From: a phage | Length of the DNA stretch: 64,000 nt | Reading direction: 5' to 3' (one strand) | Assembly (NCBI GenBank): GCA_022897995.1 | Contig: GCA_022897995.1_4763.1 | Shown: in pieces, positions 1-64,000 of the stretch | How the letters are laid out: each line of letters starts with the position of its first letter | How positions within the stretch are numbered: the stretch's first letter is position 1 | The notes under the pieces: generated by a model | What the model was told of the DNA's origin: nothing | The model's database searches: none | Seen by the model: only the letters and a program-made list of their open reading frames with translations | Program-made: the position numbers and the translations under genes

Positions 1-959
1 AAAAAAACGTGTATGGTGAGGACCATGCTCAACCTGATTCGACTGGTGTTTACACTTGTCGCGTTTCGGTTGGTTTTGGTGATCATCGTGCGTCTCAAAT
101 GTCACATCCAGCAAGGGTATTAATTAGCGACAATGTTGAGATTGTGCCTAATGACTTACAGGTCACCGCACATCCTCATGATAATGACGTTAAGTATAAT
201 CAGCGTGTTATTTTAACAGCAAGATCTCAAAATAGCATTGGATTAAAACCACACATTCAATGGAAAAAAGATGGTGTGGCTATCCACGGTGCAAATTCAG
301 AGACTTTAGTAATTGAGCACGCAAAACCGTCAGATGCGGGAACTTATACGGCAGAGATCACCGCAGCAGAAAAAACGGTAACAACCAATCCAGCGGTCGT
401 TACTGTAGCAGAGCATAGCAATATCAATATCTTAAAACATCCGGTGGATGTGGTTGCAAAAGAAGGTCAAACCAATGATATTGTATTAGAAGCTCATGCA
501 GAACATGCAGACGGTGAAACCGAAGTTAATTATCAGTGGCATAAAATTAAAGATGGTGTAGACACTGAAATAAGAGATGCAACAAATAAAACTTTAGTTA
601 TCCCTCATGCACAGATCAGCAAGCAAGCTCATCAAGCGACCTATTACGCCGAGATAAAAGAAGAGAATGGACACGTTAAACATAGCGAAAAAGTTCGAGT
701 GGCGTTTACTACCGCGAAATTAAAACGCTATGTACACCCGATCCCGTGGCGTCGAACTTCCTTCCAATATCAGGGTTATTGGGTAATGGATGAAATTGAT
801 CGTTGTAACCGCGAAGGTCTTAACTGGCTTGAGGATTTTACCCACACCAAATACCCAGACGAGATCGAGACTATTGCAGCCTCGTTGCATCACTATTCTA
901 ATACTCATGTATTGGAATCTCGTAATGGTTATCTGGTTGACGGTACTCAACTATTTTAA
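1..959 (+). CDS. hoc: Hoc-like outer capsid decoration protein with Ig-like repeats (5' partial; frame open to window edge, first full codon at 3)
   Basis: No stop upstream in window; Ig-like repeats (DAGTYTAEIT); C-terminal RYVHPIPWRRTSF..WVMDEI..ESRNGY resembles the capsid-binding tail of T4 Hoc. Confidence 0.6.
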   Translation, partial: KNVYGEDHAQPDSTGVYTCRVSVGFGDHRASQMSHPARVLISDNVEIVPNDLQVTAHPHDNDVKYNQRVILTARSQNSIGLKPHIQWKKDGVAIHGANSETLVIEHAKPSDAGTYTAEITAAEKTVTTNPAVVTVAEHSNINILKHPVDVVAKEGQTNDIVLEAHAEHADGETEVNYQWHKIKDGVDTEIRDATNKTLVIPHAQISKQAHQATYYAEIKEENGHVKHSEKVRVAFTTAKLKRYVHPIPWRRTSFQYQGYWVMDEIDRCNREGLNWLEDFTHTKYPDEIETIAASLHHYSNTHVLESRNGYLVDGTQLF

Positions 960-969
960 TTAATTAAAT

Positions 970-993
970 GCCGATCTTCGGATCGGCTTTTCT
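970..993 (+). terminator. intrinsic terminator
   Basis: GCCGATC-TTCG-GATCGGC hairpin followed by TTTTCT. Confidence 0.65.
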
Positions 994-2235
994 ATGGAGT
1001 GGCTTTATATGGCTTTCACAGTATCAATTAAATCTAACAAAAGATGTTTTCTTGCTGGAGATGGTTTCACCTTAACAGCGACTGTAGCAGGTGACGAACC
1101 ATTACCCAGCAATTTGACCTATACATGGACAAAAGACAACAAACCACACGAAAATAACACCGCTACGCTAACCGTAGCAGGTGCAACAAGTGAAAATGCG
1201 GGCAACTATAAAGTCACTGTACAAGATACCGATAGCGGGGAATCGGTAGAATCTGACGTTTTCCGTATGGAAGAAGCTGAATTAATCGTTAAGATCACCG
1301 AACCGCCGCAATTCTACGTACCAACACAAACAGACGTAGAATTACATGCAACAGTAAAATTTTCTGGTGGGAAGACTCCAGCAGACAACTATGAATTGCA
1401 CTATAGCTGGAGCAAGGGCGAAGAAGTTATAGACACAACACAGGATATCACGATCCAAGAATTTACAGCCGATAATAACGGCGTGTATACTGTCAAAGTA
1501 TGGGGCGAATCGGAAGATTCAGCCGATAGCGCATCCACTAAAATTATGCTGGCTACAATGAGCGTAGATCAGGATGTGGTAGAGTCAAAGACCGTAGCAC
1601 TAGGTAAGGAGATCTTACTTAATTATGTTGTGTCAGAGGACATTGTAGGCGATTCTAGCGGTATGCCTAAATTGACTATCAAACATAATTGGTATTTGCA
1701 ACGTGAAGGACAGCCGTCACCGACTCTGATCGGTAGTGAGGTCGGCGAAGCACTGGAAGGATTTTCTATCATGCCAGACGGTCATCTGTTCAAAGAGCGT
1801 GCGACTTACGATGATACAGCCAAATTCTGGTGTGTTGCTAAACTATATCAACAGATCGAAGGCGCAACAGTAGAACTTGCAGCACGTACAAGCAGAAAAT
1901 GTTCAATGGAAGTTGTTGAGTCTCTTCATAAAATGTTTCGTTACGTGCACCCGATCCCGTGGCGCAAAACTTCATTCATCTATATTGGATGGTGGGTATT
2001 TGACGAGATTGTTAAATTCAATGAGGCTGGCTTAGAGTGGCGTCACCGAGAAGTTTATTCAACCAGCAAGTACGCCAAAGATCTGGAGACAATCGCGGCA
2101 GCGGAAGAAAAATATAGTGATTGCACTTGCATGGAATCTCGCAATGGTTTCATGTATCAGTCCAAAGAGTTCCATAAACTGGACCGAGAGACGTTAGAGC
2201 GAGTTCTACACATTCGTGAAACGCCTCCTGCTTAA
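994..2235 (+). CDS. hoc: Hoc-like outer capsid decoration protein, second tandem paralog (alternative start ATG 1009 after GGAG)
   Basis: 413 aa; Ig-like repeats (NAGNYKVTV, NNGVYTVKV); C-terminal RYVHPIPWRKTSF..WVFDEI..ESRNGF shared with the preceding ORF. Confidence 0.6.
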   Translation: MEWLYMAFTVSIKSNKRCFLAGDGFTLTATVAGDEPLPSNLTYTWTKDNKPHENNTATLTVAGATSENAGNYKVTVQDTDSGESVESDVFRMEEAELIVKITEPPQFYVPTQTDVELHATVKFSGGKTPADNYELHYSWSKGEEVIDTTQDITIQEFTADNNGVYTVKVWGESEDSADSASTKIMLATMSVDQDVVESKTVALGKEILLNYVVSEDIVGDSSGMPKLTIKHNWYLQREGQPSPTLIGSEVGEALEGFSIMPDGHLFKERATYDDTAKFWCVAKLYQQIEGATVELAARTSRKCSMEVVESLHKMFRYVHPIPWRKTSFIYIGWWVFDEIVKFNEAGLEWRHREVYSTSKYAKDLETIAAAEEKYSDCTCMESRNGFMYQSKEFHKLDRETLERVLHIRETPPA

Positions 2236-2246
2236 TGAAATCTATC

Positions 2247-2278
2247 AGCCATCCTTCGGGGTGGCTTTTTTGTTTTTA
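2247..2278 (+). terminator. intrinsic terminator
   Basis: AGCCATCC-TTCG-GGGTGGCT hairpin plus T-run. Confidence 0.7.
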
Positions 2279-2282
2279 GTGC

Positions 2283-2310
2283 TTGACAGTGTGATTTAGT
2301 GGCTTATAAT
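2283..2310 (+). promoter_or_regulatory. sigma70-type early promoter
   Basis: TTGACA 2283-2288, 16-bp spacer, TATAAT 2305-2310. Confidence 0.55.
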
Positions 2311-2430
2311 GGCACACATCAACAGGGCGTTACCTTATGAGGAAAATATTATGAATATGGGGTTGAAAATGGCTTTAATAACTGTTACTGTCCTATTCGT
2401 TGTTGTGTTTATGAATGTATGAGGTGAAGT

Positions 2431-2628
2431 ATGAATGAGATTGTACGATTGATCAAAGAAGCACCAATCGAGATGTATTTTCTGGCTTTGGTTGCAACAA
2501 TGGTCTATCAGCTAGTCGCATGTCATGTGTGGAAGTCAGAAAATGCGTTTATCCGGTTTTTTGGTACTGTCATGATCCAGTTTCCGGTACTGATCACTAT
2601 CCTGTTAATCGTCAATGGGGCGAAGTGA
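2431..2628 (+). CDS. small hydrophobic protein (hypothetical)
   Basis: ORF-track ORF, 65 aa, mostly hydrophobic; GAGGTG RBS near 2421-2426; I could not reconcile the first codons with my reading of the sequence. Confidence 0.3.
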   Translation: MNEIVRLIKEAPIEMYFLALVATMVYQLVACHVWKSENAFIRFFGTVMIQFPVLITILLIVNGAK

Positions 2629-2903
2629 TGGACAAGAAAACAGCGTTAATGGTTTACATGCTACGTGAAGACCACGGTCTTAATTTTGTTGATATTGCTA
2701 AAAAGATTGGCGGGATCAGCGGACAAGATGCGGCTAAGGCATGGTTGATGGTAAAAGATGCACGCGAGGCTTACGCCAACCGTGAAAAGGTTGTTTATCG
2801 TAAACACCACATCAACAAAAAATTTAAAAATAAAGTTCAAAAACGTGTTGACAAGCCAAATAACACTGTTATAATGGACGCATTCAAACGGGCAATGTCC
2901 TAA
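2628..2903 (+). CDS. hypothetical basic protein (91 aa)
   Basis: ATG at 2628 overlapping upstream stop (TGATG); ORF track extends to 2520; lysine-rich C-terminus. Confidence 0.4.
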   Translation: MDKKTALMVYMLREDHGLNFVDIAKKIGGISGQDAAKAWLMVKDAREAYANREKVVYRKHHINKKFKNKVQKRVDKPNNTVIMDAFKRAMS

Positions 2904-2949
2904 TTTGTAATTAATATTCTGAATAACTAATCAATAGAGGTGACTAATT

Positions 2950-3387
2950 ATGAAATTCCGTAAAAACCACGTAGCAATGAAAAAAGCAATGTTCGAAGCA
3001 TTCAAAGCAGTTGATCAGGGCGGTGTTACTCTGATTGAGCAAATTAATGTTGATGTTTGGCAATCTCCGGCGATCACTTGCTCACGTCTGGCGACGGCTG
3101 GTCTTCTGAACGTTCACAGCTCTACAGCATACGACGAAGCATTGCAAGTTATTAAGGCTTTCGCTGGAGACGTTACCAGCAAGTGGGTCTATGAGAATAA
3201 AGGTGAAATTGCGGTTGCTCACGTAGGCAACAATATCCAGATGGAAATCAAGATTAAGGAAGGGTCTAAACGCAATCAGATGCTTGTTCGCTTCCAGCCA
3301 TACAAAACTAACGTAGTGCCGGATGATCTGATCATCTCTAAGAGTAATGTTACCATTCGCCGAAATCAGATCGTTATCAACAAATAA
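2950..3387 (+). CDS. hypothetical protein (145 aa)
   Basis: AGAGGTG RBS 8 nt upstream of ATG 2950; terminator follows. Confidence 0.55.
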   Translation: MKFRKNHVAMKKAMFEAFKAVDQGGVTLIEQINVDVWQSPAITCSRLATAGLLNVHSSTAYDEALQVIKAFAGDVTSKWVYENKGEIAVAHVGNNIQMEIKIKEGSKRNQMLVRFQPYKTNVVPDDLIISKSNVTIRRNQIVINK

Positions 3388-3395
3388 TTAACATT

Positions 3396-3422
3396 AGCCG
3401 TCCTTCGGGGCGGCTTTTTTGT
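3396..3422 (+). terminator. intrinsic terminator
   Basis: AGCCGTCC-TTCG-GGGCGGCT hairpin plus T6. Confidence 0.7.
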
Positions 3423-3473
3423 ATCTATTATTGACATAATTTTAGTTTACATGTGCACAATATTAATACTGTT

Positions 3474-3514
3474 TGATTAAATTATGATCAAAACGAAGAA
3501 AGATCTTTAGAACA
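3474..3514 (+). repeat. intergenic repeat copy A (TGATTAAATTATGATCAAAACGAAGAAAGATCTTTAGAA)
   Basis: Near-identical to 3622-3660; AAAACGAAGAAAGATCTTTAGAA also at 43137-43159. Confidence 0.6.
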
Positions 3515-3621
3515 TAGAAAATGTATCTTTGATTAATTATTAATCAATACATATTGTAACACAAATGTTATACTCCGTAGGAGTTCGCGAAGCGATATCC
3601 TTTTGTGTAGTTTTACATGTA

Positions 3622-3683
3622 TGATTAAATTATGATCAAAACGAAGACTTATCTTATAGAATAATAAAAATTTGTTTCGAACA
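3622..3683 (+). repeat. intergenic repeat copy B (extends through TAATAAAAATTTGTTTCG)
   Basis: Shares TGATTAAATTATGATCAAAACGAAG with 3474-3497 and GAATAATAAAAATTTGTTTCG with 43158-43178. Confidence 0.6.
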
Positions 3684-3799
3684 TTTATTAATCAATTACT
3701 GGAAGTGTTTTATTGCTCGCTGTGCTCGCTTCCGCTACGCGGATACTTGTGTTTGTTATTAACTTGTAGTATGATATTGCTTTCTATGGAGGAAATATT

Positions 3800-4387
3800 A
3801 TGTTTGACCAGTTACAAGATCTATTTGGAGTAAAACCACTTCGTAGATGTGCTTTAATCGGCTCTAGAAAAGCGCCTAGCGACATTTTGATAATGGCTAG
3901 TACCATTGGGAGGGTATTGTCAGAAAATCGCGTTGTAGCGCATTCTGGAGGGGCTTACGGTATGGACAATGCTTTCATGAAGTATTACGATCCAGATTAT
4001 AGAAAAATTTTCATTCCAAATTGGAAGTTTTATGACCATAAGCATAACGGTCATGATGTGATTGCATGGCAAACCTTAGAACAAAAGAATCTGGCGATGG
4101 ATGAATTAGAACACGTTTATGATAATCCTCGTTCTATACCGTTATACATGCAAAATTTATTTTCTAGAAATGTTGCTCAAGTCTTAGGTGAGACACTTGA
4201 TGACCCTGTAGATTGTGTGATATTCTGGGCGCAAGAAGTTAATGGTATTGTTTCTGGAGGAACTAGAATTGCTGTCTATGTTGCTCGTAGACATGGGATA
4301 CCATGTTTTAACTTATATCATCAAGAAAATAGATCCGCCGTCGAAAAAATCTTGGGCGGATCTGATTTGTCCTGGTTAGATATTTAG
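3800..4387 (+). CDS. DprA/Smf-like Rossmann-fold (SLOG superfamily) protein
   Basis: GGAGG RBS then ATG 3800; motifs ALIGSRKAP and RVVAHSGGAYGMD match the DprA/Smf-LOG pattern; assignment from motifs only. Confidence 0.45.
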   Translation: MFDQLQDLFGVKPLRRCALIGSRKAPSDILIMASTIGRVLSENRVVAHSGGAYGMDNAFMKYYDPDYRKIFIPNWKFYDHKHNGHDVIAWQTLEQKNLAMDELEHVYDNPRSIPLYMQNLFSRNVAQVLGETLDDPVDCVIFWAQEVNGIVSGGTRIAVYVARRHGIPCFNLYHQENRSAVEKILGGSDLSWLDI

Positions 4388-5629
4388 TTAAGCGTTGTCA
4401 ATCTCAAGCGGTGGCAGTTCGATTCCTAAAATGTAGGACATTTCTGAACGTCCAGCCATTTTACCCCAATCGTCACCCTTAATGACCTGGTGTTCTTCCT
4501 GATCAACTTTTGATGTATATGGGTTGACAGAGAGTGAATAACGATTCATAATAGCTACATGATGCTGGAAACTATTAGGGTCAATTACGCTCTTATACGC
4601 GCCAGCGCCATCGGCTTCTGTGTATGGGGAGTAGAACAGAGAACCTACACTCTCCATATCACCGATCATGTGCTTACAACCAACGAGCATATAATCGAAA
4701 GGTGTTGTCGTGTCTGCGTACACTTCCAGACCGCAACGTAGACGACCTTCGCTTAGAGCGTTGTCGGTTTCTTCCATCCATCCGGTGGATTGCAGGAGGC
4801 CAACCACGCGAGAAGACGCCAAAACGTATGTACCAGCAAAGGAGGAAGTACGCAACATTTGATTGCTCATTTCGCACGCGTAGCGGTAAAGTTCGCGAGC
4901 TTGTTTTGGTGCATCCTGAACGCTAACGAGAGAAAGTACGCCATCAGGGGTGATCCCTTTAATTTTATAGCGAGATGATACAGTGATCAACTTCTGAATA
5001 ATATCTTTGTTGATCTCTTCGGAAGCGACAGTAGCCAGAAGATCAATTACAGAGTTTTCCGAGTTGATTTGGCTTGCTTCAAGATCCTGCATTAATTCAG
5101 TGGTGAACGAGGTTTTCAGTTTACGAGAACCTACATTAACTTGCCACTTGTCAAACTGCATAGAGGTAGACGCAATTTCGGTGTTTTTATCTTCAAAGTA
5201 TTCTACCGATGCACAATCGCTATAGAAACGAATTTTGTTTGTCATTACGCCTTTAAAGATCGCAGCTTCTGGAGTTGCTGCATCTTCACCGACTGTACCA
5301 GCGGTCACAACTTCATATACAACATCGCCAGATTTGAACAATGCGCCTTCATCATAAGATTTTTCTTTTGAAAACTCTTCAATCTCTGTGCGATCACCAG
5401 CCGCGCCACCGTATGTTGCAGCAGTTCGGAAAGTCATCTGACCATCACGATTAAGATAACGTAGGCCGTACAATGCAGATACTGGTTGATCCGTTGGCTG
5501 AATTGCTACCAGATCAGAGAAAATCAGGTTGTTTACCGCGCGAGTTAATGATAATAGTTGCGGTCGCGCTGTCTGGTTAGCTACTGAGGAAGTAGATTCC
5601 CGCAACAGTTCAGTAAAAATATGAGTCAT
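4388..5629 (-). CDS. 24: capsid vertex protein gp24
   Basis: gp23 paralog by similarity, T4 position after gene 23; ATG at 5629 (MTHIFTELL..) chosen over the upstream ORF-track start; late promoter upstream. Confidence 0.85.
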   Translation of the reverse strand: MTHIFTELLRESTSSVANQTARPQLLSLTRAVNNLIFSDLVAIQPTDQPVSALYGLRYLNRDGQMTFRTAATYGGAAGDRTEIEEFSKEKSYDEGALFKSGDVVYEVVTAGTVGEDAATPEAAIFKGVMTNKIRFYSDCASVEYFEDKNTEIASTSMQFDKWQVNVGSRKLKTSFTTELMQDLEASQINSENSVIDLLATVASEEINKDIIQKLITVSSRYKIKGITPDGVLSLVSVQDAPKQARELYRYACEMSNQMLRTSSFAGTYVLASSRVVGLLQSTGWMEETDNALSEGRLRCGLEVYADTTTPFDYMLVGCKHMIGDMESVGSLFYSPYTEADGAGAYKSVIDPNSFQHHVAIMNRYSLSVNPYTSKVDQEEHQVIKGDDWGKMAGRSEMSYILGIELPPLEIDNA

Positions 5630-5666
5630 GTTTATGAATCCTGTATTTGCCTTAATGGATATATCA

Positions 5667-5674
5667 TATTTATA
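5667..5674 (-). promoter_or_regulatory. T4-type late promoter (TATAAATA) for gene 24
   Basis: Plus-strand TATTTATA at 5667-5674, 38 nt upstream of start 5629. Confidence 0.6.
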
Positions 5675-5675
5675 C

Positions 5676-5705
5676 AAAAAGAAAAGGGAATCCCGAAGGA
5701 TTCCC
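5676..5705 (-). terminator. intrinsic terminator (minus strand)
   Basis: GGGAATCC-TTCG-GGATTCCC hairpin followed on the minus strand by TTTTCTTTTT. Confidence 0.65.
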
Positions 5706-5877
5706 AAATAAAAATTACTTCTTCCTAGAAACATTATCAACGCTACGGTTAACTTTGTTTACCAGATTAATTGCATGATCAGAACGAATAATTGCATAAG
5801 CTAATGCTAACATCAATTCGTCGTATTCCTTACGAGTCATAACATAGCTGTTTTCTTTCTTACTCATGCATTCCTCC

Positions 5878-6810
5878 TTATGGAGAATTTGGGGTTAATT
5901 CAGGGAACAGCGTACCAAAACCAAAATTACCGCTAGCGTCACGCTGGAATGTCATAACAAGGTCGACATAAACCGGATCTGTAAATCTATCAAATCTATC
6001 CGACCCAATATCAACCATGAACGCTAATTTAATCTCATTAGAATTTGAGATCGCAGCGTCAGCACATGCACCAAAAATTACCTGAGTATCTTTTGCCGTA
6101 TATGCATTGACCTGTATGTTGGTTGGTTTCATTACATCGTTAGACAAACCAGATAGTTCTACTCGTCCATTAAACGACGCCAGACTTTGACCACCGCCTA
6201 GATAATGAATATGACCACCTTGTGAAGATTGTGTCCAGTCCATTAGCATAACCTTAAATCTAGCCTCAAAACGCCCTTCCACGTAATATCGACCAGTTTC
6301 AAAGTTTTGTCTAATTGGTGTCCATGTGATGTGTGGTTTTCCGCTTACAGGATCGACAAGAGTCACACCTACGGCTGGCTTAATACTGACACTATCAAAT
6401 GAACGTGATAGCCAATTCCATGTTTGATTGTCTAGGTTTGGTAATTGTGGAATATTCAATCCATCTAATCGGCTGTGTGCTCGTGCTGCTTCCGATTCTG
6501 CGGTAGTCGCTTTAGTCAGTGCATCAGTTGCTTTGCTCATGGATTGCCCTGCCGTTCGATCAGCAACGTCCGCAGTTGATTTTGCAATCTCTGCCGTTCG
6601 ATGTGCTGAACTTGCTGTTTCTGTTATTACGTCATCGCACGCAATAACAAAATCAATTACAGGATCGATCAATTGAGTGTTGATTGAGTTGGAAATTCGT
6701 TCAACATCACTTTCCATTAGAGCATTAGATTCATTTCCTGTGAAATGAGTAATTTCACCTTGAACAAAATCATTTTGCAACTTGCTGATCTTTGCTTTAA
6801 TATCGGACAT
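5878..6810 (-). CDS. hypothetical late protein, coiled-coil N-terminus plus globular C-terminus (310 aa)
   Basis: GGGGTG RBS then ATG 6810; Ala/Thr-rich helical N-terminal third; part of the insertion between genes 23 and 24. Confidence 0.6.
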   Translation of the reverse strand: MSDIKAKISKLQNDFVQGEITHFTGNESNALMESDVERISNSINTQLIDPVIDFVIACDDVITETASSAHRTAEIAKSTADVADRTAGQSMSKATDALTKATTAESEAARAHSRLDGLNIPQLPNLDNQTWNWLSRSFDSVSIKPAVGVTLVDPVSGKPHITWTPIRQNFETGRYYVEGRFEARFKVMLMDWTQSSQGGHIHYLGGGQSLASFNGRVELSGLSNDVMKPTNIQVNAYTAKDTQVIFGACADAAISNSNEIKLAFMVDIGSDRFDRFTDPVYVDLVMTFQRDASGNFGFGTLFPELTPNSP

Positions 6811-6825
6811 GAATCACCCCGCTAA

Positions 6826-8544
6826 TTATTGTGCTTGCTCTGGAAGTGCTTGTATATTTTCTATAGTAGCACCCCATTTAACGGCATTTAAACGAGCTTT
6901 GTGCATATCGTCTTCTCCGACTATTGCCGCAAAACCCTTTTTAGCGTGGAAATTCGCCCATGTGTTATATGCTAGTGCACCTACGCGTTTTGCTGTGTCG
7001 TGTTCAACTTCATCAACCATCAGCATTGTGCGGAAAGGTGCAAATGCTACATCTGGGTTATCGTCTTGTGTCCATGAACCACCATTAAACGACACCTGCC
7101 ACCTGAACATCTCACCAGACGGAATTTGATTAATTCTCAACTTTAGAGATCTTGTTTTCTGGTTTTTCTGAGTTACGTCTAGTGGAACCTGATATCTAGC
7201 CGCTTGTCGTTCTCTACCATCATTCATCCTATGCCATGCGGTAACAACAAGCATAACCGGAATTGTGTTTGATGTTTTAATAAAACTAACATCAACTAAA
7301 AGTTCCATATCATAGCTACCAGATTTAGGCGCAACCCACCAATGGTCGGCATCAGCTTGTCGATCTGGCTCTTTAATCTGTGGTGTGCATCCATAGTTAT
7401 CATGAATGACATACTTCCACGGAATGTAAAAAGCACCACCGCCAGTTCCTGGATTTGTAACTTCGAGTAGATTTTGTGCAGTGGTAAACACGCTGGACAC
7501 GCGAGGGAAAGCATAAATGGTAGCACCACCAGTGTGATCGCTGATCTGTAACCATTCGGTCCATCGATCAGTTCTCTTTGTATAGGAACGGTGATACATT
7601 ACGCCATCAATGCTTGTTGCGATCTGCAATACATGATCTTTACATGCATGAACATCTACAGAACCATGCGTTTGTGTTCCATTTGGGCGGTTTGCGGACC
7701 CCTCAAAATAACAGAAACGACCCTGTTTCGTCAAGGAATTTAGGTCTAGCGTTTCTGGCGAAATTTCCGGTAGACGTTTACCCAGACTGGTTAACATCGC
7801 CTCCTGATCACCATTTAAACCACCGCCACCGCTTCCTTCCCCGCTTTGAGAGTTCCACTCACGCCATGCACCATTGTGTCGGATACGAGAGTAAACACCA
7901 CCATCAATAGAACGGACCACTTGAAGAATGCTACCATCGACGACATATACATCTGCGGACCCCTTATTCGCCATCATTGGAGGTTTGCCATAGGTTGCAT
8001 CACCTACCGGATAGCGTCCGGGTGATGTTGTTACATCCAGATTATTAATCGGATTCGTCGTAGTCCATTTTACTTCAATTGCAGATAGACGCTGCGCAAC
8101 GTTCGCTAATACTTCTGGCACTGGAAACACTAACGATTCTTGAGTTTCATCTGAATACGTGATCTCTAGAGTCCAGTTGCGATCGTCCTCGGACAAGTTC
8201 GCTTCGATTCTAGCAATACCACGACCATTTTCGCCCTTCTCACCAGGAATACCCTGTTCGCCCTGAATAACCCAGGTCATATCGACCCATTTGGAATTAT
8301 CGTATGGAGATTGCGACGTTTTACCCGTCCATAATTGGAGTTTAGCACCACAAACAATAATTGTTTTTAGTCGCTCCAATTCTGGAAAATGGGTGTTGAA
8401 ATATGCGTCTCGTTCCCCTTCATTTTCGAAACGGTGAGTATTTTTAATTCCGCTAGGTACGTTAGTTCCGATCTGAATACCGCCACCAGAACAACCACCA
8501 CTCACGGAACCAGCATTAATGATAGCTTGTGGATTTAGCTTCAT
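6826..8544 (-). CDS. collagen-like repeat containing protein, possible fibre or decoration protein (~572 aa)
   Basis: ATG 8544 after GGGGG RBS (ORF track starts at TTG 8568); Gly-X-Y run GEQGIPGEKGENGRG; repeated motif (ILQVVRSIDGGVYSRIRHNGAWREW / VLQIATSIDGVMYHRSYTKRTDRWTEW); Gly-rich linkers. Confidence 0.6.
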   Translation of the reverse strand: MKLNPQAIINAGSVSGGCSGGGIQIGTNVPSGIKNTHRFENEGERDAYFNTHFPELERLKTIIVCGAKLQLWTGKTSQSPYDNSKWVDMTWVIQGEQGIPGEKGENGRGIARIEANLSEDDRNWTLEITYSDETQESLVFPVPEVLANVAQRLSAIEVKWTTTNPINNLDVTTSPGRYPVGDATYGKPPMMANKGSADVYVVDGSILQVVRSIDGGVYSRIRHNGAWREWNSQSGEGSGGGGLNGDQEAMLTSLGKRLPEISPETLDLNSLTKQGRFCYFEGSANRPNGTQTHGSVDVHACKDHVLQIATSIDGVMYHRSYTKRTDRWTEWLQISDHTGGATIYAFPRVSSVFTTAQNLLEVTNPGTGGGAFYIPWKYVIHDNYGCTPQIKEPDRQADADHWWVAPKSGSYDMELLVDVSFIKTSNTIPVMLVVTAWHRMNDGRERQAARYQVPLDVTQKNQKTRSLKLRINQIPSGEMFRWQVSFNGGSWTQDDNPDVAFAPFRTMLMVDEVEHDTAKRVGALAYNTWANFHAKKGFAAIVGEDDMHKARLNAVKWGATIENIQALPEQAQ

Positions 8545-8551
8545 ATAATAA

Positions 8552-8860
8552 TTACCCCCGTTTAGCAAGATACACGGTTACAGTAGAATCATTGGAAACA
8601 GATTTTACTTTTGCCCTAATAAATGACCATAATGTTTCAAACGCTCCACCATCAGTTGCATATTCATTACCATCAGCTTTCAATTCTGAAATAGTGAACC
8701 AACCTTTGCCATCTAAGGAACCTTCTAACGAGGCTTCCGCAATGACTTTTTGCCCTTCCCTTGCACCTTCTACGGTCATTTGTACTGTCATATGCGTACT
8801 ATGAACGCAGTTTACCGACGCGGAAACGGCTGGAGTTTTGGTCTTTATAAGTGTGTGCAT
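8552..8860 (-). CDS. hypothetical late protein (102 aa)
   Basis: AAGGGGAG RBS then ATG 8860; TATAAATA late promoter ~39 nt upstream. Confidence 0.55.
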   Translation of the reverse strand: MHTLIKTKTPAVSASVNCVHSTHMTVQMTVEGAREGQKVIAEASLEGSLDGKGWFTISELKADGNEYATDGGAFETLWSFIRAKVKSVSNDSTVTVYLAKRG

Positions 8861-8898
8861 CTAATTTTCGCTCCCCTTAGAATATAGGCTTGCAACCT

Positions 8899-8906
8899 TA
8901 TTTATA
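8899..8906 (-). promoter_or_regulatory. T4-type late promoter (TATAAATA)
   Basis: Plus-strand TATTTATA 8899-8906 upstream of ORF starting 8860. Confidence 0.55.
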
Positions 8907-8922
8907 ACGGGATATAATACGC

Positions 8923-8951
8923 AAAAAGGGAAGACCCTTTCGAGTCTTCCC
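8923..8951 (-). terminator. intrinsic terminator downstream of gene 23 (minus strand)
   Basis: GGGAAGAC..GTCTTCCC stem followed on the minus strand by T5. Confidence 0.65.
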
Positions 8952-9021
8952 TTTGGAATTAACACTTTACACTGTCATAAGGTTTATGATAAGTCTGGTA
9001 TTGCACCCGACCGGAGTTTAA

Positions 9022-10605
9022 TTAGCAACCTTTAACCCATACACGGCGGAAGTATGCGTTTTTACCTACGCTGTCTTTGCTCAACATACCGGAGGTGATG
9101 CGAGCGGAAGGTGCCTGGGATTTGCTGTCTGCAAACGGGTTAATACCGATGCCATAGCGAGTCTTGAAGCCCAGAACCGGATGGAAAGACTGCGGATCAG
9201 TTGCACGCAGCGGAGTCAGAGCAACATACGGTGCATAGTAGATACCAGCATCCATTTCGTTGTCGCCTTTGTAACCTACAGTGAAGTAGTCCTGACGAGC
9301 ATACTGGTCGATGAATACTTTATACTTACCAGCCAGAACACCAGCGAAAACTGCTTTAGTGGTGTCGGTGTTCAGACCCTGTGCAGCACCCTGCATAGCA
9401 ACACTGATACCCTGATCAGCAGAAGCCAGAATGTTTACAACGTTACGGGAAGCGATAACAAAGTTACCAGCACCGCGACCAGTCTGACGAGCGATTTCAG
9501 CAGCTTCTTTGTCGATCTGGTAGATCAGAGATTTGAAGGATTCACCAGCCCAACGAGCACCGCGAGTATCGATCGGGTCTTGCAGGTCAAATACACCAGC
9601 TTTAGAACCAACGGTCTGAGTCATGCCAGTCTTACCAACCTGAGCGGTAAAGTTAATTACGTCAACGATTTCACGGTTGATTTCCAGCAGAACTTCGTTA
9701 GCCAGAATAGCATTCAGTTCAGCGTCAGCATCCATACCGTGTACAGCACGCAGATCCTGCGCAACTTCGATAGAATAACGAGCTTTCAGTTGGCGAGATT
9801 TCGCTTCAACTACCTGTTTGTCAATACGCATTGACATTTCGTTCCACGGGTTACGCTGAGAACCGTTAAAGCCTTCTTGCAGTTCCGCGATGGAAGTAGC
9901 CATACCAGCAGCAATTTCAGCCAGTTCTCCTTTTTCGATCAGCTTCATTACGCATTCATCGAGGGTATCGCCGGAAATAGTTGGGGTTACGGTAGAACCT
10001 TTAACGTTTTGCAGATATGCAATACCAGTTTCTTCGAATACATGATACACGATATCACCAGCATTAATACCAGTGCTTGCCGTCAGTTTCTGGAATGCAG
10101 TACCAGTCGGAGAGCTTGCTGTTGCATCTTTAGCTGCCAGAGAGCTATGATAAACATCAGGCGCAAACATTGGGTGGAATGCTTCGCGAGCATTACTTGC
10201 CAGAGGGTCGCCGCCGTATACAGAACGGATTGCGAAGATCTGGCTAGTCGGGGTGCTCATCGGCTGAACGCCACAGATATCAAATGCGATCAGGTTAGGA
10301 ATAGCACGGCGAACCATACCAATAACAGCCGGACCTACGTTGGTGATTGCACCAGTAGTTTGACCTGCGGCGATTTTATTTGCATCGTAACCGTGGTCGC
10401 CAGCAACTTCGGCTTCTGCGATAAAGCCACCGAATGCTTCAACAACTTTTTCATCCTTATAGATCGGGTCTACAGCAAAGTCCGCTTCCTGAGATTCCAG
10501 AATTTTAGCAACCAGTTTCTGCTTAGACGCAGTTGCGATTTCCGGCAGTTTTTCATTTTCCAGCAGCGGGGACCATTTTTCCATCAGTTCTTTGGTAGTT
10601 TTCAT
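9022..10605 (-). CDS. 23: major capsid protein gp23
   Basis: 527 aa; length, composition and position (after 22, before 24) match T4 gp23; classic late promoter upstream. Confidence 0.9.
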   Translation of the reverse strand: MKTTKELMEKWSPLLENEKLPEIATASKQKLVAKILESQEADFAVDPIYKDEKVVEAFGGFIAEAEVAGDHGYDANKIAAGQTTGAITNVGPAVIGMVRRAIPNLIAFDICGVQPMSTPTSQIFAIRSVYGGDPLASNAREAFHPMFAPDVYHSSLAAKDATASSPTGTAFQKLTASTGINAGDIVYHVFEETGIAYLQNVKGSTVTPTISGDTLDECVMKLIEKGELAEIAAGMATSIAELQEGFNGSQRNPWNEMSMRIDKQVVEAKSRQLKARYSIEVAQDLRAVHGMDADAELNAILANEVLLEINREIVDVINFTAQVGKTGMTQTVGSKAGVFDLQDPIDTRGARWAGESFKSLIYQIDKEAAEIARQTGRGAGNFVIASRNVVNILASADQGISVAMQGAAQGLNTDTTKAVFAGVLAGKYKVFIDQYARQDYFTVGYKGDNEMDAGIYYAPYVALTPLRATDPQSFHPVLGFKTRYGIGINPFADSKSQAPSARITSGMLSKDSVGKNAYFRRVWVKGC

Positions 10606-10638
10606 GTTCTTTAAACCTTGTTTGTTGTTAACCTAAAG

Positions 10639-10646
10639 TATTTATA
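10639..10646 (-). promoter_or_regulatory. T4-type late promoter (TATAAATA) for gene 23
   Basis: Plus-strand TATTTATA 10639-10646, 34 nt upstream of ATG 10605. Confidence 0.7.
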
Positions 10647-10664
10647 AAGTAGATTTGAATTACA

Positions 10665-11459
10665 TTAGATGAAATTCAGGTAGCGGGATACGCCGGAATC
10701 TACAGTTGCCTTTTTCTCTGATTCTTCGACAGTTTCTGCAATAACATTCAGCTTGTCGGCATCAGTATTTAGTGATTCTTCAATCTTCGCTGGTTTGTCT
10801 TCTTTCTTAGCAACCATTTCGACAATTGCAGTTAATTTCTTATCGAAAGTTTCGCTATATTCCAGACCTTCAATCAGCGCGGTTACTTTTTCTTTCTGGG
10901 TATCGGAAAGATCACGAGTGCTTTCATTGATCGCTTGTTCGCGCTTCATGCCGCGAATTTCGCTTTCAAGTTGCAGTTTGGCATCAAAGAGTTCGGAGGT
11001 TTTTTCTTTTTCTTCTTTGAGTGCTTCGTCCAGTTCAGCAACAACGTCTACAGATTCTTCCGGTACTACAACATTGTGAGTAACGAAAACATCTTTCAGA
11101 GAACCAATCAGGGATTCGCACAGATCCGCTTTAATATTACGGGTAACGGCTTCTTTATTTTCTGCCAGCCATTTAGCGCCTAAGTGATTCAGGAATTTAT
11201 CTGCATCTTCGTACAGTTTGGTTTCAATCTCGGTGCGTGCTTCTTCGACCTTTGATTCTACCAGTTCATCGGCTTTAGCGGCGATTTTTTCAATGTGGCT
11301 TTCTGCCAGTGCAACAGCATTAGCCTTTACCGCCTGAGCGTAGATAGTACCAAAATTTTCTTTTACTTCCGGCGACAGTTCGACGGATTCAAACAGGTCA
11401 TCTAGAGCAACGTCTACGGTGATCTGTTTTGCTTCTTCGAGCAGCATTTCTTTAAGCAT
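10665..11459 (-). CDS. 22: prohead core scaffold protein gp22
   Basis: 264 aa, acidic coiled-coil rich in E/K/A; synteny 21-22-23. Confidence 0.85.
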   Translation of the reverse strand: MLKEMLLEEAKQITVDVALDDLFESVELSPEVKENFGTIYAQAVKANAVALAESHIEKIAAKADELVESKVEEARTEIETKLYEDADKFLNHLGAKWLAENKEAVTRNIKADLCESLIGSLKDVFVTHNVVVPEESVDVVAELDEALKEEKEKTSELFDAKLQLESEIRGMKREQAINESTRDLSDTQKEKVTALIEGLEYSETFDKKLTAIVEMVAKKEDKPAKIEESLNTDADKLNVIAETVEESEKKATVDSGVSRYLNFI

Positions 11460-11490
11460 GGTTATAACCTTCTTGTTGATAACGACGTTA

Positions 11491-12186
11491 TTATTTATAG
11501 CGTTTGGATAACGCTTCTGCGAGCGCCATAAACGCGCTATTATTCGATTCTACGATGTTTTGTTGTGAGGCTGTAGGGTTAGTCACTTTTTTGGTTTTAT
11601 CGCTTTCTGGTGCGTCTGACGCGCTAGAATCGCTATCCGTTGACTCGACCACAGGAGTTACCCACGCATCTGGTGCGCTCGGACCCCATACAACATCAAC
11701 ACCAACCGTCAACACAAAACCTTCCTGTACAATATTGTATCCGCGACCAGAGTCTTTTAAACGACCCAACCCACGGGATGAAACGCCAGGAATCCAGCCA
11801 GCGCGAATCAGTGCAGCAAGTTTATCACCTGCGCCTTTATCCCCTTCAATAACACGGGCTTTACCCATCACGTTATTACCTTCCCACCACAATTTTTCAA
11901 TTATGATGCAAGCATTAGATGGATCTGGCATTGCTCTTGCTGGGTGATTAAGTTCGCCTAGAGCTTGATGTGTCTCAACTTGTTCATGTATGTATTTAGT
12001 AACCGCATTTTCTAGAACGCTGCGAGGATACCAGCGTTTATTACGGTTTACTGTTTCGGCTTGCAGGAAAATCCCTTGAATATAGAGATTTCCTGTAGCC
12101 TTATCATCAAATGATTCAAGCAATGACGAACTACCGCGAGCACAAGGAACGCCCCATTGTTCGATCAGTAATTCGTTCTTTTCCAT
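11491..12186 (-). CDS. 21: prohead core protease gp21
   Basis: 231 aa; GELNHP region typical of T4-type prohead protease; synteny. Confidence 0.85.
   Translation of the reverse strand: MEKNELLIEQWGVPCARGSSSLLESFDDKATGNLYIQGIFLQAETVNRNKRWYPRSVLENAVTKYIHEQVETHQALGELNHPARAMPDPSNACIIIEKLWWEGNNVMGKARVIEGDKGAGDKLAALIRAGWIPGVSSRGLGRLKDSGRGYNIVQEGFVLTVGVDVVWGPSAPDAWVTPVVESTDSDSSASDAPESDKTKKVTNPTASQQNIVESNNSAFMALAEALSKRYK
11492..11499 (-). promoter_or_regulatory. T4-type late promoter (TATAAATA) for gene 22
   Basis: Plus-strand TATTTATA 11492-11499 at the 3' end of gene 21, 33 nt upstream of ATG 11459. Confidence 0.55.
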
Positions 12187-12197
12187 GTTGTTTCCTG

Positions 12198-12605
12198 TTA
12201 TAATCCTAACGCCTTACGTTTACGCATTGCTTTTTTGCGCTTACGTTCCGCATGACGTTCGATAGATGGATTTGCACGTTTGGTTTTTGCAGCACGACGG
12301 GCAATTTGACGGCGTTTAGCTTTGCTTAGGCCAGTAGTCATGTAAGCATTACGCTCACGGGTTTTGCGATCTTTCTTACGTGCAACTTCCCCGCGTGCGT
12401 TTACATGTTTAACCATTGCTTCGTTTACAGTAATTCCGTCGATAATAGACAACATTGCTACAGCCAATTCTGGCTCATCTTCGGCGATACCTTCAACGAT
12501 TTTCAATAGTTCTTCTGACTCAAACATAGCCAACATGTCCAATTTTTCCTGTGCTTCCGGCAGAAAAGTTTCTAAGTCAGCTTTAGGAGTAAAATCTTTA
12601 ATCAT
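12198..12605 (-). CDS. 68: prohead core protein gp68
   Basis: 135 aa, basic C-terminus; position between 67 and 21. Confidence 0.7.
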   Translation of the reverse strand: MIKDFTPKADLETFLPEAQEKLDMLAMFESEELLKIVEGIAEDEPELAVAMLSIIDGITVNEAMVKHVNARGEVARKKDRKTRERNAYMTTGLSKAKRRQIARRAAKTKRANPSIERHAERKRKKAMRKRKALGL

Positions 12606-12617
12606 GTTGGCTTCCTA

Positions 12618-12842
12618 TTATTCGTCGTCTTCTTTGTCTTTTTTATCGTCTTTGCGATCTTCGTCTTCGTCGTCCTCATCATCGCGGTCTTTTTCTTCTT
12701 CACCTTCGATCATGACACTGGATGCGATTTCGACACGCTGGGATTCGATGATCTGGGCTTTTTTAGCCTCCATGATCTTATCAAATTCTTTTTCGATCAG
12801 CGTTAGATCGCGAGTTTTAATTGCTTCGATAAATTGTTTCAT
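12618..12842 (-). CDS. 67: prohead core protein gp67
   Basis: 74 aa with highly acidic D/E-rich C-terminus; position after 20. Confidence 0.7.
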   Translation of the reverse strand: MKQFIEAIKTRDLTLIEKEFDKIMEAKKAQIIESQRVEIASSVMIEGEEEKDRDDEDDEDEDRKDDKKDKEDDE

Positions 12843-14408
12843 TTAAAAATCCTCTATTTCATCGGGAGTTTGTTTAAAGCGCGGATCGTTCGCTTCTTCT
12901 TCGATCTGTTTCTTCTCGGTGTCCATCTGGTCATCGGTATATTTCAGAATGTCACGCATCACTGTCTGGTTAGAGAAATACTTACCAATGTAAGGGGCGA
13001 TACGTTCGATTAGACCGATTCGACGTTCTAAAATTTCCGCGTCTTTAACTTCTGTATAATAAGAGTCCCGATGGAAAACCACCTTGATATTATTTATTTC
13101 ACGATCCCAATCGTCTTCCGTAATTACATTTTTGAGAATCAGATTATATTTAAGCGGATCGCGCAATACTTCCGAAAACTGTGATTGCAGAGTTCTAATG
13201 AATTTCGAAAATTCCAACTCATCGCGAGTAATTTCTGAACCGTCACCACCGATCACCATATTAGCATCGGAGAGATTGCTACGTGACAATGGCACACGCA
13301 ACGCTTCATACAATTTACGGTTAAAGTAGCGAATATCATCGATATCACTCATCCCAGATGCGCCTGGTAAAGTGGTAACATCGGTGATTGCTTTACCATC
13401 TCGACGCTGTAACCAGTAGTCCTCTGTCATTGATAGGTTTGCTTGCTGGTTTTTAAGTTTACCAGTCGATGCATCATAAACAACGCGGTTTTTAAAAGAC
13501 TGTGCCACTGAGTTCATGTGCTGTGCAGCCTTGCGGTTGTTCATGTTTCCGGTATCAATAAAGAATACTCGGCGTTCCGGTGCACGCGTGATACGATAAA
13601 CGACCATTGCGTCTTCCAACAATTTAAGCTGGTTTGCTGGCTTAACAGCCCGATGCAAATAACCAATGATATATTTATCATCGCAATCCATCAAGCCGCT
13701 GTGAGCGTATGTAATAGCACTACGCGGGATTTTAACGCGACTATTGGGAGAGAATACTTGACCACCCGCGCAATAAGAACTATTGCCTACGGTGTAAATG
13801 AAATATTCTTTCGTTGCTTTATAAATTTTACCTTCCGGTGTGTCTTCTGTAATGATCTCGCGAACATATTCAAGATTTCGTGGATCAAGCTGGCGTAATT
13901 CTACGATACCATCTTTTGGATTTTTACCGATGATCTTATGGAAGAAAATACGCGAATCGACATACCAGCGACGGAACATATCCTGACCGCGCTTATCAAA
14001 CTGGATAGTGTTTAAAAGATCTTTAAATTCTTCATGAATGCGCTCTTTTACAGATTCACTAAAGCCAGTCGCCTCAAGATTTAATGAAACAACGTCGTGA
14101 CCTTCTTCAAATACAATCGCATCATTAACGATATTCTGTACAGCGTTTTCGACTTCATGGTTATTCATCAAACCGCGATATGTGTTAACTAATTGCTTAG
14201 TTGTACTGATTTTCTGGTCGGTGCTGTAAAATTGCTGGGTAAGAGAGTTCCACGCGCTAGCAGGTGAATTATCATTAATTTCTACTTCCGTAGCACCATC
14301 ATTGTTTTTAGGTGCGGCGATAGACTCTGCTTTATCTTTAATTTGTTCTTCGTATTTGTCGTTGTCAAAATCAGCCCAACGCGCAAGCATTTTTAATCTA
14401 CTAAACAT
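12843..14408 (-). CDS. 20: portal vertex protein gp20
   Basis: 521 aa; internal conserved stretch GYLHRAVKPANQLKLLEDA..YRITRAPERRV typical of T4 portal; GAGGTG RBS. Confidence 0.9.
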   Translation of the reverse strand: MFSRLKMLARWADFDNDKYEEQIKDKAESIAAPKNNDGATEVEINDNSPASAWNSLTQQFYSTDQKISTTKQLVNTYRGLMNNHEVENAVQNIVNDAIVFEEGHDVVSLNLEATGFSESVKERIHEEFKDLLNTIQFDKRGQDMFRRWYVDSRIFFHKIIGKNPKDGIVELRQLDPRNLEYVREIITEDTPEGKIYKATKEYFIYTVGNSSYCAGGQVFSPNSRVKIPRSAITYAHSGLMDCDDKYIIGYLHRAVKPANQLKLLEDAMVVYRITRAPERRVFFIDTGNMNNRKAAQHMNSVAQSFKNRVVYDASTGKLKNQQANLSMTEDYWLQRRDGKAITDVTTLPGASGMSDIDDIRYFNRKLYEALRVPLSRSNLSDANMVIGGDGSEITRDELEFSKFIRTLQSQFSEVLRDPLKYNLILKNVITEDDWDREINNIKVVFHRDSYYTEVKDAEILERRIGLIERIAPYIGKYFSNQTVMRDILKYTDDQMDTEKKQIEEEANDPRFKQTPDEIEDF

Positions 14409-14466
14409 TATTCACCTCGAATTGGGAGAAATTAAGCGGGGAACTTCTCCCCGCATGATAATATAT

Positions 14467-14961
14467 TTATTCTACCCAATCTATAGCAAAAGTAACTTCA
14501 AACGTTTCAACTTCGTTGTTTTGTTCCCAATCGAGGGTTACTTCACCAACGTTGGTCGGGAAAATACCGTACAATGTTTTTTCGCTAGTTGATTCGGTGT
14601 TACGGTTAAGTTGACGAACAATAGCTTGTTTCTTATATTGTGCAGGAGTTGCACCCGTGATCGCCGAACCAGTGCCATGTGTCTGATCGCTCCATGCAAC
14701 GATAGCATCACGGATCTTGTGTGCGTCATCGTTGAATACAGTGATGGTCCAGTCGTCATATACACGGTCGCCAGCGATGTTAATTTTACGGTTTTGATAG
14801 CCTACAGCAATTTTTTCTACGGTAGCAGCCGGGACAGTAGCAGCCTTACACATCAGCTTGAAGTTTTGCCCCAGATACGGGATCTCAACTTCAAACAGGT
14901 TAGGACGAGCAAAATCGCCAGACTCGAAACCGCGTGTAATATCATTCAAATCGAGTGCCAT
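14467..14961 (-). CDS. 19: tail tube protein gp19
   Basis: 164 aa; ..FESGDFARPNLFEVEIPYLGQNF.. and C-terminal ..NNEVETFEVTFAIDW.. match T4 gp19. Confidence 0.9.
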   Translation of the reverse strand: MALDLNDITRGFESGDFARPNLFEVEIPYLGQNFKLMCKAATVPAATVEKIAVGYQNRKINIAGDRVYDDWTITVFNDDAHKIRDAIVAWSDQTHGTGSAITGATPAQYKKQAIVRQLNRNTESTSEKTLYGIFPTNVGEVTLDWEQNNEVETFEVTFAIDWVE

Positions 14962-15033
14962 AATTGATATTCCTTAATAGAGCGGGGAGAACTCCCCGCT
15001 TGATTTAACTTTTAATCTATGCTAATTTACTGA

Positions 15034-17034
15034 TTATGCCTGGTTAGCTGGACCGATAATTTCGTCAAAATCAGCACCAGTTGCAACAGCAGTGAAATTG
15101 AGCATGATATAGTTGATCGATTTTGCTGGTTTGATGAACATGCTAGCAACAAATTCGTTACGATCAATTACATCCGGCGTGTTGTTCGTGGTGTCGCATT
15201 GTACTCGGAAGTCATAAATGCCACCCAGAGAGCGAATCGTGCTGAGATATTGCGATACCTCCATACGGAAGGAGGCGCGAGTAAAGTTATCGTTGTTTTC
15301 AAACAGTTTGTATTTGCTTGAATCACCGATATTCTTTTTCAGCATGTTAAACAGACGACGAACGTTAATGCGGTCAAACGGGCTAGGAACAGTCGTAGCG
15401 GTTTTATCACCCATCAGGATAAACCCTTCACCACCTGCACCGATTACCGGGTTAATTGCGGCTTGATACAGACGATCACGGTGTGCCTTGCGAGGCTCAA
15501 TAGCCAGCTTAACCACGTTCATGATCTGACCACGGTTATAACCTGCCGGACTCATCCACGGCTGGGATACAACATCAGTACGAGCACACAAGCCAGCAAT
15601 ATCAGCAGCCAACGGAACCCAACGGTTTACGTCGTTATATTTGTCATACTGATATTTGTAGTTACCATCAATAACCGCGTAAGTGGTATTAATGTTCATG
15701 TTGTTGTCTGAATAATTGCTCTTTCCTTCTCGCCATGCGATCAGATTATCGATTGCGGTAGTGACCGGAATATTAACAACAGTGCTACGCGGCGGAGAAA
15801 CCATCACTAAACAATCCTGACGCTCATCACCGATGGAAACAGCATGTTTCTGTACAGTGGAGAATGCATCACCTTCACCCGCACACGCACCAGCAATCAG
15901 CAGGTTTACATGAATAGATTCACGTTCAGCAAACAGATCCCAGCCTTTCATCATTGCGCCAATGAACGGATCATTACGATGGTCCTCGGTTGAGGCTTCG
16001 TTAGCAGACACACCACCGACCAAAGAGATGATACCACTGAAACCATTTACCCAACCCTGAGCGGTTGCATAGATGTACTGACTAGCACCACGAGCAAAGA
16101 AATCGTCCATATAGATAGAATTGCCATAAACGTCTTTATCCCCTTTCAGAGTAGACAGTACATAGGATTCTACCACAACACCACCTCGACGAACAATAAA
16201 CGCATACTGGTTATCATTCTGCGGTGCATATGGAATCAGGTTGCGTGCTGCGGTACGAGTTCCACCGAACGGATACATAGTTAATTCAGGTGCTGCCGCG
16301 CCACTGAACGCGCTACGTGCCAGAATTTCAACTTCCAGAGAGTTTCCGATCTCACCCGCATAGATTGCACTTACCGCTGGCATATCATACTTTTTGAGCT
16401 TAGTCAAAAATTCTTGATTGGTGATATTGGCGCGGGAAGTCTCCAGATCCGTTAAGAGAAGACCAGAATCGGTAACAATTTTAGAAATGGTAATTGCCGC
16501 ATTTGAGTTACCAGTACCGGAAGTGATTTCTACAGTGAAATTCCCAAGATTAGGATACACGCCAACGGATTTAGCCAGAGCAATGATTTTCCCGGTTGGG
16601 ATGAAAATACCTTTAATTTTACCTTCGGTATCAACTTTGGTTACTTTGCCAGCGGTTTCAACTTCCTGACGGTTGTATTTTACTTTAATCGAATCGCCTA
16701 CTTTGTAGTTAGAACCTTCGTTGGTAATATTAAATTCTACGTTACCAGCGAGTGTGGTAGAGTTTTTCGCTTTTTCTGTATTCAGTACGCGAACAACACG
16801 CAGGTCATTGCCATACTGGAGGAAGTTAGCCCCACTCATGAAATAGTCTGCGGTGTTATTATCCGGCTGACCAAATTTATTAACTAATTCAACTTCATTA
16901 GTTACTTGAACAATCTGGAAAGCTGGACCCCATTGGAATTTACCTACCAGTGCCGCGCGACCAGTCGCAGATTGCACAATGGTAGTGGAGAGAGTAGTTT
17001 CTTTCGTTTCGAAACCCGGTGATAATAGAGTCAT
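15034..17034 (-). CDS. 18: tail sheath protein gp18
   Basis: 666 aa; N-terminal MTLLSPGFETKETT and extended similarity to T4 gp18. Confidence 0.9.
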   Translation of the reverse strand: MTLLSPGFETKETTLSTTIVQSATGRAALVGKFQWGPAFQIVQVTNEVELVNKFGQPDNNTADYFMSGANFLQYGNDLRVVRVLNTEKAKNSTTLAGNVEFNITNEGSNYKVGDSIKVKYNRQEVETAGKVTKVDTEGKIKGIFIPTGKIIALAKSVGVYPNLGNFTVEITSGTGNSNAAITISKIVTDSGLLLTDLETSRANITNQEFLTKLKKYDMPAVSAIYAGEIGNSLEVEILARSAFSGAAAPELTMYPFGGTRTAARNLIPYAPQNDNQYAFIVRRGGVVVESYVLSTLKGDKDVYGNSIYMDDFFARGASQYIYATAQGWVNGFSGIISLVGGVSANEASTEDHRNDPFIGAMMKGWDLFAERESIHVNLLIAGACAGEGDAFSTVQKHAVSIGDERQDCLVMVSPPRSTVVNIPVTTAIDNLIAWREGKSNYSDNNMNINTTYAVIDGNYKYQYDKYNDVNRWVPLAADIAGLCARTDVVSQPWMSPAGYNRGQIMNVVKLAIEPRKAHRDRLYQAAINPVIGAGGEGFILMGDKTATTVPSPFDRINVRRLFNMLKKNIGDSSKYKLFENNDNFTRASFRMEVSQYLSTIRSLGGIYDFRVQCDTTNNTPDVIDRNEFVASMFIKPAKSINYIMLNFTAVATGADFDEIIGPANQA

Positions 17035-17065
17035 TAGAATTTCCTCATCTTTTTATGCATTATCG

Positions 17066-20379
<3,314 letters not shown>

Positions 20380-20392
20380 AATAAATTACCTC

Positions 20393-21256
20393 TTAAAATT
20401 CTCTTACAATACGTGGACCCGGTGGAATCGGTGCAACTGGTATTGGAATATCACTAGAATATGATTCTTTGATTGTTCCGTCCCATTCTTCTTGCTCAAC
20501 ATCACGTTTAACAACTTCATGATCCACTGATTCAAAATTACCGCTAGGATTTAATTCACGAGAATTGGCATGAAAATCAAGATAAATCGTTCTAATTTCC
20601 CCCTTAACGTCGGTAGCTGGAGGATAGATAAACCCGATAAATTCAAACATAATGGTCCATTCAAGACGGCGACGAGAAAACTTATCTTCGCCTACCTGTT
20701 CATCTGGGGTAATAGAACTAATTGTGACCTGAATATCTCGATCAATCCATACATCATTACCGTGTAGTTCTTTAATCTTACAGTTAAAATGAGGCTGGAA
20801 GTAAGGAAGAATCTGTTCAATTATCTGAAACATATCATCTTCGTTACGTGTATAAATCCCCAACTCGAAGGTAAACTTATATGGTACAGGGTTATATTGT
20901 GTCACACTCCTGATTCCATCAGCCGTATATTTTGGTACTGTCTTATTTGCAATATTGGTTTTAAAGTTCTGGGCGTATGTCATATCAATCAAAGAAAGAC
21001 ACATGCGCGGTAAAATAGTTTCTACCTTTGCTACGTCTTCCTCACTGGAGATATTGTTATATTTGTCCAGACTCATCATGAATTTTTCTTTCTTTGCGTA
21101 GGTGATAGGAACTTTAATAAAACGCTCACCGTCACTACGCACCCTTTTAATTTGTACGCCGGAGAATAAATTACCCAGCAATACAATATACCGTCTAATT
21201 GACGAATTATAGTGCCAACCGAACATTTGACCCCCTTGTTTATGAGTATTTATCAA
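20393..21256 (-). CDS. 15: tail sheath stabilizer and completion protein gp15
   Basis: 287 aa; ..[40 protein letters not shown].. matches T4 gp15. Confidence 0.85.
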
Positions 21257-21993
21257 AAATCGGCGAAAGGTGAACCCTTGCCATTAATAGGGTCAAACGG
21301 ATCAATAAAATCTTGTCCTTCGCTTTTAAATTGCTTATCTTCTTTGTATTGATCTAAGTTAATGTCTGTTAATCCATCAAGATTAGTGATCGGTGCAAGA
21401 TCCAGATCCGCGAACTCATCAACATTAATTCCCTCATTGCGTTGTAATTCTGGTCGCAATTCCTCGCCGCTATACACGAATTTCTCTGCAATAATTTTAC
21501 GCATGGCATTTTTGCCAGCCTGAAAAAACGGCTGATATGGCTCGACGTAATTGATTTCAAAGAGATCATTACTCATTGGAATATAAATCAAGTCACCTGA
21601 TTTTGGCTCTTGATCATCTACTTGATGCTTGAATAGGTTGGGGTTAACCGTAAAAGTTAGTTCATCATTGGCTTGATAACCGAAACTAGAGAAGAAGTTA
21701 CCAGCGCCTTCATACCCATCAAATGAGTTAATATAAGCCGCAAATTTCCATGCTTTAGTAAATTTGCTTTGAACATCCTCGCCAAAGATCATGTCTGGTT
21801 TGACAAATTCACGAGGGATGTAATATAATTCTACACCTCGCATCTGAATAGCTTCGGCGACCATAACGTCGGCTAACGTCTGAGTATTTGTATATTTGTG
21901 AAAATTCACATAAGGATTAAGAATCTCTGTTTGTCGTGTATTCTCATAATCCTTTTGCGATTCAAGGCGAGCAAAAAGAGTGTTGTTAAACAT
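21253..21993 (-). CDS. 14: neck protein gp14
   Basis: 246 aa; position between 13 and 15. Confidence 0.8.
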
Positions 21994-22029
21994 ATGTTAC
22001 TCCAAACGGGGGAATACTCCCCCAATAAA

Positions 22030-22962
22030 TCAAATCATGAGGATGCCGAACGGAGGATCTAATAATTCTAGTTCTTGTCGCAATTTCTCAATGTCGGCGC
22101 GTGCTTCTTCAATGATTCGGATACCATCAACAGTGACACCACCGGGCAATTGCAGACCTTGATGTTTAGCCATGATTGACCCCCAAACCTCCTTAGTGAA
22201 GGCGGTAGCCATATCTTTCACCCAACGGTTATTATATGCACCCTGTTTGTTTTCTCTAATTGGTCCCATTCCTGCCGAAATCCCGCTCAATCCTGCGGTT
22301 GGGTTATCATAAACGGCGCTAATCCCGCCAGCGGTAGAACATCCTCCCGCATGAGCATAGCCAGCAACCGCTCCCATCATATCAGGAACGTCTACATAGC
22401 TTTTAACATACAATTCAACTACAATGAGATCACCTTCTCGAAAATTACCAGTGATCTTAAGTTGTCCGTTTGCGCTATTATACCAATAATCTGGCAGCGG
22501 ATTGAGCATATTTTGCATAGTGGCTCGATAGCTCATAAGCTGTTCGAAATATCCTAGATCACCGCCCATTGCATTTGGACCATAAAATTTACTACAGCCA
22601 GATCCTAAACCGCCATTTACACCCGCTAAACCCAACAGAAAGTCAGTAAACCACGGATAAACGGCAGTACCATCCATCGTAGCCGCGCTACCTACGTTTG
22701 TTCGAATAATTTTAGTTACTGCGAATATCCCAGAGTCGCTTAAATCAAATACCCCGTGTTGCGCTTGCTCTGCACTAACACGAAATACTTTATATCCTTT
22801 ATTCACACCATCGAAATGATATTCCCCATAGAGTTCTAGTGCTCTCTGAATACAATCGTAAATCTGGTCTTCTGTGACTTCTACGTTAATTACTGGTGCG
22901 CCTAAACGACGTAGAATAGCGTCTTTTAGTTCTCTTGGGTTATTGGTTACATATCCTGACAT
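22030..22962 (-). CDS. 13: neck protein gp13
   Basis: 310 aa; position between wac and 14; length matches T4 gp13. Confidence 0.8.
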
Positions 22963-23008
22963 AATATCACCTATAAACGGAAAAGGGGCTTAACGCCCCT
23001 TTAATTTC

Positions 23009-24772
23009 TTATACCGGAGAAATTCCAAAGAGGAACTCTTTAATTTGTAGCGGTTGCGCTAATGCTTCTTCGGATACGCCCTTAATACGAATATCGATCC
23101 GGTCGCCCTTTTCAATATTTAGGAAAGCACTGGTAGAATAGCTAATTAATTCATCAGTTCCATAATGACCATTTCGTACCTCATGTACAATCTGACCATT
23201 TTTAGCAATACCGACTACGAAAGTAGCGTTATGTGTCGCATGTACAGAACAACGGAAAATACAACGGAATAAGCCTTTGTCGTTAACCGTAACAAGAGAT
23301 TCACTCTTAACCATTCCACGCACAGGAACTTCTGCGGTCATATCGTTTAGCGGGATTCCTTTGTATTGATCTTGTTCGTCGAGAGTAACATCAATCTGAG
23401 CGGTGTTTTTAAATGCACCAGCCGCCCACGCAACTTGGACCCATTCTCCGTGTTTGCGGAGATAGTGGAACCCATCATCAGGAACGTCTGTTACCTTGCT
23501 TGCATTTGACGTGCTCAATGCCTTAACAGTTTTCACGATCCCATCTTGTTCAAGCTGCGTGCTTCCTTCTGGATTGCCGTACATGTCGCTTGACAGCTTA
23601 ATAACCCCAGCGGTTAGACCAGAATCGCGATCGCCGATCATTTGCTCGATATCCTGTACGCTAGCTTCTAGTCGTCCCTGTGTATTTTCTACAATTTTTA
23701 GACGACCTGCGATAGTATGACGCTCACTATCAGTACCAACGGTGTTAGTTATTCGTGCAACCTCACCACGTAGGCCATCAGCACCACTAACACCGACAAT
23801 AGATTTAAGATCTACAAATTCCCGTTCTTGATTAGTCAATCGATAATCAATACTTCCAGCGGCTTGAGGATTGCCGATCTTATTTTCCAGAAGAGTTAAA
23901 CGAGGACGGATACCAGCGTCAACTCCGTTGACTTCATCATTAAGCTGTGTATAATCAGATTGTAGCTTAGTTACTTTAGTACCGATATCAGGAATTGATT
24001 CAAATAGAATCGCTTTCTTTACTTCCTGAACTTCGTTTGATATACTAGCGATATTGCGAGTGTTTGTGCGAAGACGAAGATAAACATTGTCATGTGTTGC
24101 TAGTGATGTGTCGCCTAGCTCGCTTCGCATTTTGTTAACTTGTTTTGTTAGCTCTCCAACGTCAGAATCTTGCCAGTCGTTTTCTAGTTGGTGGATTCGC
24201 TGACCGTGGTTGTTTAATGCTTCCGTATTCTGGATAACTCGATATTTGATACCGGAACCGGAACTACCTGGATCTGGGGAACCGTTGATATTGAAATTAG
24301 GGAAAGCGCCCAATTCTTGTTTGATGAAAGAAATATCATCATATATTGTTCGTGTGCTCGGATCTGCTGCCGGACGAACACCAATTTTCTTTCCTGTCTC
24401 CGCCAGTTCATCTACTGTGGTTTGTAATGTCCTTGAAGTTTCTCCTAAATTTTCAGACTCAACCTTTGCGATAGTCTGATTGACAATATCAATAATACTA
24501 CCATCAGCAACCGCGCCTAAAGTAGTTTTAATATCATTAACTGCTGTAACAACTTCGTTAACTTTTGTTACCGTTGTCTTAGAATTTTCATCCAGACGAA
24601 CAATATTTTCTTGAATCGCATAAGGGGCGCGGTTAAGCGTCCCCTCGTGTCCTGTTTCTGTGGTTGCTGCGCTTAGACATTCACCATTTTTAATCCAGCT
24701 AATAGAATGTTGTCCCTCTCCAGGGACACCATCGACGTTAGGGATCTTTCGAATGTTTAATTGTTCGATCAT
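23009..24772 (-). CDS. wac: fibritin (neck whiskers) with internal foldon-like motif and extra C-terminal domain
   Basis: 587 aa; long coiled-coil; foldon-like DGFHYLRKHGEWVQV about 140 aa before the C-terminus; T4 position between 12 and 13. Confidence 0.8.
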   Translation of the reverse strand: MIEQLNIRKIPNVDGVPGEGQHSISWIKNGECLSAATTETGHEGTLNRAPYAIQENIVRLDENSKTTVTKVNEVVTAVNDIKTTLGAVADGSIIDIVNQTIAKVESENLGETSRTLQTTVDELAETGKKIGVRPAADPSTRTIYDDISFIKQELGAFPNFNINGSPDPGSSGSGIKYRVIQNTEALNNHGQRIHQLENDWQDSDVGELTKQVNKMRSELGDTSLATHDNVYLRLRTNTRNIASISNEVQEVKKAILFESIPDIGTKVTKLQSDYTQLNDEVNGVDAGIRPRLTLLENKIGNPQAAGSIDYRLTNQEREFVDLKSIVGVSGADGLRGEVARITNTVGTDSERHTIAGRLKIVENTQGRLEASVQDIEQMIGDRDSGLTAGVIKLSSDMYGNPEGSTQLEQDGIVKTVKALSTSNASKVTDVPDDGFHYLRKHGEWVQVAWAAGAFKNTAQIDVTLDEQDQYKGIPLNDMTAEVPVRGMVKSESLVTVNDKGLFRCIFRCSVHATHNATFVVGIAKNGQIVHEVRNGHYGTDELISYSTSAFLNIEKGDRIDIRIKGVSEEALAQPLQIKEFLFGISPV

Positions 24773-26175
24773 TATTGTACCCTTATCATGTAGTTTAATG
24801 CAAGGCTTTTAACGCGAGTTTCGCCAGACGTTCTAACCTGTCTTGCGCTGTCAAAGTTAACAATACTACCCCAATCATCGCCGCCACCGTTTTTATAGTT
24901 CGTGCTCCATTGTCCTTGTGTAATTGTGAATGCCCCACCAGTCCATCCGCGCCAACGGTTAGCAACAGGAAAGTTACCTGTCATGTGTTGCATGGTGTCA
25001 TCTTGATATGTGCCATATCCACGGCCTGGGTCTAGTCCTCGACCGTGGTCGCATCCTCTAGCAACAAGCCCTCGCATATCGGGTAGAGCAAAGTTGTCTC
25101 CGCCGTCTCCGCCGTAAGTGAAACCGATTCGTGAAAATAATACTGGATATTGGTGTTTATTTAACCATTGACCGTTACAGATTTTGAATTGTGCGTGGTC
25201 GAAACTGTTAAATGCTGTAAGAATGATGCCACCAATAGGCATACAAAGACCATCCAGTTCATTTTTAATGATAAACTGGTTTCCGTCGCCTCCGCTATGA
25301 CGATAAACATCTCCGCTAACGACACCACCGCTTAGAGACAATACACGAGCATTTGCAGATAGCGCCGAGTTAGGCTCACCAGAACCTGGATTATCTGTTA
25401 GCTTAACAACACCGAATTGTCCAGTGGTTGCTTTAGTGTTTGCAAATTTTTGTGCTGATACTACTACTGTGTTGTCATTTCCGTCAATCATTTGTTGGGA
25501 TGACGCAATTTTAACAGTACCCGCCTGATTTTCATTTGCTCTTGCGTTGGAAAATGCATATGGGCTAACGGCAAATCCTTCTCTGATAGTCCCAGCAAGC
25601 GTTTGTTGGCTTGTCGCCAGTCTAACTAAACCCTCACGGGCTTCTGACGCGGTATTTTGCTCTGGAATCAATCCAGGAACAATCTGAGCAATAGCAGCGT
25701 GCATCTTTTTAGGCGTAACTGCCATAGTGTCGTCGCTACCGATTTTTGCCGCGTCCATAGAACAGATTTTAATTGTACCCTGTACGGTTTCCGTTGCCTT
25801 CTTCTTCGCGAATACGTGGGTTAATGTATCAGGACCAATTGCAATATTTGGAGTATCACCCATAGCTTCATCGTTATTAGCATAGCGAGTGATCCCTTTA
25901 ACAAATTTTGTTGCGTCCGGTCTTGACAGCTTAACAGCCAATGTTTTTGGGGTAACAATTTTAGTTCCATCCAACCCATCATCTACTTCTTTTTGAGTAG
26001 CAATTTCAGCAATACCCGCTGTTTCTTCGGTTGCCGTTGGAAGACCTGCAATAGCAAACCCCTGAATAGCGGCTAATGCCGCTTGTACATTTTTTATATT
26101 GCTAGGCCAATTTCCGGTAGGGTCAAACTTAACATACTGTGCATCGTCTTTTACGTGATTAATAGTGTTATTCAT
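24772..26175 (-). CDS. 12: short tail fiber protein gp12
   Basis: 467 aa; repeated ..TEETAGIAEIATQKE.. type N-terminal repeats; C-terminal collar-like ..FALPDMRGLVARG.. Confidence 0.85.
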   Translation of the reverse strand: MNNTINHVKDDAQYVKFDPTGNWPSNIKNVQAALAAIQGFAIAGLPTATEETAGIAEIATQKEVDDGLDGTKIVTPKTLAVKLSRPDATKFVKGITRYANNDEAMGDTPNIAIGPDTLTHVFAKKKATETVQGTIKICSMDAAKIGSDDTMAVTPKKMHAAIAQIVPGLIPEQNTASEAREGLVRLATSQQTLAGTIREGFAVSPYAFSNARANENQAGTVKIASSQQMIDGNDNTVVVSAQKFANTKATTGQFGVVKLTDNPGSGEPNSALSANARVLSLSGGVVSGDVYRHSGGDGNQFIIKNELDGLCMPIGGIILTAFNSFDHAQFKICNGQWLNKHQYPVLFSRIGFTYGGDGGDNFALPDMRGLVARGCDHGRGLDPGRGYGTYQDDTMQHMTGNFPVANRWRGWTGGAFTITQGQWSTNYKNGGGDDWGSIVNFDSARQVRTSGETRVKSLALNYMIRVQ

Positions 26176-26185
26176 AATTTACACC

Positions 26186-26830
26186 TTACGCAATACGCTT
26201 AAAATAAAATAGTGTTGAACCAAATTTTTCTTCCGTTCCCATTCTGGACCATGCACCATAACCATAACGAGCAGGGGAATTTATTTCCCCACGAACGCTA
26301 ATACCATATTTTTCTACGACCGTTGCTTCGTGTGCATTTGAATCAATATACTGAATCTCTATTTTATCATTACCAGTACCTTTCCGTTCAACTTTAGAGA
26401 ATAAGATACTTTTGTCTTTCAATTCAGTAAATTTTTCTGCAACTGCCTCACACAATGCAAGATTCGATGTTCCAACATTAACAACAAATGGATAACCCAA
26501 AACTTCAATTACAACTTTTTTCGCGGCTGGATCGTGTTTATTTGTTACCGTTCCAGTGAAGGACAGAGTTTCTATTTGTCCTGCCGCTTCCGGTGGAGTT
26601 GAATTTGTAGTTACCAATACATCACCAACATTAAGCATAGAAATGCTATACAAATCATCAATAGCTGATTGTACGTTATTAATAAAAGAACCTTTGCGAG
26701 ATTGGTCTACGTTTAATCCACCGATTGGGCGAATGTCACCAATAATGGGGTCTTTCGACCCCGGATCGTATGAAATGAATGCTGCGTCGCTAGAAAATAC
26801 GCTTGCTTTAGAACGTGTTTTAGAAATCAT
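26186..26830 (-). CDS. 11: baseplate wedge subunit and tail pin gp11
   Basis: 214 aa; synteny 10-11-12. Confidence 0.8.
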   Translation of the reverse strand: MISKTRSKASVFSSDAAFISYDPGSKDPIIGDIRPIGGLNVDQSRKGSFINNVQSAIDDLYSISMLNVGDVLVTTNSTPPEAAGQIETLSFTGTVTNKHDPAAKKVVIEVLGYPFVVNVGTSNLALCEAVAEKFTELKDKSILFSKVERKGTGNDKIEIQYIDSNAHEATVVEKYGISVRGEINSPARYGYGAWSRMGTEEKFGSTLFYFKRIA

Positions 26831-26831
26831 A

Positions 26832-28634
26832 TTAACCTACCCTTAACCAGCGATGAACGGTGCGATATGGAGGAAGAATACCCATCATTGATGGATCAGC
26901 ATTTCCAGAATTAACTTTTACGATATCCTCTCTATATTTCGTAAACGCTGGACCTGCCGCATCAGGATCAACTTGGCAGCCACCAATGATAATTGACCCT
27001 GTATCGTCTTTCACCAAAACACGATCGCTGGATTGTAATTCAGGAATCATATCTTTCTTGATTTGATAGGCAACTTCACCACCAGTACCACCAGCGGTGT
27101 GTGTAGGTTGTCCATGAATATCAAGATCGTTATTGTTTAATGCAAAATTCTGGTCGCTGGCATCGGAAGACCAACCAGCAAGAAATTCTCCTTCCGCATA
27201 CCGAACCCAGATACCAAACCCCATATAGGTCGCTGGGTTAGCTGGGTTATGTGCGTTTTCGTATATCGTGCCGACCGGATGGAAAATATCAAACAGTGAA
27301 TATATATCCATAATTCGACCTGAATACTCTTCTGCTGGACGAGTGTTTTTCTGGCTAGGATTCTGGAAGTCTGTATATTCAATTTGTTTTGTTAAATTAA
27401 CTTCGTCTTCATTATTGAGATAAATCTTGTCTGCTTTTTCTTTAATTCCGCCGACACCATCCCATTCTAATAGAGTTCCGATATCGTTATTAAACCAACG
27501 AATTGTTATAGTATCTCTATTGTCCAACGCTTTAGCTAATTTAATCCCTGTTACAATGCTATTCTCATCAAATACCAGTGAATAATCTTCTCCAGACTGT
27601 ACCCACTGACCGCCAGCAAGTGCGCAACTCTCTTCGGTTTCTCCGTCAGCACCTTCACAGACAAACGAAGGAAGATCAGCATCACCAGCTTTAATCATTT
27701 GAGTACCATTTATTAATAACTCAAATGAATTTGGGTTAATTATATCACGTTTACTAACGCCCAAATCAGCATTGGTAAATTCTTTTTTCTTCGATAAATC
27801 ACCCACCCACACTTCACCAGGAATAGTTTCGAGTGCTGTCATTCCGGTATCATATACTCTAATTGTGTGCGTGATATAACTAGATCGGAATGATGCAATC
27901 CCGTCCATATATGTAATAATTTGAACGGTGTCACCAGCCGAACAAGGAAAACGAAGTTTTATGCTTTTGCCATCAAGTTCAACAAGTGATCCATCCTCAC
28001 CGATTGAACCGTAGTTAGAGTCATTACTAAAAGACTTGCCATAATATAAAAGGTTTCCTCGATAATATACTTCAACATTTCGAGTGTTATATGTGTTAGA
28101 ACCAAATACATTAGGGAAATCTGTTTGCCCTTCTGTGGCAATATAAACTTCCTTAGCTACTGTGCTTAGATCAGACGTGGTGATCGTGTCAACTCGCTTG
28201 TTTTCGATATATTCCCAGCGTCCAGGCGCACAATAAACCAATTCAACATCCATGAAATCTTTATACAATTCTCGGTCGATTGGTGATCCTTTAATTGTAT
28301 CGCCTTGTGCTGGCTTAAGTGTTACGTTATGAGACGCCCAAGAGCGCCAAACATCACGAAGTTTAATTGTCTTGTTATAATCACCAACTCCACCTTTAGG
28401 AAGCTCTACCGACACCGCGTTGTTTGTTGTATTGATAGCCCACGCATCACCAAAATTAGGCTTTAATAATGGATCTGTGTGCGTTTTCCATGCACCGGAT
28501 GCGTGGGGGGTATCGCCATCCCCCAGCTTAGTATAAAGTTCAGAAAAGTTGTCGTTGATCTTTTGACCGCCTTTTCTTAGATAATCACCCGTACCGTCAT
28601 CTACAACGTTACCGATATTAATTAATTGTTTCAT
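26832..28634 (-). CDS. 10: baseplate wedge subunit and tail pin gp10
   Basis: 600 aa; N-terminus GNVVDDGTGDYLRKGGQKINDNF shared with gp9/gp12 N-termini as in T4. Confidence 0.85.
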   Translation of the reverse strand: MKQLINIGNVVDDGTGDYLRKGGQKINDNFSELYTKLGDGDTPHASGAWKTHTDPLLKPNFGDAWAINTTNNAVSVELPKGGVGDYNKTIKLRDVWRSWASHNVTLKPAQGDTIKGSPIDRELYKDFMDVELVYCAPGRWEYIENKRVDTITTSDLSTVAKEVYIATEGQTDFPNVFGSNTYNTRNVEVYYRGNLLYYGKSFSNDSNYGSIGEDGSLVELDGKSIKLRFPCSAGDTVQIITYMDGIASFRSSYITHTIRVYDTGMTALETIPGEVWVGDLSKKKEFTNADLGVSKRDIINPNSFELLINGTQMIKAGDADLPSFVCEGADGETEESCALAGGQWVQSGEDYSLVFDENSIVTGIKLAKALDNRDTITIRWFNNDIGTLLEWDGVGGIKEKADKIYLNNEDEVNLTKQIEYTDFQNPSQKNTRPAEEYSGRIMDIYSLFDIFHPVGTIYENAHNPANPATYMGFGIWVRYAEGEFLAGWSSDASDQNFALNNNDLDIHGQPTHTAGGTGGEVAYQIKKDMIPELQSSDRVLVKDDTGSIIIGGCQVDPDAAGPAFTKYREDIVKVNSGNADPSMMGILPPYRTVHRWLRVG

Positions 28635-29485
28635 GTAGCAACCCCGATTTTAATAGTGTCTGTGGCTTTAACTGCTAAACGAATATTTTCGCCAGTAGCC
28701 TTATACTCTGCATATACTTTATCGCCGGAACCAATGAAATAACGAACCGTGTATAATTCGTCTTCTGTTTTCTGTAAAACCGCATATTCTGTCGCGTAAA
28801 CTTTTCCGGCTCTGGCATCAATCATCAATAGAGTTTCGCTTGAGCGCATTTTTGAACCCGTCGTATTGCTAGCGGTTGTTAGTAGTTTAATTGATACATA
28901 TTCTGTTTTTGCTGCAATAGCAACGTTGGTTGCAACTCCAGTTACATTAACTGTCCTATCTAGTGGTGTGGTTGTGTCGGTAAACATACTTTCGATGCCC
29001 AGCCGCCAGGTAACTCTACTACCTTCGACGGCAGTACACCAGACGGTGACTTTTGAGAAAGGTTGAGTTATTACCGCGTCACCGGAATACCCGCTAATAG
29101 AATCTCCTGCTTGAGTTCTAATGTTTAGTGGTGTTGTTGCCGAAAAGCTACCGTTACTATTTATGAACACAACACCCTCACCAACTTTAGCTTTAGGAAG
29201 GATTGCTATTAATGCGCCTTGAGTTGTGTCAATATCATGCAGACTGCCAATCTCTACCGCCGTTCCTGCATAATTTTGTCGTGGGTGTTTCTGATAGTAT
29301 CCAGTGGCATGAATAACCATTCGACCAGCACCATGATCAATCTCTTTTAGACGTTGGTCCGCAAATGCGTCATAGATCGAATCAAAGTTATCATTAATTT
29401 TAACGCCACCGTCATATAAGATATCACCAGTCGATGGATTGCCGACTGTGCCAGTGTCTATTCTTTTCTTTGGAACTTGTGCCAT
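28631..29485 (-). CDS. 9: baseplate wedge tail fiber connector gp9
   Basis: 284 aa; ..KRIDTGTVGNPSTGDILYDGGVKINDNF.. matches T4 gp9. Confidence 0.85.
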   Translation of the reverse strand: MAQVPKKRIDTGTVGNPSTGDILYDGGVKINDNFDSIYDAFADQRLKEIDHGAGRMVIHATGYYQKHPRQNYAGTAVEIGSLHDIDTTQGALIAILPKAKVGEGVVFINSNGSFSATTPLNIRTQAGDSISGYSGDAVITQPFSKVTVWCTAVEGSRVTWRLGIESMFTDTTTPLDRTVNVTGVATNVAIAAKTEYVSIKLLTTASNTTGSKMRSSETLLMIDARAGKVYATEYAVLQKTEDELYTVRYFIGSGDKVYAEYKATGENIRLAVKATDTIKIGVAT

Positions 29486-29512
29486 TGTTTAATTCCTCAT
29501 GTTATGATGTAT

Positions 29513-29520
29513 TATTTATA
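29513..29520 (-). promoter_or_regulatory. T4-type late promoter (TATAAATA) for gene 9
   Basis: Plus-strand TATTTATA 29513-29520, 28 nt upstream of ATG 29485. Confidence 0.55.
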
Positions 29521-29530
29521 AAATACATAC

Positions 29531-29558
29531 AAAAAAGCCGCCCACGAGGACGGCTTAT
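29531..29558 (-). terminator. intrinsic terminator ending the methyltransferase cassette (minus strand)
   Basis: AAGCCGTCC-TCGT-GGGCGGCTT hairpin plus T6 on the minus strand, directly after stop 29561. Confidence 0.65.
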
Positions 29559-29560
29559 AA

Positions 29561-30400
29561 TTAAATGTCAAACAAGTCTGAGAGCGTCCCAGACGCTGTT
29601 TCCTGTTTCGGTAAGGTAATCTCCTTACTTTCTTCTATTTGTTCGTTAGGACGCGATTTAGGCGCTTCTACGGCTTCTTTCTCGTAATACCGAACCTCAA
29701 CCACTTCTGTTAAAACGTTGGTATTATGCCATTCATCGCGATAGACTGATGTATCGATCCCACATCCGGCATAAGTCACCAAACCAGTTTGTTTGCTCCA
29801 TTTTAGATATTTATTAGACTTCACTGATTCATCATAATAAGGTCTGCCGGAATAGGCAAAACCAGCGGAACTAGAAGGAACAATAAAGTAACCTACATCG
29901 GCAAACTTCTGGCCTAACGTCATAACCTTAAATTCAAACTCACCGCCAGTATATTCAAATACATCCTTTGTGTTGGTAGTATTGATTTTCCCGAAAGGTG
30001 GATTGCTAATTACAACATCGAATTTCTCGTTTGACTCAAATTCGAATACATCGCTGGTGATCCATTCTGCCTCCGGTAATAGTCGCTTGCCAATCCGCGC
30101 AAATTCTGGATTGAGTTCGACGCATACGATCTTTTCTGGCTTACAACGATGCAACATACAAAAAGATAAACGACCGATCCCAGCACAAAGGTCCAATACT
30201 TTTCCGGTGCAGTGTGCGTCAATGGTAAAATCCCAGGCAAGCCATTCTGGGGTAAAGAATGCACCGGAACCACCTAGCCCATCGCCATGATAGTTATTAT
30301 AGCAAAATTCTTTTTCTTCAAATGTCAATGGACGATCTGAATTAATCAACTCCATTGCTCGGTCGTGTAATTTTTGTTCTTGTTTAGAAAGTCGTGCCAT
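29561..30400 (-). CDS. putative gamma-class N6-adenine methyltransferase (TaqI-like motif order)
   Basis: 279 aa; GAFFTP (motif X), VLDLCAGIGRL (motif I, SAM binding), VISNPPFG (motif IV); start overlaps upstream stop (TAATG). Confidence 0.55.
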   Translation of the reverse strand: MARLSKQEQKLHDRAMELINSDRPLTFEEKEFCYNNYHGDGLGGSGAFFTPEWLAWDFTIDAHCTGKVLDLCAGIGRLSFCMLHRCKPEKIVCVELNPEFARIGKRLLPEAEWITSDVFEFESNEKFDVVISNPPFGKINTTNTKDVFEYTGGEFEFKVMTLGQKFADVGYFIVPSSSAGFAYSGRPYYDESVKSNKYLKWSKQTGLVTYAGCGIDTSVYRDEWHNTNVLTEVVEVRYYEKEAVEAPKSRPNEQIEESKEITLPKQETASGTLSDLFDI

Positions 30401-30732
30401 TATTTAACCTTTGCTGTGACGGTAACGCTATGCCCCAGATAAGTATGAGACATAAAGAATACATAGTCCTTAAATTGCTGATTCTTACGAATCCATCGCT
30501 TCAATTTTCGAATGCAAGTTATACGATGGTCATAATTAGAATAACTAAATTCAATACCCTGTTTCATCATCTCGTGCATTTCTTCGTATGTGTGCCATTG
30601 GTTATCATGTTTACAAAACCAATGAGTACCATAGAGTTTAGGATCTTGTGCACGTAGACCATAGTAATGCTTTTGCATTGGGAACTTAGCTTTATTCATT
30701 GTGTAATGCAGTTTAATATTTACGCGTGCCAT
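30400..30732 (-). CDS. hypothetical protein (110 aa), cassette gene 2
   Basis: GGAG RBS then ATG 30732; translationally coupled to the methyltransferase gene. Confidence 0.5.
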   Translation of the reverse strand: MARVNIKLHYTMNKAKFPMQKHYYGLRAQDPKLYGTHWFCKHDNQWHTYEEMHEMMKQGIEFSYSNYDHRITCIRKLKRWIRKNQQFKDYVFFMSHTYLGHSVTVTAKVK

Positions 30733-30977
30733 TTTCTATCACTCCACATACCGAAAGTTGGATTATATACAAAATGTATAGCTTCATCAATAGTCTTGAA
30801 TCGTTTAGTTACGTTAGCGCAATTAATACCCTCCCACAATTCATCGGTGTAATCGGCTAGTGATGAATGAGTATGATCGATAATCTCTCCGATCTTTTCA
30901 CCGTTCGCGATCACATCCCAACCGCAAGGGGATACCTGAATTGCTTCACAATTATCTGTAAATTTACGATGTGCCAT
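30720..30977 (-). CDS. hypothetical protein (85 aa), cassette gene 1
   Basis: GGAGG RBS 8 nt upstream of ATG 30977; sigma70-type promoter immediately upstream. Confidence 0.5.
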   Translation of the reverse strand: MAHRKFTDNCEAIQVSPCGWDVIANGEKIGEIIDHTHSSLADYTDELWEGINCANVTKRFKTIDEAIHFVYNPTFGMWSDRKWHA

Positions 30978-31006
30978 AATTTATCCTCCGTTGTTTAGAT
31001 GTGAGC

Positions 31007-31034
31007 ATTATACCTTACCAGACAAGATTGTCAA
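31007..31034 (-). promoter_or_regulatory. sigma70-type (early) promoter on the minus strand driving the methyltransferase cassette
   Basis: Minus strand reads TTGACA (plus 31029-31034), 16-bp spacer, TATAAT (plus 31007-31012). Confidence 0.6.
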
Positions 31035-31046
31035 CACCCAAAATGT

Positions 31047-31076
31047 AAAAAGCCAACTCTCTCGAATTGGCTTTTA
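31047..31076 (-). terminator. terminator-like hairpin downstream of gene 8 (minus strand)
   Basis: AAAAGCCAA-TTCGAGAGAG-TTGGCTTTT inverted repeat 12 nt after gp8 stop. Confidence 0.5.
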
Positions 31077-31087
31077 AAATCATACAC

Positions 31088-32083
31088 TTAGAACTCAAAC
31101 AATACAGAAACAAGTTCTGTTTGATCTAATGACCGAACGATAGGTTGTCGGTTTTCCATGTAGATCATTTCTCCTGAGTGTGGCTCTAAGTCTTGCGGAC
31201 GGTACTTATCTTTAACCGCTTTAACGTCTGGATCGCTAGGGCGTGCTTTCTTTTCCAATGGGTTAAGGATAATGCTTAACTGACGGAAACCAGTATTACC
31301 CACTAACGCGGTAGTTGGGAATTGCGCAGAGTCCATATAAGCCTGAAAACGCAAAGTTACTACTTTCAGCCGATAAAGCAGATTATAGTCATTATACCAG
31401 GTGATCACATTGTCATAGCCCCAACGCGCCGGATCTTGTCTCAATTCATCCGGGAATGGAACAACAATATGTTCATTGGTGCAACGGTTGATCGCCGCAT
31501 CAGGCGGAATTGTGTACAAATATTCCCAACGATAACCGTCACCCATATCAATAGAATCGCCTTTCCCTACTGGTGGCGCTATTGATTCATGAGTAGGGGT
31601 CCATTTTCCACCCAATTTCAAACACTCTACTTTTGCGTCAATGCTTGAAATAGAACAATAACCGCGATCAGGAACATCTGTCACTCGATATACCATCCAA
31701 CCACTACCAACATCTGTACGGTTATATGGTGCTGAGTTTACGACAACAATGTCATTGATAAAGAACGTGCGCGGGTTATCCTGTCCGGTATCACCCCAAT
31801 CTTTACGAGGGATAACCGCATCAAGAAGTGATTTGTTAATCTTAACCGCCCCCATCATATGGGTCCACATGTCAACAACACCAGCCGTTGAATCGGTCGG
31901 ATAAGGTGGGGCAAAGCCCACCTCTTTTTCGTTTTCTGACCACGGCTCCGAACGTCCAAACGTTCCATAAATTGTAATTTGATTTGCTCCATCGCCTACA
32001 GAATTATAGAAATTCAGAAGTTTCTCTGTCCTGAATTTGCTAGTAATGATTGAGCGATAGATCACACTATTTTCATTAGCCAT
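31088..32083 (-). CDS. 8: baseplate wedge subunit gp8
   Basis: 331 aa; ..SVIYRSIITSKFRTEKLLNFYNS..HSGEMIYMENR.. matches T4 gp8. Confidence 0.9.
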   Translation of the reverse strand: MANENSVIYRSIITSKFRTEKLLNFYNSVGDGANQITIYGTFGRSEPWSENEKEVGFAPPYPTDSTAGVVDMWTHMMGAVKINKSLLDAVIPRKDWGDTGQDNPRTFFINDIVVVNSAPYNRTDVGSGWMVYRVTDVPDRGYCSISSIDAKVECLKLGGKWTPTHESIAPPVGKGDSIDMGDGYRWEYLYTIPPDAAINRCTNEHIVVPFPDELRQDPARWGYDNVITWYNDYNLLYRLKVVTLRFQAYMDSAQFPTTALVGNTGFRQLSIILNPLEKKARPSDPDVKAVKDKYRPQDLEPHSGEMIYMENRQPIVRSLDQTELVSVLFEF

Positions 32084-35000
32084 TAATTTTCCTCTGTGTC
32101 GGATTCTTCGGATCTCGTGGATTTCCTATATTATCCTTCAACCGTTTATCCACGAGTTCACGGAACATAGAGAACGTTACCGCTGATTGGTCAAACAATG
32201 GACTCATATCAAACCGACGTTCGCTTGCTTTCAGACCGTGGAATAGTTCGCTATTTTCCTGATCGTAATCAGGCGGTACAGGGAACTCTTCGCCAATTGT
32301 CGGTGACGTTAAGTATAATGGTTTCCCTGTTAGCGGGTCAATCTTAATATTTCCATCAACATCAAGGTCAGCAACACGATCAGGATACACTCTAGGTAAT
32401 CCGCTGTCAAACTTATAGTTTTTAAGAGTTCTGATTATAGTTTCTACGTGTCTCATACTTAACCCGCTATTAATAAACATTGTAAGAAGAGTAACACCTA
32501 TGAAACCAAAACCTACAGGATGAACAAATCTCATAACGTCATTTGCATATCTGGAAGTAGGTAAAGCACTCTTAATCTTCATGGTGTATTGGCTGCGTGA
32601 GCGGTTGATATAGTCGATTGAACTACTTAACAACTCTTTACCACGTACACCAACAAGGATCATCCCCTCGAATGCAGTTTTCTCTGACTTGATCAATTGA
32701 CCTTCTTCGAACCTTCCGATCAGGTTATGAATGGTTATTCGCCAGCGTAGGCGACCTCCTTCATATTCCCTTTCAAGATACGTCACGTTAGCCCGTCCGG
32801 TTGGAGTATAGATCGTGCGTCCTACGATATCCTCATCAATATTCGTTGAACTAACTACAATATCATACTCTAGTCCGGCTTGTGATTCAACCTCAATTTC
32901 TACATCTTCGTTATACAGTAACTTAAACAGGAACTTATAAGAAGCCTCCACACCCTTAGTGGAATAAAAATCTGATTTACGGGATTCAAAGAATCTTATT
33001 ACCGCATCTCGCTTGTTTTTGTCTGCATAGATATTTCGTTTGTTCATCTCTGACCAAAGATACTCATATGCATCTTGTTCTCGTGGATATTTGTTTTTAA
33101 TCAGATTTTTTAGTTTGTTATAGTATGTTCCTGAACCATCACTTAAGAATTGCAGATAATATTCAGAAAATTTTCTGAAATTTTCATTCTCCAGCAAGAA
33201 ACTGTCTGGTGTCATCTTATTCAATAAAGGCCGTAAATCTGGATCTTGTTCTCTGTCATAGTGAACTGGAACCCAGGGCACTTCACGAACCTGATTCTGT
33301 AATTCTGCAACAAGTGCTACATTTGTAGGCTTCCAATATACACCGACCTGATCGCGAACACGATAATTAAATTGATAAAATCCTATGATCTCCCCTGTGT
33401 TTTTATGGAACATCACACCAGATGCATATTGTTTGAATCCTTCAAATTTAACGTTGTTCAGATAACAGGTTACGGTCCCTTTATCATATACTTCACGGTT
33501 AATTCTGTTTTTATCAAGAATGCCGGAAGTATCAACTTCCTGAGTATAGACAACTTCTGGATAAACAACCAACGGGCGATTATCGTTTGTGATCCATACA
33601 CGAACACCGTTTCGACGCATCCATGTATAATCAGCCTCATTATAATACGCTTGCGATCCTAATTCCCAAATACGCAAATCATCATAACTTGCTCTGAAAG
33701 TAGTTTGATGTATTTTCTTATCAGTTAGATAAGTTGGCTCCTGAGAATATTTTACAGCTTCGCTTAATTCATATTTCGCGGCAGTTTCTGGATCAGGTAA
33801 AATGCTTTCGAAATGATGATTATAATGGCTTATGAATGCCTCATCACCATTGGTTGACATATTACTGAACCCATGCTGAATATATTCCCTTTCCTGCGGA
33901 GTGTTGCCAAATACTCGCTGAAAAGATAATCCATCGCTTTCAATCAAGTATACCCCCGCATCTTCTGACGGGACAACGTTTCCAGGTTTAGTCGGATCTT
34001 GATAACGCTGTTTAACTTCACCCGTAACAAATACAAGTAATTTTCCGTCAACAACATCCATTTTCTGAATAACAGCTTTGTCATTTCCTGTTACTCGGAT
34101 AATGTCAGGGTCAAATATCTTTTCCCCAAATGTAGGCGAACCCTGAACGGTATCAACCGGAGTATTCTTAAGGCGAATCCGGCGAATAACATCCTTAGCA
34201 CCAACCCACAAATAGTCATCACTACACGCCATAGCTTCGGCGTATTTTGTAGTGTCTCCTGTCAGTCTAGCAAGTACACCAAATACTTCAACATCAAACC
34301 CTAAATCGTTTTCGTCACCAACTTTTGCGAATGTGATAGTATCATCACTAAAGCGAACATCGTCCGCGCTCCATCGGGTATCGCTGGCTTGTCGTCCGTA
34401 AAAGATACGGTCATATCCTAAAACGTAAGTAGTAGTCTTAGACTGATAAACGCATGTACGGGAAACCGGATTGCCTACACGGTCGTTAAACGCTTTATAT
34501 GCTTTCCATGATTGACCTTTATCGTTAGACACCTTCACAATTGGCTGGAATCGCTCAAAAAGATATAGCACACCGTTCATTTCCGCTAACATGGTGCGGT
34601 TTATGTCAGTACAGACTTTTTCTATATGATCTTGGATCTCGTGAAAGTTTTCATCAACAATAATTTTGTTAGAAATATTTGTGATGTTTGCATATTCAGG
34701 ACTGAAAACAAAATCTTCCTGCATCAATGATGCTTGAATTAAATCAGTATTGAATTTAATATAATCACGATTATCATATGTAAACTTTTGCTTAACAAAT
34801 TCATTCGCCAGATTAAATTCTCGCATCGTTGAGAAGTTATAAGCATTGGTCTTGAATGTCTGAAACTCTTCGGTCTCAATCCATTTACTTTGTTCAAACC
34901 CTTCTGCGGCTACTGCTACACGAAATTTGTAATAATATTCTGGAAAAAGGTTTTTGTCCTCAAACCAGTTTTGGTCGGCAGTATATCCCAGGTTTACCCA

Positions 35001-35162
35001 GCTTAACTCATCGACGGGGATGATCTCCCCGTCTCGTGTTCTGGTTTCGGCTAACTCCACAAAATAAAAGAAGTTTTCGCCTACGTCATCCCATGTGATA
35101 TACGCCTGATTAGCAGACAATTTTTCTATTGTCAAGCTAGTTACACTAGGCGCTTTAATCAT
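32076..35162 (-). CDS. 7: baseplate wedge initiator gp7
   Basis: 1028 aa (T4 gp7 ~1032 aa); synteny 6-7-8. Confidence 0.85.
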   Translation of the reverse strand: MIKAPSVTSLTIEKLSANQAYITWDDVGENFFYFVELAETRTRDGEIIPVDELSWVNLGYTADQNWFEDKNLFPEYYYKFRVAVAAEGFEQSKWIETEEFQTFKTNAYNFSTMREFNLANEFVKQKFTYDNRDYIKFNTDLIQASLMQEDFVFSPEYANITNISNKIIVDENFHEIQDHIEKVCTDINRTMLAEMNGVLYLFERFQPIVKVSNDKGQSWKAYKAFNDRVGNPVSRTCVYQSKTTTYVLGYDRIFYGRQASDTRWSADDVRFSDDTITFAKVGDENDLGFDVEVFGVLARLTGDTTKYAEAMACSDDYLWVGAKDVIRRIRLKNTPVDTVQGSPTFGEKIFDPDIIRVTGNDKAVIQKMDVVDGKLLVFVTGEVKQRYQDPTKPGNVVPSEDAGVYLIESDGLSFQRVFGNTPQEREYIQHGFSNMSTNGDEAFISHYNHHFESILPDPETAAKYELSEAVKYSQEPTYLTDKKIHQTTFRASYDDLRIWELGSQAYYNEADYTWMRRNGVRVWITNDNRPLVVYPEVVYTQEVDTSGILDKNRINREVYDKGTVTCYLNNVKFEGFKQYASGVMFHKNTGEIIGFYQFNYRVRDQVGVYWKPTNVALVAELQNQVREVPWVPVHYDREQDPDLRPLLNKMTPDSFLLENENFRKFSEYYLQFLSDGSGTYYNKLKNLIKNKYPREQDAYEYLWSEMNKRNIYADKNKRDAVIRFFESRKSDFYSTKGVEASYKFLFKLLYNEDVEIEVESQAGLEYDIVVSSTNIDEDIVGRTIYTPTGRANVTYLEREYEGGRLRWRITIHNLIGRFEEGQLIKSEKTAFEGMILVGVRGKELLSSSIDYINRSRSQYTMKIKSALPTSRYANDVMRFVHPVGFGFIGVTLLTMFINSGLSMRHVETIIRTLKNYKFDSGLPRVYPDRVADLDVDGNIKIDPLTGKPLYLTSPTIGEEFPVPPDYDQENSELFHGLKASERRFDMSPLFDQSAVTFSMFRELVDKRLKDNIGNPRDPKNPTQRKING

Positions 35163-37063
35163 TGAGCAATTGCCTCCAGACTAATAGTTGTGTACTGAGG
35201 ACGGAGATCGTTTTCAAACACGATCAAAGAACCGTCTTTAGTAAAAATGTTATCAGCAATCGGTTTAGCTGTCAACTCAATATATGAACCAGTAAAGCGA
35301 TCGCTATTGATATTCAGTTTACCCAGATCCCATGAAATAAGGTCTTCATAATGCTGAACCTCTCCAACCTCAAAGTATAGGTCCGCACCGTCGATAACCT
35401 CTTTATCAAAATCAGTACCGGAATAATGCGGTAAAGCGATTGTAGAACCAACGGGGAAAGGTCCAACCAGCAATTTAGCTAAACCGGATTCTTTGTTCAT
35501 TTCTGTACTTACATAATGGATCGGGTATTGTTTACCGTCCTTTTCGAAGTTGAACGAACTAGACTTGATTCCGCTCTTATACTGGTTTAAAAACTTGATT
35601 CCAGCCATCGGTGCTTTATAGAAGTTGTCGATCTCTCGCACCATCTCGATTTCTGCACTAGAACCTATCACAGACACGTCAGCTTTGTCAATACGCGCAA
35701 GCATTTTAGACTTACTAAAGGTCTGGTTAAAAATTTCCACTTCGTCGGTATAATATGCATCAATCTGATCAATAACCGCACCGCGCAGCCACTGCTCTGA
35801 TTCTGATAAGTCATTGATTGAATAGGAAACTTTAATATTCTGTTTAATATACAGATAGTTAGGGTCAATGATGCTCGGTGTGATAGGGGCAAGATTATAT
35901 TTTGCCAGATAATCCCGCATATCTTCTTTTTGAACAGTTGTCAAGCGCAAGCCAGATTTAGGCTTAACAGCAACAAAAGCATAACCTGGTTTTTCTCGAT
36001 CGGTGAAACATTGTACCGCCTGAACAATACTACCAAATCGGCTGGAAACAAAAGCCTCATAGTCGGAAGCAGTTACACAACGACGCTGAGATTCACGCAT
36101 TACCGGAGCAAGTTCACGAATACGTTCGATTGATTCAGGATCACCGCCACCATCTGCGCCGACATAATCACGATCATTTGTCGGATTCTCAATAATTTTA
36201 ACAATAGAGATAGATGCAAGGGTATCCGCGTATGTGAAATTGACAGATCCGTTAGCTTCCGCGCCTTTAGTGCTGATATATTCGATAACAATATTTGCGC
36301 CCGTTGATGGTTTAAGACCACCAATATAATTTGCTTCCAGTGCACCGCCAGCAGCCGATAAAGTTGATTCACCTTCGCCAAAGAAAATTTCTGTATGTCC
36401 GTCTACGGTTTCGCGCATATAGAAAATATTACTAGCGCCAGTTGCATTAACAATACTTTCTCGTGTCCAGTCTTTCCATTCAGCACCATCTACCCACAAC
36501 TTAACCTGAGCGCGGTCAATATCTGGATCGCGGATCAGAATTTGTTTCTTCGGATCAAATAACATTTCTGTACGAACAATACGACCTTGTGCGACTTTAA
36601 GCATAGGCGTATATAAACCATTTGAACCTAAAACGCTCACAACGTCTTCTGTAGTGACAAATGGGTAAGAAGTCTGGCGATCCACACTTGCAATAAATTT
36701 AGTTCCTCGTGGGATTCGAATACTTGCCGGATTTCGTGGATGTGATACATGCAACATAATTGTAGTCGATGCACTAGTTTTACTTGCTGGCAAATATCCT
36801 AAATCTTGCGCGGCTTGAACAACTGAACTACGCTTAATTGCCGTTCTGATAAAAGATTCATATAGCGCGGCGTTAGCGAATTGCTGAATATAAAGGGTAT
36901 TATATGCGAGCAAGTCCATCAATACGTTAATACCAGCACCATTAAAATCAAAATCTTTAAATTCTTCCTGGTTTCTCATCCAGTCTGTTAATGCGCTTTT
37001 AATTTCATCGAATGTAGCAGCATTAAAAATATCAGGAATTTGTGTAATCTTTTGCTTTGTCAT
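35159..37063 (-). CDS. 6: baseplate wedge subunit gp6
   Basis: 634 aa; synteny 5.4-6-7. Confidence 0.85.
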
Positions 37064-37353
37064 TTTATGAATACCTTCGGTGATGCCATAGCGACGGTAT
37101 CGCCACAGCTAATACGATCTGCCATTTGAATTGCTTTCTTTCCGGTAACAAATACTTTCGGGGTACTGGCGACCGTAGTTCCCCCGTGTGTATCATAAGG
37201 CTTTGTTGTTTTTGTGTGTGGTGTAATTGGGTCTCCTTCGACTAATACAGGGATACCCTCAACAAATACCTTAGATTGAGTTGCATTAATTACCGTAGGT
37301 GGGTAGTTTCCGTGCCCTGTAGTTTTAGCTTTATCGTAGGATAATCCAGCCAT
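37060..37353 (-). CDS. 5.4: PAAR-repeat spike tip protein gp5.4
   Basis: 97 aa, same length as T4 gp5.4; PAAR-like beta-rich sequence; directly upstream of gene 6. Confidence 0.75.
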
Positions 37354-37919
37354 TAAACACCCCTATGTACATAATCTCTTAGTTGCTGCGCCCACACATC
37401 CCAATTTCCAAAAACGGTTTGAGTATAAACTTTCTCTATTGTGTGTTCGGTTACTACCGGAGGCGGATTAGTTTCACCAGCACCCTCTCGGCTATTGGAA
37501 CCACCACTATTTCCTTCACCGGAACCACCAGAAGACTCTGAAACAGATTGGATATAGGTTAGGGTTACTTTATAAGTATAAACCTCCTGTAGACGTGTAG
37601 GAGCGTTAAAATAATATAGATCTGCGGTAGTTGGATCTGGTAAATCATCAAAACTTCCGGCAGATTTTTTAATTCTATCTTTCGTTATATATTTAAGAGA
37701 ATCCGCGCCAAGCGAAAAACTATCCCGATACTCACCAGATATTTTAGTTTCTTCAACGGTAACGCCCTTATTAGGGCGATACTCGCTGATCTTAAACTCT
37801 TTAATCGTGTATGTGATGTTTGCATCAGGTGGCGTTGCTTTATAAGAGAACACCACCTCAAAGAGTTCTCGCTCGCTGATATCCTCCAATTTTGAACTCA
37901 TCGGAAGAATTTCAACCAT
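37353..37919 (-). CDS. conserved protein in the gene 5.1 position (baseplate region)
   Basis: 188 aa; between gene 5 and gene 5.4; Gly/Ser-rich stretch [16 protein letters not shown]. Confidence 0.5.
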
Positions 37920-37927
37920 TAGTTACC

Positions 37928-39727
37928 TCACCCAAGATCAATACGGCTACCATCAATTTTAACTGTACCCGATGCGATATCTTTAACGCTTGCGCCACAA
38001 TTACGGGACCAGTCACCATTAACCTGATCTGATTTAGTGCCATTGACGGTCATATTAAAATTACCCTCAACGGTTAAATCATAGTTACCTTTAATTGTCT
38101 CGGTAGTGTTACCCTCGATCATTAATTCAGCATTACCCTTGACGTTAGCCGTCAAATTAGCGTCAAGCTGTGCGATAACATCACCGACAACATGCATATT
38201 TGCAGTACCCTCAACGGTCTGATTAACATTACCACGAACAAATTCAGTAACGTTTCCATCAACGGTTTGCATTACATTACCCATATAATAAACTTGCGCG
38301 TCACCTTCAACAACAACTTGCAGATTTCCTTTAACGTTGACTTTGCGGCCTTGCTTAACGATCAAATAGTCATCACCTTCAATCTTTTCTACCCTCGTTC
38401 CGTCCGGTCTGGTTTCTTCAAATGTACCAGAAGGATGTTTGCGGTGATAACGTTCGTGAGAAGGAGTATCATCAATCTCGATAATATGACCGCTCTCTGA
38501 CTCGTACACATGGTTATAAGGATACCTTGCAGAATACGAACTCTTAGGCTCTTTAAACATGATTCGTGTGTCTTGTGGGGTAAATGGTGCTTCTGGGTCT
38601 TCTTCTGCTCTCTGCGTCTTATAGGCAGCAATACGGGCATTTCTCAAACGTGCTCGCGGATCATCAGAAATTGATTCCTCTTTCTTTGGAGCAATTACGC
38701 CATATGATTCTAAGTTACCAGTTAAAATAATTTTAGATACACGGCTTGAACGTCCTGGAGTTTGGTTAGCCCATACCGATTGACGTAATCCATCATAGGC
38801 TTGTTTCCATTCTTCCGCTAACATCGCAGCAAGACTATTCTTAAATTTACCCAATCCACCAACACCCATTTGAAACGCCATATTTTCTAATGCCATACGA
38901 CGAGAAGCATTACACTTATTATAGACAGGTGCAATTCGTGGATGTTTGCGCATATCACGACGAGTCTTTTCTATATCGTCAGCAAATACTTTACTAACTT
39001 CTTCGGCTGTAAGTCTTCCGTTTGTAACTTCACGCCCTACCAGCTTAGAAAGTTCATTATTGATAATACCCAGATCACTGGTTTTCTTATAAATGATCAA
39101 ATGCCCGATGCCTATTGTCGGATATCCTTCTGAATCAAGATACCATTTCTCGCGATATCCCTCATCGCCCCGCAGCATTTTTTCTATTGTGTATTCTGGG
39201 TTATCGTCAACCGGAATTTGGTCTAATGGCTCGTCGTCTGGATTTACTGCAAATCCAGTGTTTTCATCTCGAATATAGACACTATCAGGTTTTGTTGTTT
39301 GTCCGGTTTCTGGGTTAATACCGCCACGAGCAAGAATATTAACATCATTACCAATATAACGAGGATATGCACCAGAAGGGTCGCAAAAACCTTCTGTAGT
39401 GAGTGGTTTCTCTGTATATTGTCCGGCAATAGTACCCAGAATAACGCAGTTTAAATAACGTTCATCTAAAGCCAAACCAAATACCATTGAACCTTCAACA
39501 ATACCAGTAGGACTTTGACCTATACCGGAGATCGCCGCGCTTGTAATATCTTGTACTGGCGTAATCCATAATAGATCTTCGGTTGGAAGACCTTGAATGT
39601 CACCGTGTGCGGATAGCGAAGGATGTATACCATGAATCCTAACCTGAACACGCCCCAGCATTAACGGGTCTTCCCTGTTTTCTACAATTCCGGTAAACCA
39701 TTTAACGGAGTTATTAAACATTAGCAT
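37928..39727 (-). CDS. 5: baseplate hub subunit and tail lysozyme gp5 (cell-puncturing device)
   Basis: 599 aa; lysozyme-domain motif ..SEGYPTIGIGHLI..; C-terminal beta-helix repeats (VNVKGNLQVVVEGDAQV..). Confidence 0.9.
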   Translation of the reverse strand: MLMFNNSVKWFTGIVENREDPLMLGRVQVRIHGIHPSLSAHGDIQGLPTEDLLWITPVQDITSAAISGIGQSPTGIVEGSMVFGLALDERYLNCVILGTIAGQYTEKPLTTEGFCDPSGAYPRYIGNDVNILARGGINPETGQTTKPDSVYIRDENTGFAVNPDDEPLDQIPVDDNPEYTIEKMLRGDEGYREKWYLDSEGYPTIGIGHLIIYKKTSDLGIINNELSKLVGREVTNGRLTAEEVSKVFADDIEKTRRDMRKHPRIAPVYNKCNASRRMALENMAFQMGVGGLGKFKNSLAAMLAEEWKQAYDGLRQSVWANQTPGRSSRVSKIILTGNLESYGVIAPKKEESISDDPRARLRNARIAAYKTQRAEEDPEAPFTPQDTRIMFKEPKSSYSARYPYNHVYESESGHIIEIDDTPSHERYHRKHPSGTFEETRPDGTRVEKIEGDDYLIVKQGRKVNVKGNLQVVVEGDAQVYYMGNVMQTVDGNVTEFVRGNVNQTVEGTANMHVVGDVIAQLDANLTANVKGNAELMIEGNTTETIKGNYDLTVEGNFNMTVNGTKSDQVNGDWSRNCGASVKDIASGTVKIDGSRIDLG

Positions 39728-39738
39728 AATTAATCACC

Positions 39739-40293
39739 TTACACATCAGCCTTTTCCATTTCTCGAATGAATGCGTTAATAAATTGTTTAATTTGTGTAG
39801 GATCTATGATCTTGATCTTGCGTCGTTCCTCATTGCGGAGAATCGCATCTTCCAGTGTGTCTACTGCCGATAATGCACCATGAAACTGCAAATGACGATG
39901 ATGAATATCTCCTTTATCATACCAATTGCTTGATCCTTTCGGATATTCGGCAAGATTCCAATACTTGTTTCCGTCAATATCAACGTGGTATAATACTTGA
40001 TTTCCTCCTACATTTGCATATCGCTGTTCGGCTGATTCATATGCTGTCTCTTGATCGGTGATCCAGTCATGGAATGGATCGTATACGTCATTAAGCATCA
40101 GCAAGATCCAGTAAAGTTGTTGGTTTCCGTATACTTCATATGCAACTTGTTCCGGTCGTGGACTACCTTGAATATAATATGTTTGTATGTTATAATCAGA
40201 AATTATTGCGTTGAAATATGCGCGGTAATTGCGCACAATGTCAGTAATCATCTTGCCGTTGTATTCAATGGCAGGGAAGAAAGAAAAGAGCAT
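39739..40293 (-). CDS. 53: baseplate wedge subunit gp53
   Basis: 184 aa; ..YYIQGSPRPEQVAYEVYGNQQLYWILLMLND.. matches T4 gp53; GAGGA RBS. Confidence 0.85.
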   Translation of the reverse strand: MLFSFFPAIEYNGKMITDIVRNYRAYFNAIISDYNIQTYYIQGSPRPEQVAYEVYGNQQLYWILLMLNDVYDPFHDWITDQETAYESAEQRYANVGGNQVLYHVDIDGNKYWNLAEYPKGSSNWYDKGDIHHRHLQFHGALSAVDTLEDAILRNEERRKIKIIDPTQIKQFINAFIREMEKADV

Positions 40294-40325
40294 TTTAGCA
40301 TCCTCGATTGATAAATAGTATTATG

Positions 40326-40333
40326 TATTTATA
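40326..40333 (-). promoter_or_regulatory. T4-type late promoter (TATAAATA) for gene 53
   Basis: Plus-strand TATTTATA 40326-40333, 33 nt upstream of ATG 40293. Confidence 0.55.
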
Positions 40334-40348
40334 ATAAAGGGTGCTAAA

Positions 40349-40822
40349 ATGGGAGGATCTAACACTTATAAGGGCAAATATGTTCCTGAGAATAAGGAAA
40401 AGTATAAAGGGGATATACGGAAAATCACATACCGTTCAAGCTGGGAATTGCATGTTTTTAAATGGTGTGACCGTAATCCTCATGTGGTTAAATGGGGATC
40501 TGAGACCGTTGTAATTCCTTACAATTCATCAACAGACGGTAAGCGTCACAGATATTTTGTTGATGTTTATGTTAAGTTTGATGATGGAAAAGAGCATTTA
40601 TGGGAAATTAAGCCAGCCAAAGAGACTAGACCACCAGAAAAGCCAAAGCGATTAACGACTAAAACAAAGCAGCGTTATATGATGGAGGCTTGGACGTGGA
40701 CGAAAAATACCGAAAAGTGGGCAGCGGCAGTAGCATTGTGTAAAAAACATAATATGGAATTTAAAATCATAACCGAACACACATTAAAAAAGGTGTTCGG
40801 TTTTAAAGGTTTAAATAAGTGA
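40349..40822 (+). CDS. 4: putative head completion protein gp4
   Basis: 157 aa; T4 position between 53 and 2; RBS AAAGGGTG; assignment by synteny and size. Confidence 0.55.
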   Translation: MGGSNTYKGKYVPENKEKYKGDIRKITYRSSWELHVFKWCDRNPHVVKWGSETVVIPYNSSTDGKRHRYFVDVYVKFDDGKEHLWEIKPAKETRPPEKPKRLTTKTKQRYMMEAWTWTKNTEKWAAAVALCKKHNMEFKIITEHTLKKVFGFKGLNK

Positions 40823-41833
40823 GTTCTTAAAGTCTTTTACTATAGTTTGATAGCATTGGTCGGGATACCCATTCTCGACCGCTATTTTTCTTGTTTTTCT
40901 ATCGCTAGGCATACCATTTTCTTTCCACAGCTTATATATTTCGTCATAATATACCCAGACACCAGAATTTTTTCTGGGATTTAATTTTATTATGTCGTTT
41001 CCATTCTCCTTTATGTACTTATTTTTCATTTCTTTAACGATGTAATCATATGACCTATCTGGGTATCCACGTTTAATGGCCTCGCGCTTGAATACATATT
41101 GACCCGGCATATTCAGATCAATCCATAATGCATATAACTCATCAAATTTTCCCCATGTTTCTTTCGGTTTTTGTGAATCTGAAAGTAGTTTGGCGATTCT
41201 TTGTTTTTCTTCGTCTGACTTTGAGTTTATAGTTTGTAGAAGCCTTTCTCTTCGTAATTTAAGTTTTTCCTCTGATCTATTACTTAACGCCTTTGATATT
41301 TTCTTGCCACGTTCTTTATACTTTCTTTCTCGTTCTTCATCGCTCAAGTTTCTAAAATGTTCTTTAACGGAATCAGTTCTTTTCTTATGGCGACGTTTTA
41401 ATTCTTCTTCATCAAGAGAAGCCATGAAACGTTTTTGTGATTCCGACATTTTCAGTCTAGATTCTTCCGTGTATACATGTTTTCGCTTTGCCTCTTCTGA
41501 TATACCAGCAAGTTTCAACACAATATCTTCTGGCAATTCCTTCATAATATCAATTCGGGTATTAAACATCATAACAACAGACTTCCAAATGGAATTTGTT
41601 GCTTTACTGAAATAGTAGTGTGCCATCATATGACGAACGGTGTTCAAGTGAACAGCATTAAAATCATGAATTTTAAGGTCTTCATATTCCTTCCAAATTG
41701 ATTTTGGTAGAATATGATGCCTCTCTAATTCCCCATCCTTATCTGGGTTTGCACAAATTTCTAGATACTTTTCTAAATACTTGATATCTGCATTCGGAAA
41801 CTGCATCAAAATTTTGTTCTTAATATCTTGCAT
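40811..41833 (-). CDS. free-standing HNH homing endonuclease (Mob-like)
   Basis: 340 aa; HNH motif ERHHILPKS..NAVHLNTVRHMMAH; repeated C-terminal DNA-binding-like modules (RGYPDRSYDYIVKEMKN / NGYPDQCYQTIVKDFKN); AGGAGG RBS; opposite strand between genes 4 and 2. Confidence 0.8.
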   Translation of the reverse strand: MQDIKNKILMQFPNADIKYLEKYLEICANPDKDGELERHHILPKSIWKEYEDLKIHDFNAVHLNTVRHMMAHYYFSKATNSIWKSVVMMFNTRIDIMKELPEDIVLKLAGISEEAKRKHVYTEESRLKMSESQKRFMASLDEEELKRRHKKRTDSVKEHFRNLSDEERERKYKERGKKISKALSNRSEEKLKLRRERLLQTINSKSDEEKQRIAKLLSDSQKPKETWGKFDELYALWIDLNMPGQYVFKREAIKRGYPDRSYDYIVKEMKNKYIKENGNDIIKLNPRKNSGVWVYYDEIYKLWKENGMPSDRKTRKIAVENGYPDQCYQTIVKDFKNSLI

Positions 41834-41959
41834 CTAAGGTTCCTCCTATGTTATAATGATATTTATCAACAAGTATCGCTGTTTATTTTCGTCTGCATTT
41901 TAGCAATAGCAAAGAGGATTGTCAAGTGTGTAACATACATAAACATAGAGGATAATATT

Positions 41960-42781
41960 ATGAGCGTATTTGAAATAATCACAGAAGACGAAAAGCCGTC
42001 TCCCCAAAAACGAAAGTCTAAACAGTGGGTTGAATTGGGTGTAGAATTTGCAAAAGCAAAAGCCAAAGGCATGACAGCTAAAGCATTTGCAGATTCTAAG
42101 GGAATAGCCTATGCGACTTTCACTAAAAGTATGTCTCGTTATGCCAGCGAAATTAAAACAGCAATAGAAGTTGAAAAACTAAAAGGGAAAGGCGCAAAGG
42201 GTCTCAATAAGCAGCAACGCGCAATGATGATGATTAATGATTTTCGTGCGTCTATGCGTGCTGTATCAAAGAGTCGTCCTAAAGAAAAATCACAGGAGTG
42301 GTTTACTAAAACAATAAAAGCGGGAATAAAGGGACACCAGATCGTAAAACCGCAAGTAGGGCGAATCTATACCTTTATGTATGATGCGAAGTATAAAGAC
42401 ACTTTGCCATATTGGGATGTTTTCCCGCTGATCATTTGTCTGGGTGATTCTAAGACAAAGGCGGGTAATACTGTAATGCTTGGTCTTAACTTACACTATG
42501 TAACGCCTAAAGCCCGTCAGCAGTTTCTGGAAGCACTTTTAAAGCAATATGCATCTACTCCAACATTAAGCAATAAAACACGCTTGAAGATTAAATGGAG
42601 CGATGTAAAAGGTATGCGTGGTAGTGATCACATGATCAAAGCATACTTGCCGGGACACATTAAAACAAAACTTGTTGAGATTAGCCCGAAAGACTGGAGC
42701 AATATTATCTATATGCCTACATATCAGTTTATGTCAAAAGGCAAGAAATACGATGCAAGGAAAGTTTGGAAGGATGCATAA
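41960..42781 (+). CDS. 2: DNA end protector protein gp2
   Basis: 273 aa from ATG 41960 after GAGG RBS (ORF track starts at 41828); T4 position and size (~274 aa). Confidence 0.65.
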   Translation: MSVFEIITEDEKPSPQKRKSKQWVELGVEFAKAKAKGMTAKAFADSKGIAYATFTKSMSRYASEIKTAIEVEKLKGKGAKGLNKQQRAMMMINDFRASMRAVSKSRPKEKSQEWFTKTIKAGIKGHQIVKPQVGRIYTFMYDAKYKDTLPYWDVFPLIICLGDSKTKAGNTVMLGLNLHYVTPKARQQFLEALLKQYASTPTLSNKTRLKIKWSDVKGMRGSDHMIKAYLPGHIKTKLVEISPKDWSNIIYMPTYQFMSKGKKYDARKVWKDA

Positions 42782-42784
42782 GAT

Positions 42785-42812
42785 TAAGCCCGTCATTGAC
42801 GGGCTTTTTTAT
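42785..42812 (+). terminator. intrinsic terminator
   Basis: AAGCCCGTC-ATTG-ACGGGCTT hairpin plus T6. Confidence 0.7.
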
Positions 42813-43066
42813 TATAGATCGATAGCATGAGCATAACCATGTAAGAAGTCTTTTAATTCTTCCTTATTGGTAACACGCTGTAAAATCTCTAATGCCTTGT
42901 CGCGATCACGTAATGCACCTGAAAGGGATTTTATTTGGTCATCCCTTTCTGCAATCTGCTTAAGCAGATCTGTATTGCATTTAGACAAATAGAGAACTTC
43001 ACCCCGCAATGTTGCCAATTCGTTGTCCAAACGATCATAGAGTTTTAACAAAATGTCTTCTGTCAT
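42812..43066 (-). CDS. hypothetical coiled-coil protein (84 aa)
   Basis: GAGGA RBS then ATG 43066; opposite strand between genes 2 and 3. Confidence 0.45.
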   Translation of the reverse strand: MTEDILLKLYDRLDNELATLRGEVLYLSKCNTDLLKQIAERDDQIKSLSGALRDRDKALEILQRVTNKEELKDFLHGYAHAIDL

Positions 43067-43136
43067 AAGAAGTCCTCGTATAGTACCCGTTTTATTTATT
43101 ACTGTATAAAAATATAGTTATTGGTTAAAACATAAC

Positions 43137-43179
43137 CAAAACGAAGAAAGATCTTTAGAATAATAAAAATTTGTTTCGG
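43137..43179 (+). repeat. intergenic repeat copy C (AAAACGAAGAAAGATCTTTAGAATAATAAAAATTTGTTTCGG)
   Basis: Matches repeat copies at 3489-3510 and 3641-3681. Confidence 0.6.
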
Positions 43180-43255
43180 TTAAAAAGTAGTCAGTGCCTA
43201 CGGCACGTCGCGAAGCGACAATTGTTAATAAATATTTTCATTTGAGGAATCAGTA

Positions 43256-43846
43256 ATGTCTAATCTCTTTAACTATGCTAACCCTAGCAACTGGCAGATC
43301 AATATTCCAGATGGTCAACTAACAAAAGGCTTTACTTTAAATGCTCAAGGTGTTACACTTCCTGCTATAACCATTCCACCGACTAAGCAAGTTGCTGGTC
43401 AATATGGTTTGGCGGTCGCTGATTATCCGTCTAGTCATGTAGAGTTTGACCCGTTGGTAGTCCGGTTTATTGTCGATGAGCATTTGGAAAGCTATCTAAA
43501 CCTTTACACATGGATGCTTTCTATAGTAGACTACAATAACGGTAACTCCACTGCGTGGAAGGATTCAATGCCGGAAGCCGTTCAAGTTCACATGATGGAC
43601 AATGAACGCCGTAACATTGTATGCACCTTTAACTTTTATGGTTGTTGGTGTTCACAATTGGGGGAACTTGAGTTAACATACACCGATGATATGCATGAAT
43701 CTCTGGTATGTACTGCAATTCTTCCATTTAAAACAATGAGCATTGAACGTGATGGTCAACTGATCGTTCCTCGCCCTGCAATTCAGGCGGCGGAACGTCA
43801 GCGAGTGGAAGGTATTAAAGCTATGCACCCTGCTTTTAGAAAGTAA
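43256..43846 (+). CDS. 3: putative tail completion / tail tube terminator protein gp3
   Basis: 196 aa; GAGGAA RBS; T4 position between genes 2 and 1; assignment by synteny. Confidence 0.55.
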   Translation: MSNLFNYANPSNWQINIPDGQLTKGFTLNAQGVTLPAITIPPTKQVAGQYGLAVADYPSSHVEFDPLVVRFIVDEHLESYLNLYTWMLSIVDYNNGNSTAWKDSMPEAVQVHMMDNERRNIVCTFNFYGCWCSQLGELELTYTDDMHESLVCTAILPFKTMSIERDGQLIVPRPAIQAAERQRVEGIKAMHPAFRK

Positions 43847-43861
43847 TAAGAGGCTTATATA

Positions 43862-44518
43862 ATGAAATTGATTGCACTTTGTGGTAAAAAGCGAGTAGGA
43901 AAAGACACTGCCGCGTTAATCATTGATGGACATAGTTATCAACTGGCAGCGCCTATCAAAGAAATCTTATGCGAATGTCAACCGGAATTAGGACTGACTT
44001 ATCTTGACTTTGACGGGTTAGGGCGTGACAGAGAAGCCGATCTAGGTATTGATACCTATACCGCGCATAAGTGGTTTATTCAGTGTCTGCTTATGTTAGA
44101 TTCGAAGTATGGCGGTAGTTCCTTTACTTGTGATCGTCTGGCTGAGATTTACAAGGTCGTTAATGAGATCGGCGAAAAACATAATAACGTCTGGTCTATT
44201 CGTCTCATGTTAACCACTCTCGGTACTGATATAATGGTTAACTTGATCAATCCGCTTTATTGGTGTAATCTCTTCGTGAATGAGTTTATGAAGCGCAAAA
44301 ATGAAGAAGGGTATTTTGTAGTGGTTGATGTGCGTCAGCCTATTGAAATTGCTCTCATGCGTTCTATGGGTGCTAAGGTGTTGCATATTCAGCGTGATAC
44401 TGGTATTGTATCGACTCACTCCACCGAAAAAGGAATTGTGCCTATTGACGGTGAAACAATTATCATAAATAATGGTACATTAGAAGAATTTGAAAGCGCG
44501 ATTCTCGCGAACATTTAA
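43862..44518 (+). CDS. 1: deoxynucleoside monophosphate kinase gp1
   Basis: 218 aa; P-loop MKLIALCGKKRVGKDT and ..QLAAPIKE.., ..LGTDIMVN.. match T4 gp1. Confidence 0.85.
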   Translation: MKLIALCGKKRVGKDTAALIIDGHSYQLAAPIKEILCECQPELGLTYLDFDGLGRDREADLGIDTYTAHKWFIQCLLMLDSKYGGSSFTCDRLAEIYKVVNEIGEKHNNVWSIRLMLTTLGTDIMVNLINPLYWCNLFVNEFMKRKNEEGYFVVVDVRQPIEIALMRSMGAKVLHIQRDTGIVSTHSTEKGIVPIDGETIIINNGTLEEFESAILANI

Positions 44519-44550
44519 TAAAAAGTTATCAACAAGTAGGAGATGTGAAT

Positions 44551-44811
44551 ATGTCCAATCAGCATGAACAAATGATTAATGTCCTGAAAGTACGTCTGTT
44601 TGACACTCAAGAAAAGGCCGCATTCTTAGAAGGCCAACTGAAAGATCGTGAGCGTGTATTAATGGAACTGGTACGCATTCTTGGTATTCAGCCAGACGAA
44701 AACGGCACTGTTTCCCTTGATGCTATTGTCGAAGAAGTAAAAGCACTTCTCCCTAAAGACGAAGCAGCGGAAGACGCTAAAGAGGAAGTAGAACTGATCA
44801 CGGAGGCTTGA
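44551..44811 (+). CDS. 57A: tail fiber assembly chaperone gp57A
   Basis: 86 aa coiled-coil; AGGAG RBS then ATG 44551 (ORF track starts GTG 44545); T4 position between 1 and 57B. Confidence 0.55.
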   Translation: MSNQHEQMINVLKVRLFDTQEKAAFLEGQLKDRERVLMELVRILGIQPDENGTVSLDAIVEEVKALLPKDEAAEDAKEEVELITEA

Positions 44812-44813
44812 TT

Positions 44814-45278
44814 ATGACCCCGTTTCGAGAATCCGTTAAAGGTACATATGCGGCGGTTAAATTCACTGAGGATACACTAGACCGCATTGAAAAATTGCAG
44901 GAGTTCTACGATCTGCCTAATGCCGTTCCTCGTGATAAACTGCATAGCACTATCTTATATTCTCGTGTTTATGTTCCGTTTATCCCAGAAGAAGGGGAGA
45001 AGTTCTTAGGCTCTCTATGCCATCTGAAAGTGTTTGAAACTCAATCCGGTACTAATGCGCTTGTGTTGGCATTTGAAAGCGACTACATGCAATTCAGACA
45101 CGATATCGGCACTGCTTTAGGTGCGACGTGGGATTATCCTGAATATGTACCGCATATCACGCTTTCTTATGATGTTGGTGCGCGTAAATTTGGCACTGAC
45201 CTAGAGTTCGATTTAGAGATTGTCCGATCTCATGAGTATGTCGAAGATCTAGACCTGGAGTGGACGACCAAACTGTAA
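44814..45278 (+). CDS. 57B: 2H phosphoesterase, 57B/Acb1-like (anti-CBASS nuclease candidate)
   Basis: 154 aa from ATG 44814 (GGAGG RBS); two H-x-T/S-x motifs (HSTILYS and HITLSY); T4 57B position. Confidence 0.6.
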   Translation: MTPFRESVKGTYAAVKFTEDTLDRIEKLQEFYDLPNAVPRDKLHSTILYSRVYVPFIPEEGEKFLGSLCHLKVFETQSGTNALVLAFESDYMQFRHDIGTALGATWDYPEYVPHITLSYDVGARKFGTDLEFDLEIVRSHEYVEDLDLEWTTKL

Positions 45279-45285
45279 TTTTATA

Positions 45286-45316
45286 CCCCGAAATTTTTTC
45301 GGGGTTTTTTGTTTTT
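45286..45316 (+). terminator. intrinsic terminator
   Basis: CCCCGAAA-TTT-TTTCGGGG hairpin plus T-run. Confidence 0.7.
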
Positions 45317-45321
45317 ATGTG

Positions 45322-45350
45322 TTGACAACCATAAACGACTATAGCATAAT
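45322..45350 (+). promoter_or_regulatory. sigma70-type early promoter (PeSL-like cassette)
   Basis: TTGACA 45322-45327, 17-bp spacer, CATAAT 45345-45350; conserved leader ..CATCGAAACGAAACAC..AGGAGAATCAAAATG. Confidence 0.65.
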
Positions 45351-45387
45351 GCACACATCGAAACGAAACACACTTAGGAGAATCAAA

Positions 45388-45765
45388 ATGATGATGATGT
45401 TTAAAGATAAATTCGAATGTCACTACACCCGTAACTTTGACTTAGTATCCCGCTACTACATTCATAAAGAAACTGGCACGCAAGTAGTTCTTGAATCTCA
45501 CAGCGAAGTAGGATTCGATTCAACAAAAGTAGCAATTAGTGCTCGCTTCTGGGATAACGGCAAATTTGCTTATGTTGCTTGGAACGACGACGAAAATGTA
45601 ATTACAGTAGCTTTCGGTGATGACTACTACACTAAAAAGACTTTCGATAGCAAGCCATCAAATGAATACCTGAAAGCGTATGTTCAGCACATGTTCCAAC
45701 GTGTTCTGACCGGAATGGAAATCAATGTCATGAAAGACATTGTAGACGAAGTAAAATATTCTTAA
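45388..45765 (+). CDS. hypothetical protein (125 aa)
   Basis: AGGAG RBS then ATG 45388 (ORF track starts 45319). Confidence 0.55.
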   Translation: MMMMFKDKFECHYTRNFDLVSRYYIHKETGTQVVLESHSEVGFDSTKVAISARFWDNGKFAYVAWNDDENVITVAFGDDYYTKKTFDSKPSNEYLKAYVQHMFQRVLTGMEINVMKDIVDEVKYS

Positions 45766-45772
45766 AAAATAG

Positions 45773-45801
45773 TTGACAACATGAAACGGGGGTAGTAAGA
45801 T
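45773..45801 (+). promoter_or_regulatory. sigma70-type early promoter with spacer hairpin (PeSL-like)
   Basis: TTGACA 45773-45778, TAAGAT 45796-45801; inverted repeat GGGGGTA..TACCCCC 45788-45807. Confidence 0.55.
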
Positions 45802-45832
45802 ACCCCCACAAACAGACGAAAGGAGAATCAAG

Positions 45833-45991
45833 ATGAAATTTATCGGTAAAACTTTTATGTTCGTAGCTGGTACTCTGTTTACTGCAACTCTGTTAGCTGG
45901 TGGCTTAGATATCTTTACTGCCTTTGAAACTTTCGGGTATACTGTAGCATCGGGTGCTCTCTTCGGATTGGGTTTAGCGATTAGCAAATAA
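45833..45991 (+). CDS. small membrane protein (52 aa)
   Basis: AGGAG RBS then ATG 45833; hydrophobic MKFIGKTFMFVAGTLFTATLLAGG..; below ORF-track size cutoff. Confidence 0.45.
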   Translation: MKFIGKTFMFVAGTLFTATLLAGGLDIFTAFETFGYTVASGALFGLGLAISK

Positions 45992-46000
45992 GGTGATAAT

Positions 46001-46204
46001 ATGGAATTGGATATGGTTAAAGCAAAATTTATGGGTAAGGATAAGAAAGGTAAAACATTTGTTATTAATAGAACATTGTTTCGATCTGACCTTAAGTGGG
46101 TAACACAACAATTTGCGGAAGTCAACGAGGCGGTAGTGACCTGCTTTGTTGGTGATAAGAAAGTTTTTGAAATTGACCGTCGTGGGGTGTCTAATGATCG
46201 CTAA
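46001..46204 (+). CDS. hypothetical protein (67 aa)
   Basis: AAGGTG RBS then ATG 46001. Confidence 0.5.
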   Translation: MELDMVKAKFMGKDKKGKTFVINRTLFRSDLKWVTQQFAEVNEAVVTCFVGDKKVFEIDRRGVSNDR

Positions 46205-46391
46205 ACTGTTTAGCAATACTTTGTTTCTGATTGCATTTGTTTTCTTTCTGTGTCTGATCATCGGTGTGATTGCAGTCGGTAGTTATTCCGGTATTACAAT
46301 AGATGATTTTTGTATGTTGGTTTTCTTTTCAAGTGTTCCTACACTCCTGATCGCTGTATGTGGTGCTTTTAGATGGATCTGTGATCTATGA
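46194..46391 (+). CDS. small membrane protein (65 aa)
   Basis: GTGGGGTG RBS then ATG 46194 overlapping upstream stop; two predicted TM helices. Confidence 0.45.
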   Translation: MIAKLFSNTLFLIAFVFFLCLIIGVIAVGSYSGITIDDFCMLVFFSSVPTLLIAVCGAFRWICDL

Positions 46392-46494
46392 CTGAACAGG
46401 AACGAATGATGTTGATAGGTGGACCGGAGTTCACTAAATTTGATGCAATTCTTATTGCGTTGGGGTTTCTTATGATCTGTTGTATGGTGGCGCT

Positions 46495-46719
46495 ATGAGT
46501 AGCATAAAATATTTTGCTTTCTTGTGTTTTATGATGTTCTTTACATTCCTTGCATGTGTTTTCTTTACATGGCTTGCTCATGTTGATAATGCAACCGGAC
46601 CGTTTTACTTCTTCTGTGTATTGTCTGTGTTGACTGGTGCTCTTGTTACGTGGATGATTCGAGATTGTTACGGAATGTATAAGTTTGAAAAGACTCGACC
46701 GAAATGGGGCAAACGATGA
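46495..46719 (+). CDS. small membrane protein (74 aa)
   Basis: ATG 46495 after GGTGG; hydrophobic; ORF track starts TTG 46480. Confidence 0.45.
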   Translation: MSSIKYFAFLCFMMFFTFLACVFFTWLAHVDNATGPFYFFCVLSVLTGALVTWMIRDCYGMYKFEKTRPKWGKR

Positions 46720-46898
46720 AATTATTTGCGTGGCTAATTATTTTAAATGTAATTATTAAGACTGTTCTCGCTGGTTTACTGATGATACATAGCACGGAAC
46801 CAGAAGAAGCATTAACGTATTGTGTTGCTTATGTGTTGGGATTCTTGCTTACTGCGTGGATGTGTGATGAATATCGAAGAATTGAGGTAAAACCATGA
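46716..46898 (+). CDS. small membrane protein (60 aa)
   Basis: ATG 46716 (ORF track starts 46704); hydrophobic. Confidence 0.4.
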   Translation: MKLFAWLIILNVIIKTVLAGLLMIHSTEPEEALTYCVAYVLGFLLTAWMCDEYRRIEVKP

Positions 46899-47113
46899 AA
46901 ATGACCTTTTATATCTTAGCAAGTATCATGCTTGTGATCTCTTCTGCCTTATTTGCATTTCTTACCGTTTGGGGGATCTGCACTGACGCGAAACCGTGGG
47001 ATATAGTAGAAAATACGGTTATGTTTATTATCAGTGTCATGTGTCTTTTTGATGCATTTAACTCTATCAAGGAAGAAGATCAAAAACGTCGCGAGAGAAA
47101 GCGATATAAATAA
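46895..47113 (+). CDS. small membrane protein (72 aa)
   Basis: GAGGT RBS then ATG 46895; hydrophobic N-terminal two thirds. Confidence 0.5.
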   Translation: MKMTFYILASIMLVISSALFAFLTVWGICTDAKPWDIVENTVMFIISVMCLFDAFNSIKEEDQKRRERKRYK

Positions 47114-47261
47114 TAGTGAACTAAAGACAGCGCGGTTAGAATGATTTGGACGTCACCTAGCCGCATTTATTACAGCGTATGGGGTGATCCGGTACGCTAA
47201 AGCATTCACTTGCTAGGCCGCTAGCAGGTTGGAGACAAGGAAGATTCGCTACCTTCCCTAT

Positions 47262-47288
47262 AAGCCACTCTTCGGAGTGGCTTTTTTA
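47262..47288 (+). terminator. intrinsic terminator
   Basis: AAGCCACTC-TTCG-GAGTGGCTT hairpin plus T6. Confidence 0.7.
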
Positions 47289-47313
47289 TTGCCTAAATTT
47301 TTTAAAAAAGTTG

Positions 47314-47342
47314 TTGACACCAGATCACGCCTATAGCATAAT
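47314..47342 (+). promoter_or_regulatory. sigma70-type early promoter (PeSL-like)
   Basis: TTGACA 47314-47319, 17-bp spacer, CATAAT 47337-47342; conserved leader CCATCGAAACGAAACACAC. Confidence 0.65.
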
Positions 47343-47388
47343 ACACCCATCGAAACGAAACACACTTTCTAACTAGGAGAATCAAATT

Positions 47389-47574
47389 ATGGCACGTCGC
47401 ATCACTAAAGCACTGAAAGCAGTAAGCAAAGAAAACGTAGTAGCTATTCTGGTCATCTGGGGTTATAACGAAGAATCCGCTAAACAGAAAGTTGAAGCAG
47501 GGTTTGAACTGGCAGTAAAAGCAATGCCGAATGATGACTCTGTAGGACTGGCAAACTATATTGCATATTTCTGA
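47389..47574 (+). CDS. hypothetical protein (61 aa)
   Basis: AGGAG RBS then ATG 47389. Confidence 0.5.
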   Translation: MARRITKALKAVSKENVVAILVIWGYNEESAKQKVEAGFELAVKAMPNDDSVGLANYIAYF

Positions 47575-47582
47575 TAAAAGTG

Positions 47583-47611
47583 TTGACAGGGGAGGATAAC
47601 TCCCCTACAAT
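47583..47611 (+). promoter_or_regulatory. sigma70-type early promoter with spacer hairpin (PeSL-like)
   Basis: TTGACA 47583-47588, TACAAT 47606-47611; spacer inverted repeat GGGGAGGATAACTCCCC. Confidence 0.6.
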
Positions 47612-47640
47612 ATAACCATCAACGAAACGGGAGGACCAAA

Positions 47641-47862
47641 ATGATTAACTTTAAAGACGCAGCAAAAGAAATTATCGACTTTGAGCGTGAACTGTTTGAG
47701 ATGGAACCAAATATGAGTAAACTGGAATTGGCTAACCAGATCTGGTGCTCTAAGATGAATCCATCCGACCGCTTAGAAGTTATGAACATCGTCGGAGAAG
47801 TGAAAGGTAGTGCATTAATGAAACTCCGCGCTTGTCACGCTTACATCGCTGATCAACTATAA
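47641..47862 (+). CDS. hypothetical protein (73 aa)
   Basis: GGGAGG RBS then ATG 47641. Confidence 0.5.
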   Translation: MINFKDAAKEIIDFERELFEMEPNMSKLELANQIWCSKMNPSDRLEVMNIVGEVKGSALMKLRACHAYIADQL

Positions 47863-47871
47863 GGGGGTAAT

Positions 47872-48066
47872 ATGGGGGATAAACCATTAGTACAACTAAG
47901 AGTACGCTATAACCAGATTTTAGCATTACTTAAAGCTGAGGGTGTAGATCCATCGGACCGCGAGGCTGTAAAAGCGTGTCTATCTGATACGGTACAACCA
48001 AAACAGAACTATGCTTGCTATATGTACTTTTACAATAGGTTTAATAGACCGTTTGAGTTTGAATAA
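47872..48066 (+). CDS. hypothetical protein (64 aa)
   Basis: AAGGGGG RBS then ATG 47872. Confidence 0.5.
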   Translation: MGDKPLVQLRVRYNQILALLKAEGVDPSDREAVKACLSDTVQPKQNYACYMYFYNRFNRPFEFE

Positions 48067-48088
48067 CGTTAAATGCTGAGGTGAGAAC

Positions 48089-48289
48089 ATGGATATTAAA
48101 GAGCAACTTGTATTAGTTCGAGAGTCTGCGAAAGAGCATGGCATGAGCGAAGAATTTGTTGAATGGTTTATCGATAACAAATTTAATCCAAGCCCAAATT
48201 CGACTTTTAACTATTTGGCTATGTCGATCATGTGGGAAGGTTGGAAAGGCGCGGTAGAAACTGTCCTAGAAATTATGAAAAAAGATTAA
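48089..48289 (+). CDS. hypothetical protein (66 aa)
   Basis: GAGGTGAG RBS then ATG 48089. Confidence 0.5.
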   Translation: MDIKEQLVLVRESAKEHGMSEEFVEWFIDNKFNPSPNSTFNYLAMSIMWEGWKGAVETVLEIMKKD

Positions 48290-48297
48290 AAAAGTTG

Positions 48298-48326
48298 TTG
48301 ACACACGAGAGGGTGTATAGCATAAT
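48298..48326 (+). promoter_or_regulatory. sigma70-type early promoter (PeSL-like)
   Basis: TTGACA 48298-48303, 17-bp spacer, CATAAT 48321-48326. Confidence 0.65.
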
Positions 48327-48360
48327 GCACCCATCGAAACGAGAAGATATGGGAGTCAAA

Positions 48361-48504
48361 ATGCCAATTTTTAAATTACAAGCAATGGGTTGTATTGTTG
48401 GTTTGTTCAAAACAAGAGAGAAGCTAAACAATGCCATTGATAAAATCCTTAAAGATAACCCAGATGCAAAGTCTTCTATACAGGTTTGGATTGTCTGGGA
48501 TTGA
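48361..48504 (+). CDS. hypothetical small protein (47 aa)
   Basis: GGGAG RBS then ATG 48361 (ORF track starts 48232). Confidence 0.4.
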   Translation: MPIFKLQAMGCIVGLFKTREKLNNAIDKILKDNPDAKSSIQVWIVWD

Positions 48505-48606
48505 TACATTAAACTAGAAAATAGCACTTTTTGTTAAAACTTAATGAGGTGGCTAGAGTATAGTTACCTCATCGAAACGAAACACGAACTACTAAGGAGT
48601 ATCAAA

Positions 48607-48933
48607 ATGAAACCAGTATCTGTTAAAGTTATCTTCTCTGAATCTTCTGTATTCGCTAACGCAAACGAAGTATTCCACTTCGAAGACTTCGAGCGTAAAG
48701 CACAGGACGCGGCAGCAAAAGCCTATGAAAGCGAATATGACAAAACTCAAATCGAGGTTACTTTCGAAAACGGCACTACTTACGCTTGCCGCCTTGACTT
48801 GGGTGATCGTCTGTCTGGCTTCCGTCACCATGTAGAGAAGACAATCGCTTTCTCTAAAACCGAAAAAGGAAAACACTACTTTTCTGTATTCGGTACTGAA
48901 AATCTGGATTTCTTGAAAACGGTTTCTTTCTAA
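48607..48933 (+). CDS. hypothetical protein (108 aa)
   Basis: AAGGAG RBS then ATG 48607 (ORF track starts 48544); conserved leader CATCGAAACGAAACAC upstream. Confidence 0.55.
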   Translation: MKPVSVKVIFSESSVFANANEVFHFEDFERKAQDAAAKAYESEYDKTQIEVTFENGTTYACRLDLGDRLSGFRHHVEKTIAFSKTEKGKHYFSVFGTENLDFLKTVSF

Positions 48934-48941
48934 GGTATATT

Positions 48942-49124
48942 ATGAAAAAGATTAATTGGTTAGCGAACATAGGCGCGGTATGCGCCTTTAACATCCTCGG
49001 ATGGATAATGTTACATTTTGATGAGCGAGTTTCAAAATGTGACGGTGTATTGATTCTCGGATCGGCTAGCATATTCATTATGCTGTATGCAATTGCTGTT
49101 GACTTAAGCCGCGAGGATTGTTAA
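48942..49124 (+). CDS. small membrane protein (60 aa)
   Basis: AAGG RBS then ATG 48942; hydrophobic. Confidence 0.45.
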   Translation: MKKINWLANIGAVCAFNILGWIMLHFDERVSKCDGVLILGSASIFIMLYAIAVDLSREDC

Positions 49125-49125
49125 T

Positions 49126-49323
49126 ATGACGCTCAAGAGTATGTTTTTCAACTTCATAGGTGCTTCCATTCTTTCAATGCTATATCTTGTGACTGTATGG
49201 ATGGGCGACTATGAATTAACTAACGATGAAAATCTGACCGTGTTTACTGTCTTGACGATGATCATTTACACTGTCTTTCTTGTCTTGGATTTTATTGTGT
49301 TTCTTTACAAAACGGTGACTTGA
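49126..49323 (+). CDS. small membrane protein (65 aa)
   Basis: GAGGA RBS then ATG 49126; two predicted TM helices. Confidence 0.45.
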   Translation: MTLKSMFFNFIGASILSMLYLVTVWMGDYELTNDENLTVFTVLTMIIYTVFLVLDFIVFLYKTVT

Positions 49324-49520
49324 TGACGATTAGGAAAAATGATATTGGTTTTGTTGCGGGTATCGCTAGCGTCTTTACTGTTGTTATTTTGCTAATGCTT
49401 TTACCCGGTGTATTCTCTGACCAGATTGAATTGTATGTAGCTTTTATCTGTTGCATTTATACTTGGCTTGCAATGTTTGTGATTAGTCTAATTATGCAAT
49501 TCGTCGTTAACAAATTTTAG
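49323..49520 (+). CDS. small membrane protein (65 aa)
   Basis: ATG 49323 after GGTGA (ORF track starts TTG 49320); hydrophobic. Confidence 0.45.
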   Translation: MTIRKNDIGFVAGIASVFTVVILLMLLPGVFSDQIELYVAFICCIYTWLAMFVISLIMQFVVNKF

Positions 49521-49541
49521 ATTTAATGTGAGGATTATATT

Positions 49542-49862
49542 ATGAGCAAACTGTTTGAAACTCCGCGTGAAATTCTGATTGATAAGCTGAAAGAACGTGG
49601 TTTTAAAATTAAAGATGCAACCAAATACAGCCGAATTGATGAAATTAAGTTGCATTCTCTTGATGAACTAGTAGAATATGTTGCGGCAGTGGCTGATCCG
49701 CAGTTTGATGTGATTGTAGGTGACGTTGAATATCTCGATAATGTATATTCATTCTTCACTTATGGTAAAATTGTGTCTGTGAAAATTTCATTCTGTGAAA
49801 ATGTGGAGGTGCTTGCTAGTGAACCAGAAAAACCAACTGACAACGGTCCTACGGCAGCGTAA
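49542..49862 (+). CDS. hypothetical protein (106 aa)
   Basis: GTGAGGA RBS then ATG 49542. Confidence 0.55.
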   Translation: MSKLFETPREILIDKLKERGFKIKDATKYSRIDEIKLHSLDELVEYVAAVADPQFDVIVGDVEYLDNVYSFFTYGKIVSVKISFCENVEVLASEPEKPTDNGPTAA

Positions 49863-50133
49863 CAAGGAAGACCGTCTGATTTATGCGCTGGCGGTTATCC
49901 TTGAAAAAGAATTACCGGATCTTGAGGTAGTTTTTACTGACAGACCAGTAGGCCAACGTTACGGAGGATATGATAGCCTAGTTTATCCATCCTATAGCCT
50001 TGAAATGTGGGTAGAAGATTTTAAAAACTTGGCTGATGCATCTAAACCGCTTTATTTGTGGGATGTTGAGTATAATTGCGATCCCACTTGGCCTGGTATT
50101 AATGTTTATGCGTCTATGACTTTAAAGGTGTGA
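49801..50133 (+). CDS. hypothetical protein (start uncertain)
   Basis: ORF-track ORF overlapping the upstream gene by ~60 nt; no clear RBS; true start may be downstream. Confidence 0.3.
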   Translation: MWRCLLVNQKNQLTTVLRQRNKEDRLIYALAVILEKELPDLEVVFTDRPVGQRYGGYDSLVYPSYSLEMWVEDFKNLADASKPLYLWDVEYNCDPTWPGINVYASMTLKV

Positions 50134-50135
50134 TA

Positions 50136-50294
50136 ATGGTTGAACAAATGTTAACTTCACTGGTAATGGCTTTCTGTATGGTTGTTGTTATGATTGCTGT
50201 GATCCCTAAAGAGAGAATGAATCTGCTTGTCGCTGTCTGTGTGGGCGTTGTTTGTGGATGGTTTGGGATCGCGCTAGAACAAGCTCTGCGTTGA
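50136..50294 (+). CDS. small membrane protein (52 aa)
   Basis: AAGGTG RBS then ATG 50136; hydrophobic MVEQMLTSLVMAFCMVVVMIAV..; below ORF-track cutoff. Confidence 0.4.
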   Translation: MVEQMLTSLVMAFCMVVVMIAVIPKERMNLLVAVCVGVVCGWFGIALEQALR

Positions 50295-50356
50295 TTAACA
50301 AAGCGGGTAGGGGTAATTTACTACCCGCATTAAATTAGCTCACTGGAGGGCTTTCT

Positions 50357-50545
50357 GTGGCGTTTTATCTATGGTTGCTTATAGTATGCTTTGTAATGGG
50401 GTTATGCTTCTATACTGGCGTATTCTGTTTGATCGACTGGATAAACGGTGGATTCTCTAATATCATTTTGCTAGCCGGATCAATCGCCTCGTTTCTGTTG
50501 ATATGGCTTTTTTCTTATTTGTTTGGTGAATGGGGTTTATTATGA
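50357..50545 (+). CDS. small membrane protein (62 aa)
   Basis: GGAGGG RBS 6 nt before GTG 50357; hydrophobic. Confidence 0.45.
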   Translation: MAFYLWLLIVCFVMGLCFYTGVFCLIDWINGGFSNIILLAGSIASFLLIWLFSYLFGEWGLL

Positions 50546-50721
50546 ACAAATATATGTTTTGGGCGACCCTTGCCTATGTTGTGATTGCGGTAGTCTGGGG
50601 ATTCTGTGTTATTGTCGCTTCCCTGATCTGGTGGGAATCGCTTGGCGCGGGTTGTCTGATTAGCGGTGCATCCTCTCTTATCATGGGTGTGATTGTTGGT
50701 TTTCTTATTTGGGAGGATTGA
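50530..50721 (+). CDS. small membrane protein (63 aa; alternative start ATG 50542)
   Basis: Overlaps the upstream gene; two predicted TM helices. Confidence 0.4.
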   Translation: MGFIMNKYMFWATLAYVVIAVVWGFCVIVASLIWWESLGAGCLISGASSLIMGVIVGFLIWED

Positions 50722-50723
50722 CA

Positions 50724-50939
50724 ATGGTTTTCTTCGGTCTTATTATAATGGTGCTTAATGTCATTTGTGGTGTTGCTATGTTAGCTATGGCCTTTACTGT
50801 TCCTATGTCTGTTGACAGCGCCGCATCCGTAGGTGTGTTGGGAATTGTAAACCTGTTTACTGCCATAGCATGTTGGATCACCGGACGCGATGAGGTAATG
50901 TATTACTTTTATAAACGTAAACAGAGAAAAGGAAAATAA
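50724..50939 (+). CDS. small membrane protein (71 aa)
   Basis: GGGAGGA RBS then ATG 50724 (ORF track starts TTG 50709); two TM helices. Confidence 0.5.
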   Translation: MVFFGLIIMVLNVICGVAMLAMAFTVPMSVDSAASVGVLGIVNLFTAIACWITGRDEVMYYFYKRKQRKGK

Positions 50940-50940
50940 T

Positions 50941-51132
50941 ATGAGATTTGCATTTGGTTTTACCGTGATGTTGATTATTGCTCTGAGTATGTGTACCGGA
51001 ATGCTTGTATTTGGTCTTGCAAACGGGTTTAGCATTTATAATAATCAGTGGGTTGATTGGGGAATGGTTGCTGTTAATGCGATCCTGATTGGTGCTAATA
51101 CAAGAACTCTATGCAGGATCACAGGAATCTAA
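50941..51132 (+). CDS. small membrane protein (63 aa)
   Basis: AAAGGAAA RBS then ATG 50941; hydrophobic. Confidence 0.45.
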   Translation: MRFAFGFTVMLIIALSMCTGMLVFGLANGFSIYNNQWVDWGMVAVNAILIGANTRTLCRITGI

Positions 51133-51160
51133 ATATTATCACTCACAAAGGGGGTGAATA

Positions 51161-51550
51161 ATGTTTAAATTATCTCAAAGAAGCAAAGATCGGCTTGTTG
51201 GTGTACATCCAGACCTGGTAAAAGTCGTTCATCGTGCATTAGAACTGACTCCGGTCGATTTTGGTATTACGGAAGGTGTGCGTAGTCTCGCAACGCAAAA
51301 GAAATATGTTGCGGAAGGTAAATCTAAGACTATGAAATCTCGTCATCTTCATGGTTTCGCGGTTGACGTTGTAGCGTATCCGAAAGATAAGGATACATGG
51401 AACATGAAATATTACCGCATGATCGCTGATGCATTTAAACAAGCTGGTCGAGAATTGGGTGTTCCTGTTGAATGGGGCGGGGATTGGACCAGTTTCAAAG
51501 ATGGTCCTCATCTACAATTGCCTCACAGCAAATACCCAGATCCACAATAA
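51161..51550 (+). CDS. peptidase M15 family peptidoglycan hydrolase (L-alanyl-D-glutamate peptidase-like, putative endolysin)
   Basis: 129 aa; zinc-ligand motifs SRHLHGFAVDV and DGPHLQL; N-terminal GVHPDLVKVVHRA..VDFGITEGVRS resembles T5-type endolysins; GGGGG RBS. Confidence 0.65.
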   Translation: MFKLSQRSKDRLVGVHPDLVKVVHRALELTPVDFGITEGVRSLATQKKYVAEGKSKTMKSRHLHGFAVDVVAYPKDKDTWNMKYYRMIADAFKQAGRELGVPVEWGGDWTSFKDGPHLQLPHSKYPDPQ

Positions 51551-51611
51551 TTATTAACCATCAACGGGGAGACAATCTAAGGATCTCTCCCCGTTCACTG
51601 GAGACTTGACA

Positions 51612-52097
51612 ATGAATATTGATGTAAAATTAGAAAGTAAAGATTTGATTTATGCTGCGTGTGTTTCTGCCGTAGATGGCATCATAGAACGCCGTAAGCG
51701 ACGCAATTTTGCTGATGACCTAGATTCCATCGTCTCAATCAATTTAGGCCGTCAGACAGGGCATACAGACGCTACAATCAAGTTATATGACCATTATACG
51801 CGAAAAGGCTATAGTGTCTTTATCGTCTCAACGACGCGGGAACATGTCAAAACGATCCGAGATCGCGGTCGCGGTGAAAATGTAAATATTTCAAATGTAG
51901 ATTGCACGTCGATCCGAACTTTCCTGAATCCGATCACATGGCGAGGTCGTAGTCTTGACAGAACAATTTTTATCCTAGATACTACCATGCGCGGATTTAC
52001 TGACAGCGTATTGCAGTTTTTAGAGTTAAATCGACGTAGTGTTGGGGTGGGTAATGTAGAAGACCAACCTATTTTCATTGGCTTAGGTATCAACTAA
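51612..52097 (+). CDS. hypothetical protein (161 aa)
   Basis: GGAGA RBS then ATG 51612 (ORF track starts TTG 51606). Confidence 0.5.
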   Translation: MNIDVKLESKDLIYAACVSAVDGIIERRKRRNFADDLDSIVSINLGRQTGHTDATIKLYDHYTRKGYSVFIVSTTREHVKTIRDRGRGENVNISNVDCTSIRTFLNPITWRGRSLDRTIFILDTTMRGFTDSVLQFLELNRRSVGVGNVEDQPIFIGLGIN

Positions 52098-52232
52098 TGA
52101 AAAATAAAGATAGCGTAGCTCGTCGATTTCGTGCTACAATTAAAAAGAATCGTAAAGTCCAACCTGATAAACTCTATGGTGTTTTGGTTGGAAAAGTTAA
52201 TGACGAACGTCCTGATCTATAAGAGGTGAATT

Positions 52233-52649
52233 ATGGAATTTAAAGCAATTCAAATCATGAAAGGTGAGCATAAAGGTACTATTATCGGTGGATATTTCGC
52301 CCCTATGATTCTGGTATCCGAACCTAAAGCACTGATCGGCGCTAAAGTAATTGTTAGTAAAACTTTCGCAGAAGACCATGTGATCACCGCAGAAGACGTC
52401 GATTCGCTGGCACTGCACACAACTAGCTTCCGTCCTGTTATTGTAGATAATGGTGCTCCTGTTGTCGAGGGAGGCCAGCATTTGAATGTTAACGTATTGT
52501 TACGAGAAATGTTGCTGGACGCGGTTGAACATCCTGAGAAGTACCCGCAGCTTACAATTCGCGTTTCTGGTTACGCAGTGCGCTTCAATAGTCTGACTCC
52601 AGACCAGCAGCGTGACGTTATCGCGCGTACCTTTACCGAATCTCTCTAA
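52233..52649 (+). CDS. grcA: autonomous glycyl radical cofactor (GrcA/YfiD-like; T4 Y06I-like)
   Basis: 138 aa; C-terminal glycyl-radical signature ..[33 protein letters not shown]; AGAGGTG RBS. Confidence 0.75.
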
Positions 52650-52659
52650 TTTTTCATCA

Positions 52660-52688
52660 AGCCAATCCGAAAAGGGTTGGCTTTTTCG
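52660..52688 (+). terminator. intrinsic terminator
   Basis: AGCCAATCC-GAAAA-GGGTTGGCT hairpin plus T5. Confidence 0.65.
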
Positions 52689-52735
52689 TTTTATGATGAT
52701 ATGATGCAATCTCTTAATCAACTGAGGGTTTAATT

Positions 52736-53434
52736 ATGCATACAATGGTTAAAATGGTCTTCGGATCTCACTTATACGGCCTTGATACTGAAAATTCCGA
52801 TAAAGATTATCGAGGTATCTTTGTTCCGACTGCGAAAGAAATTATTTTAGGATCGATGAAAGAACACTATGACCAAAGCACTAGCGGTCAAGGTATCAAG
52901 AACACCAAAGACGATATTGATGTTAATATGTTCAGTCTAAAAAGGTTTATCAATCTGGCATGTAAAGGTGATATTGGCGCTATTGACATGGTGCACGCGC
53001 CTAGTAACATGTTGATTGAATCCTCCAGAGAATGGGAATACATCCGAACACATCGCGATAAATTCTATCATGTTGGTATGTGGGGTTGTTCTGGCTATCT
53101 CAAAAAGCAGGTAGCCAAATCTGAAAAGTATTTCAGTAACTGGAAAGATCTTTCTCATGCTCTGCGTGTTGGTTATCAGCTACTTGAAATCTATCAGACA
53201 GGTGATCTACAATTCCCGCTCGCGCGACGTTCTTCTATTTTAGCGTGTAAGTTAGGAGAAAGAACCTTTGATAATGTGCGGGAAGAATTGAAAGATCTCT
53301 ACGAGCGTGTTAAACTCGCGCGTGAAGAGGCAAAGAAAAACGGTATGCCGGAAGAACCAGATGTTGACTTTTGGAAAGATTTATTAGAATATATTCATCT
53401 GACCGTTGTTCTGGAACACTATACCCGTGGTTAG
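52736..53434 (+). CDS. predicted nucleotidyltransferase (Pol-beta superfamily)
   Basis: 232 aa; N-terminal NTase signature FGSHLYGLDTENSDKDYRG; GAGGG RBS. Confidence 0.55.
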   Translation: MHTMVKMVFGSHLYGLDTENSDKDYRGIFVPTAKEIILGSMKEHYDQSTSGQGIKNTKDDIDVNMFSLKRFINLACKGDIGAIDMVHAPSNMLIESSREWEYIRTHRDKFYHVGMWGCSGYLKKQVAKSEKYFSNWKDLSHALRVGYQLLEIYQTGDLQFPLARRSSILACKLGERTFDNVREELKDLYERVKLAREEAKKNGMPEEPDVDFWKDLLEYIHLTVVLEHYTRG

Positions 53435-53455
53435 TTAATATAGGAGATTAAGAAA

Positions 53456-53650
53456 ATGCAAGTTTATACCAATAGCAATAAAGGCAATGATATCACACCG
53501 GGAAAGATGTATGATTTTACCCCGGCACGAGACGACGAACATCCACCGACTATCGGGTATATTGAAGATGATGCGGGGTTTCGTATTACGATCCTTCTTG
53601 ATGGTGGATGTTCTCATCTTCGCGGTGATCGTTGGGAGTTAGTACCATGA
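53456..53650 (+). CDS. small protein, CSHL-motif paralog 1 (64 aa)
   Basis: AGGAG RBS; motif GYIEDDAGFRITILLDGGCSHLRGDRWELV shared with the next two ORFs. Confidence 0.5.
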   Translation: MQVYTNSNKGNDITPGKMYDFTPARDDEHPPTIGYIEDDAGFRITILLDGGCSHLRGDRWELVP

Positions 53651-53892
53651 TGTATGTGATGACACCTTATAGTAACCGCAAGTATATTACACCAAATGCA
53701 CTGTATGAATATACACCACATGAAAGATTTGCGAATAGTGGTTATATCCGTGATGATAAGGGACACCAGATTTTTATTTGTCTTAAAAATTGTGCACACT
53801 TAGACGGTCGAACATGGACACTGGTCGAAGAACCAAAACAACCTGAGAATAAAGGTCTTTGGAATGTGCTAAAAAAATTCTTGAAAAAGTAG
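53647..53892 (+). CDS. small protein, CSHL-motif paralog 2 (81 aa)
   Basis: ATG 53647 overlapping upstream stop (ATGA); motif GYIRDDKGHQIFICLKNCAHLDGRTWTLV. Confidence 0.5.
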   Translation: MMYVMTPYSNRKYITPNALYEYTPHERFANSGYIRDDKGHQIFICLKNCAHLDGRTWTLVEEPKQPENKGLWNVLKKFLKK

Positions 53893-53921
53893 TTGACAGC
53901 ATGAAACGGGGGTAGTAATAT
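53893..53921 (+). promoter_or_regulatory. sigma70-type early promoter with spacer hairpin (PeSL-like)
   Basis: TTGACA 53893-53898, TAATAT 53916-53921; inverted repeat GGGGGTAGTAATATACCCCC. Confidence 0.6.
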
Positions 53922-53949
53922 ACCCCCATCGAAACAAAGGAGTATTAAA

Positions 53950-54288
53950 ATGAGTGTTAAAGAAGTATTTGTTTATACTGACTATGACAGGTGCGCCTAT
54001 CTCACTGCTGGAAAACTTTACCGTTGTGAGATTATTCATGGTACGCTAGGTCGAATTATGTGCGATCCGATTACAAAATTGTGGAAAAACAATCCTAGTG
54101 AGCGAGAAACTATTATTAACCTAGATTCAGACGGTTGTTCACATTTGGACTATAGAAAATGGCATATCGTGACACATGATGCTTATGGTATTCATCTTGC
54201 TACTAAAGAATTGACTATTGACAAGTTCAAGTTTAAAGAAATCCCGTTTGTATACTGGCTTCGCAATTTGTTTAAGAAAGGAGAATAA
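53950..54288 (+). CDS. CSHL-motif paralog 3 with N-terminal extension (112 aa)
   Basis: AAGGAG RBS; motif ..IINLDSDGCSHLDYRKWHIV. Confidence 0.5.
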   Translation: MSVKEVFVYTDYDRCAYLTAGKLYRCEIIHGTLGRIMCDPITKLWKNNPSERETIINLDSDGCSHLDYRKWHIVTHDAYGIHLATKELTIDKFKFKEIPFVYWLRNLFKKGE

Positions 54289-54289
54289 A

Positions 54290-54712
54290 ATGGAAACAAT
54301 TAATGTACACGTTCGCCGTAGCAAGCTGCGCAGATTCTTCGAAGCTGAAATGCGTAAGACTAACGCACAAATCAAAGAAAAGTGCTTGAATAATGGTTAC
54401 GGTGAGTATATTTTCATTCGCTTTAGTCCGCATATGATCGACCGTCTAACCGACCGCCATATCGATGAACATAAGACAATGGAACTATTCAATAAGGTAG
54501 AAACTCGTTTGCCGGAGATATTCGACTTCCTGAAAATGGAAGACCGACCTAATCGATTAGAAATTACTGACGGTAACATGTGGATCGGGATGACAGTAGA
54601 TCTAATCGAAGACGGTAAACCGTATCACGGTCTATGCTGCCGAATGATTATAGAGAATCCAAAACGACTGGCGGGTAAAATGTCGGCTGTTGTTTTGAAA
54701 GTGGACCAATAA
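54290..54712 (+). CDS. hypothetical protein (140 aa)
   Basis: AGGAGAA RBS then ATG 54290 (ORF track starts 54218). Confidence 0.5.
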   Translation: METINVHVRRSKLRRFFEAEMRKTNAQIKEKCLNNGYGEYIFIRFSPHMIDRLTDRHIDEHKTMELFNKVETRLPEIFDFLKMEDRPNRLEITDGNMWIGMTVDLIEDGKPYHGLCCRMIIENPKRLAGKMSAVVLKVDQ

Positions 54713-54734
54713 TGGAGATTGGTTAAAATAATGC

Positions 54735-54763
54735 TTGACTTTCTGGTGATAGGGCTATATTAT
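54735..54763 (+). promoter_or_regulatory. sigma70-type promoter (possible MotA-box TGCTT at 54732-54736)
   Basis: TTGACT 54735-54740, 17-bp spacer, TATTAT 54758-54763. Confidence 0.5.
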
Positions 54764-54797
54764 GGAATCAGAAAGTTAAGCCAAACAGGAGAAATTA

Positions 54798-55388
54798 ATG
54801 TTAAAAGTTCTAAAAGCGATAGTATTGAGTCTGTCACTAGCCGTTGGTGCTACACACGCATCGACTAGCGCACCGATCAAAAAAGCGCCGATAGACAACT
54901 TTACAGCACACCAACTAGATAATTTACATTTCGCCTATCAATACGGCGAGCAATTCGAGAAAAGCGGTAAGTTGAAAAAGGACCATCCGAATATTCGCTA
55001 TAACGGAAAGGGTTTAGGTCACATCCTGGCGGGTATCGCATGGCAAGAATCAAGCGCGGGTGCAAACTTAGCACCAAAGAAAAATCATCATGCTTATGGA
55101 TTATTTCAAAATTACCTTAAAACGGTGAAAGCGAAAAATGCAAAGCGCGGTGTTAAAATGAGTGATCGCCAGACTATCAACTTTATCATGAATCGCGAGG
55201 TTTCTGCATTCTACGCGATGGATGAGTTAGCATACTGGCTGGATGTTCGAAACGGTAATATCCGACTCGCGCTGGCTTCTTACAATGCTGGATGGAACTA
55301 TAAAGCCGGTTTAGGTTATGCTGATGACGTATTAAAAAAAGCTAACCATCTAAAGAGTAAAGGCATTCTTAAAACTAAACGCTATTGA
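54798..55388 (+). CDS. secreted lytic transglycosylase-like (SLT/lysozyme-like) protein
   Basis: 196 aa; N-terminal signal peptide MLKVLKAIVLSLSLAVGATHA; catalytic-region motif GIAWQESS and ..SYNAGW..; AGGAG RBS. Confidence 0.55.
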   Translation: MLKVLKAIVLSLSLAVGATHASTSAPIKKAPIDNFTAHQLDNLHFAYQYGEQFEKSGKLKKDHPNIRYNGKGLGHILAGIAWQESSAGANLAPKKNHHAYGLFQNYLKTVKAKNAKRGVKMSDRQTINFIMNREVSAFYAMDELAYWLDVRNGNIRLALASYNAGWNYKAGLGYADDVLKKANHLKSKGILKTKRY

Positions 55389-55395
55389 GGAATAT

Positions 55396-55755
55396 ATGAA
55401 AAAGTTGACAATAATTGCTATGATTGCTATGATGTTCTCTGCTGGTGCGCTTGCTAGTAATGAGCGCCCTTATCCAAAGTTCGAATACAAAGGATTTGAG
55501 ATCAACAAAAAGATCATTAAAACCTTCTGTGATGATGATAACATGTGTAGCGATTTTATCGCACTTGAACTCGACGAAGCCTATAAACAAGGCCGAGATG
55601 AAAAACGAAAAAATCGAGCATGGGATCTGAGTATTGCCAGCTTTGCTAAAACAAAACGCAACCTGTGTGATACTGCCCCTGATAAGCAATTATGCTTTGC
55701 TTATCGCGACACACTGTTAAGCCGTTTTATGGCTGGGTTGTCTTCCCGTGACTAA
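55396..55755 (+). CDS. secreted hypothetical protein with signal peptide (119 aa)
   Basis: GAGGAA RBS; signal peptide MKKLTIIAMIAMMFSAGALA; four Cys. Confidence 0.5.
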   Translation: MKKLTIIAMIAMMFSAGALASNERPYPKFEYKGFEINKKIIKTFCDDDNMCSDFIALELDEAYKQGRDEKRKNRAWDLSIASFAKTKRNLCDTAPDKQLCFAYRDTLLSRFMAGLSSRD

Positions 55756-55770
55756 TGAGAGGTTTATATT

Positions 55771-56226
55771 ATGATTATTGATACTGTAAAGGGCGATCTC
55801 ATCGCCCTGTTTAAACAAGGAAACGGTCATTTAATTCATGGTTGTAATTGTTTTCATACTATGGGCGCTGGTATTGCTGCGAAGATCGCGAAAGAGTTCC
55901 CGCAAGCATTGGCTACTGACAAAAAGACACCGAGAGGAACGGCTAGTAAGCTAGGCGAGTTCAATGTTTGGCATCATACCGTTAATGGTTATAACTGGAT
56001 GGGTATTAATCTTTATACGCAATTCCGCCCAGGACCAAATGCTGAATATTCCGCTATCATCCGTGGATTCGAACAACTTAACTTCGCATTTGAAGGTACT
56101 GTTAAGCCGTTCTATATTCCTAAAATTGGTTGTGGGATTGGTGGCCTAGAATGGGAATGCGTAGAAGAAATCATTAATGATTTTACGCCGGATATCAATA
56201 TTGTGGTGGTGGAATATGACAAATAA
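55771..56226 (+). CDS. macro domain protein (ADP-ribose binding/processing)
   Basis: 151 aa; macro-like motifs LIHGCNCFHTMGAGIAAKI and IPKIGCGIGGLEWE; GAGAGG RBS. Confidence 0.55.
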   Translation: MIIDTVKGDLIALFKQGNGHLIHGCNCFHTMGAGIAAKIAKEFPQALATDKKTPRGTASKLGEFNVWHHTVNGYNWMGINLYTQFRPGPNAEYSAIIRGFEQLNFAFEGTVKPFYIPKIGCGIGGLEWECVEEIINDFTPDINIVVVEYDK

Positions 56227-56410
56227 AAATGATCTCTATTCCGGTGATTGGGTGAAACGTCAATCTGTAGAAAACGTAACTTGTTTTCGTTGTTTCACTG
56301 AATACAATATAAAAACCGCTCCTGTTAGTGTTCCAAAGACAGACGGGTATTATATTAAAGAACCGCATTGCCCTAAATGTAAATGTCGATTATATTGGAG
56401 TCATCTATGA
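56216..56410 (+). CDS. zinc-ribbon protein (64 aa)
   Basis: ATG 56216; CxxC..CPKC pairs (CFRCF.., CPKCKC). Confidence 0.45.
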   Translation: MTNKNDLYSGDWVKRQSVENVTCFRCFTEYNIKTAPVSVPKTDGYYIKEPHCPKCKCRLYWSHL

Positions 56411-56625
56411 AGAAGCCTAATACCGCTCACATGAAAGAAAACTGCCGATGTGTTAGATGTGGTTGGCCTATTATCTTCACTTGCTGTAACGACGACATGC
56501 AGCGTTTACCGTGGGGAATGTGGGATTGGTGGATGTATTGTAGCAATAAAGGATGCATCCACCACGAAGGCGAAGGAGTATTTCAGGAAACGCCTGATTG
56601 GGTGGAGGTGATAGAAAATGCTTGA
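56407..56625 (+). CDS. cysteine-rich protein (72 aa)
   Basis: GGAG RBS then ATG 56407; CRCVRCGW..CC..C..C. Confidence 0.45.
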   Translation: MKKPNTAHMKENCRCVRCGWPIIFTCCNDDMQRLPWGMWDWWMYCSNKGCIHHEGEGVFQETPDWVEVIENA

Positions 56626-56911
56626 GACTATCATTAACCTTGTTATGTGGACTTTTAATTTCGTTATTGTTATTGTGGCGGGTATTGAGATTGTCAAGCA
56701 ATATCTGATACAATCCAGAAATAAACATGTTGTAATTGATATGGACTCTCAAGGAAATAAGCTGATCCTGCTAGAAGACGGTCGGGAATATTGGGTAGGT
56801 TATCCAAAGACACTACGCGGATTTATCTTTGCTATGGGTGTTTGCTTCTTTTTCCTTTGTATCTGGGTTTATGTTGGTTTAGGTCTTGCTGGATTTTTGG
56901 AGATTAATTAA
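56618..56911 (+). CDS. small membrane protein (97 aa)
   Basis: GGAGGTG RBS; two hydrophobic segments. Confidence 0.5.
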   Translation: MLETIINLVMWTFNFVIVIVAGIEIVKQYLIQSRNKHVVIDMDSQGNKLILLEDGREYWVGYPKTLRGFIFAMGVCFFFLCIWVYVGLGLAGFLEIN

Positions 56912-57507
56912 TGGCACAACTATACTTCTACTATGCATCTATGAACGCTGGTAAGTCTACTTCCTTATTACAAAGTGCTTATAACTATACAGAACGTGAT
57001 ATGCGAGTATTAATTCTTAAACCAGCGATTGACAATCGAGATTCAGAAAGTGAAGTTGTTTCCCGAATTGGTCTAAGTGCTCCAGCGATCACATTCACTA
57101 AATCGGATGATCTTTTCGATTTGGTTTATCGTGAATCACTAGGTAAGCGTAGACCGGATCGCTGGCGTCCAGATGCTGTATTTGTAGATGAAGCCCAATT
57201 TATGACTAAAGAGCATGTTTTAGGCTTGTGTGCGCTTGTTGATGATGCAAATATCCCTGTACTGTGCTATGGCCTTCGCACCGACTTTCAGGGCAATCTA
57301 TTTGAAGGATCTGCGGCATTAATGGCATTTGCTGATAAACTGGTCGAAATGAAGGGTATTTGTCATTGTGGCAAGAAAGCGACTATGGTCCTTCGCGTAG
57401 ATAAAGATGGTAATGTTATTCGCGATGGTGCTCAAATAGAAGTTGGTGCAGAGGATAAATATGTTTCTGTGTGCCGTAAACATTTTATTGACGGTACTAC
57501 CAACTAA
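56911..57507 (+). CDS. tk: thymidine kinase
   Basis: 198 aa; P-loop SMNAGKSTSLL, ..VFVDEAQF.., zinc-binding CHCGKKAT..VCRKH; matches T4 tk. Confidence 0.9.
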   Translation: MAQLYFYYASMNAGKSTSLLQSAYNYTERDMRVLILKPAIDNRDSESEVVSRIGLSAPAITFTKSDDLFDLVYRESLGKRRPDRWRPDAVFVDEAQFMTKEHVLGLCALVDDANIPVLCYGLRTDFQGNLFEGSAALMAFADKLVEMKGICHCGKKATMVLRVDKDGNVIRDGAQIEVGAEDKYVSVCRKHFIDGTTN

Positions 57508-57534
57508 GAGTTAATCATAAATAAAGCCCCAGAT

Positions 57535-57542
57535 TATAAATA
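57535..57542 (+). promoter_or_regulatory. T4-type late promoter (TATAAATA) on the plus strand
   Basis: TATAAATA 57535-57542, 34 nt upstream of ATG 57576; inside the loop of inverted repeat CCCCAGAT..ATCTGGGG. Confidence 0.55.
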
Positions 57543-57575
57543 TAACTGAATATTTTCAATCTGGGGGAATGACTT

Positions 57576-57878
57576 ATGTCATTTATTCGTAAAACTCTAA
57601 CAGCGGCAATATGCTTGACTGCGGTCGGAAGCGTCAGTGCTGATCAATATGATCCAACTGGTGACTTTACTGATTATTTCGACGGTGCAATGATAGTATA
57701 TGTAAACAAAATATCTCCTTCCATTGAAACCAGCCAGAAATTTCATGCCCATATTATGAAGATGTATGCTCGTAGTAAATGTATGGATTCTAAGCAGTGT
57801 TTTATTATGGGGGAATATGCCGCACAACAATTTGTTATGTTGCATAATGTGGAGAATCGAGAACATGAAATTCAGTGA
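57576..57878 (+). CDS. secreted hypothetical protein with signal peptide (100 aa)
   Basis: GGGGGA RBS; signal peptide MSFIRKTLTAAICLTAVGSVSA. Confidence 0.5.
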   Translation: MSFIRKTLTAAICLTAVGSVSADQYDPTGDFTDYFDGAMIVYVNKISPSIETSQKFHAHIMKMYARSKCMDSKQCFIMGEYAAQQFVMLHNVENREHEIQ

Positions 57879-58263
57879 TTTTCGAAAGACTTCCGAAGAG
57901 GGAAAAGCTAATAAAGTTGACCGCTTTATCGGTGAATGTCTGATGAGTGTTACTTATATGCATTCTGCGCATTTTGGGGTAACTGGTCCTGGATCTTATG
58001 CAAAACATAAGGCTCTAGAAGAGTTCTATCTTGAAATGCAAGAATTGGTTGATAATTTCACTGAAACCAATATTGGGATCACTGGTCGTTATCAGCCAAC
58101 GTTGGTCGTCCGCAAGGAGATTAGCGAAATTGCCTATTTGCAAGAGTTAACGCAAATGGCTAGTGAGATTTATAATGATGTTGATAGCTCGTTACAGAGC
58201 GTTTTAGACGATATCAAAGTTCTATGCTTTAAAACCATTTATAAACTCACTCGACTGGCTTAA
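57865..58263 (+). CDS. hypothetical protein (132 aa)
   Basis: ATG 57865 after GGAGA (ORF track starts 57766). Confidence 0.45.
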   Translation: MKFSDFRKTSEEGKANKVDRFIGECLMSVTYMHSAHFGVTGPGSYAKHKALEEFYLEMQELVDNFTETNIGITGRYQPTLVVRKEISEIAYLQELTQMASEIYNDVDSSLQSVLDDIKVLCFKTIYKLTRLA

Positions 58264-58284
58264 TGCCAGTCACAAGGGGGATAC

Positions 58285-60429
58285 ATGCCAGAAGTAAAAG
58301 AAACTAGCATTAACACAACCATTTGGCTTCCTCATACTTTCGCGTGTTCAATTACTGCCGAATCGGAAGACCCATCTAAGACGAGGAAGGGTTATCATTG
58401 GAAAAAGGATGGTAAATTGGTCACTATGACCGATGCTCCGTCTTTTCCATTGAAGACAGTAAAGGAAGAGGACAAAACAGGCTGGTCTGTTAATGTTCGT
58501 GGGTATGCTCAAGATGACAATGAGTTTACTGGTGATTCTGTTGATATCGGTACGGAAAATTTCACCTTTGAATTGTTTGATAATCCATATGTAGAACATG
58601 TATACCCGCCACGGTCATTTATTGTTGGTGATGAAATAAAGGCAAAGATTGTTTTTCGTAGTCATATCCAGAATAATATTTCTGTAGACCTTTATTACAA
58701 CGATGGTTTGGTTGATTCCATTGATGGTGATCTAGGTTTAGACCATCGTGAATTTAAAATTGCAAAATTTGCGTGGCCTGAATTTTCCGGCACATATCGA
58801 ATGGAATTGAGCGATGAACATGATGATGTAAAATTTGTATATCCTTTCTTTGCTAGTATTGTCGAAAGTAAGGAAGTGTTTAACGTTCAAAAATACGCAC
58901 CTGCTTATTTTACCGTAGAAGATGATGCGCCGAATCAGGCCGAATATACTATTGTCCGCTACCGATTAGAGCGTGGTGATGGTACTTTGGTATATGAATC
59001 TAAAGATAAGACCTTGTATGTAACAAAACATGCTCAAGAGTCTGACGCCGGAGAATATGTTGCTTTTGTGCGTGCATATAAAGTTGTTAATGGTCCTGGG
59101 TCTGGTGAGCAATTCATCGATGGCGATAAACATCGCTTTACGGTAAATGTTAAGGAAAATGAGTTTTTCAGCCATGATTTTAGTGCTGTTGATTTTCGTT
59201 ATCCTTCTGGATCTACTGTAAACCTTGATATGCCAGTGATGCAAGCCGATAGCTCGTGGAACCGCCATTACGGTATGCTTAGTAACAACGTTTACTTTAC
59301 GTGGATGCTTGGCGGTAAGAAACTTCAAAGTAAAAAATATGGTGATGAAGGATACGACCGAATCACCCTATCTGGATTGCAATATGATAACAGCGTTGCG
59401 CTTCAATTGTTGGTTGCTCCTGCCAATCCAGCGGGTGAGCAGGTGATTCCTAACGGTCGTCCACTGTTTTATGACCGTCGTATGCTTGAGATTTATGATA
59501 AAGAGTATGATTATCGTAATATTGAAGTGGGTGAACCGATTGTTCTCAAGATCGTAGATCCTGAACCGCCAGCTAGTGATGATCCTGAACAAACACGAAC
59601 TTTGGTTATCACCAAAAACGACGTTAAAGTAACGGAACTACCGCTAGGCACTAAGGAATATAAGATCACTGACTCCGCTGACCGAGACCATAACGGAATC
59701 TGGGCGCATGAGTATCGTGATAGTCCGAGTAAAGATCCATTTAGTGCACATACCGATTTTGATATTGCTGGTCGCGCAACTTATCATGTTGAAGTTGTGC
59801 CAAATATGGAATTTGATGGTCCTCATCCGGTACAGGTGACGGAAGGGGATACGTTGACTATTGAAGCAACCATGCTTAAACCGCCAGCCTCATATGTTCC
59901 GACTTATGAGTTTAGCAAGAGTGGAGTTAAATTGCCAATTGCTGATGCAAGGACGCCGATTTATCGTAAGGCAAATGTTACCTTAGATGATGCTGGTGTT
60001 TATCGATTTGTTGCATTTGCTGATAAAAACAACAACGAAACTCTAGACCCAGGTGAGATCATCGGCTATACAAAATATGTTCAAGTTGTGGTTAATAAAC
60101 GTCCTGTTCGACCAGATGAACCTAAACCGGAAGTTAAAATTGTTACTCTGTTTAATGATTTTAGTAAAGGCCGATTTAGTCCGTGTCCGTATTGGGTAAT
60201 TGATGAACTTGTCGAACTGATGGAAGATCCGCATGGCTGGATGGGTAAACTTGAAGATGCTGTCTACTATGACTGGCAGATCACTATCTTTAATGAGTTC
60301 TTAAAAGGTAAAGATCTGTATCTTCAAGACTCCTGTAATGGTTATTGGGCTATTGTTCGTCAGAAAGACATGACAATCGAAACTGGTTACGGTCGATTTA
60401 AACACTATCACACAAATGGATTAGAGTAA
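58285..60429 (+). CDS. large Ig-like domain protein with Hoc-like C-terminus (candidate virion surface/decoration protein)
   Basis: 714 aa; AAGGGGG RBS; Ig-like signature DDAGVYRFVAF; C-terminal ..CPYWVIDEL..DSCNGYW.. weakly resembles the Hoc capsid-binding domain. Confidence 0.55.
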   Translation: MPEVKETSINTTIWLPHTFACSITAESEDPSKTRKGYHWKKDGKLVTMTDAPSFPLKTVKEEDKTGWSVNVRGYAQDDNEFTGDSVDIGTENFTFELFDNPYVEHVYPPRSFIVGDEIKAKIVFRSHIQNNISVDLYYNDGLVDSIDGDLGLDHREFKIAKFAWPEFSGTYRMELSDEHDDVKFVYPFFASIVESKEVFNVQKYAPAYFTVEDDAPNQAEYTIVRYRLERGDGTLVYESKDKTLYVTKHAQESDAGEYVAFVRAYKVVNGPGSGEQFIDGDKHRFTVNVKENEFFSHDFSAVDFRYPSGSTVNLDMPVMQADSSWNRHYGMLSNNVYFTWMLGGKKLQSKKYGDEGYDRITLSGLQYDNSVALQLLVAPANPAGEQVIPNGRPLFYDRRMLEIYDKEYDYRNIEVGEPIVLKIVDPEPPASDDPEQTRTLVITKNDVKVTELPLGTKEYKITDSADRDHNGIWAHEYRDSPSKDPFSAHTDFDIAGRATYHVEVVPNMEFDGPHPVQVTEGDTLTIEATMLKPPASYVPTYEFSKSGVKLPIADARTPIYRKANVTLDDAGVYRFVAFADKNNNETLDPGEIIGYTKYVQVVVNKRPVRPDEPKPEVKIVTLFNDFSKGRFSPCPYWVIDELVELMEDPHGWMGKLEDAVYYDWQITIFNEFLKGKDLYLQDSCNGYWAIVRQKDMTIETGYGRFKHYHTNGLE

Positions 60430-60439
60430 AATGTAGTCA

Positions 60440-60466
60440 AAGCCATCCGAAAGGGTGGCTTTTTTA
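60440..60466 (+). terminator. intrinsic terminator
   Basis: AAGCCATCC-GAAA-GGGTGGCTT hairpin plus T6. Confidence 0.7.
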
Positions 60467-60476
60467 TTTTTAGGTG

Positions 60477-60505
60477 TTGACAACCGGACCGTGGTATAGC
60501 ATAAT
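60477..60505 (+). promoter_or_regulatory. sigma70-type early promoter (PeSL-like)
   Basis: TTGACA 60477-60482, 17-bp spacer, CATAAT 60500-60505. Confidence 0.65.
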
Positions 60506-60534
60506 GCACACATCGACAACAAAGGAGAACCAAA

Positions 60535-60744
60535 ATGATTAATCCAGTAGCCGCAGCACTTGCTTCCGAAGAAACTTTGAAGTATATGGTAGAACATGCA
60601 GCAAAGAAAGGAGAAATTGTTACTGCCGATGAGATCGTAGAAACCATGCTCCGCGATCCGAAGGGTAACACGGCAAAGTTTTTCGGTGATCATCTTAAGC
60701 TGGCTTACAAAACAATTATGGAGACTGTAAAGAATGCAAAATGA
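60535..60744 (+). CDS. hypothetical protein (69 aa)
   Basis: AAAGGAG RBS then ATG 60535. Confidence 0.5.
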   Translation: MINPVAAALASEETLKYMVEHAAKKGEIVTADEIVETMLRDPKGNTAKFFGDHLKLAYKTIMETVKNAK

Positions 60745-61072
60745 TGTGATTGAAGTTATTATGAATCAATACCGAAACCGGATTTGGTCTGGACGTATCA
60801 AAGAAGAAAAGGCAAAACGGATCATCGAAAAATATGCTGAAAAGACTAAGCAAGCGCCAACGGCTAACAGAGTTATGATTCTTAAATGTCTGGTGCTTTC
60901 CGGTGACGATATGCCGATTGATGCAGAGACAGCCACCGATTTTCATAAGACCTATCGCCAGTGTGATGTAATTTTTACTTCTGGCTTCGGTAGTTATGAC
61001 TCTATTATGTGGAATTTAATGCACCTTGACGAAACGATCTGGGATGTACTTTCAGAGGAGGGCTACAATTGA
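60734..61072 (+). CDS. hypothetical protein (112 aa)
   Basis: ATG 60734 overlapping upstream gene end. Confidence 0.5.
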   Translation: MQNDVIEVIMNQYRNRIWSGRIKEEKAKRIIEKYAEKTKQAPTANRVMILKCLVLSGDDMPIDAETATDFHKTYRQCDVIFTSGFGSYDSIMWNLMHLDETIWDVLSEEGYN

Positions 61073-61419
61073 ACATTGATATTCAGCGATTAATTGATCA
61101 TCTTCACGCTGGAATACCTTATCATGGCGACGTTACCCGCGATATTCTTGATGTGTTGGAATATACCCAGCAAGTGATCAACGAAAAGCAAGCATTAGAA
61201 TCACGGATCGACGAGGCAATAGGAAACATTGCAACCGAGGATGAATTAGATAATCACTTTGGACCTGTTCTCGATGCTCTTATGGCTGCGCGTGATACTA
61301 AGCTAAAACAGGATAAACAAGAATTTATCCTTGATGGTTTAGCTCGTTATCACAATGCAATTGATATTATGAATAACCAGCATGATTATGCTATTAGTGT
61401 TTTAAGGGGTATGGCATGA
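61069..61419 (+). CDS. hypothetical protein (116 aa), TTG start
   Basis: GAGGAGGG RBS 8 nt before TTG 61069 overlapping upstream stop. Confidence 0.45.
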   Translation: MNIDIQRLIDHLHAGIPYHGDVTRDILDVLEYTQQVINEKQALESRIDEAIGNIATEDELDNHFGPVLDALMAARDTKLKQDKQEFILDGLARYHNAIDIMNNQHDYAISVLRGMA

Positions 61420-61700
61420 AAGACACAAACGAATTTAACGGCATTCAAGTAAGCCCAAATTTTATTGTTCCATCACTGGTGACTAAATTGAATGGTCATA
61501 TGGTCGCTTTGTCTTCCACACCGCCAGAATCAGGAAAGTTTATTACTATCGTAGTTTATGCGGGGCAAATTTTCTCTCATGATTGCTGCATGAAAAACGG
61601 TGAACTGATGGTTGCAAATTATGACTACGGCGACCTTGAGTGGGAAGTTTTAGGACTGGCTAAAGGTGCTGAAATTCTGGGCTATATTCGATTAATTTAA
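61416..61700 (+). CDS. hypothetical protein (94 aa)
   Basis: AAGGGG RBS then ATG 61416 overlapping upstream stop. Confidence 0.5.
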   Translation: MKDTNEFNGIQVSPNFIVPSLVTKLNGHMVALSSTPPESGKFITIVVYAGQIFSHDCCMKNGELMVANYDYGDLEWEVLGLAKGAEILGYIRLI

Positions 61701-61718
61701 AATTTTTCTTAGAAAGTG

Positions 61719-61747
61719 TTGACAGCGATCCGGTGTTATTGCATAAT
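61719..61747 (+). promoter_or_regulatory. sigma70-type early promoter (PeSL-like)
   Basis: TTGACA 61719-61724, 17-bp spacer, CATAAT 61742-61747. Confidence 0.65.
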
Positions 61748-61787
61748 ACACCCATCGAAACGAGATGCACTTTCTAGGAGAATCAAA

Positions 61788-62009
61788 ATGGCAACTGTTA
61801 AAATTATCAAATCTTCCGCTGGCTTCGGTTTCATGCGTGGCGCTAAGTACCCGATGATTATTGAAAACGTTGCCATCGAAGATGGTATGGCTAAAGTGAC
61901 CAGCCGTCAATTGTTCGAAGCTGGTGTTAAAACTGCCGAATCATGGGCGCTTCGCTATCCTAACAAAACTTGGTCCTTCTTCCTGAATGGTGAGGCTGAG
62001 ATCATTTAA
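61788..62009 (+). CDS. hypothetical protein (73 aa)
   Basis: AGGAG RBS then ATG 61788 (ORF track starts 61716). Confidence 0.5.
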   Translation: MATVKIIKSSAGFGFMRGAKYPMIIENVAIEDGMAKVTSRQLFEAGVKTAESWALRYPNKTWSFFLNGEAEII

Positions 62010-62012
62010 TTG

Positions 62013-62040
62013 TTGACACGGGGAGAGATCCCCGTATAAT
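62013..62040 (+). promoter_or_regulatory. sigma70-type early promoter with spacer hairpin (PeSL-like)
   Basis: TTGACA 62013-62018, TATAAT 62035-62040; spacer inverted repeat CGGGGAGAGATCCCCG. Confidence 0.65.
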
Positions 62041-62070
62041 GATAGCCATACCAACTAAGGAGAATCAAAG

Positions 62071-62361
62071 ATGATCACTGAACAATTAATCAAGCATATC
62101 AGAAACATCATCTGGGATCTGTCTGGCGATAAAGAGGAACAAGCTGAACGCATTTTAGCTAAACTCTATAAACGCCGTGACCGTGGAGTATCAGCAAAGA
62201 AAGTAGAAACTTTCAAAGAATTGTCTTTCATCGAAGCTAAAAAGGATGGATTAATTTATCAGTTGACAGATGGTTACTGGTGCTATGATAATACTCGCTA
62301 TGACACCGCGACTGATGCATTAAAAGCATGTAATGACCATCTTCGCAAAACTACCATTTGA
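62071..62361 (+). CDS. hypothetical protein (96 aa)
   Basis: AAGGAG RBS then ATG 62071. Confidence 0.5.
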   Translation: MITEQLIKHIRNIIWDLSGDKEEQAERILAKLYKRRDRGVSAKKVETFKELSFIEAKKDGLIYQLTDGYWCYDNTRYDTATDALKACNDHLRKTTI

Positions 62362-62371
62362 GGATTATATT

Positions 62372-62569
62372 ATGAAGGTTAAAACATTAGCTGATATGGA
62401 TGAGATTGAGACTCAAGTACATGCGGCGTTAGTCGGTTATGAGTTTGGTCGATTCCTTAATAAGTTCCATGACTATAAATGCTTAAATTGTGGTGCTCAT
62501 AACGTAATTGGTGCTTGTTGTCTTAATCCTGTTATAGTACCATATAAAAGAAATGAAACAGAAGAGTGA
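62372..62569 (+). CDS. hypothetical protein with CxxC (65 aa)
   Basis: GAGGA RBS then ATG 62372 (ORF track starts 62333); ..CLNCGAHNVIGACC.. Confidence 0.45.
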   Translation: MKVKTLADMDEIETQVHAALVGYEFGRFLNKFHDYKCLNCGAHNVIGACCLNPVIVPYKRNETEE

Positions 62570-62579
62570 GGAATATAGA

Positions 62580-62798
62580 ATGAAGGCCAACGAATCAGTA
62601 ATACCGCCACCTTTCGGTCGCATTCCTATAGTTATCACAAAGTCAAATACTTCTTTCGTGAAAGTTGGAGAGAAAACGCATATTTCAACCATGCAAGACG
62701 GTACACAATACCTATGGTCTGATTTCTGCCAGCGTTATGAGCGTTTATCATGGGCTACCCGCTTATGGTGTGTTGAGTATAAGGAGATCACAAAATGA
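62580..62798 (+). CDS. hypothetical protein (72 aa)
   Basis: GAGTGAGGA RBS then ATG 62580 (ORF track starts 62553). Confidence 0.45.
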   Translation: MKANESVIPPPFGRIPIVITKSNTSFVKVGEKTHISTMQDGTQYLWSDFCQRYERLSWATRLWCVEYKEITK

Positions 62799-63049
62799 TC
62801 ATCGGATACATCCCATATTCAACAACAAAACATATTGTCGGATTCGAAGACATAGAAAAGTCTTGCTTTCCTCTCAAGGTTGAAGTAGACTTTATTACAG
62901 CGAACGGATGGGCTTACGTCACTGTTTCAGAAATGAAGCGCGTAGGCTGGGAAAATTGCATACACCTACCGCATCTTATCCTAGATGTTCGCGCTGGTGA
63001 AATTGATATTGATGGAAAGATCTATGGAGACAATGTAAATGAAAATTGA
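62795..63049 (+). CDS. hypothetical protein (84 aa)
   Basis: AAGGAG RBS then ATG 62795. Confidence 0.5.
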   Translation: MIIGYIPYSTTKHIVGFEDIEKSCFPLKVEVDFITANGWAYVTVSEMKRVGWENCIHLPHLILDVRAGEIDIDGKIYGDNVNEN

Positions 63050-63296
63050 AATTATTGACCGTGCTGGGTATACTTTCATGGAAAAAGTTAAACTTCCTAT
63101 CATTGTTGAAGGTCGCCCCTTATGTCAAGGATTCATGATAACGACCAGAGAACTACGAAATGCTGGTGTTCCCGTTGAACCATGTTTCGGTGATGATTAT
63201 GAATGGTGTTTCAGTGGTTTTCGTGCACATAAAGCAAAAGAAGCACGAAAAGCATCATGGTTTGCTCGCTTTAATAACTGGTTGAGGAAACTGTGA
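63039..63296 (+). CDS. hypothetical protein (85 aa)
   Basis: GGAGA RBS then ATG 63039. Confidence 0.5.
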   Translation: MKIEIIDRAGYTFMEKVKLPIIVEGRPLCQGFMITTRELRNAGVPVEPCFGDDYEWCFSGFRAHKAKEARKASWFARFNNWLRKL

Positions 63297-63634
63297 TGTG
63301 TGAAATGAAAATGTATATGATTCTAAGTGATTCAGGATACACCTTCTTACAAGGTATTGATAGTGACTCGCGTCCTATTGTTTATGGCAAGGAACATCCG
63401 ACCATTCCTGGGATCATTCTTGTTACGACAACATCACTTCGTAGAGTGTCAGAAAGTCCATACCTACAAAACGTAAAGCAAGACCGAGAATGGGCTTTCG
63501 AGTTAGGTAAAGACCTTGTTGAGTGGGTAAACTGTGAAGACAAGAACCAACGAAATCATGAAAAGAAGATTGCACGACTTGAACATAGAAGAAAACTTGA
63601 TGAAATCAAAAACAGGATTCTACAATCAATGTAA
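63293..63634 (+). CDS. hypothetical protein (113 aa; start GTG 63293 or ATG 63296)
   Basis: GAGGAAA RBS upstream. Confidence 0.5.
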   Translation: MMCEMKMYMILSDSGYTFLQGIDSDSRPIVYGKEHPTIPGIILVTTTSLRRVSESPYLQNVKQDREWAFELGKDLVEWVNCEDKNQRNHEKKIARLEHRRKLDEIKNRILQSM

Positions 63635-63863
63635 CAGGGTATTCATTGTCCTGATGGATTCAGAAAACTATCCCGAACTCGCTAAAACGCGTTTTCCGTG
63701 CGTTGTTGAAGCATATAAGGCAAATGCACCGGATAAACGGTTTATCGTGTTAGCGAGCGAAATAGAGCGATTAGGGGCTATTCCTAAACATGATGAATAT
63801 GTGTTTCGTAAGGTGTACTCTGTACATAATTTTGATGTAGTAGTTAATTCACTAAAATCATAA
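63600..63863 (+). CDS. hypothetical protein (start uncertain)
   Basis: ORF-track ORF 63534-63863 overlaps the upstream gene; ATG 63600 is the first start that limits the overlap. Confidence 0.3.
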   Translation: MKSKTGFYNQCNRVFIVLMDSENYPELAKTRFPCVVEAYKANAPDKRFIVLASEIERLGAIPKHDEYVFRKVYSVHNFDVVVNSLKS

Positions 63864-63871
63864 AAAAGTTG

Positions 63872-63900
63872 TTGACAGGGGATCAGTGATCCCCTATACT
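63872..63900 (+). promoter_or_regulatory. sigma70-type early promoter with spacer hairpin (PeSL-like)
   Basis: TTGACA 63872-63877, TATACT 63895-63900; spacer inverted repeat GGGGATCAGTGATCCCC. Confidence 0.6.
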
Positions 63901-63942
63901 ACACACATCAAAACGAAACACACTTTCTTAAGGAGAATCAAA

Positions 63943-64000
63943 ATGAGCAACCTGTCTTTCGCTAAAGTAGAAATTTCTAAAACTCGCGGTGGCTTTAAAA
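63943..64000 (+). CDS. hypothetical protein (3' partial, runs off window end)
   Basis: AAGGAG RBS then ATG 63943; MSNLSFAKVEISKTRGGFK.. resembles the N-terminus of the ORF at 61788. Confidence 0.4.
   Translation, partial: MSNLSFAKVEISKTRGGFK

What the first reader, a model, noticed from the sequence alone, without database searches (positions are those of the whole stretch)
54735..55755. Secreted SLT-like protein plus secreted partner protein
Two adjacent genes encode signal-peptide proteins: a 196-aa protein with SLT/lysozyme-like motifs (GIAWQESS.., ..SYNAGW) and a 119-aa Cys-containing protein. Periplasmic phage proteins in T4 include Spackle, which blocks the gp5 lysozyme of superinfecting phage. 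A periplasmic transglycosylase with a possible inhibitor or partner could act in superinfection exclusion, lysis timing or wall remodelling.
Basis: inference. Interest (0 to 1): 0.45.

Follow-up and report, generated by a model that had tools for sequence, protein, structure and literature searches.

The report
Phage T4 vs.1–vs gene pair
These two genes are the well-catalogued T4-family genes vs.1 (an exported cell-wall-cutting enzyme) and vs (named a "valyl-tRNA synthetase modifier"); the only surprise is that Vs looks in every relative like an exported, disulfide-bonded protein that always sits just after vs.1, which fits poorly with its textbook job inside the cell.

Summary
ORFs 54798-55388 (196 aa) and 55396-55755 (119 aa) are real, selected genes with signal-peptide-like N-termini. 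The window is a Krischvirus (RB49/JSE-like T4-type phage), and the pair are the orthologues of T4 vs.1 and vs, in the conserved order regB–vs.1–vs–tk.4…tk–rI.

Vs.1 is an SLT-type lytic transglycosylase. It scores above the Pfam SLT threshold, Glu84 is invariant in 97 homologues, and its AF2 model matches MltD, Slt and MltE. Its closest solved relative by sequence is EtgA.

Vs belongs to a small phage-only family (29 clusters among 1.84 billion representatives). It is a four-helix protein. Every full-length member inspected has a signal peptide and nearly all keep four cysteines (invariant in the 21-sequence alignment). It has no informative structural neighbour, Spackle and the lysozyme inhibitors included.

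In all 50 vs-containing loci checked, Vs lies directly after a Vs.1-type gene (gap −8 to +7 nt); Vs.1 often occurs without Vs. A T4 transposon screen shows fitness defects for both genes but not their neighbours, and vs is the top minimal-medium hit.

Best reading: an early-expressed periplasmic lytic transglycosylase with an exported accessory protein. Nothing supports a role in superinfection exclusion. The genes are already known. What remains unexplained is how an exported Vs can be the classical cytoplasmic ValRS modifier.

The parts
54735..54763 (+). sigma-70-like promoter candidate (TTGACT-17 nt-TATTAT) in the 85-nt regB–vs.1 spacer
   Evidence: 10 of 12 matches. Weak: the region has 23 such sites against 15 expected. 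T2 has only a 7-nt regB–vs.1 gap, so this site is not conserved.
54787..54791 (+). Shine-Dalgarno AGGAG, 6 nt upstream of the vs.1 ATG
   Evidence: Read directly from the sequence.
54798..55388 (+). vs.1 orthologue: exported SLT-family lytic transglycosylase, 196 aa (mature about 175 aa, 19.7 kDa, pI 9.9)
   Evidence: ORF. Pfam SLT above threshold. phrog_600, E 6e-60. Protein identical to JSE vs.1. AF2 pLDDT 87.4, with top Foldseek hits MltD, Slt, Slt70 and MltE. Profile match to EtgA, E 5.5e-5.
54798..54860 (+). Vs.1 signal peptide (aa 1 to about 18-21; cleavage after GA or THA)
   Evidence: n-h-c layout read from the sequence. Heuristic positive in 83/97 homologues. AF2 pLDDT about 50 over aa 1-30.
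55032..55055 (+). GIAWQESS: catalytic-Glu motif (Glu84 at 55047-55049, followed by Ser85)
   Evidence: E84 invariant and S85 at least 90% conserved in 97 sequences. Aligns with AIAWNES of EtgA.
55278..55295 (+). SYNAGW: SLT motif III (S161, Y162, N163, G165)
   Evidence: G165 invariant; S161, Y162 and N163 at least 90% conserved.
55386..55395 (+). vs.1 stop codon TGA overlapping the vs Shine-Dalgarno GAGG (7-nt intergenic gap): translational-coupling junction
   Evidence: Sequence TATTGAGGAATATATG. The gap is −8 to +7 nt in all 41 loci that carry both genes.
55396..55755 (+). vs orthologue: exported four-helix, four-Cys protein, 119 aa (mature about 99 aa, 11.6 kDa)
   Evidence: ORF. phrog_1256, E 1.8e-33. 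PF26829 'ValRS_modifier' on the 97%-identical P0001. AF2 helices at 33-45, 49-72, 76-86 and 97-115, with pLDDT 85-94 over aa 50-119.
55396..55455 (+). Vs signal peptide (aa 1 to about 18-20; A-L-A|S)
   Evidence: Heuristic positive in 21/21 family members. The 19 more distant members also have one. AF2 pLDDT below 50 over aa 1-28.
55528..55695 (+). Span holding the four invariant Cys codons: C45 (55528-30), C51 (55546-48), C91 (55666-68), C100 (55693-95)
   Evidence: Invariant in 21 sequences that are as little as 15% identical. Retained in the distant members.

Best explanation
The pair are the Krischvirus orthologues of T4 vs.1 and vs, and they form a two-gene, translationally coupled, early-expressed module whose products both act outside the cytoplasm.

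Vs.1 is exported by the Sec pathway. It is a small family-1 (SLT/GH23-type) lytic transglycosylase that cuts peptidoglycan glycan strands using Glu84. In architecture it resembles the small 'specialised' lytic transglycosylases such as EtgA.

Vs is exported too. It folds into a four-helix domain probably stapled by two disulfides. It most likely serves as an accessory (partner or regulator) of Vs.1 in the periplasm, rather than, or in addition to, binding cytoplasmic valyl-tRNA synthetase.

The module improves phage fitness, most strongly in minimal medium.

My estimates for each step:
- Identity as vs.1 and vs: about 0.98 (shown).
- Vs.1 has the SLT fold with an intact active site: about 0.9 (shown in silico).
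- Both proteins are exported: about 0.85 (inferred from sequence).
- Vs works with or through Vs.1: about 0.3 (inferred from gene linkage and a shared phenotype only).
For: Identity and synteny:
- 94% nucleotide identity to JSE/RB49-type phages.
- The order regB–vs.1–vs–tk.4…tk–rI is the same in JSE and T2.
- PHROG hits at E 6e-60 and 1.8e-33.

Enzyme (Vs.1):
- Pfam SLT above threshold.
- E84 invariant; S85, S161, Y162 and N163 near-invariant in 97 homologues.
- AF2 pLDDT 87, pTM 0.80.
- All top Foldseek PDB hits are lytic transglycosylases, probability 0.9-1.0.
- Best solved relative by sequence profile is EtgA.

Export:
- Signal-peptide layout in 21/21 Vs and 83/97 Vs.1 homologues, against 6/90 ORFs in the window.
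- The same layout in distant Vs members down to E 5e-4.
- Four invariant Cys in Vs.

Linkage:
- Of 80 viral loci found through Vs.1, 38 carry Vs. In every case it is the next gene on the same strand, with a gap of −8 to +7 nt.
- All 12 loci found through Vs have a Vs.1-type gene abutting upstream. Nine were HMM-confirmed; three have a 171-184 aa gene there.
- Vs.1 occurs alone in Kuttervirus, Felixounavirus, Ceceduovirus and Aeromonas T4-like phages.

Expression: in T4 both genes are classed early RNA / middle protein, and both proteins were detected (PMC9697503 supplement).

Phenotype (T4 HIDEN-SEQ, bioRxiv 10.1101/2025.11.20.689424, Data S8):
- vs: mean 26.6 to 5.0, log2FC −2.19, adjusted p 0.
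- vs.1: mean 22.6 to 11.9, log2FC −0.87, p 0.0055, adjusted p 0.155.
- In the LB control both genes have 5- to 30-fold fewer reads than every neighbouring gene (tk.4 290, regB 179, vs.3 652).
- A clean vs deletion plaques poorly on M9-glucose.

N-His full-length T4 Vs goes to inclusion bodies in the cytoplasm (PMC8076793).
Against: - No direct evidence of a Vs–Vs.1 interaction. A complex prediction could not be run.
- A mirror-tree test gave no co-evolution beyond shared phylogeny: partial r 0.05 after controlling for regB and tk.4.
- Classical T4 genetics and biochemistry (my recollection of Neidhardt, Marchin and co-workers, 1966-1980; cited second-hand in PMC8076793) link the vs locus to a roughly 10-kDa factor bound to host ValRS, including effects in temperature-sensitive valS hosts. 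That requires cytoplasmic Vs.
- Export is predicted from sequence with a home-made heuristic, not SignalP, and has not been measured.
- The vs.1 transposon phenotype could be a polar effect on vs. It is not significant after multiple-test correction.
- Foldseek E-values for Vs.1 are modest (about 1e-2, TM about 0.45).
Confidence: 0.5

Rival explanations
1. The annotation is right and sufficient. Vs is the cytoplasmic tau factor that binds and alters host valyl-tRNA synthetase. Its position next to vs.1 is inherited synteny without functional meaning, and Vs.1 is an unrelated accessory muralytic enzyme.
For: - The family name (phrog_1256; PF26829 'ValRS_modifier').
- Literature summaries.
- A minimal-medium defect is what one might expect of a translation or amino-acid-linked function.
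- The vs phenotype is stronger than the vs.1 phenotype (−2.19 against −0.87).
- No co-evolution signal.
- Mature T2/T4-type Vs is 11.0 kDa, close to the roughly 10 kDa I recall for tau. This fits either reading.
Against: - Every full-length family member inspected, including those 15-30% identical, keeps an N-terminal signal peptide with positive charges first; nearly all keep four Cys, which are invariant in the 21-sequence alignment. A cytoplasmic ValRS ligand has no reason to conserve these.
- Vs was never seen away from a Vs.1-type gene in 50 loci.
- I could not reach any paper tying the tau peptide to this ORF at the sequence level.
Confidence: 0.3
2. Lysis-timing pair. Vs.1 is a Sec-exported auxiliary endolysin, and Vs is its periplasmic inhibitor (antidote), holding it in check until lysis.
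For: - An exported muralytic enzyme made early needs restraint.
- Loss of vs is worse than loss of vs.1 in M9.
- vs.1 homologues sit near lysis genes in other lineages: rIIA/rIIB and a spanin in Felixounavirus, Rz/Rz1-like ORFs in L061, and rI a few genes downstream here.
- UniRef names some homologues 'Lysin'.
- Nolan et al. suggested 'some role in cell lysis'.
Against: - Insertions in vs.1 are themselves depleted, whether polar or not. Under a pure antidote model, loss of Vs.1, or of both genes, should be neutral.
- Roughly half of the vs.1-bearing loci sampled have no Vs, so the enzyme is tolerated without it.
- Vs resembles no known lysozyme or lytic-transglycosylase inhibitor.
Confidence: 0.13
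3. One reading: a Spackle-like superinfection-exclusion function, with periplasmic Vs blocking the tail lysozyme of incoming phage, with or without Vs.1.
For: Vs is small, helical, exported and made early, as Spackle is.
Against: - No sequence or fold similarity to Spackle or to anything else solved.
- T4 already encodes sp, yet vs still has its own fitness phenotype in single-phage competition, in a screen where sp is neutral (sp log2FC +0.20).
- Exclusion would not explain a minimal-medium plaque defect.
Confidence: 0.05

Closest known systems
Bacteriophage T4 genes vs.1 and vs (UniProt P13311 and P13310)
   Same: Orthologues by sequence: phrog_600 at E 6e-60 and phrog_1256 at E 1.8e-33. About 52% identity between Vs.1 and T2 Vs.1. 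Same order regB–vs.1–vs–tk.4 and same tight junction. T2 Vs.1 and Vs also carry signal peptides, and Vs the four Cys.
   Different: Vs is only about 28% identical to T2 Vs and has a 13-residue insertion after the signal peptide. This phage has an 85-nt regB–vs.1 spacer with a promoter-like site, where T2 has 7 nt.
EtgA and other small 'specialised' lytic transglycosylases of secretion systems (IagB, IpgF, VirB1 group)
   Same: Best solved relative by profile: 8urn EtgA, E 5.5e-5, with the AIAW-x-ES and YNAGY motifs aligned. Small Sec-exported single-domain SLT enzyme. From my own knowledge, EtgA activity is stimulated by a small partner protein, the EscI rod.
   Different: Not encoded beside any trans-envelope machine. 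The candidate partner Vs is unrelated to EscI. No stimulation has been shown.
Housekeeping family-1 lytic transglycosylases (Slt70, MltD, MltE, Slt of P. aeruginosa)
   Same: Fold and catalytic motifs.
   Different: Vs.1 lacks their superhelical, LysM or lipoprotein modules. It has its own N-terminal helix carrying an invariant Gln39. Similarity is distant: about 20% identity, TM about 0.45.
T4 Spackle (Sp), periplasmic inhibitor of the gp5 tail lysozyme
   Same: Small, exported, helical, early phage protein.
   Different: No detectable sequence or structural relationship. Different phenotype in the T4 screen.

Membership tests
SLT / family-1 lytic transglycosylase (Pfam PF01464, GH23) | Profile match above the curated threshold | tested here: met
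   26.1 bits against a cut-off of 21.3, E 6.6e-6, aa 76-167. PF01464 is precomputed on many homologues.
SLT / family-1 lytic transglycosylase (Pfam PF01464, GH23) | Catalytic Glu followed by Ser (E-S) on the active-site helix | tested here: met
   E84 invariant and S85 at least 90% conserved in 97 sequences. Lies in helix 74-85 of the model. Aligns with the E-S of EtgA.
SLT / family-1 lytic transglycosylase (Pfam PF01464, GH23) | Motifs II (G-x-x-Q) and III (A/S-Y-N-x-G) | tested here: met
   G101-L-F-Q104 and S161-Y-N-A-G165. G101, F103, Q104 and N105 are invariant in 6 diverse sequences. S161, Y162 and N163 are near-invariant and G165 invariant in 97 sequences.
SLT / family-1 lytic transglycosylase (Pfam PF01464, GH23) | Lysozyme-like alpha-helical fold | tested here: met
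   AF2 pLDDT 87.4. Top 20 Foldseek PDB hits are almost all lytic transglycosylases (probability 0.9-1.0), though E is only about 1e-2 and TM about 0.45.
SLT / family-1 lytic transglycosylase (Pfam PF01464, GH23) | Non-hydrolytic cleavage yielding 1,6-anhydroMurNAc | not testable with these tools
   Needs enzyme assay and muropeptide HPLC/MS.
T4 Vs family (phrog_1256; Pfam PF26829 'ValRS_modifier') | Sequence membership | tested here: met
   phrog_1256 at E 1.8e-33 over the full length. PF26829 on P0001, 97% identical. BFVD matches only Vs orthologues.
T4 Vs family (phrog_1256; Pfam PF26829 'ValRS_modifier') | Binds and modifies host valyl-tRNA synthetase | not testable with these tools
   Known only from the older T4 literature as summarised. 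I could not reach a source linking this ORF to the tau peptide.
T4 Vs family (phrog_1256; Pfam PF26829 'ValRS_modifier') | Cytoplasmic location (needed to meet ValRS in vivo) | tested here: not met
   In silico only. Signal peptide with N-terminal positive charges in 21/21 members plus 19 distant members. Four Cys invariant in the 21-sequence alignment and kept by nearly all distant members. Not measured experimentally.
Specialised lytic transglycosylases of trans-envelope machines (EtgA, IagB, VirB1) | Small Sec-exported single SLT domain | tested here: met
   196 aa, signal peptide, one SLT domain, closest PDB sequence relative EtgA.
Specialised lytic transglycosylases of trans-envelope machines (EtgA, IagB, VirB1) | Encoded within the gene cluster of a secretion, pilus or flagellar machine | tested here: not met
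   The neighbours are regB, vs, the tk.4 macrodomain, tk and rI.
Periplasmic lysozyme or lytic-transglycosylase inhibitors (T4 Spackle; Ivy, MliC/PliC, PliG, PliI) | Sequence or fold similarity to a known inhibitor | tested here: not met

The most novel reading that the evidence does not exclude
The protein that has been called the T4 'valyl-tRNA synthetase modifier' for 50 years is in fact a Sec-exported, disulfide-bonded periplasmic protein. Its real job is tied to the Vs.1 lytic transglycosylase, that is, to cell-wall remodelling during infection, which matters most in slow-growing minimal-medium hosts. The classical ValRS association would then be either a post-lysis artefact of extract preparation, a moonlighting activity of unexported precursor, or a mis-assignment of the genetic vs locus to this ORF.
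Probability: 0.3. Interest if true: 0.65.

Novelty: already known. Interest (0 to 1): 0.35.

Why it matters
As catalogued genes the pair is ordinary. vs.1 homologues occur in about 2,000 sequenced phages, and both proteins are identical to those of phage JSE.

It matters for one reason. The biological role of vs is a long-standing open question, and a 2025 transposon screen made vs the strongest T4 gene required in minimal medium. Three features of Vs hold across the family: a conserved signal peptide, four conserved cysteines, and a position directly after an exported lytic transglycosylase. Together they offer a concrete and cheaply testable alternative to the tRNA-synthetase explanation.

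If that alternative is correct, it would also give a function to vs.1, one of the most widespread uncharacterised genes of T4-like, Felix-O1-like and Vi1-like phages.

Tried and rejected
1. Complex prediction. No interaction model could be made.
2. Mirror-tree co-evolution on 29 loci. Raw r for Vs.1–Vs is 0.86, but the partial r controlling for regB and tk.4 is 0.05. There is no specific signal.
4. Aeromonas T4-like phages lack Vs but have a 140-146 aa lipoprotein-like ORF in front of tk.4. I tested whether it is a divergent Vs. It is not: hhalign probability is 17% and only the signal peptides align.
5. NCBIfam gave no hit for either protein.
6. Literature. The T4 genome review and the original J. 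Virol. paper are not held. The signal-peptide table in Nolan et al. 2006 covers only unnamed ORFs. I therefore could not check the ORF-level evidence that this gene encodes the tau factor.
7. Bacterial homologues of Vs.1. One in Vibrio chagasii lies next to an integrase and an nrdD-like gene. Another, on two metagenome contigs (an identical cluster member is also in NCBI), sits among housekeeping genes (LolA, citrate synthase, ParAB, ATP synthase). Neither lies in a secretion-system cluster or next to a Vs-like gene.
8. Pure antidote model (Vs only neutralises Vs.1). Disfavoured, because vs.1 insertions are themselves depleted.
Full report
WHAT IS THERE

The region holds two same-strand ORFs: 54798-55388 (196 aa) and 55396-55755 (119 aa). 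Each has a good Shine-Dalgarno. The one for the second gene (GAGG) overlaps the TGA stop of the first, leaving a 7-nt gap.

This is a weak call, because such sites are only 1.5 times more frequent than in shuffled sequence.

Both genes are under strong purifying selection. Against phage JSE there are 6 and 9 nucleotide differences, 14 of the 15 at third codon positions, and no amino-acid change.

IDENTITY

The window is a Krischvirus, an RB49/JSE/phi1-type T4-like phage. The stretch 54200-56300 is 94% identical to 58 such genomes.

PHROG profiles identify the two proteins as phrog_600 (E 6e-60) and phrog_1256, 'valyl tRNA synthetase modifier' (E 1.8e-33). The flanking genes are regB (Pfam REGB_T4, E 6e-48), a macrodomain protein (tk.4), thymidine kinase and the RI antiholin.

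GenBank annotation of JSE and T2 names the pair vs.1 and vs, in the same order regB–vs.1–vs–tk.4…tk–rI. So these are orthologues of two named T4 genes.

The SLT similarity of vs.1 was already reported by Nolan et al. 2006. They describe it as corroborating earlier PSI-BLAST matches of T4 vs.1 to lysozyme domains, and they suggested 'some role in cell lysis' (PMC1524935).

VS.1

- Pfam SLT is above its gathering threshold: 26.1 against 21.3 bits.
- In an alignment of 97 homologues down to 22% identity, Gln39, Glu84 and Gly165 are invariant. Ser85, Gly101, Ser161, Tyr162 and Asn163 are at least 90% conserved. These are the E-S, G-x-x-Q and S/A-Y-N-x-G motifs of family-1 lytic transglycosylases.
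- AlphaFold2 gives a confident all-helical model: pLDDT 87.4, pTM 0.80.
- Its best Foldseek PDB matches are MltD, Slt, Slt70, MltE, LtgA and Cj0843, with probability 0.9-1.0. The E-values are only about 1e-2 and TM about 0.45, so the relationship is distant.
- A family profile searched against PDB sequences finds a single hit, EtgA, the small specialised lytic transglycosylase of the EPEC type III secretion system. E is 5.5e-5 and the catalytic motif is aligned.
- The N-terminus has a classic signal-peptide layout. My heuristic detects one in 83 of 97 homologues, and most failures look like mis-called starts.
- The family is broad. A tblastn search finds it in 2,034 phage records. These cover T4-like phages of many hosts, Kuttervirus (Vi1-like), Felixounavirus and Ceceduovirus. 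There are also some chromosomal copies in bacteria.

VS

Vs is a much smaller and faster-evolving family. Mean pairwise distance is 0.52, against 0.31 for Vs.1.

An exhaustive HMM search of 1.84 billion cluster representatives finds only 29 clusters, nearly all 77-134 aa; one weak outlier is 649 aa. In 21 aligned members that are as little as 15% identical, the invariant positions are Cys45, Cys51, Gly66, Cys91, Lys97, Cys100, Gly114 and Leu115.

All 21 members have an N-terminal signal peptide with leading Lys/Arg, and so do 19 more distant members read by eye. Nearly all keep the four cysteines, and one has a lipobox instead of a signal-peptidase I site.

AlphaFold2 predicts a disordered residues 1-28 followed by four helices at 33-45, 49-72, 76-86 and 97-115, with pLDDT 85-94 over residues 50-119.

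The fold has no informative neighbour:
- No PDB sequence hit.
- BFVD returns only Vs orthologues.

A conserved export signal plus an even number of invariant cysteines is the signature of a periplasmic, DsbA-oxidised protein. It is not what one expects of a cytoplasmic ligand of a tRNA synthetase. Consistent with that, though weak, full-length N-His T4 Vs expressed in the cytoplasm went to inclusion bodies (PMC8076793).

LINKAGE

I fetched 80 viral contigs through Vs.1 and scanned their ORFs with HMMs for both families.
- 38 carry Vs. In every case it is the next gene downstream on the same strand, with a gap of −8 to +7 nt.
- The three GenBank loci (JSE, T2, Acinetobacter phage 133) behave the same way.
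- In the other direction, 9 loci fetched through Vs proteins all have an HMM-confirmed Vs.1 abutting upstream.
- 3 more metagenomic Vs loci have a 171-184 aa gene abutting upstream, with a gap of 0, −1 or −4 nt.
- The remaining 42 Vs.1 loci have no recognisable Vs. In Kuttervirus the next gene is a DUF7270 protein without a signal peptide. In Felixounavirus it is polynucleotide kinase, with rIIA/rIIB upstream. In one 183-kb phage it is an Rz/Rz1-like pair. In Aeromonas T4-like phages an unrelated lipoprotein-like ORF sits where vs would be.

So Vs behaves as an optional, lineage-restricted accessory of Vs.1, and it was never seen on its own.

EXPERIMENTAL CONTEXT FROM THE LITERATURE

In T4, vs and vs.1 share the same expression class (early RNA, middle protein), and both proteins are detected (PMC9697503 supplement).

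The HIDEN-SEQ transposon screen of T4 (bioRxiv 10.1101/2025.11.20.689424) reports vs as the most depleted gene in M9-glucose relative to LB. It confirms the result with a clean deletion and states that the role of the ValRS modification is unknown.

Its Data S8 table shows:
- vs: 26.6 to 5.0, log2FC −2.19, adjusted p 0.
- vs.1: 22.6 to 11.9, log2FC −0.87, p 0.0055, adjusted p 0.155.

Already in the LB control these two genes have 5- to 30-fold lower insertion read means than all their neighbours: tk.4 290, regB 179, vs.3 652, tk.3 767. The two genes therefore share a fitness signature that their neighbours lack.

Two caveats apply. Insertions in vs.1 may be polar on vs, and this is a single preprint.

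Whichever way polarity goes, depletion of vs.1 insertions argues against Vs being only an antidote to Vs.1. Loss of the enzyme, or of both genes, should then be neutral.

MOST LIKELY MECHANISM

The following points are shown in silico. Vs.1 is exported and is a family-1 lytic transglycosylase with an intact active site. Vs is exported and is a compact helical, probably doubly disulfide-bonded domain. The two genes are co-transcribed, their junction is built for translational coupling, and they are made early.

The following points are inferred. The two act together in the periplasm. Vs.1 locally cleaves glycan strands and Vs modulates it, as activator, targeting factor or brake. This would resemble the way small specialised lytic transglycosylases such as EtgA are controlled by a small partner (that last point is from my own knowledge). 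The benefit would be largest in minimal-medium hosts.

I put the partner step at about 0.3. The only direct test available was a mirror-tree analysis, and it gave no signal (partial r 0.05). A complex prediction could not be run.

RIVALS

(a) The classical view: Vs is the cytoplasmic tau factor for ValRS, and its adjacency to vs.1 is mere synteny. This is backed by the older genetics and biochemistry, which I know only second-hand here, and by the plausibility of a translation-linked defect in minimal medium. It leaves the universal signal peptide, the four conserved cysteines and the strict linkage unexplained. Mature T2 Vs would be 11.0 kDa, close to the roughly 10 kDa I recall for tau. That is at least compatible with tau being the processed, exported species.

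(b) A lysis-timing enzyme/inhibitor pair. This is disfavoured by the vs.1 phenotype and by the many phages that carry vs.1 alone.

It has no structural or phenotypic support, and sp itself is neutral in the same screen.

VERDICT

The entity is already known and named. As found in this window it is an ordinary, highly conserved pair of T4-family accessory genes.

The one non-trivial point is the conflict between the Vs family's export features and its textbook cytoplasmic function. That conflict is cheaply testable and bears on a newly reported strong phenotype.

Noticed in passing
window 55771-56226 (+): The gene immediately after vs is the tk.4 orthologue, a macrodomain protein (Pfam Macro, E 3.4e-6; phrog_335). 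The HIDEN-SEQ preprint renames T4 tk.4 as adfM, an anti-DarTG2 factor.
   Followed up: partly
window 53456-54288 (+): Three consecutive small ORFs of 64, 86 and 112 aa end in a similar motif (C-S/A-H-L-x-x-R-x-W-x-L/I-V) and look like tandem paralogues. The third matches phrog_6261, of unknown function. They lie just upstream of regB.
   Followed up: no
window 58285-60429 (+): A 714-aa ORF with only a sub-threshold Ig_3 hit (E 0.008) follows rI.-1. In JSE the corresponding place holds several small ORFs instead, so this looks like a strain-variable large protein.
   Followed up: partly
window 52736-53434 (+): An nrdC.11-like nucleotidyltransferase (Pfam RlaP, 'RNA repair pathway DNA polymerase beta family', E 4.7e-14; phrog_388) sits a few genes upstream of the RegB endoribonuclease.
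   Followed up: no
L037 3871-4311, L039 4118-4558, L040 4384-4806, L067 4088-4528: Aeromonas T4-like phages keep vs.1 but lack vs. A conserved 140-146 aa ORF with a lipoprotein-type signal (…YGC) occupies the slot before tk.4. It is not homologous to Vs (hhalign probability 17%) and has no Pfam hit.
   Followed up: yes
L004 3112-3750; L046, L062, L072, L076 equivalents: In Kuttervirus (Vi1-like) phages the vs.1 homologue overlaps by 1-4 nt a conserved 200-212 aa DUF7270 protein without a signal peptide (Pfam E 3e-118). This is a different tightly coupled downstream partner gene.
   Followed up: partly
L061 3528-4183; L005 (REP12) 1-4597: In a 183-kb phage the vs.1-like gene is followed directly by Rz/Rz1-like ORFs (an N-terminal transmembrane coiled-coil protein, then a lipoprotein) and by pnk. 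In Felixounavirus it lies between rIIB and pnk, with a spanin about 1.2 kb downstream. This is a recurrent loose association with lysis genes.
   Followed up: partly
L087 (Vibrio chagasii CALSIQ010000044.1, 102735-115259): A chromosomal Vs.1-family gene annotated 'conserved exported hypothetical protein' lies near a phage integrase, a Gly_radical fragment, NDK, SHMT and an NrdD gene. This may be a phage-derived island.
   Followed up: no

What the first reader, a model, noticed from the sequence alone, without database searches (positions are those of the whole stretch)
55771..56226. Macro domain protein in the early region, a candidate counter-defence factor
The 151-aa protein has the two glycine-rich motifs typical of macro domains (..LIHGCNCFHTMGAGIAAKI.. 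and ..IPKIGCGIGGLEWE..), which bind or hydrolyse ADP-ribose derivatives. In a lytic phage such a protein could reverse ADP-ribosylation of DNA or proteins (as DarG does against DarT) or intercept ADP-ribose-derived immune signals. It lies in a cluster with other candidate auxiliary genes (nucleotidyltransferase, GrcA, Acb1-like).
Basis: inference. Interest (0 to 1): 0.65.

Follow-up and report, generated by a model that had tools for sequence, protein, structure and literature searches.

The report
Phage Tk.4/AdfM macrodomain, anti-DarTG2 enzyme

Summary

The window comes from a Krischvirus (RB49/JSE-like T4-type coliphage). The gene sits in the conserved block regB - vs.1 - vs - tk.4 - (three small genes) - tk - rI. 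It is the positional and sequence ortholog of T4 Tk.4 (42% identity, E 4e-45).

T4 tk.4 was renamed adfM in a November 2025 preprint. It was the only transposon hit depleted on DarTG2, and a clean knockout sensitised T4. An analogous PhiKZ macrodomain removes thymidine-linked ADP-ribose from DNA in vitro.

The most likely function is therefore enzymatic removal of DarT2-added ADP-ribose from phage ssDNA.

One detail goes beyond the literature I read. The Tk.4 family carries Gln (Q84) where DarG and TARG1 have the catalytic Lys. This matches Streptomyces SCO6735, though the family lacks SCO6735's long loop and lysines.

Novelty is low: already known.

The parts
55771..56226 (+). tk.4 / adfM ortholog: a 151-aa stand-alone macrodomain protein (stop codon TAA at 56224..56226)
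55757..55762 (+). Shine-Dalgarno-like GAGAGG, 8 nt upstream of the ATG
   Evidence: Read directly from the sequence.
55831..55887 (+). Loop 1 / first glycine-rich motif LIHGCNCFHTMGAGIAAKI (residues 21-39). Contains H23, G24 and N26 (equivalent to SCO6735 H24, V25, N27) and the MGAGIA phosphate-binding turn.
   Evidence: HMMER alignments to 5e3b, 5m3i and 6lfu and profile alignments. In the 99-sequence alignment G24 and N26 are invariant and H23 is present in 95/99.
56008..56025 (+). NLYTQF (residues 80-85). Q84 occupies the position of the catalytic Lys of DarG (K80) and TARG1 (K84), and of SCO6735 Gln85.
   Evidence: Alignments. Q84 is conserved in 98/99 family members, N80 and Y82 in 99/99. 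T4 Tk.4 has the same NLYTQF. The equivalence Q85 = K80 = K84 is stated in PMC9411070.
56116..56157 (+). Second glycine-rich (diphosphate-binding) loop IPKIGCGIGGLEWE (residues 116-129). G124 occupies the position of TARG1 Asp125 and Poa1p Phe152.
   Evidence: Alignments. P117, I119, G120 and G122 are invariant and G125 is present in 96/99.
55396..55755 (+). vs (valyl-tRNA synthetase modifier homolog), the immediately upstream gene and a synteny anchor
   Evidence: PHROG 1256 at 1.8e-33. Same order as in JSE and T4.
56216..56410 (+). Downstream small zinc-binding-domain gene, overlapping the end of tk.4 by 11 nt (translational coupling). It corresponds positionally to the T4 tk.1-tk.3 block.
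   Evidence: In-frame ATG at 56216. PHROG 4864. Pfam Phage_zn_bind_2 at 1e-23. JSE shows the same 11-nt overlap.
56911..57507 (+). tk (thymidine kinase), a synteny anchor
   Evidence: ORF listing. Matches the position of JSE and T4 tk in the annotated tables.

Best explanation
The gene is the Krischvirus ortholog of T4 tk.4, now called adfM (anti-DarT factor, macrodomain). It is transcribed with the surrounding block of rightward (+ strand) non-structural genes. It encodes a single-domain macrodomain ADP-ribosylglycohydrolase of the ALC1-like clade (TARG1, DarG, SCO6735, Poa1p). When the host DarTG2 toxin DarT2 attaches ADP-ribose to thymidines in single-stranded phage DNA and blocks replication, this enzyme binds the ADP-ribose and hydrolyses the thymidine-ribose bond, restoring a replicable template. 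The binding elements are the two glycine-rich loops (MGAGIA, residues 31-36; IGCGIGG, residues 119-125). The protein has no DarT-binding C-terminal domain, so it acts as an orphan eraser enzyme rather than by sequestering the toxin. Its active site is of the Gln type (N26 and Q84, as N27 and Q85 in SCO6735), not the Lys type of DarG, TARG1 and PhiKZ AdfM. What is shown here: the ORF, fold, clade, orthology, synteny and conserved residues. What is taken from the literature: the T4 knockout phenotype, PhiKZ AdfM activity in vitro and the SCO6735 mechanism. What is inferred: that this ortholog has the same substrate and the same role.
Against: No experiment exists on this protein or on any Krischvirus. 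It is only 42% identical to T4 Tk.4 and 27% to PhiKZ AdfM. The T4 evidence is genetic and comes from a preprint; biochemical activity of a Tk.4-type protein on T-ADPr DNA has not been shown in what I read. It lacks the DNA-positioning lysines (K34, K89) and the long mobile loop of SCO6735 (A33 at the K34 position; the loop is 5 residues shorter in the alignments). It has Gly where SCO6735 has Val25. The SCO6735 mechanism therefore cannot simply be transferred. The fold is equally close to Poa1p, a phosphatase.
Confidence: 0.72

Rival explanations
1. The main substrate is not DNA but ADP-ribosylated protein or RNA. The enzyme would reverse modification by other host ADP-ribosyltransferase toxins or defences (for example RNA-targeting ones), or tune the phage's own ADP-ribosyltransferases, as TARG1 and SCO6735 do on proteins.
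For: TARG1 is among the top structural and sequence matches. SCO6735, which shares the Gln-type site, also hydrolyses protein-linked ADP-ribose. Johannesman et al. speculate that some counter-defences may act on an RNA ADP-ribosylating system.
Against: TARG1's catalytic dyad is absent: Q84 replaces K84 and G124 replaces D125. In T4 the only reported conditional phenotype of tk.4 is on DarTG2. The two roles are not mutually exclusive.
Confidence: 0.13
2. It metabolises or sequesters free ADP-ribose derivatives. One version is the historical annotation 'A1pp phosphatase' (ADP-ribose-1''-phosphate phosphatase, like yeast Poa1p) or an O-acetyl-ADP-ribose deacetylase. Another, the first reader's second idea, is that it destroys or sponges ADP-ribose-based immune signals such as Thoeris gcADPR or His-ADPR.
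Against: Poa1p F152 aligns to G124 here. The 'phosphatase' labels are propagated annotation, not tests. No phage macrodomain has been reported as an anti-Thoeris factor in the papers I retrieved. The T4 genetics point to DarTG2.
Confidence: 0.1
3. It is a catalytically inactive ADP-ribose reader, or a decaying gene with no current function.
For: The canonical catalytic Lys is missing.
Against: dN/dS is 0.16. The Asn/Gln pair and both glycine loops are invariant or nearly so across 99 homologs. The Gln-type site is catalytically competent in SCO6735. T4 Tk.4, which has the same residues, gives a phenotype.
Confidence: 0.03

Closest known systems
T4 Tk.4 = AdfM (anti-DarT factor macrodomain; bioRxiv 10.1101/2025.11.20.689424)
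   Same: Full-length ortholog (42% identity, E 4e-45). Same slot between vs and tk. Same size, a single macrodomain. Same HGCNCFHTMG, NLYTQF and IG(C/A)GIG motifs.
   Different: 58% of residues differ. The small genes between tk.4 and tk are different. No experimental data exist for the Krischvirus allele.
PhiKZ gp104 AdfM (Morgan et al. 2026, Cell Rep, PMC13309987)
   Same: Stand-alone phage macrodomain that counters DarTG2 by removing thymidine-linked ADP-ribose from DNA. Homologous fold (hhalign probability 97%).
   Different: Only 27% identity. PhiKZ has the DarG-like FPTK lysine (K78), where this protein has Q84. PhiKZ has an insertion before the second Gly loop and is imported into the phage nucleus.
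DarG antitoxin macrodomain (M. tuberculosis 5M3I, T. aquaticus 5M3E)
   Different: No C-terminal DarT-binding domain: 151 aa against about 340, with only profile positions 2-141 of 338 matched and 51.7 bits against a cutoff of 250. The catalytic Lys80 is replaced by Gln. There is no adjacent darT.
Streptomyces coelicolor SCO6735 (5E3B) and Bacteroides BT1257 (2FG1/2AFC)
   Same: Best profile-sequence matches (1.6e-15 and 5.6e-15). Stand-alone macrodomains. The H-x-C-N motif and the catalytic-position Gln are shared. SCO6735 cleaves T-ADPr DNA and neutralises DarT.
   Different: The mobile loop is shorter by 5 residues, so the SCO6735 K89 position has no aligned counterpart. A33 occupies the K34 position and Gly24 the Val25 position.
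Human TARG1/OARD1 (4J5S)
   Same: Top Foldseek hit (TM 0.76-0.77, 27% identity). TARG1 also removes T-ADPr from DNA, according to PMC9411070.
   Different: The Lys84/Asp125 dyad is absent: Q84 and G124.
Yeast Poa1p (6LFQ), ADP-ribose-1''-phosphate phosphatase
   Different: Poa1p F152 corresponds to G124. Poa1p is about 25 residues longer. There is no evidence for a phosphatase role in phage.

Membership tests
Macro domain (Pfam PF01661) | Profile score above the curated gathering threshold | tested here: met
   27.4 bits against 22, residues 22-135 matched to profile positions 1-118/118.
Macro domain (Pfam PF01661) | Three-layer alpha/beta/alpha macro fold | tested here: met
Macro domain (Pfam PF01661) | Two glycine-rich loops that contact the ADP-ribose diphosphate | tested here: met
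   MGAGIA (31-36) and IGCGIGG (119-125) align with the corresponding loops of SCO6735, DarG, TARG1 and Poa1p. G34, G120 and G122 are invariant in 99 homologs.
Tk.4 / AdfM family of T4-type phages | Full-length sequence homology to T4 Tk.4, and the only such gene in the region | tested here: met
   42% identity, E 4e-45, residues 1-150 against 1-152. Unique tblastn hit in the window.
Tk.4 / AdfM family of T4-type phages | Conserved position between vs and tk in the regB-vs-tk-rI block | tested here: met
   T4 and JSE annotation tables. PHROG assignment of the window neighbours.
Tk.4 / AdfM family of T4-type phages | Protects the phage against DarTG2 | not testable with these tools
   Shown for T4 only. 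Needs plaque assays.
Tk.4 / AdfM family of T4-type phages | Removes ADP-ribose from thymidine in ssDNA | not testable with these tools
   Shown in vitro for PhiKZ AdfM and SCO6735. In the papers read here it is not shown for any Tk.4-type protein.
DarG antitoxin (NCBIfam NF048014 equivalog) | Equivalog score at or above the cutoff, with the two-domain architecture (macro plus DarT-binding C-terminal domain) | tested here: not met
   51.7 bits against a cutoff of 250. Only profile positions 2-141/338 are matched and the protein is 151 aa. PADLOC DarG positions 3-141/329.
DarG antitoxin (NCBIfam NF048014 equivalog) | Catalytic lysine (K80) | tested here: not met
   Q84 aligns with the first K of the DarG motif PTKK. 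It is Gln in 98/99 family members.
DarG antitoxin (NCBIfam NF048014 equivalog) | Encoded next to its toxin darT | tested here: not met
   The neighbours are vs and small zinc-binding proteins.
SCO6735-type (Gln-type) ALC1-like macrodomains | Gln at the DarG K80 / TARG1 K84 position, held by the conserved Asn | tested here: met
   N26 and Q84 align to SCO6735 N27 and Q85. The feature is defined in PMC9411070.
SCO6735-type (Gln-type) ALC1-like macrodomains | Val/Ile25, the extended mobile loop, and Lys34/Lys89 for DNA positioning | tested here: not met
   G24 at the Val25 position and A33 at the Lys34 position. There is a 5-residue gap where the SCO6735 loop GMKTG lies.
Poa1p-like ADP-ribose-1''-phosphate phosphatases | Residues studied by mutation in Poa1p structures (H23, S30, F152) | tested here: inconclusive
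   H23 aligns to H23, S30 to T30 and F152 to G124 (alignment; numbering offset verified because the F152A chain 6lfu shows Ala at that position). Two of the three are similar. Activity could not be tested.

The most novel reading that the evidence does not exclude
The T4-type AdfM (Tk.4) lineage may be a mechanistically distinct class of phage DNA de-ADP-ribosylases. It has a SCO6735-like Asn/Gln, lysine-independent active site on a minimal DarG/TARG1-length scaffold, and appears to have been recruited independently of the Lys-type PhiKZ AdfM. It may also have a wider substrate range, such as protein- or RNA-linked ADP-ribose or Thoeris His-ADPR/gcADPR. In that case one small enzyme would blunt several NAD-derived defences.
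Probability: 0.2. Interest if true: 0.5.

Novelty: already known. Interest (0 to 1): 0.2.

Why it matters
DarTG systems stop phage replication by ADP-ribosylating DNA, so erasers such as AdfM determine whether T4-type phages, including therapy candidates, can grow on DarTG2-carrying strains. For this window the result is mostly confirmatory. The gene has been labelled Tk.4 or 'A1pp phosphatase' in genome annotations of T4-type phages (T4, JSE), and its T4 ortholog now has an assigned anti-defence role. The only added value is the residue-level observation that the Tk.4 lineage is Gln-type rather than DarG-like Lys-type, which gives concrete mutants (N26A, Q84A, Q84K) for biochemical work.

Tried and rejected
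- Single-sequence AlphaFold gave an unusable model (pLDDT 40.7). It was replaced by the 99-sequence MSA run.
- A MAFFT alignment of reference sequences placed the central NMIGQH of SCO6735 and BT1257 out of register. I relied instead on the HMMER pairwise and profile alignments and on the published structural equivalence.
- hhalign against PhiKZ gp104 is off by one in the same loop.
- A search for a T4 MotA-type middle promoter (TGCTTNA, 11-13 nt, TANNNT) found nothing near the gene, and the two matches in the whole window are no more than chance expectation.
- The sigma-70 and terminator scans give only consensus-level candidates: a promoter-like site at 55405..55433 inside vs, and a weak hairpin at 55720..55734. 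I do not build on them.
- Literature searches for Poa1p and for other uses of 'tk.4' added nothing relevant.
- The ICP1 AdfB paper concerns a non-enzymatic antitoxin mimic and is not a relative of this protein.
- Filing the protein as DarG itself was rejected on architecture, score, catalytic residue and context.
- One bacterial homolog (Pelagimonas, P0079) lies among housekeeping genes with no darT nearby. This is a single example and I draw no general conclusion from it.

Full report
**Observation.**
- A GAGAGG Shine-Dalgarno element lies 8 nt upstream of the ATG.
- The stop codon of the upstream gene (55753..55755) is 15 nt before the ATG.
- The next gene starts at an in-frame ATG at 56216 and overlaps the end of this ORF by 11 nt. 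This is the tight, translationally coupled packing typical of T4-type early regions.
- The ORF is a maintained gene. Against the JSE ortholog, dS is 0.80, dN is 0.13 and dN/dS is 0.16.

**Which genome this is.**
- The DNA is 97.5% identical to Krischvirus LF73P4 and about 82% identical to 58 other RB49/JSE-like coliphages.
- In JSE the orthologous gene is annotated 'tk.4: phosphatase; contains A1pp phosphatase motif'.
- The window reproduces the JSE and T4 order, as judged from the annotated tables and PHROG/Pfam assignments of the window ORFs:
  - vs.6 (GrcA-like, 52233..52649)
  - nrdC.11 nucleotidyltransferase (52736..53434)
  - three small paralogs
  - regB (54290..54712)
  - vs.1 (54798..55388)
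  - vs (55396..55755)
  - tk.4 (55771..56226)
  - three small genes
  - tk (56911..57507)
  - rI and rI.-1
- Acb1 (57B, 44808..45278) and dmd (46001..46204) lie further upstream on the same strand.
GrcA and the nucleotidyltransferase are 3-3.5 kb away, and Acb1 is 10.5 kb away.

**What the protein is.**
- Pfam Macro scores above its gathering threshold over the whole profile.
- PHROG 335 matches at 1e-61.
- The DarG models of NCBIfam and PADLOC match, but only over their N-terminal macro part.
- A single-sequence AlphaFold run was useless. With a 99-sequence alignment of database homologs the model has pLDDT 97.1 and pTM 0.91.
- Foldseek agrees, with TM 0.76-0.79 to TARG1 and DarG.
- A family profile searched against PDB sequences ranks BT1257, SCO6735, TARG1, DarG and Poa1p between 1.6e-15 and 1.2e-12.
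- The protein therefore belongs to the ALC1-like (TARG1/DarG/SCO6735) and Poa1p-like branch of macrodomains.

**Orthology to a characterised gene.**
- The protein aligns end to end with T4 Tk.4 (42% identity, 66% positives, E 4e-45).
- It is the only macrodomain in the window.
- It occupies the same slot as T4 tk.4.

**What the literature reports.**
- T4 tk.4 was the single significant hit when a T4 transposon library was passaged on a DarTG2 host. A clean knockout sensitised T4 to DarTG2. The authors renamed the gene adfM and proposed enzymatic removal of ADP-ribose from DNA (bioRxiv 10.1101/2025.11.20.689424).
- This filled a gap noted earlier: T4 lacking adfA and adfN (gp30.3) was still DarTG2-resistant (PMC11825919).
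- Independently, the PhiKZ macrodomain gp104, also named AdfM, removes DarT2-added ADP-ribose from a TNTC oligonucleotide in vitro and protects chimalliviruses from DarTG2 (PMC13309987).

**Mechanism at residue level.** HMMER alignments give these equivalences:

| Window residue | Equivalent in reference proteins |
|---|---|
| H23-G24-C25-N26 | SCO6735 H24-V25-C26-N27; Poa1p H23 at the His |
| Q84, in NLYTQF | SCO6735 Q85; DarG K80; TARG1 K84 |
| G124 | TARG1 D125; Poa1p F152 |

- I checked the Poa1p numbering against the mutant chains: the F152A chain shows Ala at the aligned position.
- In 99 homologs, N26 is invariant, Q84 is present in 98/99, G24 in 99/99 and H23 in 95/99. T4 Tk.4 has the same NLYTQF.
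- PMC9411070 shows that SCO6735 lacks the DarG/TARG1 lysine yet cleaves thymidine-linked ADP-ribose efficiently and rescues cells from DarT. Q85A abolishes its activity and N27S nearly does. The paper also states that Gln at this position distinguishes SCO6735/ALC1 homologs from DarG/TARG1 homologs.
- The Tk.4 lineage is thus Gln-type, whereas PhiKZ AdfM is Lys-type (FPTK, K78; 27% identity to the window protein).
- The Tk.4 proteins nevertheless lack three SCO6735 features: the 5-residue-longer mobile loop, Lys34/Lys89 and Val25. The SCO6735 mechanism is an analogy, not a demonstrated identity.

**Membership.**
- The protein is a macrodomain and a member of the Tk.4/AdfM family by sequence and synteny.
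- It is not a DarG. It has no DarT-binding domain, scores far below the equivalog cutoff, has no catalytic Lys and has no adjacent darT.
- It works like the DarG macrodomain but as an orphan eraser.

**Rival explanations.**
- A protein- or RNA-directed hydrolase role, and a small-molecule role (Appr-1''-p phosphatase, OAADPr deacetylase, Thoeris signal interception), cannot be excluded computationally and need not be exclusive of the main explanation.
- They rest only on fold resemblance and inherited annotation. The only genetic phenotype in the family points to DarTG2.

**Verdict.** However, the gene is the already annotated tk.4, and its T4 ortholog has a published (preprint) anti-DarTG2 role, so novelty and interest are low. 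The modest new point is the Gln-type active site of the T4-type AdfM lineage.

Noticed in passing
window 55771..56226 compared with L004 (Shigella phage CM1, Vequintavirus) 2501..2953: The Krischvirus Tk.4 is closer to macrodomain proteins of Vequintavirus phages (66-68% identity: CM1, Bas59 EduardKellenberger) than to Tk.4 of other Straboviridae (42-50%: T4, Dhakavirus, Mosigvirus-like). The Vequintavirus gene sits in a different gene context. This suggests exchange of this counter-defence gene between phage groups that share hosts.
   Followed up: partly
window 53456..53650, 53632..53892, 53950..54288 (+): Three tandem small paralogous genes (PHROG 6261/15978, function unknown) lie between nrdC.11 and regB. 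They share a C-terminal motif of the type C-x-HL-x(3-4)-W-x-(L/I)V. JSE has three unnamed ORFs in the same place.
   Followed up: partly
window 55396..55755 (+) and T4 vs (L001 4887..5234, -): The 'valyl-tRNA synthetase modifier' Vs has a signal-peptide-like N-terminus (MKKLTIIAMIAMMFSAGALA) in both this phage and T4, and both have several cysteines. This is odd for a protein said to bind a cytoplasmic synthetase. The neighbouring Vs.1 has a similar N-terminus and an SLT transglycosylase domain.
   Followed up: partly
window 58285..60429 (+): A 714-aa ORF directly after rI.-1, with only a weak Hoc-like/Ig-like C-terminal match (PHROG 1149 at 2e-9; Pfam Ig_3 below cutoff). JSE has several small ORFs and a short 'tail fiber protein' at this position, so this is a variable insertion.
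   Followed up: no
window 52649..52736: JSE carries a homing endonuclease gene between vs.6 and nrdC.11. This phage has only an 86-nt spacer there, containing a terminator-like hairpin at 52659..52683.
   Followed up: no
window 56216..56410 and 56383..56625 (+): Two consecutive small genes downstream of tk.4 each encode a 'phage zinc binding domain' (Pfam PF23903 and PF23895). They occupy the slot of the T4 tk.1-tk.3 genes, and their function is unknown.
   Followed up: no
window 44808..45278 and 46001..46204 (+): Other known counter-defence genes lie on the same strand upstream: Acb1 (57B; Pfam Acb1 at 1.5e-51, anti-CBASS) and Dmd (antitoxin against RnlA/LsoA).
   Followed up: partly
window 55405..55433 (+): The best sigma-70-like match in the 6.5-kb region (TTGACA, 17 nt, TG-TATGAT; 11 of 12) lies just inside the 5' end of vs, 340 nt upstream of tk.4. 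It could be an internal early promoter or a chance match.
   Followed up: no

Follow-up and report, generated by a model that had tools for sequence, protein, structure and literature searches.

Phages adhere to mucus and to bacterial surfaces by means of Hoc fibres, which also provide the main display platform in T4 nanoparticle engineering. Hoc-type proteins typically have an acidic pI (about 4-5) and can carry up to 10 Ig domains, and phages with two Hoc-type genes are documented: Enterobacter phage PG7 has two, and Serratia phage Muldoon encodes a 1174-aa Hoc with 10 Ig domains plus a second Hoc of 314 aa (PMC10385173). Conserved Hoc residues in T4 include Y293, H295, R300, W309, W310, D313 and the E355-S-R-N-G359 segment, and other protein architectures, such as one in phage PG7, have taken up the Hoc anchor (PMC10385173).

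Lysis inhibition in T4 involves the rI operon, whose transcription begins at a late promoter separating tk from rI.1 and at an additional early promoter upstream; RI.-1 has been proposed as a modulator of the process (PMC2962797). The T4 gene e and I-TevI illustrate another layer of control, in which a late promoter located inside a hairpin that sequesters the ribosome-binding site gates translation (reviewed in PMC3014915).

Elements of these systems meet in a single stretch of phage DNA of 64,000 nucleotides (contig GCA_022897995.1_4763.1), referred to here as the window. The region following the thymidine kinase gene is a Krischvirus (RB49-like T4-type) version of the rI lysis-inhibition operon that includes one further, third gene, and its gene order is that of phage Phi1, where rI and rI.-1 bear annotation. 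The genes and boundaries of the operon are as follows.

56911-57507, + strand: tk, thymidine kinase, the upstream early gene (PF00265, E 1e-51)
57576-57878, + strand: rI, RI antiholin, 100 aa (PF24205 Antiholin, E 1e-23; phrog_1246 'lysis inhibition', E 2.5e-26)
57865-58263, + strand: rI.-1, 132 aa, DUF5856 (PF19174, E 2.4e-20; phrog_858, E 3.5e-43)
58285-60429, + strand: ORF714, third cistron of the predicted late rI transcript (714 aa, 81.6 kDa, pI 4.9)
60439-60472, + strand: intrinsic terminator ending the operon (10-bp stem followed by a T-run; also annotated as such in G2248)
60477-60505, + strand: sigma-70-type early promoter of the next gene block (TTGACA-17-CATAAT, 11/12 matches)

The rI product is predicted to be a periplasm-exported regulator of lysis inhibition, and rI of Phi1 is annotated at the matching position. 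An initial annotation of this DNA, made from the sequence alone, had proposed a secreted small protein at this site. The 100-aa exported protein is indeed present; its identity needed correction to RI antiholin, as did that of the neighbouring 132-aa reading frame to RI.-1. The start of rI.-1, which is likewise annotated in Phi1, overlaps the end of rI by 14 nt. The terminator scan detected no terminator-like site between tk and rI, and early transcripts through tk would enter the operon. A late transcript would carry rI, rI.-1 and ORF714 and stop at the terminator, next to which the sigma-70-type promoter marks the downstream boundary of the operon.

ORF714 is annotated only as a 'hypothetical protein' in every record inspected. 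Its parts, and the two canonical hoc genes at the other end of the window, are listed below.

58285-60102, + strand: ORF714 residues 1-606, six tandem Ig-like beta-sandwich domains (AlphaFold2, Foldseek)
60103-60165, + strand: ORF714 residues 607-627, linker rich in Pro and Glu, with the segment that aligns with Hoc beta-strand 1 (joint alignment)
60166-60408, + strand: ORF714 residues 628-708, alpha/beta homologue of the capsid-binding domain of Hoc (profile tests)
3-959, + strand: canonical hoc paralogue 2, C-terminal 318 codons, running off the window start (Ig_3 and I-set Pfam matches)
994-2235, + strand: canonical hoc, RB49-type Hoc (phrog_1149, E 2e-79)

The AlphaFold2 model of ORF714 (mean pLDDT 82) comprises six all-beta domains with limits at about residues 1-98, 99-192, 193-292, 293-404, 405-505 and 506-606. 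Searched against the PDB with Foldseek, it matched six-Ig contactins (E 2.9e-18) among 273 matches at E <=1e-3. Domain 6 also has sequence matches to Ig_3 and to the Ig domains of phage decoration proteins. The protein is acidic as a whole (pI 4.92) and in each of its domains (4.65-5.55).

The C-terminal domain, the counterpart of T4 Hoc residues 281-376, contains a YWVIDE helix 1, three helices in all, and a DSCNGY loop. Its relationship to Hoc emerges from profile comparisons. Aligned by hhalign with the Hoc C-terminal alignment, it scored 95.2% (E 2.6e-8) with 61 columns in register, and the C-terminal 110 aa of ORF714 alone matched PHROG 1149 'Hoc-like head decoration' at E 4.5e-6. A Hoc C-terminal HMM run against 969 six-frame segments of the window placed ORF714 third (E 8e-6), behind the two canonical Hocs, with the next non-Hoc segment at 0.59. 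The sequences for the profile were taken from a full-length Hoc search; a word-indexed search with the C-terminal 113 aa of Hoc had returned 3 proteins. In structure, the anchor is predicted to have three helices and a four-stranded sheet in the same secondary-structure order as the Hoc anchor, and Hoc-type proteins rank right behind the ORF714 family itself in a BFVD structure search. Among 350,542 PDB chains, Foldseek ranked 8t1x_X first for the anchor, yet at E 0.44, which is not significant by itself, and TM 0.41-0.44, and this match is not independent of the sequence evidence, the model having been built from an alignment that includes Hoc sequences (a T4-like fragment). Single-sequence searches cannot reach Hoc from this anchor. 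A phmmer search of 1.84 billion representatives with the last 110 aa returned only the protein's own family, one chimeric fragment of 118 aa and an artefact of low complexity (P0018). When ORF714 was compared by BLASTP with the Hoc encoded in the window, the sole result was a 27-residue match (E 0.22) that is no evidence alone. Both features that the initial annotation had read from ORF714, Ig-like domains and a Hoc-like tail, were thus found when the protein was checked for them, the tail by three profile tests over about 80 C-terminal residues, and the peptides it had quoted (DDAGVYRFVAF, CPYWVIDEL and DSCNGYW) all occur in ORF714.

By homology, ORF714 is a diverged, previously unannotated member of the Hoc family. 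It retains the Hoc residues W310 (W637), D313 (D640), S356, N358, G359 and Y360, and substitutes W309 by Y636 and E355 by D. Lost are Y293, H295, R300, W306 and R357 (now C684), five residues that the paper on the T4 structure lists as capsid contacts or as conserved. The YVHP..R motif of Hoc is missing from residues 607-627 in the joint alignment, and pLDDT falls below 50 across residues 609-633, which include the stretch aligned to Hoc beta-strand 1. Within its own family, the anchor is the best-conserved part of ORF714, with 87% mean identity as against 59% for the distal Ig1 domain.

The canonical paralogues of the window retain the full YVHPIPWR / WWV.DEI / ESRNG set. The tail of paralogue 2 reads YVHPIPWR..GYWVMDEI..ESRNG (Hoc C-terminal HMM, E 5.6e-38). 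The RB49-type gene shares 91% nucleotide identity with the annotated hoc of RB49 and Phi1 and probably starts at 1009, giving a protein of 408 aa. ORF714 had been proposed as a third, much larger Hoc-like protein encoded far from the structural module. It is a third paralogue, lies about 55 kb from the hoc locus within the window, in the rI operon, and exceeds the RB49-type Hoc in size; it is not the largest of the three, as paralogue 2 measures 846 aa in the 90%-identical phage SSG23.

The reading we favour, and hold to be reasonably probable, is that of an rI operon with a late-gated Hoc-type fibre, ORF714 docking on gp23 hexamers. No signal peptide or membrane segment was seen in ORF714; lacking a signal peptide, it would be made in the cytoplasm late in infection. 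Judging by its homology, it most likely docks on expanded heads at the gp23 hexamers. The Ig fibre projecting from there would be about two times as long as Hoc, and ORF714 would share these sites, or compete for them, with the two canonical paralogues, whose genes lie beside inh. With several Hoc capsid-contact residues lost, the capsid binding of ORF714 and its presence in virions are predictions from the homologous anchor. Most likely ORF714 is an optional fibre, the third to decorate the head, and one that deletion has removed from most sequenced relatives. A point against a head fibre is that the phage already has two canonical Hoc paralogues for that binding site.

The residue changes also invite a different interpretation, which we regard as possible but rather unlikely: ORF714 may derive from Hoc and have been repurposed, its anchor recognizing not the gp23 hexamer centre but another virion site or a non-virion partner. 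Candidate sites are the vertex, neck, tail, whiskers or a different capsid position. The loss of Y293, H295, R300, W306 and R357 would fit such a change, as would the near-invariant family motifs SPCPYWVIDELVEL, QDSCNGYW and IETGYGRFKHY, which differ from both canonical paralogues of the same genome while these keep the full set, and reuse of the Hoc anchor has a precedent in PG7 (PMC10385173). However, the ES.NG-type loop, which in T4 lies at the capsomer centre, is retained together with W310 and D313 of helix 1, the domain shares the secondary-structure order of the Hoc anchor, and the searches point to no alternative partner. If the anchor were repurposed, ORF714 would be displayed alongside the two canonical Hocs without competition.

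Returning to the late-gated fibre, four elements at the start of the operon and at the end of rI.-1 may bear on its expression.

57527-57566, + strand: hairpin with 5' arm CCCCAGAUU (57527-57535) and 3' arm AAUCUGGGG (57558-57566), from fold and conservation
57535-57542, + strand: T4-type late promoter box of the rI operon, TATAAATA, read from the sequence
57563-57567, + strand: rI Shine-Dalgarno GGGGG, 8 nt before the ATG, read from the sequence and invariant in the alignment
58253-58271, + strand: stem-loop GACUGGC-UUAAU-GCCAGUC, its loop containing the stop codon of rI.-1

Perfect copies of TATAAATA occur nine times in the window against 6.2 expected, a count that alone shows no enrichment. 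It is their position that lifts the rI box above chance: seven of the nine sit 27-38 nt 5' of a same-strand ORF initiated by ATG, and the rI box is separated from the ATG at 57576 by 33 nt, the same spacing as at the major capsid gene. Besides the major capsid gene, five other minus-strand ORFs among the structural genes have such a late box in front of them. T4 carries TATAAATA at the matching place directly after tk, and the rI box is, as judged by this correspondence, homologous in position to the late promoter published for the T4 rI operon, and not a novelty. The late promoter claimed by the initial annotation is upheld by both the spacing and the T4 counterpart; since the operon is the known rI lysis-inhibition operon, such a promoter is expected here rather than unusual. 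No second late box with <=1 mismatch was seen between 57543 and 60600. A separate late promoter for ORF714 was considered and rejected, because TATAAACT at 58245-58252 has two mismatches and sits in coding sequence.

The box lies, as had been described, in the loop of an inverted repeat just after tk. The repeat, first noted as CCCCAGAT / ATCTGGGG, extends to 9 bp, CCCCAGATT (57527-57535) pairing with AATCTGGGG (57558-57566), and begins 20 nt past the tk stop codon. The first base of the box is the last base of the 5' arm and the remainder is inside the loop. The rI Shine-Dalgarno is paired with the upstream C-run, four of its five G residues belonging to the 3' arm. RNA spanning 57505-57600 folds with an MFE of -29.6 kcal/mol (z = -6.0; 0 of 200 shuffles as good), whereas RNA from 57549 onward, the putative 5' region of the late transcript, folds about as well as its shuffles (z -1.1). 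The box is invariant in the alignment of relatives, and box and hairpin are present in all 10 related loci examined, the stem being formed by differing arm sequences and the box always lying between the arms or within the 5' arm. In the hairpin alignment 88.5% of cells are paired, compensatory double changes occur at two of 10 pairs, and the covariation score is 0.225 as against 0.140 in shuffles, a value reached by none of 500. The locus L009 forms a different, 18-bp pairing, in which the stem has moved and lengthened and still covers the Shine-Dalgarno up to the start codon. In the MAFFT alignment this stem occupies different columns and is scored as breaking some pairs; folded on its own, L009 sequesters the Shine-Dalgarno even more fully.

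This arrangement fits the scheme of T4 gene e and I-TevI, applied here to rI. Early mRNA reading through from tk would hold both arms and keep the rI ribosome-binding site closed. Late mRNA, if it starts a few nucleotides past the box as in T4, would begin in the loop, lack the 5' arm and be translatable. We infer this gating role from anatomy and precedent. Further downstream, the sequence at 58236-58310 folds at -17.4 kcal/mol (z -2.7), with an outer helix in the MFE fold that additionally pairs part of the ORF714 Shine-Dalgarno. The 3'-arm changes of the rI.-1 stop stem-loop in Brandy and Phi1 are G-U wobbles and JK32 breaks one pair; a comparable stem is present in L007 and absent in L009. 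Through this stem-loop, ORF714 may be translated in a manner coupled to rI.-1.

Coupling of this kind enters into a broader proposal that we regard as unlikely: either the specificity of the anchor has changed, allowing up to three fibre types at distinct, non-competing capsid positions, or the RI lysis-inhibition programme controls how much ORF714 is supplied. The link would be made by the shared hairpin-gated late transcript and by chained coupling through the rI/rI.-1 overlap and the stem-loop at the rI.-1 stop. Output of ORF714, and with it head decoration, would then track translation of the lysis-inhibition genes. Either version, if true, would be a new way to pattern or regulate T4-type head decoration.

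It is improbable that the repeat after tk acts mainly in transcription or mRNA stability, as a weak terminator or a hairpin protecting the 3' end of the early tk message, and overlaps the rI ribosome-binding site incidentally. Its location 20 nt beyond the tk stop codon would suit such a role, and the automatic annotation of phage TB34 places a terminator here, on the opposite strand. On the + strand, however, the stem is not followed by a U-run, which rules out an intrinsic terminator, and the terminator scan made no call; moreover, the 3' arm is the Shine-Dalgarno in every relative, the shifted stem of L009 included, and the late box is always found within the 5' arm or in the interval that separates the two arms.

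Homologues of ORF714 form 16 clusters of 706-718 aa with 44-91% identity, and the order tk-rI-rI.-1-ORF714 persists in loci whose protein identity is 59%, 58% and 44%. Where intact, the gene is under purifying selection (dN/dS 0.08-0.12). Decay of ORF714 in the window is ruled out by its intact frame, the length kept over the 16 clusters and a dN/dS of about 0.1. When IMG/VR was scanned with the family alignment, none of the 39 pattern matches could be confirmed, and the family was not found there. Among 59 records of related phages, six have ORF714 intact, and the three others that were examined carry a deletion remnant; most Krischvirus records keep rI and rI.-1 without it. In the RB49, Phi1 and ECD7 lineages, inactivation and deletion took place on at least two occasions, and ORF714 is an accessory gene. 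The site after rI.-1 is a plastic insertion site, T4 having unrelated small ORFs there. It is very improbable that ORF714 belongs to the lysis-inhibition or superinfection machinery instead of the virion, for example as a cytoplasmic scaffold or sensor acting with rI and rI.-1: it is linked to these genes in all 16-cluster representatives examined, down to 44% identity, and RI.-1 is itself a proposed modulator (PMC2962797), but RI acts in the periplasm while ORF714 has no signal peptide or membrane segment, an Ig string with a Hoc anchor is a virion-decoration architecture, the insertion site is plastic, and the loss of ORF714 from most records that keep rI and rI.-1 means that the lysis-inhibition genes do not need it.

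As an accessory Hoc-type protein, ORF714 defines a highly diverged six-Ig subfamily that broadens the known range of Hoc anchors and reveals which anchor residues can change. Its distribution suggests that some natural Krischvirus isolates have three different head fibres and that the laboratory references RB49 and Phi1 have one head fibre plus deletion remnants; such differences are relevant for picking therapeutic Krischvirus phages. The rI hairpin would add a lysis-regulation gene to the few T4-type genes with a late promoter in a stem that sequesters the ribosome-binding site. These are advances at the level of annotation and do not overturn current understanding.

Compared with the rI.1-rI-rI.-1 operon of T4, the locus has the late box straight after tk, rI followed by an overlapping rI.-1, and an expectation of dual early and late transcription. 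It differs in that rI.1 is absent as first cistron, rI directly following tk in the window, in Phi1 and in the Krischvirus relatives examined; in that the box lies in a Shine-Dalgarno-sequestering hairpin, absent from the T4 sequence; and in that a 2.1-kb Hoc-like gene occupies the site of the small mobD.x ORFs. As in T4 gene e and I-TevI, the 5' arm is upstream of or overlaps the late box, the Shine-Dalgarno is in the 3' arm, and late transcripts would lose the 5' arm; the gated gene here would be rI, for which no description of such gating was found. T5 pb10 and further decoration proteins with Ig domains (PDB 5LXK, 8ZVI) match Ig domain 6 of ORF714 weakly (E 0.18-0.43), but their capsid-binding domains are unrelated to its anchor. 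With T4 and RB49 Hoc (PDB 3SHS, 5VF3, 8T1X), ORF714 shares an Ig string N-terminal to an alpha/beta anchor, profile homology of that anchor, an acidic pI, a conserved anchor combined with variable Ig domains, a non-essential accessory gene and an upstream late promoter, and its capsid binding is predicted from this homology. In contrast to Hoc, it has six Ig domains rather than three, an anchor only about 20-27% identical with a family-specific C-terminal strand, and a gene in the rI operon rather than adjoining inh and gene 24. Like Muldoon and PG7, this phage encodes multiple Hoc-anchor proteins with long Ig strings, but here there are three paralogues, the third of which is invisible to BLAST from Hoc and resides in a lysis-regulation operon.

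The region encoding the 714-residue protein ORF714 matches Krischvirus, the RB49/Phi1-like T4-type phages, with phage Brandy (91% over the 3.2 kb searched), SSG23, SFHK24 and UPWr_E1 as closest matches among the 59 phage records that match the 3.2-kb query region. The early genes of the window lie on the + strand, and the structural module occupies the − strand from about 4.4 to 42 kb. Within that module, two large ORFs of unassigned function sit between the major capsid gene and a gp24-like gene (6826-8568, −, 580 aa; 5878-6810, −, 310 aa, with an alanine-zipper match), and just upstream of them a perfect late box (8899-8906) precedes a 102-aa ORF. The two ORFs may be further structural or decoration proteins.

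ORF714 is the third cistron of an operon that follows the end of tk at 57507:

57576-57878: rI, 100 aa
57865-58263: rI.-1, 132 aa
58285-60429, +: ORF714
60439-60472, +: terminator with a 10-bp stem and T-run, 3' of ORF714
60477-60505, +: strong σ70-type early promoter, opening the next gene block

The 100-aa product, initially annotated simply as a signal-peptide protein, is indeed present and is identified by PF24205 (E 1e-23) and phrog_1246 'lysis inhibition' as the RI antiholin, while the 132-aa protein is RI.-1 (DUF5856; phrog_858); both genes are annotated at the same position in Phi1. The perfect T4-type late promoter box TATAAATA reported after tk is found at 57535-57542, leaving a gap of 33 nt to the ATG at 57576. 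Its location inside the early region had been pointed out. In T4, where the gene order is tk, rI.1, rI, rI.-1, TATAAATA directly follows the tk stop codon, and the rI operon has a late promoter between tk and rI.1 in addition to an early promoter 3.3 kb upstream (Golec et al., PMC2962797); the box at 57535-57542 thus corresponds to this conserved promoter and is to be expected at this place.

Perfect copies of TATAAATA are not above chance in number (nine found in 64 kb vs 6.2 expected). Their positions in the window are non-random, seven of the nine lying 27-38 nt upstream of a same-strand ATG-initiated ORF. For six of these seven the ORF is on the − strand, among the structural genes of the window, and the box of the major capsid gene, which encodes gp23 (9022-10605, −), is spaced at 33 nt exactly like the one at rI. 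The other two have no ATG ORF of at least 60 aa within 150 nt downstream:

47105-47112, +: perfect TATAAATA box
5667-5674, −: perfect TATAAATA box inside the listed TTG-start gp24-like ORF, and thus probably marking a later true start of that ORF

The inverted repeat noted around the rI box is likewise present, as a 9-bp repeat of CCCCAGATT (57527-57535) and AATCTGGGG (57558-57566). The RNA of this segment folds at -29.6 kcal/mol (z = -6.0 vs dinucleotide shuffles), and four of the five G residues of the rI Shine-Dalgarno GGGGG (57563-57567) fall inside the 3' arm. A terminator was considered and rejected for this hairpin, as no U-run lies 3' of the stem and the terminator scan makes no call here. 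The late box and a stem covering the Shine-Dalgarno are present in all ten related loci, with varying arm sequences.

Hairpin arms (5' / 3') in the window and three related loci
Window: CCCCAGAUU / AAUCUGGGG
L007: UUCCCCCAA / UUGGGGGAA
L010: CCUUAA / UUAGGG
L009: AAGCCAUUCCUUUAUAA / UUAUAGGGGGAUGGCUU; 18-bp stem overlapping the box and extending to the start codon

In the hairpin alignment, 88.5% of cells are paired, and compensatory double changes occur at two of ten pairs (C-G to U-A; G-C to A-U). The covariation score exceeds those of all 500 shuffles and all slid registers, but with a sample as small as 8 sequences it lends support without settling the matter. Another small hairpin, GAAUGAC-UUAU-GUCAUUU at 57568-57585 (+), has the start codon of rI at the edge between its loop and stem. 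Most of the Krischvirus relatives examined are predicted to form this hairpin; in L007 its stem is reduced to 3 bp, and in L009 the long stem covering the Shine-Dalgarno takes its place.

The anatomy of the rI hairpin is that of the controls of T4 gene e and I-TevI, in which the ribosome binding site is sequestered on read-through early mRNA, while late transcripts starting inside the structure are translated (PMC3014915). A transcript entering from tk would include both arms and would have its rI ribosome binding site sequestered. A late transcript starting a few nucleotides past the box, a position assumed from T4, would begin in the loop and be devoid of the 5' arm; from 57549 on, the RNA is no more stably folded than its shuffles (z -1.1). 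By analogy, we infer that a translational gate of the e/I-TevI type acts on rI.

The end of rI is overlapped by rI.-1 over 14 nt, and ORF714 begins 22 nt past rI.-1 with its own Shine-Dalgarno AAGGGGGA. Given that no second late box with at most one mismatch occurs from 57543 to 60600 and that a terminator lies past ORF714, late expression of ORF714 should be driven by the rI late promoter. The stop codon of rI.-1 falls in the loop of a stem-loop at 58253-58271 (+), extending to 58246-58280 (z -2.7), and part of the ORF714 Shine-Dalgarno is paired in an outer helix. Substitutions in the 3' arm of this stem-loop in Brandy and Phi1 are G-U wobbles, and a similar stem is present in L007 and absent from L009. 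The element may serve to couple ORF714 translation to that of rI.-1. Past the end of the operon lies a plastic site. In L007 (6246-7214), a relative of 59% identity, ORF714 is followed by a C5 DNA methylase (PF00145) and then a Dmd homologue; in the window it is followed by a 69-aa ORF.

The Ig-like signatures initially reported in ORF714 are borne out at the level of fold. An AlphaFold2 model built on a 17-sequence family alignment (mean pLDDT 82) is organized as follows:

Residues about 1-98, 99-192, 193-292, 293-404, 405-505 and 506-606: six predicted β-sandwich domains
Residues 609-633: low-confidence linker
Residues 636-700: small α/β domain, the putative anchor

Foldseek against the PDB matches the model to six-Ig contactins (E 2.9e-18) and to hundreds of Ig-superfamily chains. 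At the sequence level the Ig signal is weak and confined to domain 6 (Ig_3, E 0.008; phage Ig-like protein 9ncf_S, E 1e-4). The protein has a pI of 4.9, and Hoc proteins are characteristically acidic (PMC10385173); no signal peptide or hydrophobic segment was found in it.

The C-terminus had been described as weakly resembling Hoc, and profile comparisons strengthen this to homology. Whole ORF714 matches PHROG 1149 'Hoc-like head decoration' (E 2.4e-9) through residues 511-698 on the profile's end, and its C-terminal 110 residues alone match the last 85 profile positions (E 4.5e-6). An alignment of Hoc C-termini (T4, both canonical Hocs of the window and 13 diverse homologues) pairs with the C-terminal alignment of the ORF714 family in hhalign at 95.2% probability (E 2.6e-8, 61 columns in exact register). 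Searched over all 969 stop-to-stop window segments, the Hoc C-terminal HMM recovers the canonical Hoc1 (3e-47) and its paralogue Hoc2 (6e-38), then ORF714 (8e-6), with the next segment at 0.59; phmmer against PDB sequences places ORF714 610-688 on T4 Hoc 285-361 (E 0.1). In our judgement, it is established that the tail and the Hoc anchor are homologous.

A domain-only AlphaFold model of the anchor (core pLDDT 78-86) comprises a strand, three helices and three further strands, fitting the 'four-stranded sheet plus three-helix bundle' of T4 Hoc (PMC10385173). In Foldseek, T4 Hoc 8t1x_X ranks first of 350,542 PDB chains, though with an E-value of only 0.44 and a TM of 0.41-0.44, and this match is not independent of the sequence result, because the alignment behind the model included Hoc sequences. 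The same applies to BFVD, where ranks 3-6, after the ORF714 family and the Phi1 remnant, are T4-type phage proteins (four of the next five matches, probability 0.87-0.94); two of these bear the name of a capsid or outer-capsid protein, and all four are taken to be Hoc-type.

Homology read from sequence would not establish identical function. Among the capsid-contacting and conserved Hoc residues listed by Fokine et al. (PMC10385173), the joint alignment shows W310 (W637), D313 (D640), S356, N358, G359 and Y360 kept in ORF714, W309 replaced by Tyr and E355 by Asp, and Y293, H295, R300, W306 (Pro) and R357 (Cys684; Lys in the most distant member) missing. Hoc1 and Hoc2 of the same genome retain the full YVHPIPWR / WWV.DEI / ESRNG set. 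It is moderately likely, judging from homology, that ORF714 binds the capsid at the hexamer centre; mainly these differences keep confidence from being higher, and they also favour a shifted specificity of the ORF714 anchor, an alternative considered rather unlikely.

Mean pairwise identity is 87% in the anchor and declines outward to 59% in the distal Ig1; compared with the most distant member, the two values are 77% and 38%. Nucleotide identity of ORF714 is 87.6% to Brandy and 75-77% to JK32 and G2248, against 95-99% and 88-97%, respectively, for tk, rI and rI.-1. ORF714 thus evolves much faster than its flanks, yet with a dN/dS of 0.08-0.12.

Homologues in the protein database form 16 clusters at 90% identity, all of 706-718 aa and 91-44% identical to the window's protein; none was found in IMG/VR. 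All five metagenomic representatives looked up, among them those of 59%, 58% and 44% identity, share the order tk-rI-rI.-1-ORF714. Only 6 of the 59 related phage records carry ORF714, and pseudogene remnants occur in others:

L002 (Phi1), 3880-4170
L013 (ECD7), 1165-1400
L014 (TB34)

In Phi1, window positions 57401-58373 are kept, the match picks up again at 60222, and the 1,857 bp between GGAAGAyCC microhomologies are deleted; the annotated small ORF084.1 of Phi1 is the 3' remnant of ORF714. ECD7 and TB34 carry a different deletion, keeping the sequence to 58428 and resuming at 60391. As the start codon has changed from ATG to ATA in each of the three, the two deletions suggest that ORF714 was inactivated once and then eroded independently. 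The metagenomic protein P0017 (118 aa) is chimeric, with the ORF714 anchor (81% identity) as its C-terminal 62 residues behind an unrelated N-terminus; it too may have arisen by decay or rearrangement of the locus.

The same intact-versus-remnant pattern is displayed by the second canonical paralogue:

3-959, +, running off the window start: Hoc2, upstream of hoc, with Ig_3/I-set domains and the full YVHPIPWR..GYWVMDEI..ESRNG tail

In SSG23, Hoc2 is an 846-aa protein encoded between inh and hoc. All that is left of the gene in Phi1 (as ORF168.1), RB49 and most other records is the final ~110 nt, and in this part of the window the match of most records begins at position 848. The two paralogues are separated by a terminator-like hairpin, GCCGATCTTCGGATCGGC with TTTT (960-1008, +), and no TATAAATA with at most one mismatch directly precedes hoc at 994/1009. 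With ORF714 intact beside two canonical hocs in the window's clade, and remnants in Phi1, Hoc-anchor proteins number three in this clade vs one in RB49 and Phi1, in agreement with the third Hoc-like protein initially proposed.

Several Hoc-type genes per genome and very long Hocs have already been described, as in Muldoon, with a Hoc of 1174 aa and 10 Ig domains plus a second Hoc, and in PG7 (PMC10385173). New here are a diverged Hoc subfamily missed by BLAST from Hoc and 'hypothetical' in every record inspected, the position of a Hoc-like gene as third cistron of the lysis-inhibition operon, the presence/absence polymorphism of ORF714 with identifiable decay products, and a predicted late-promoter hairpin sequestering the Shine-Dalgarno of rI.
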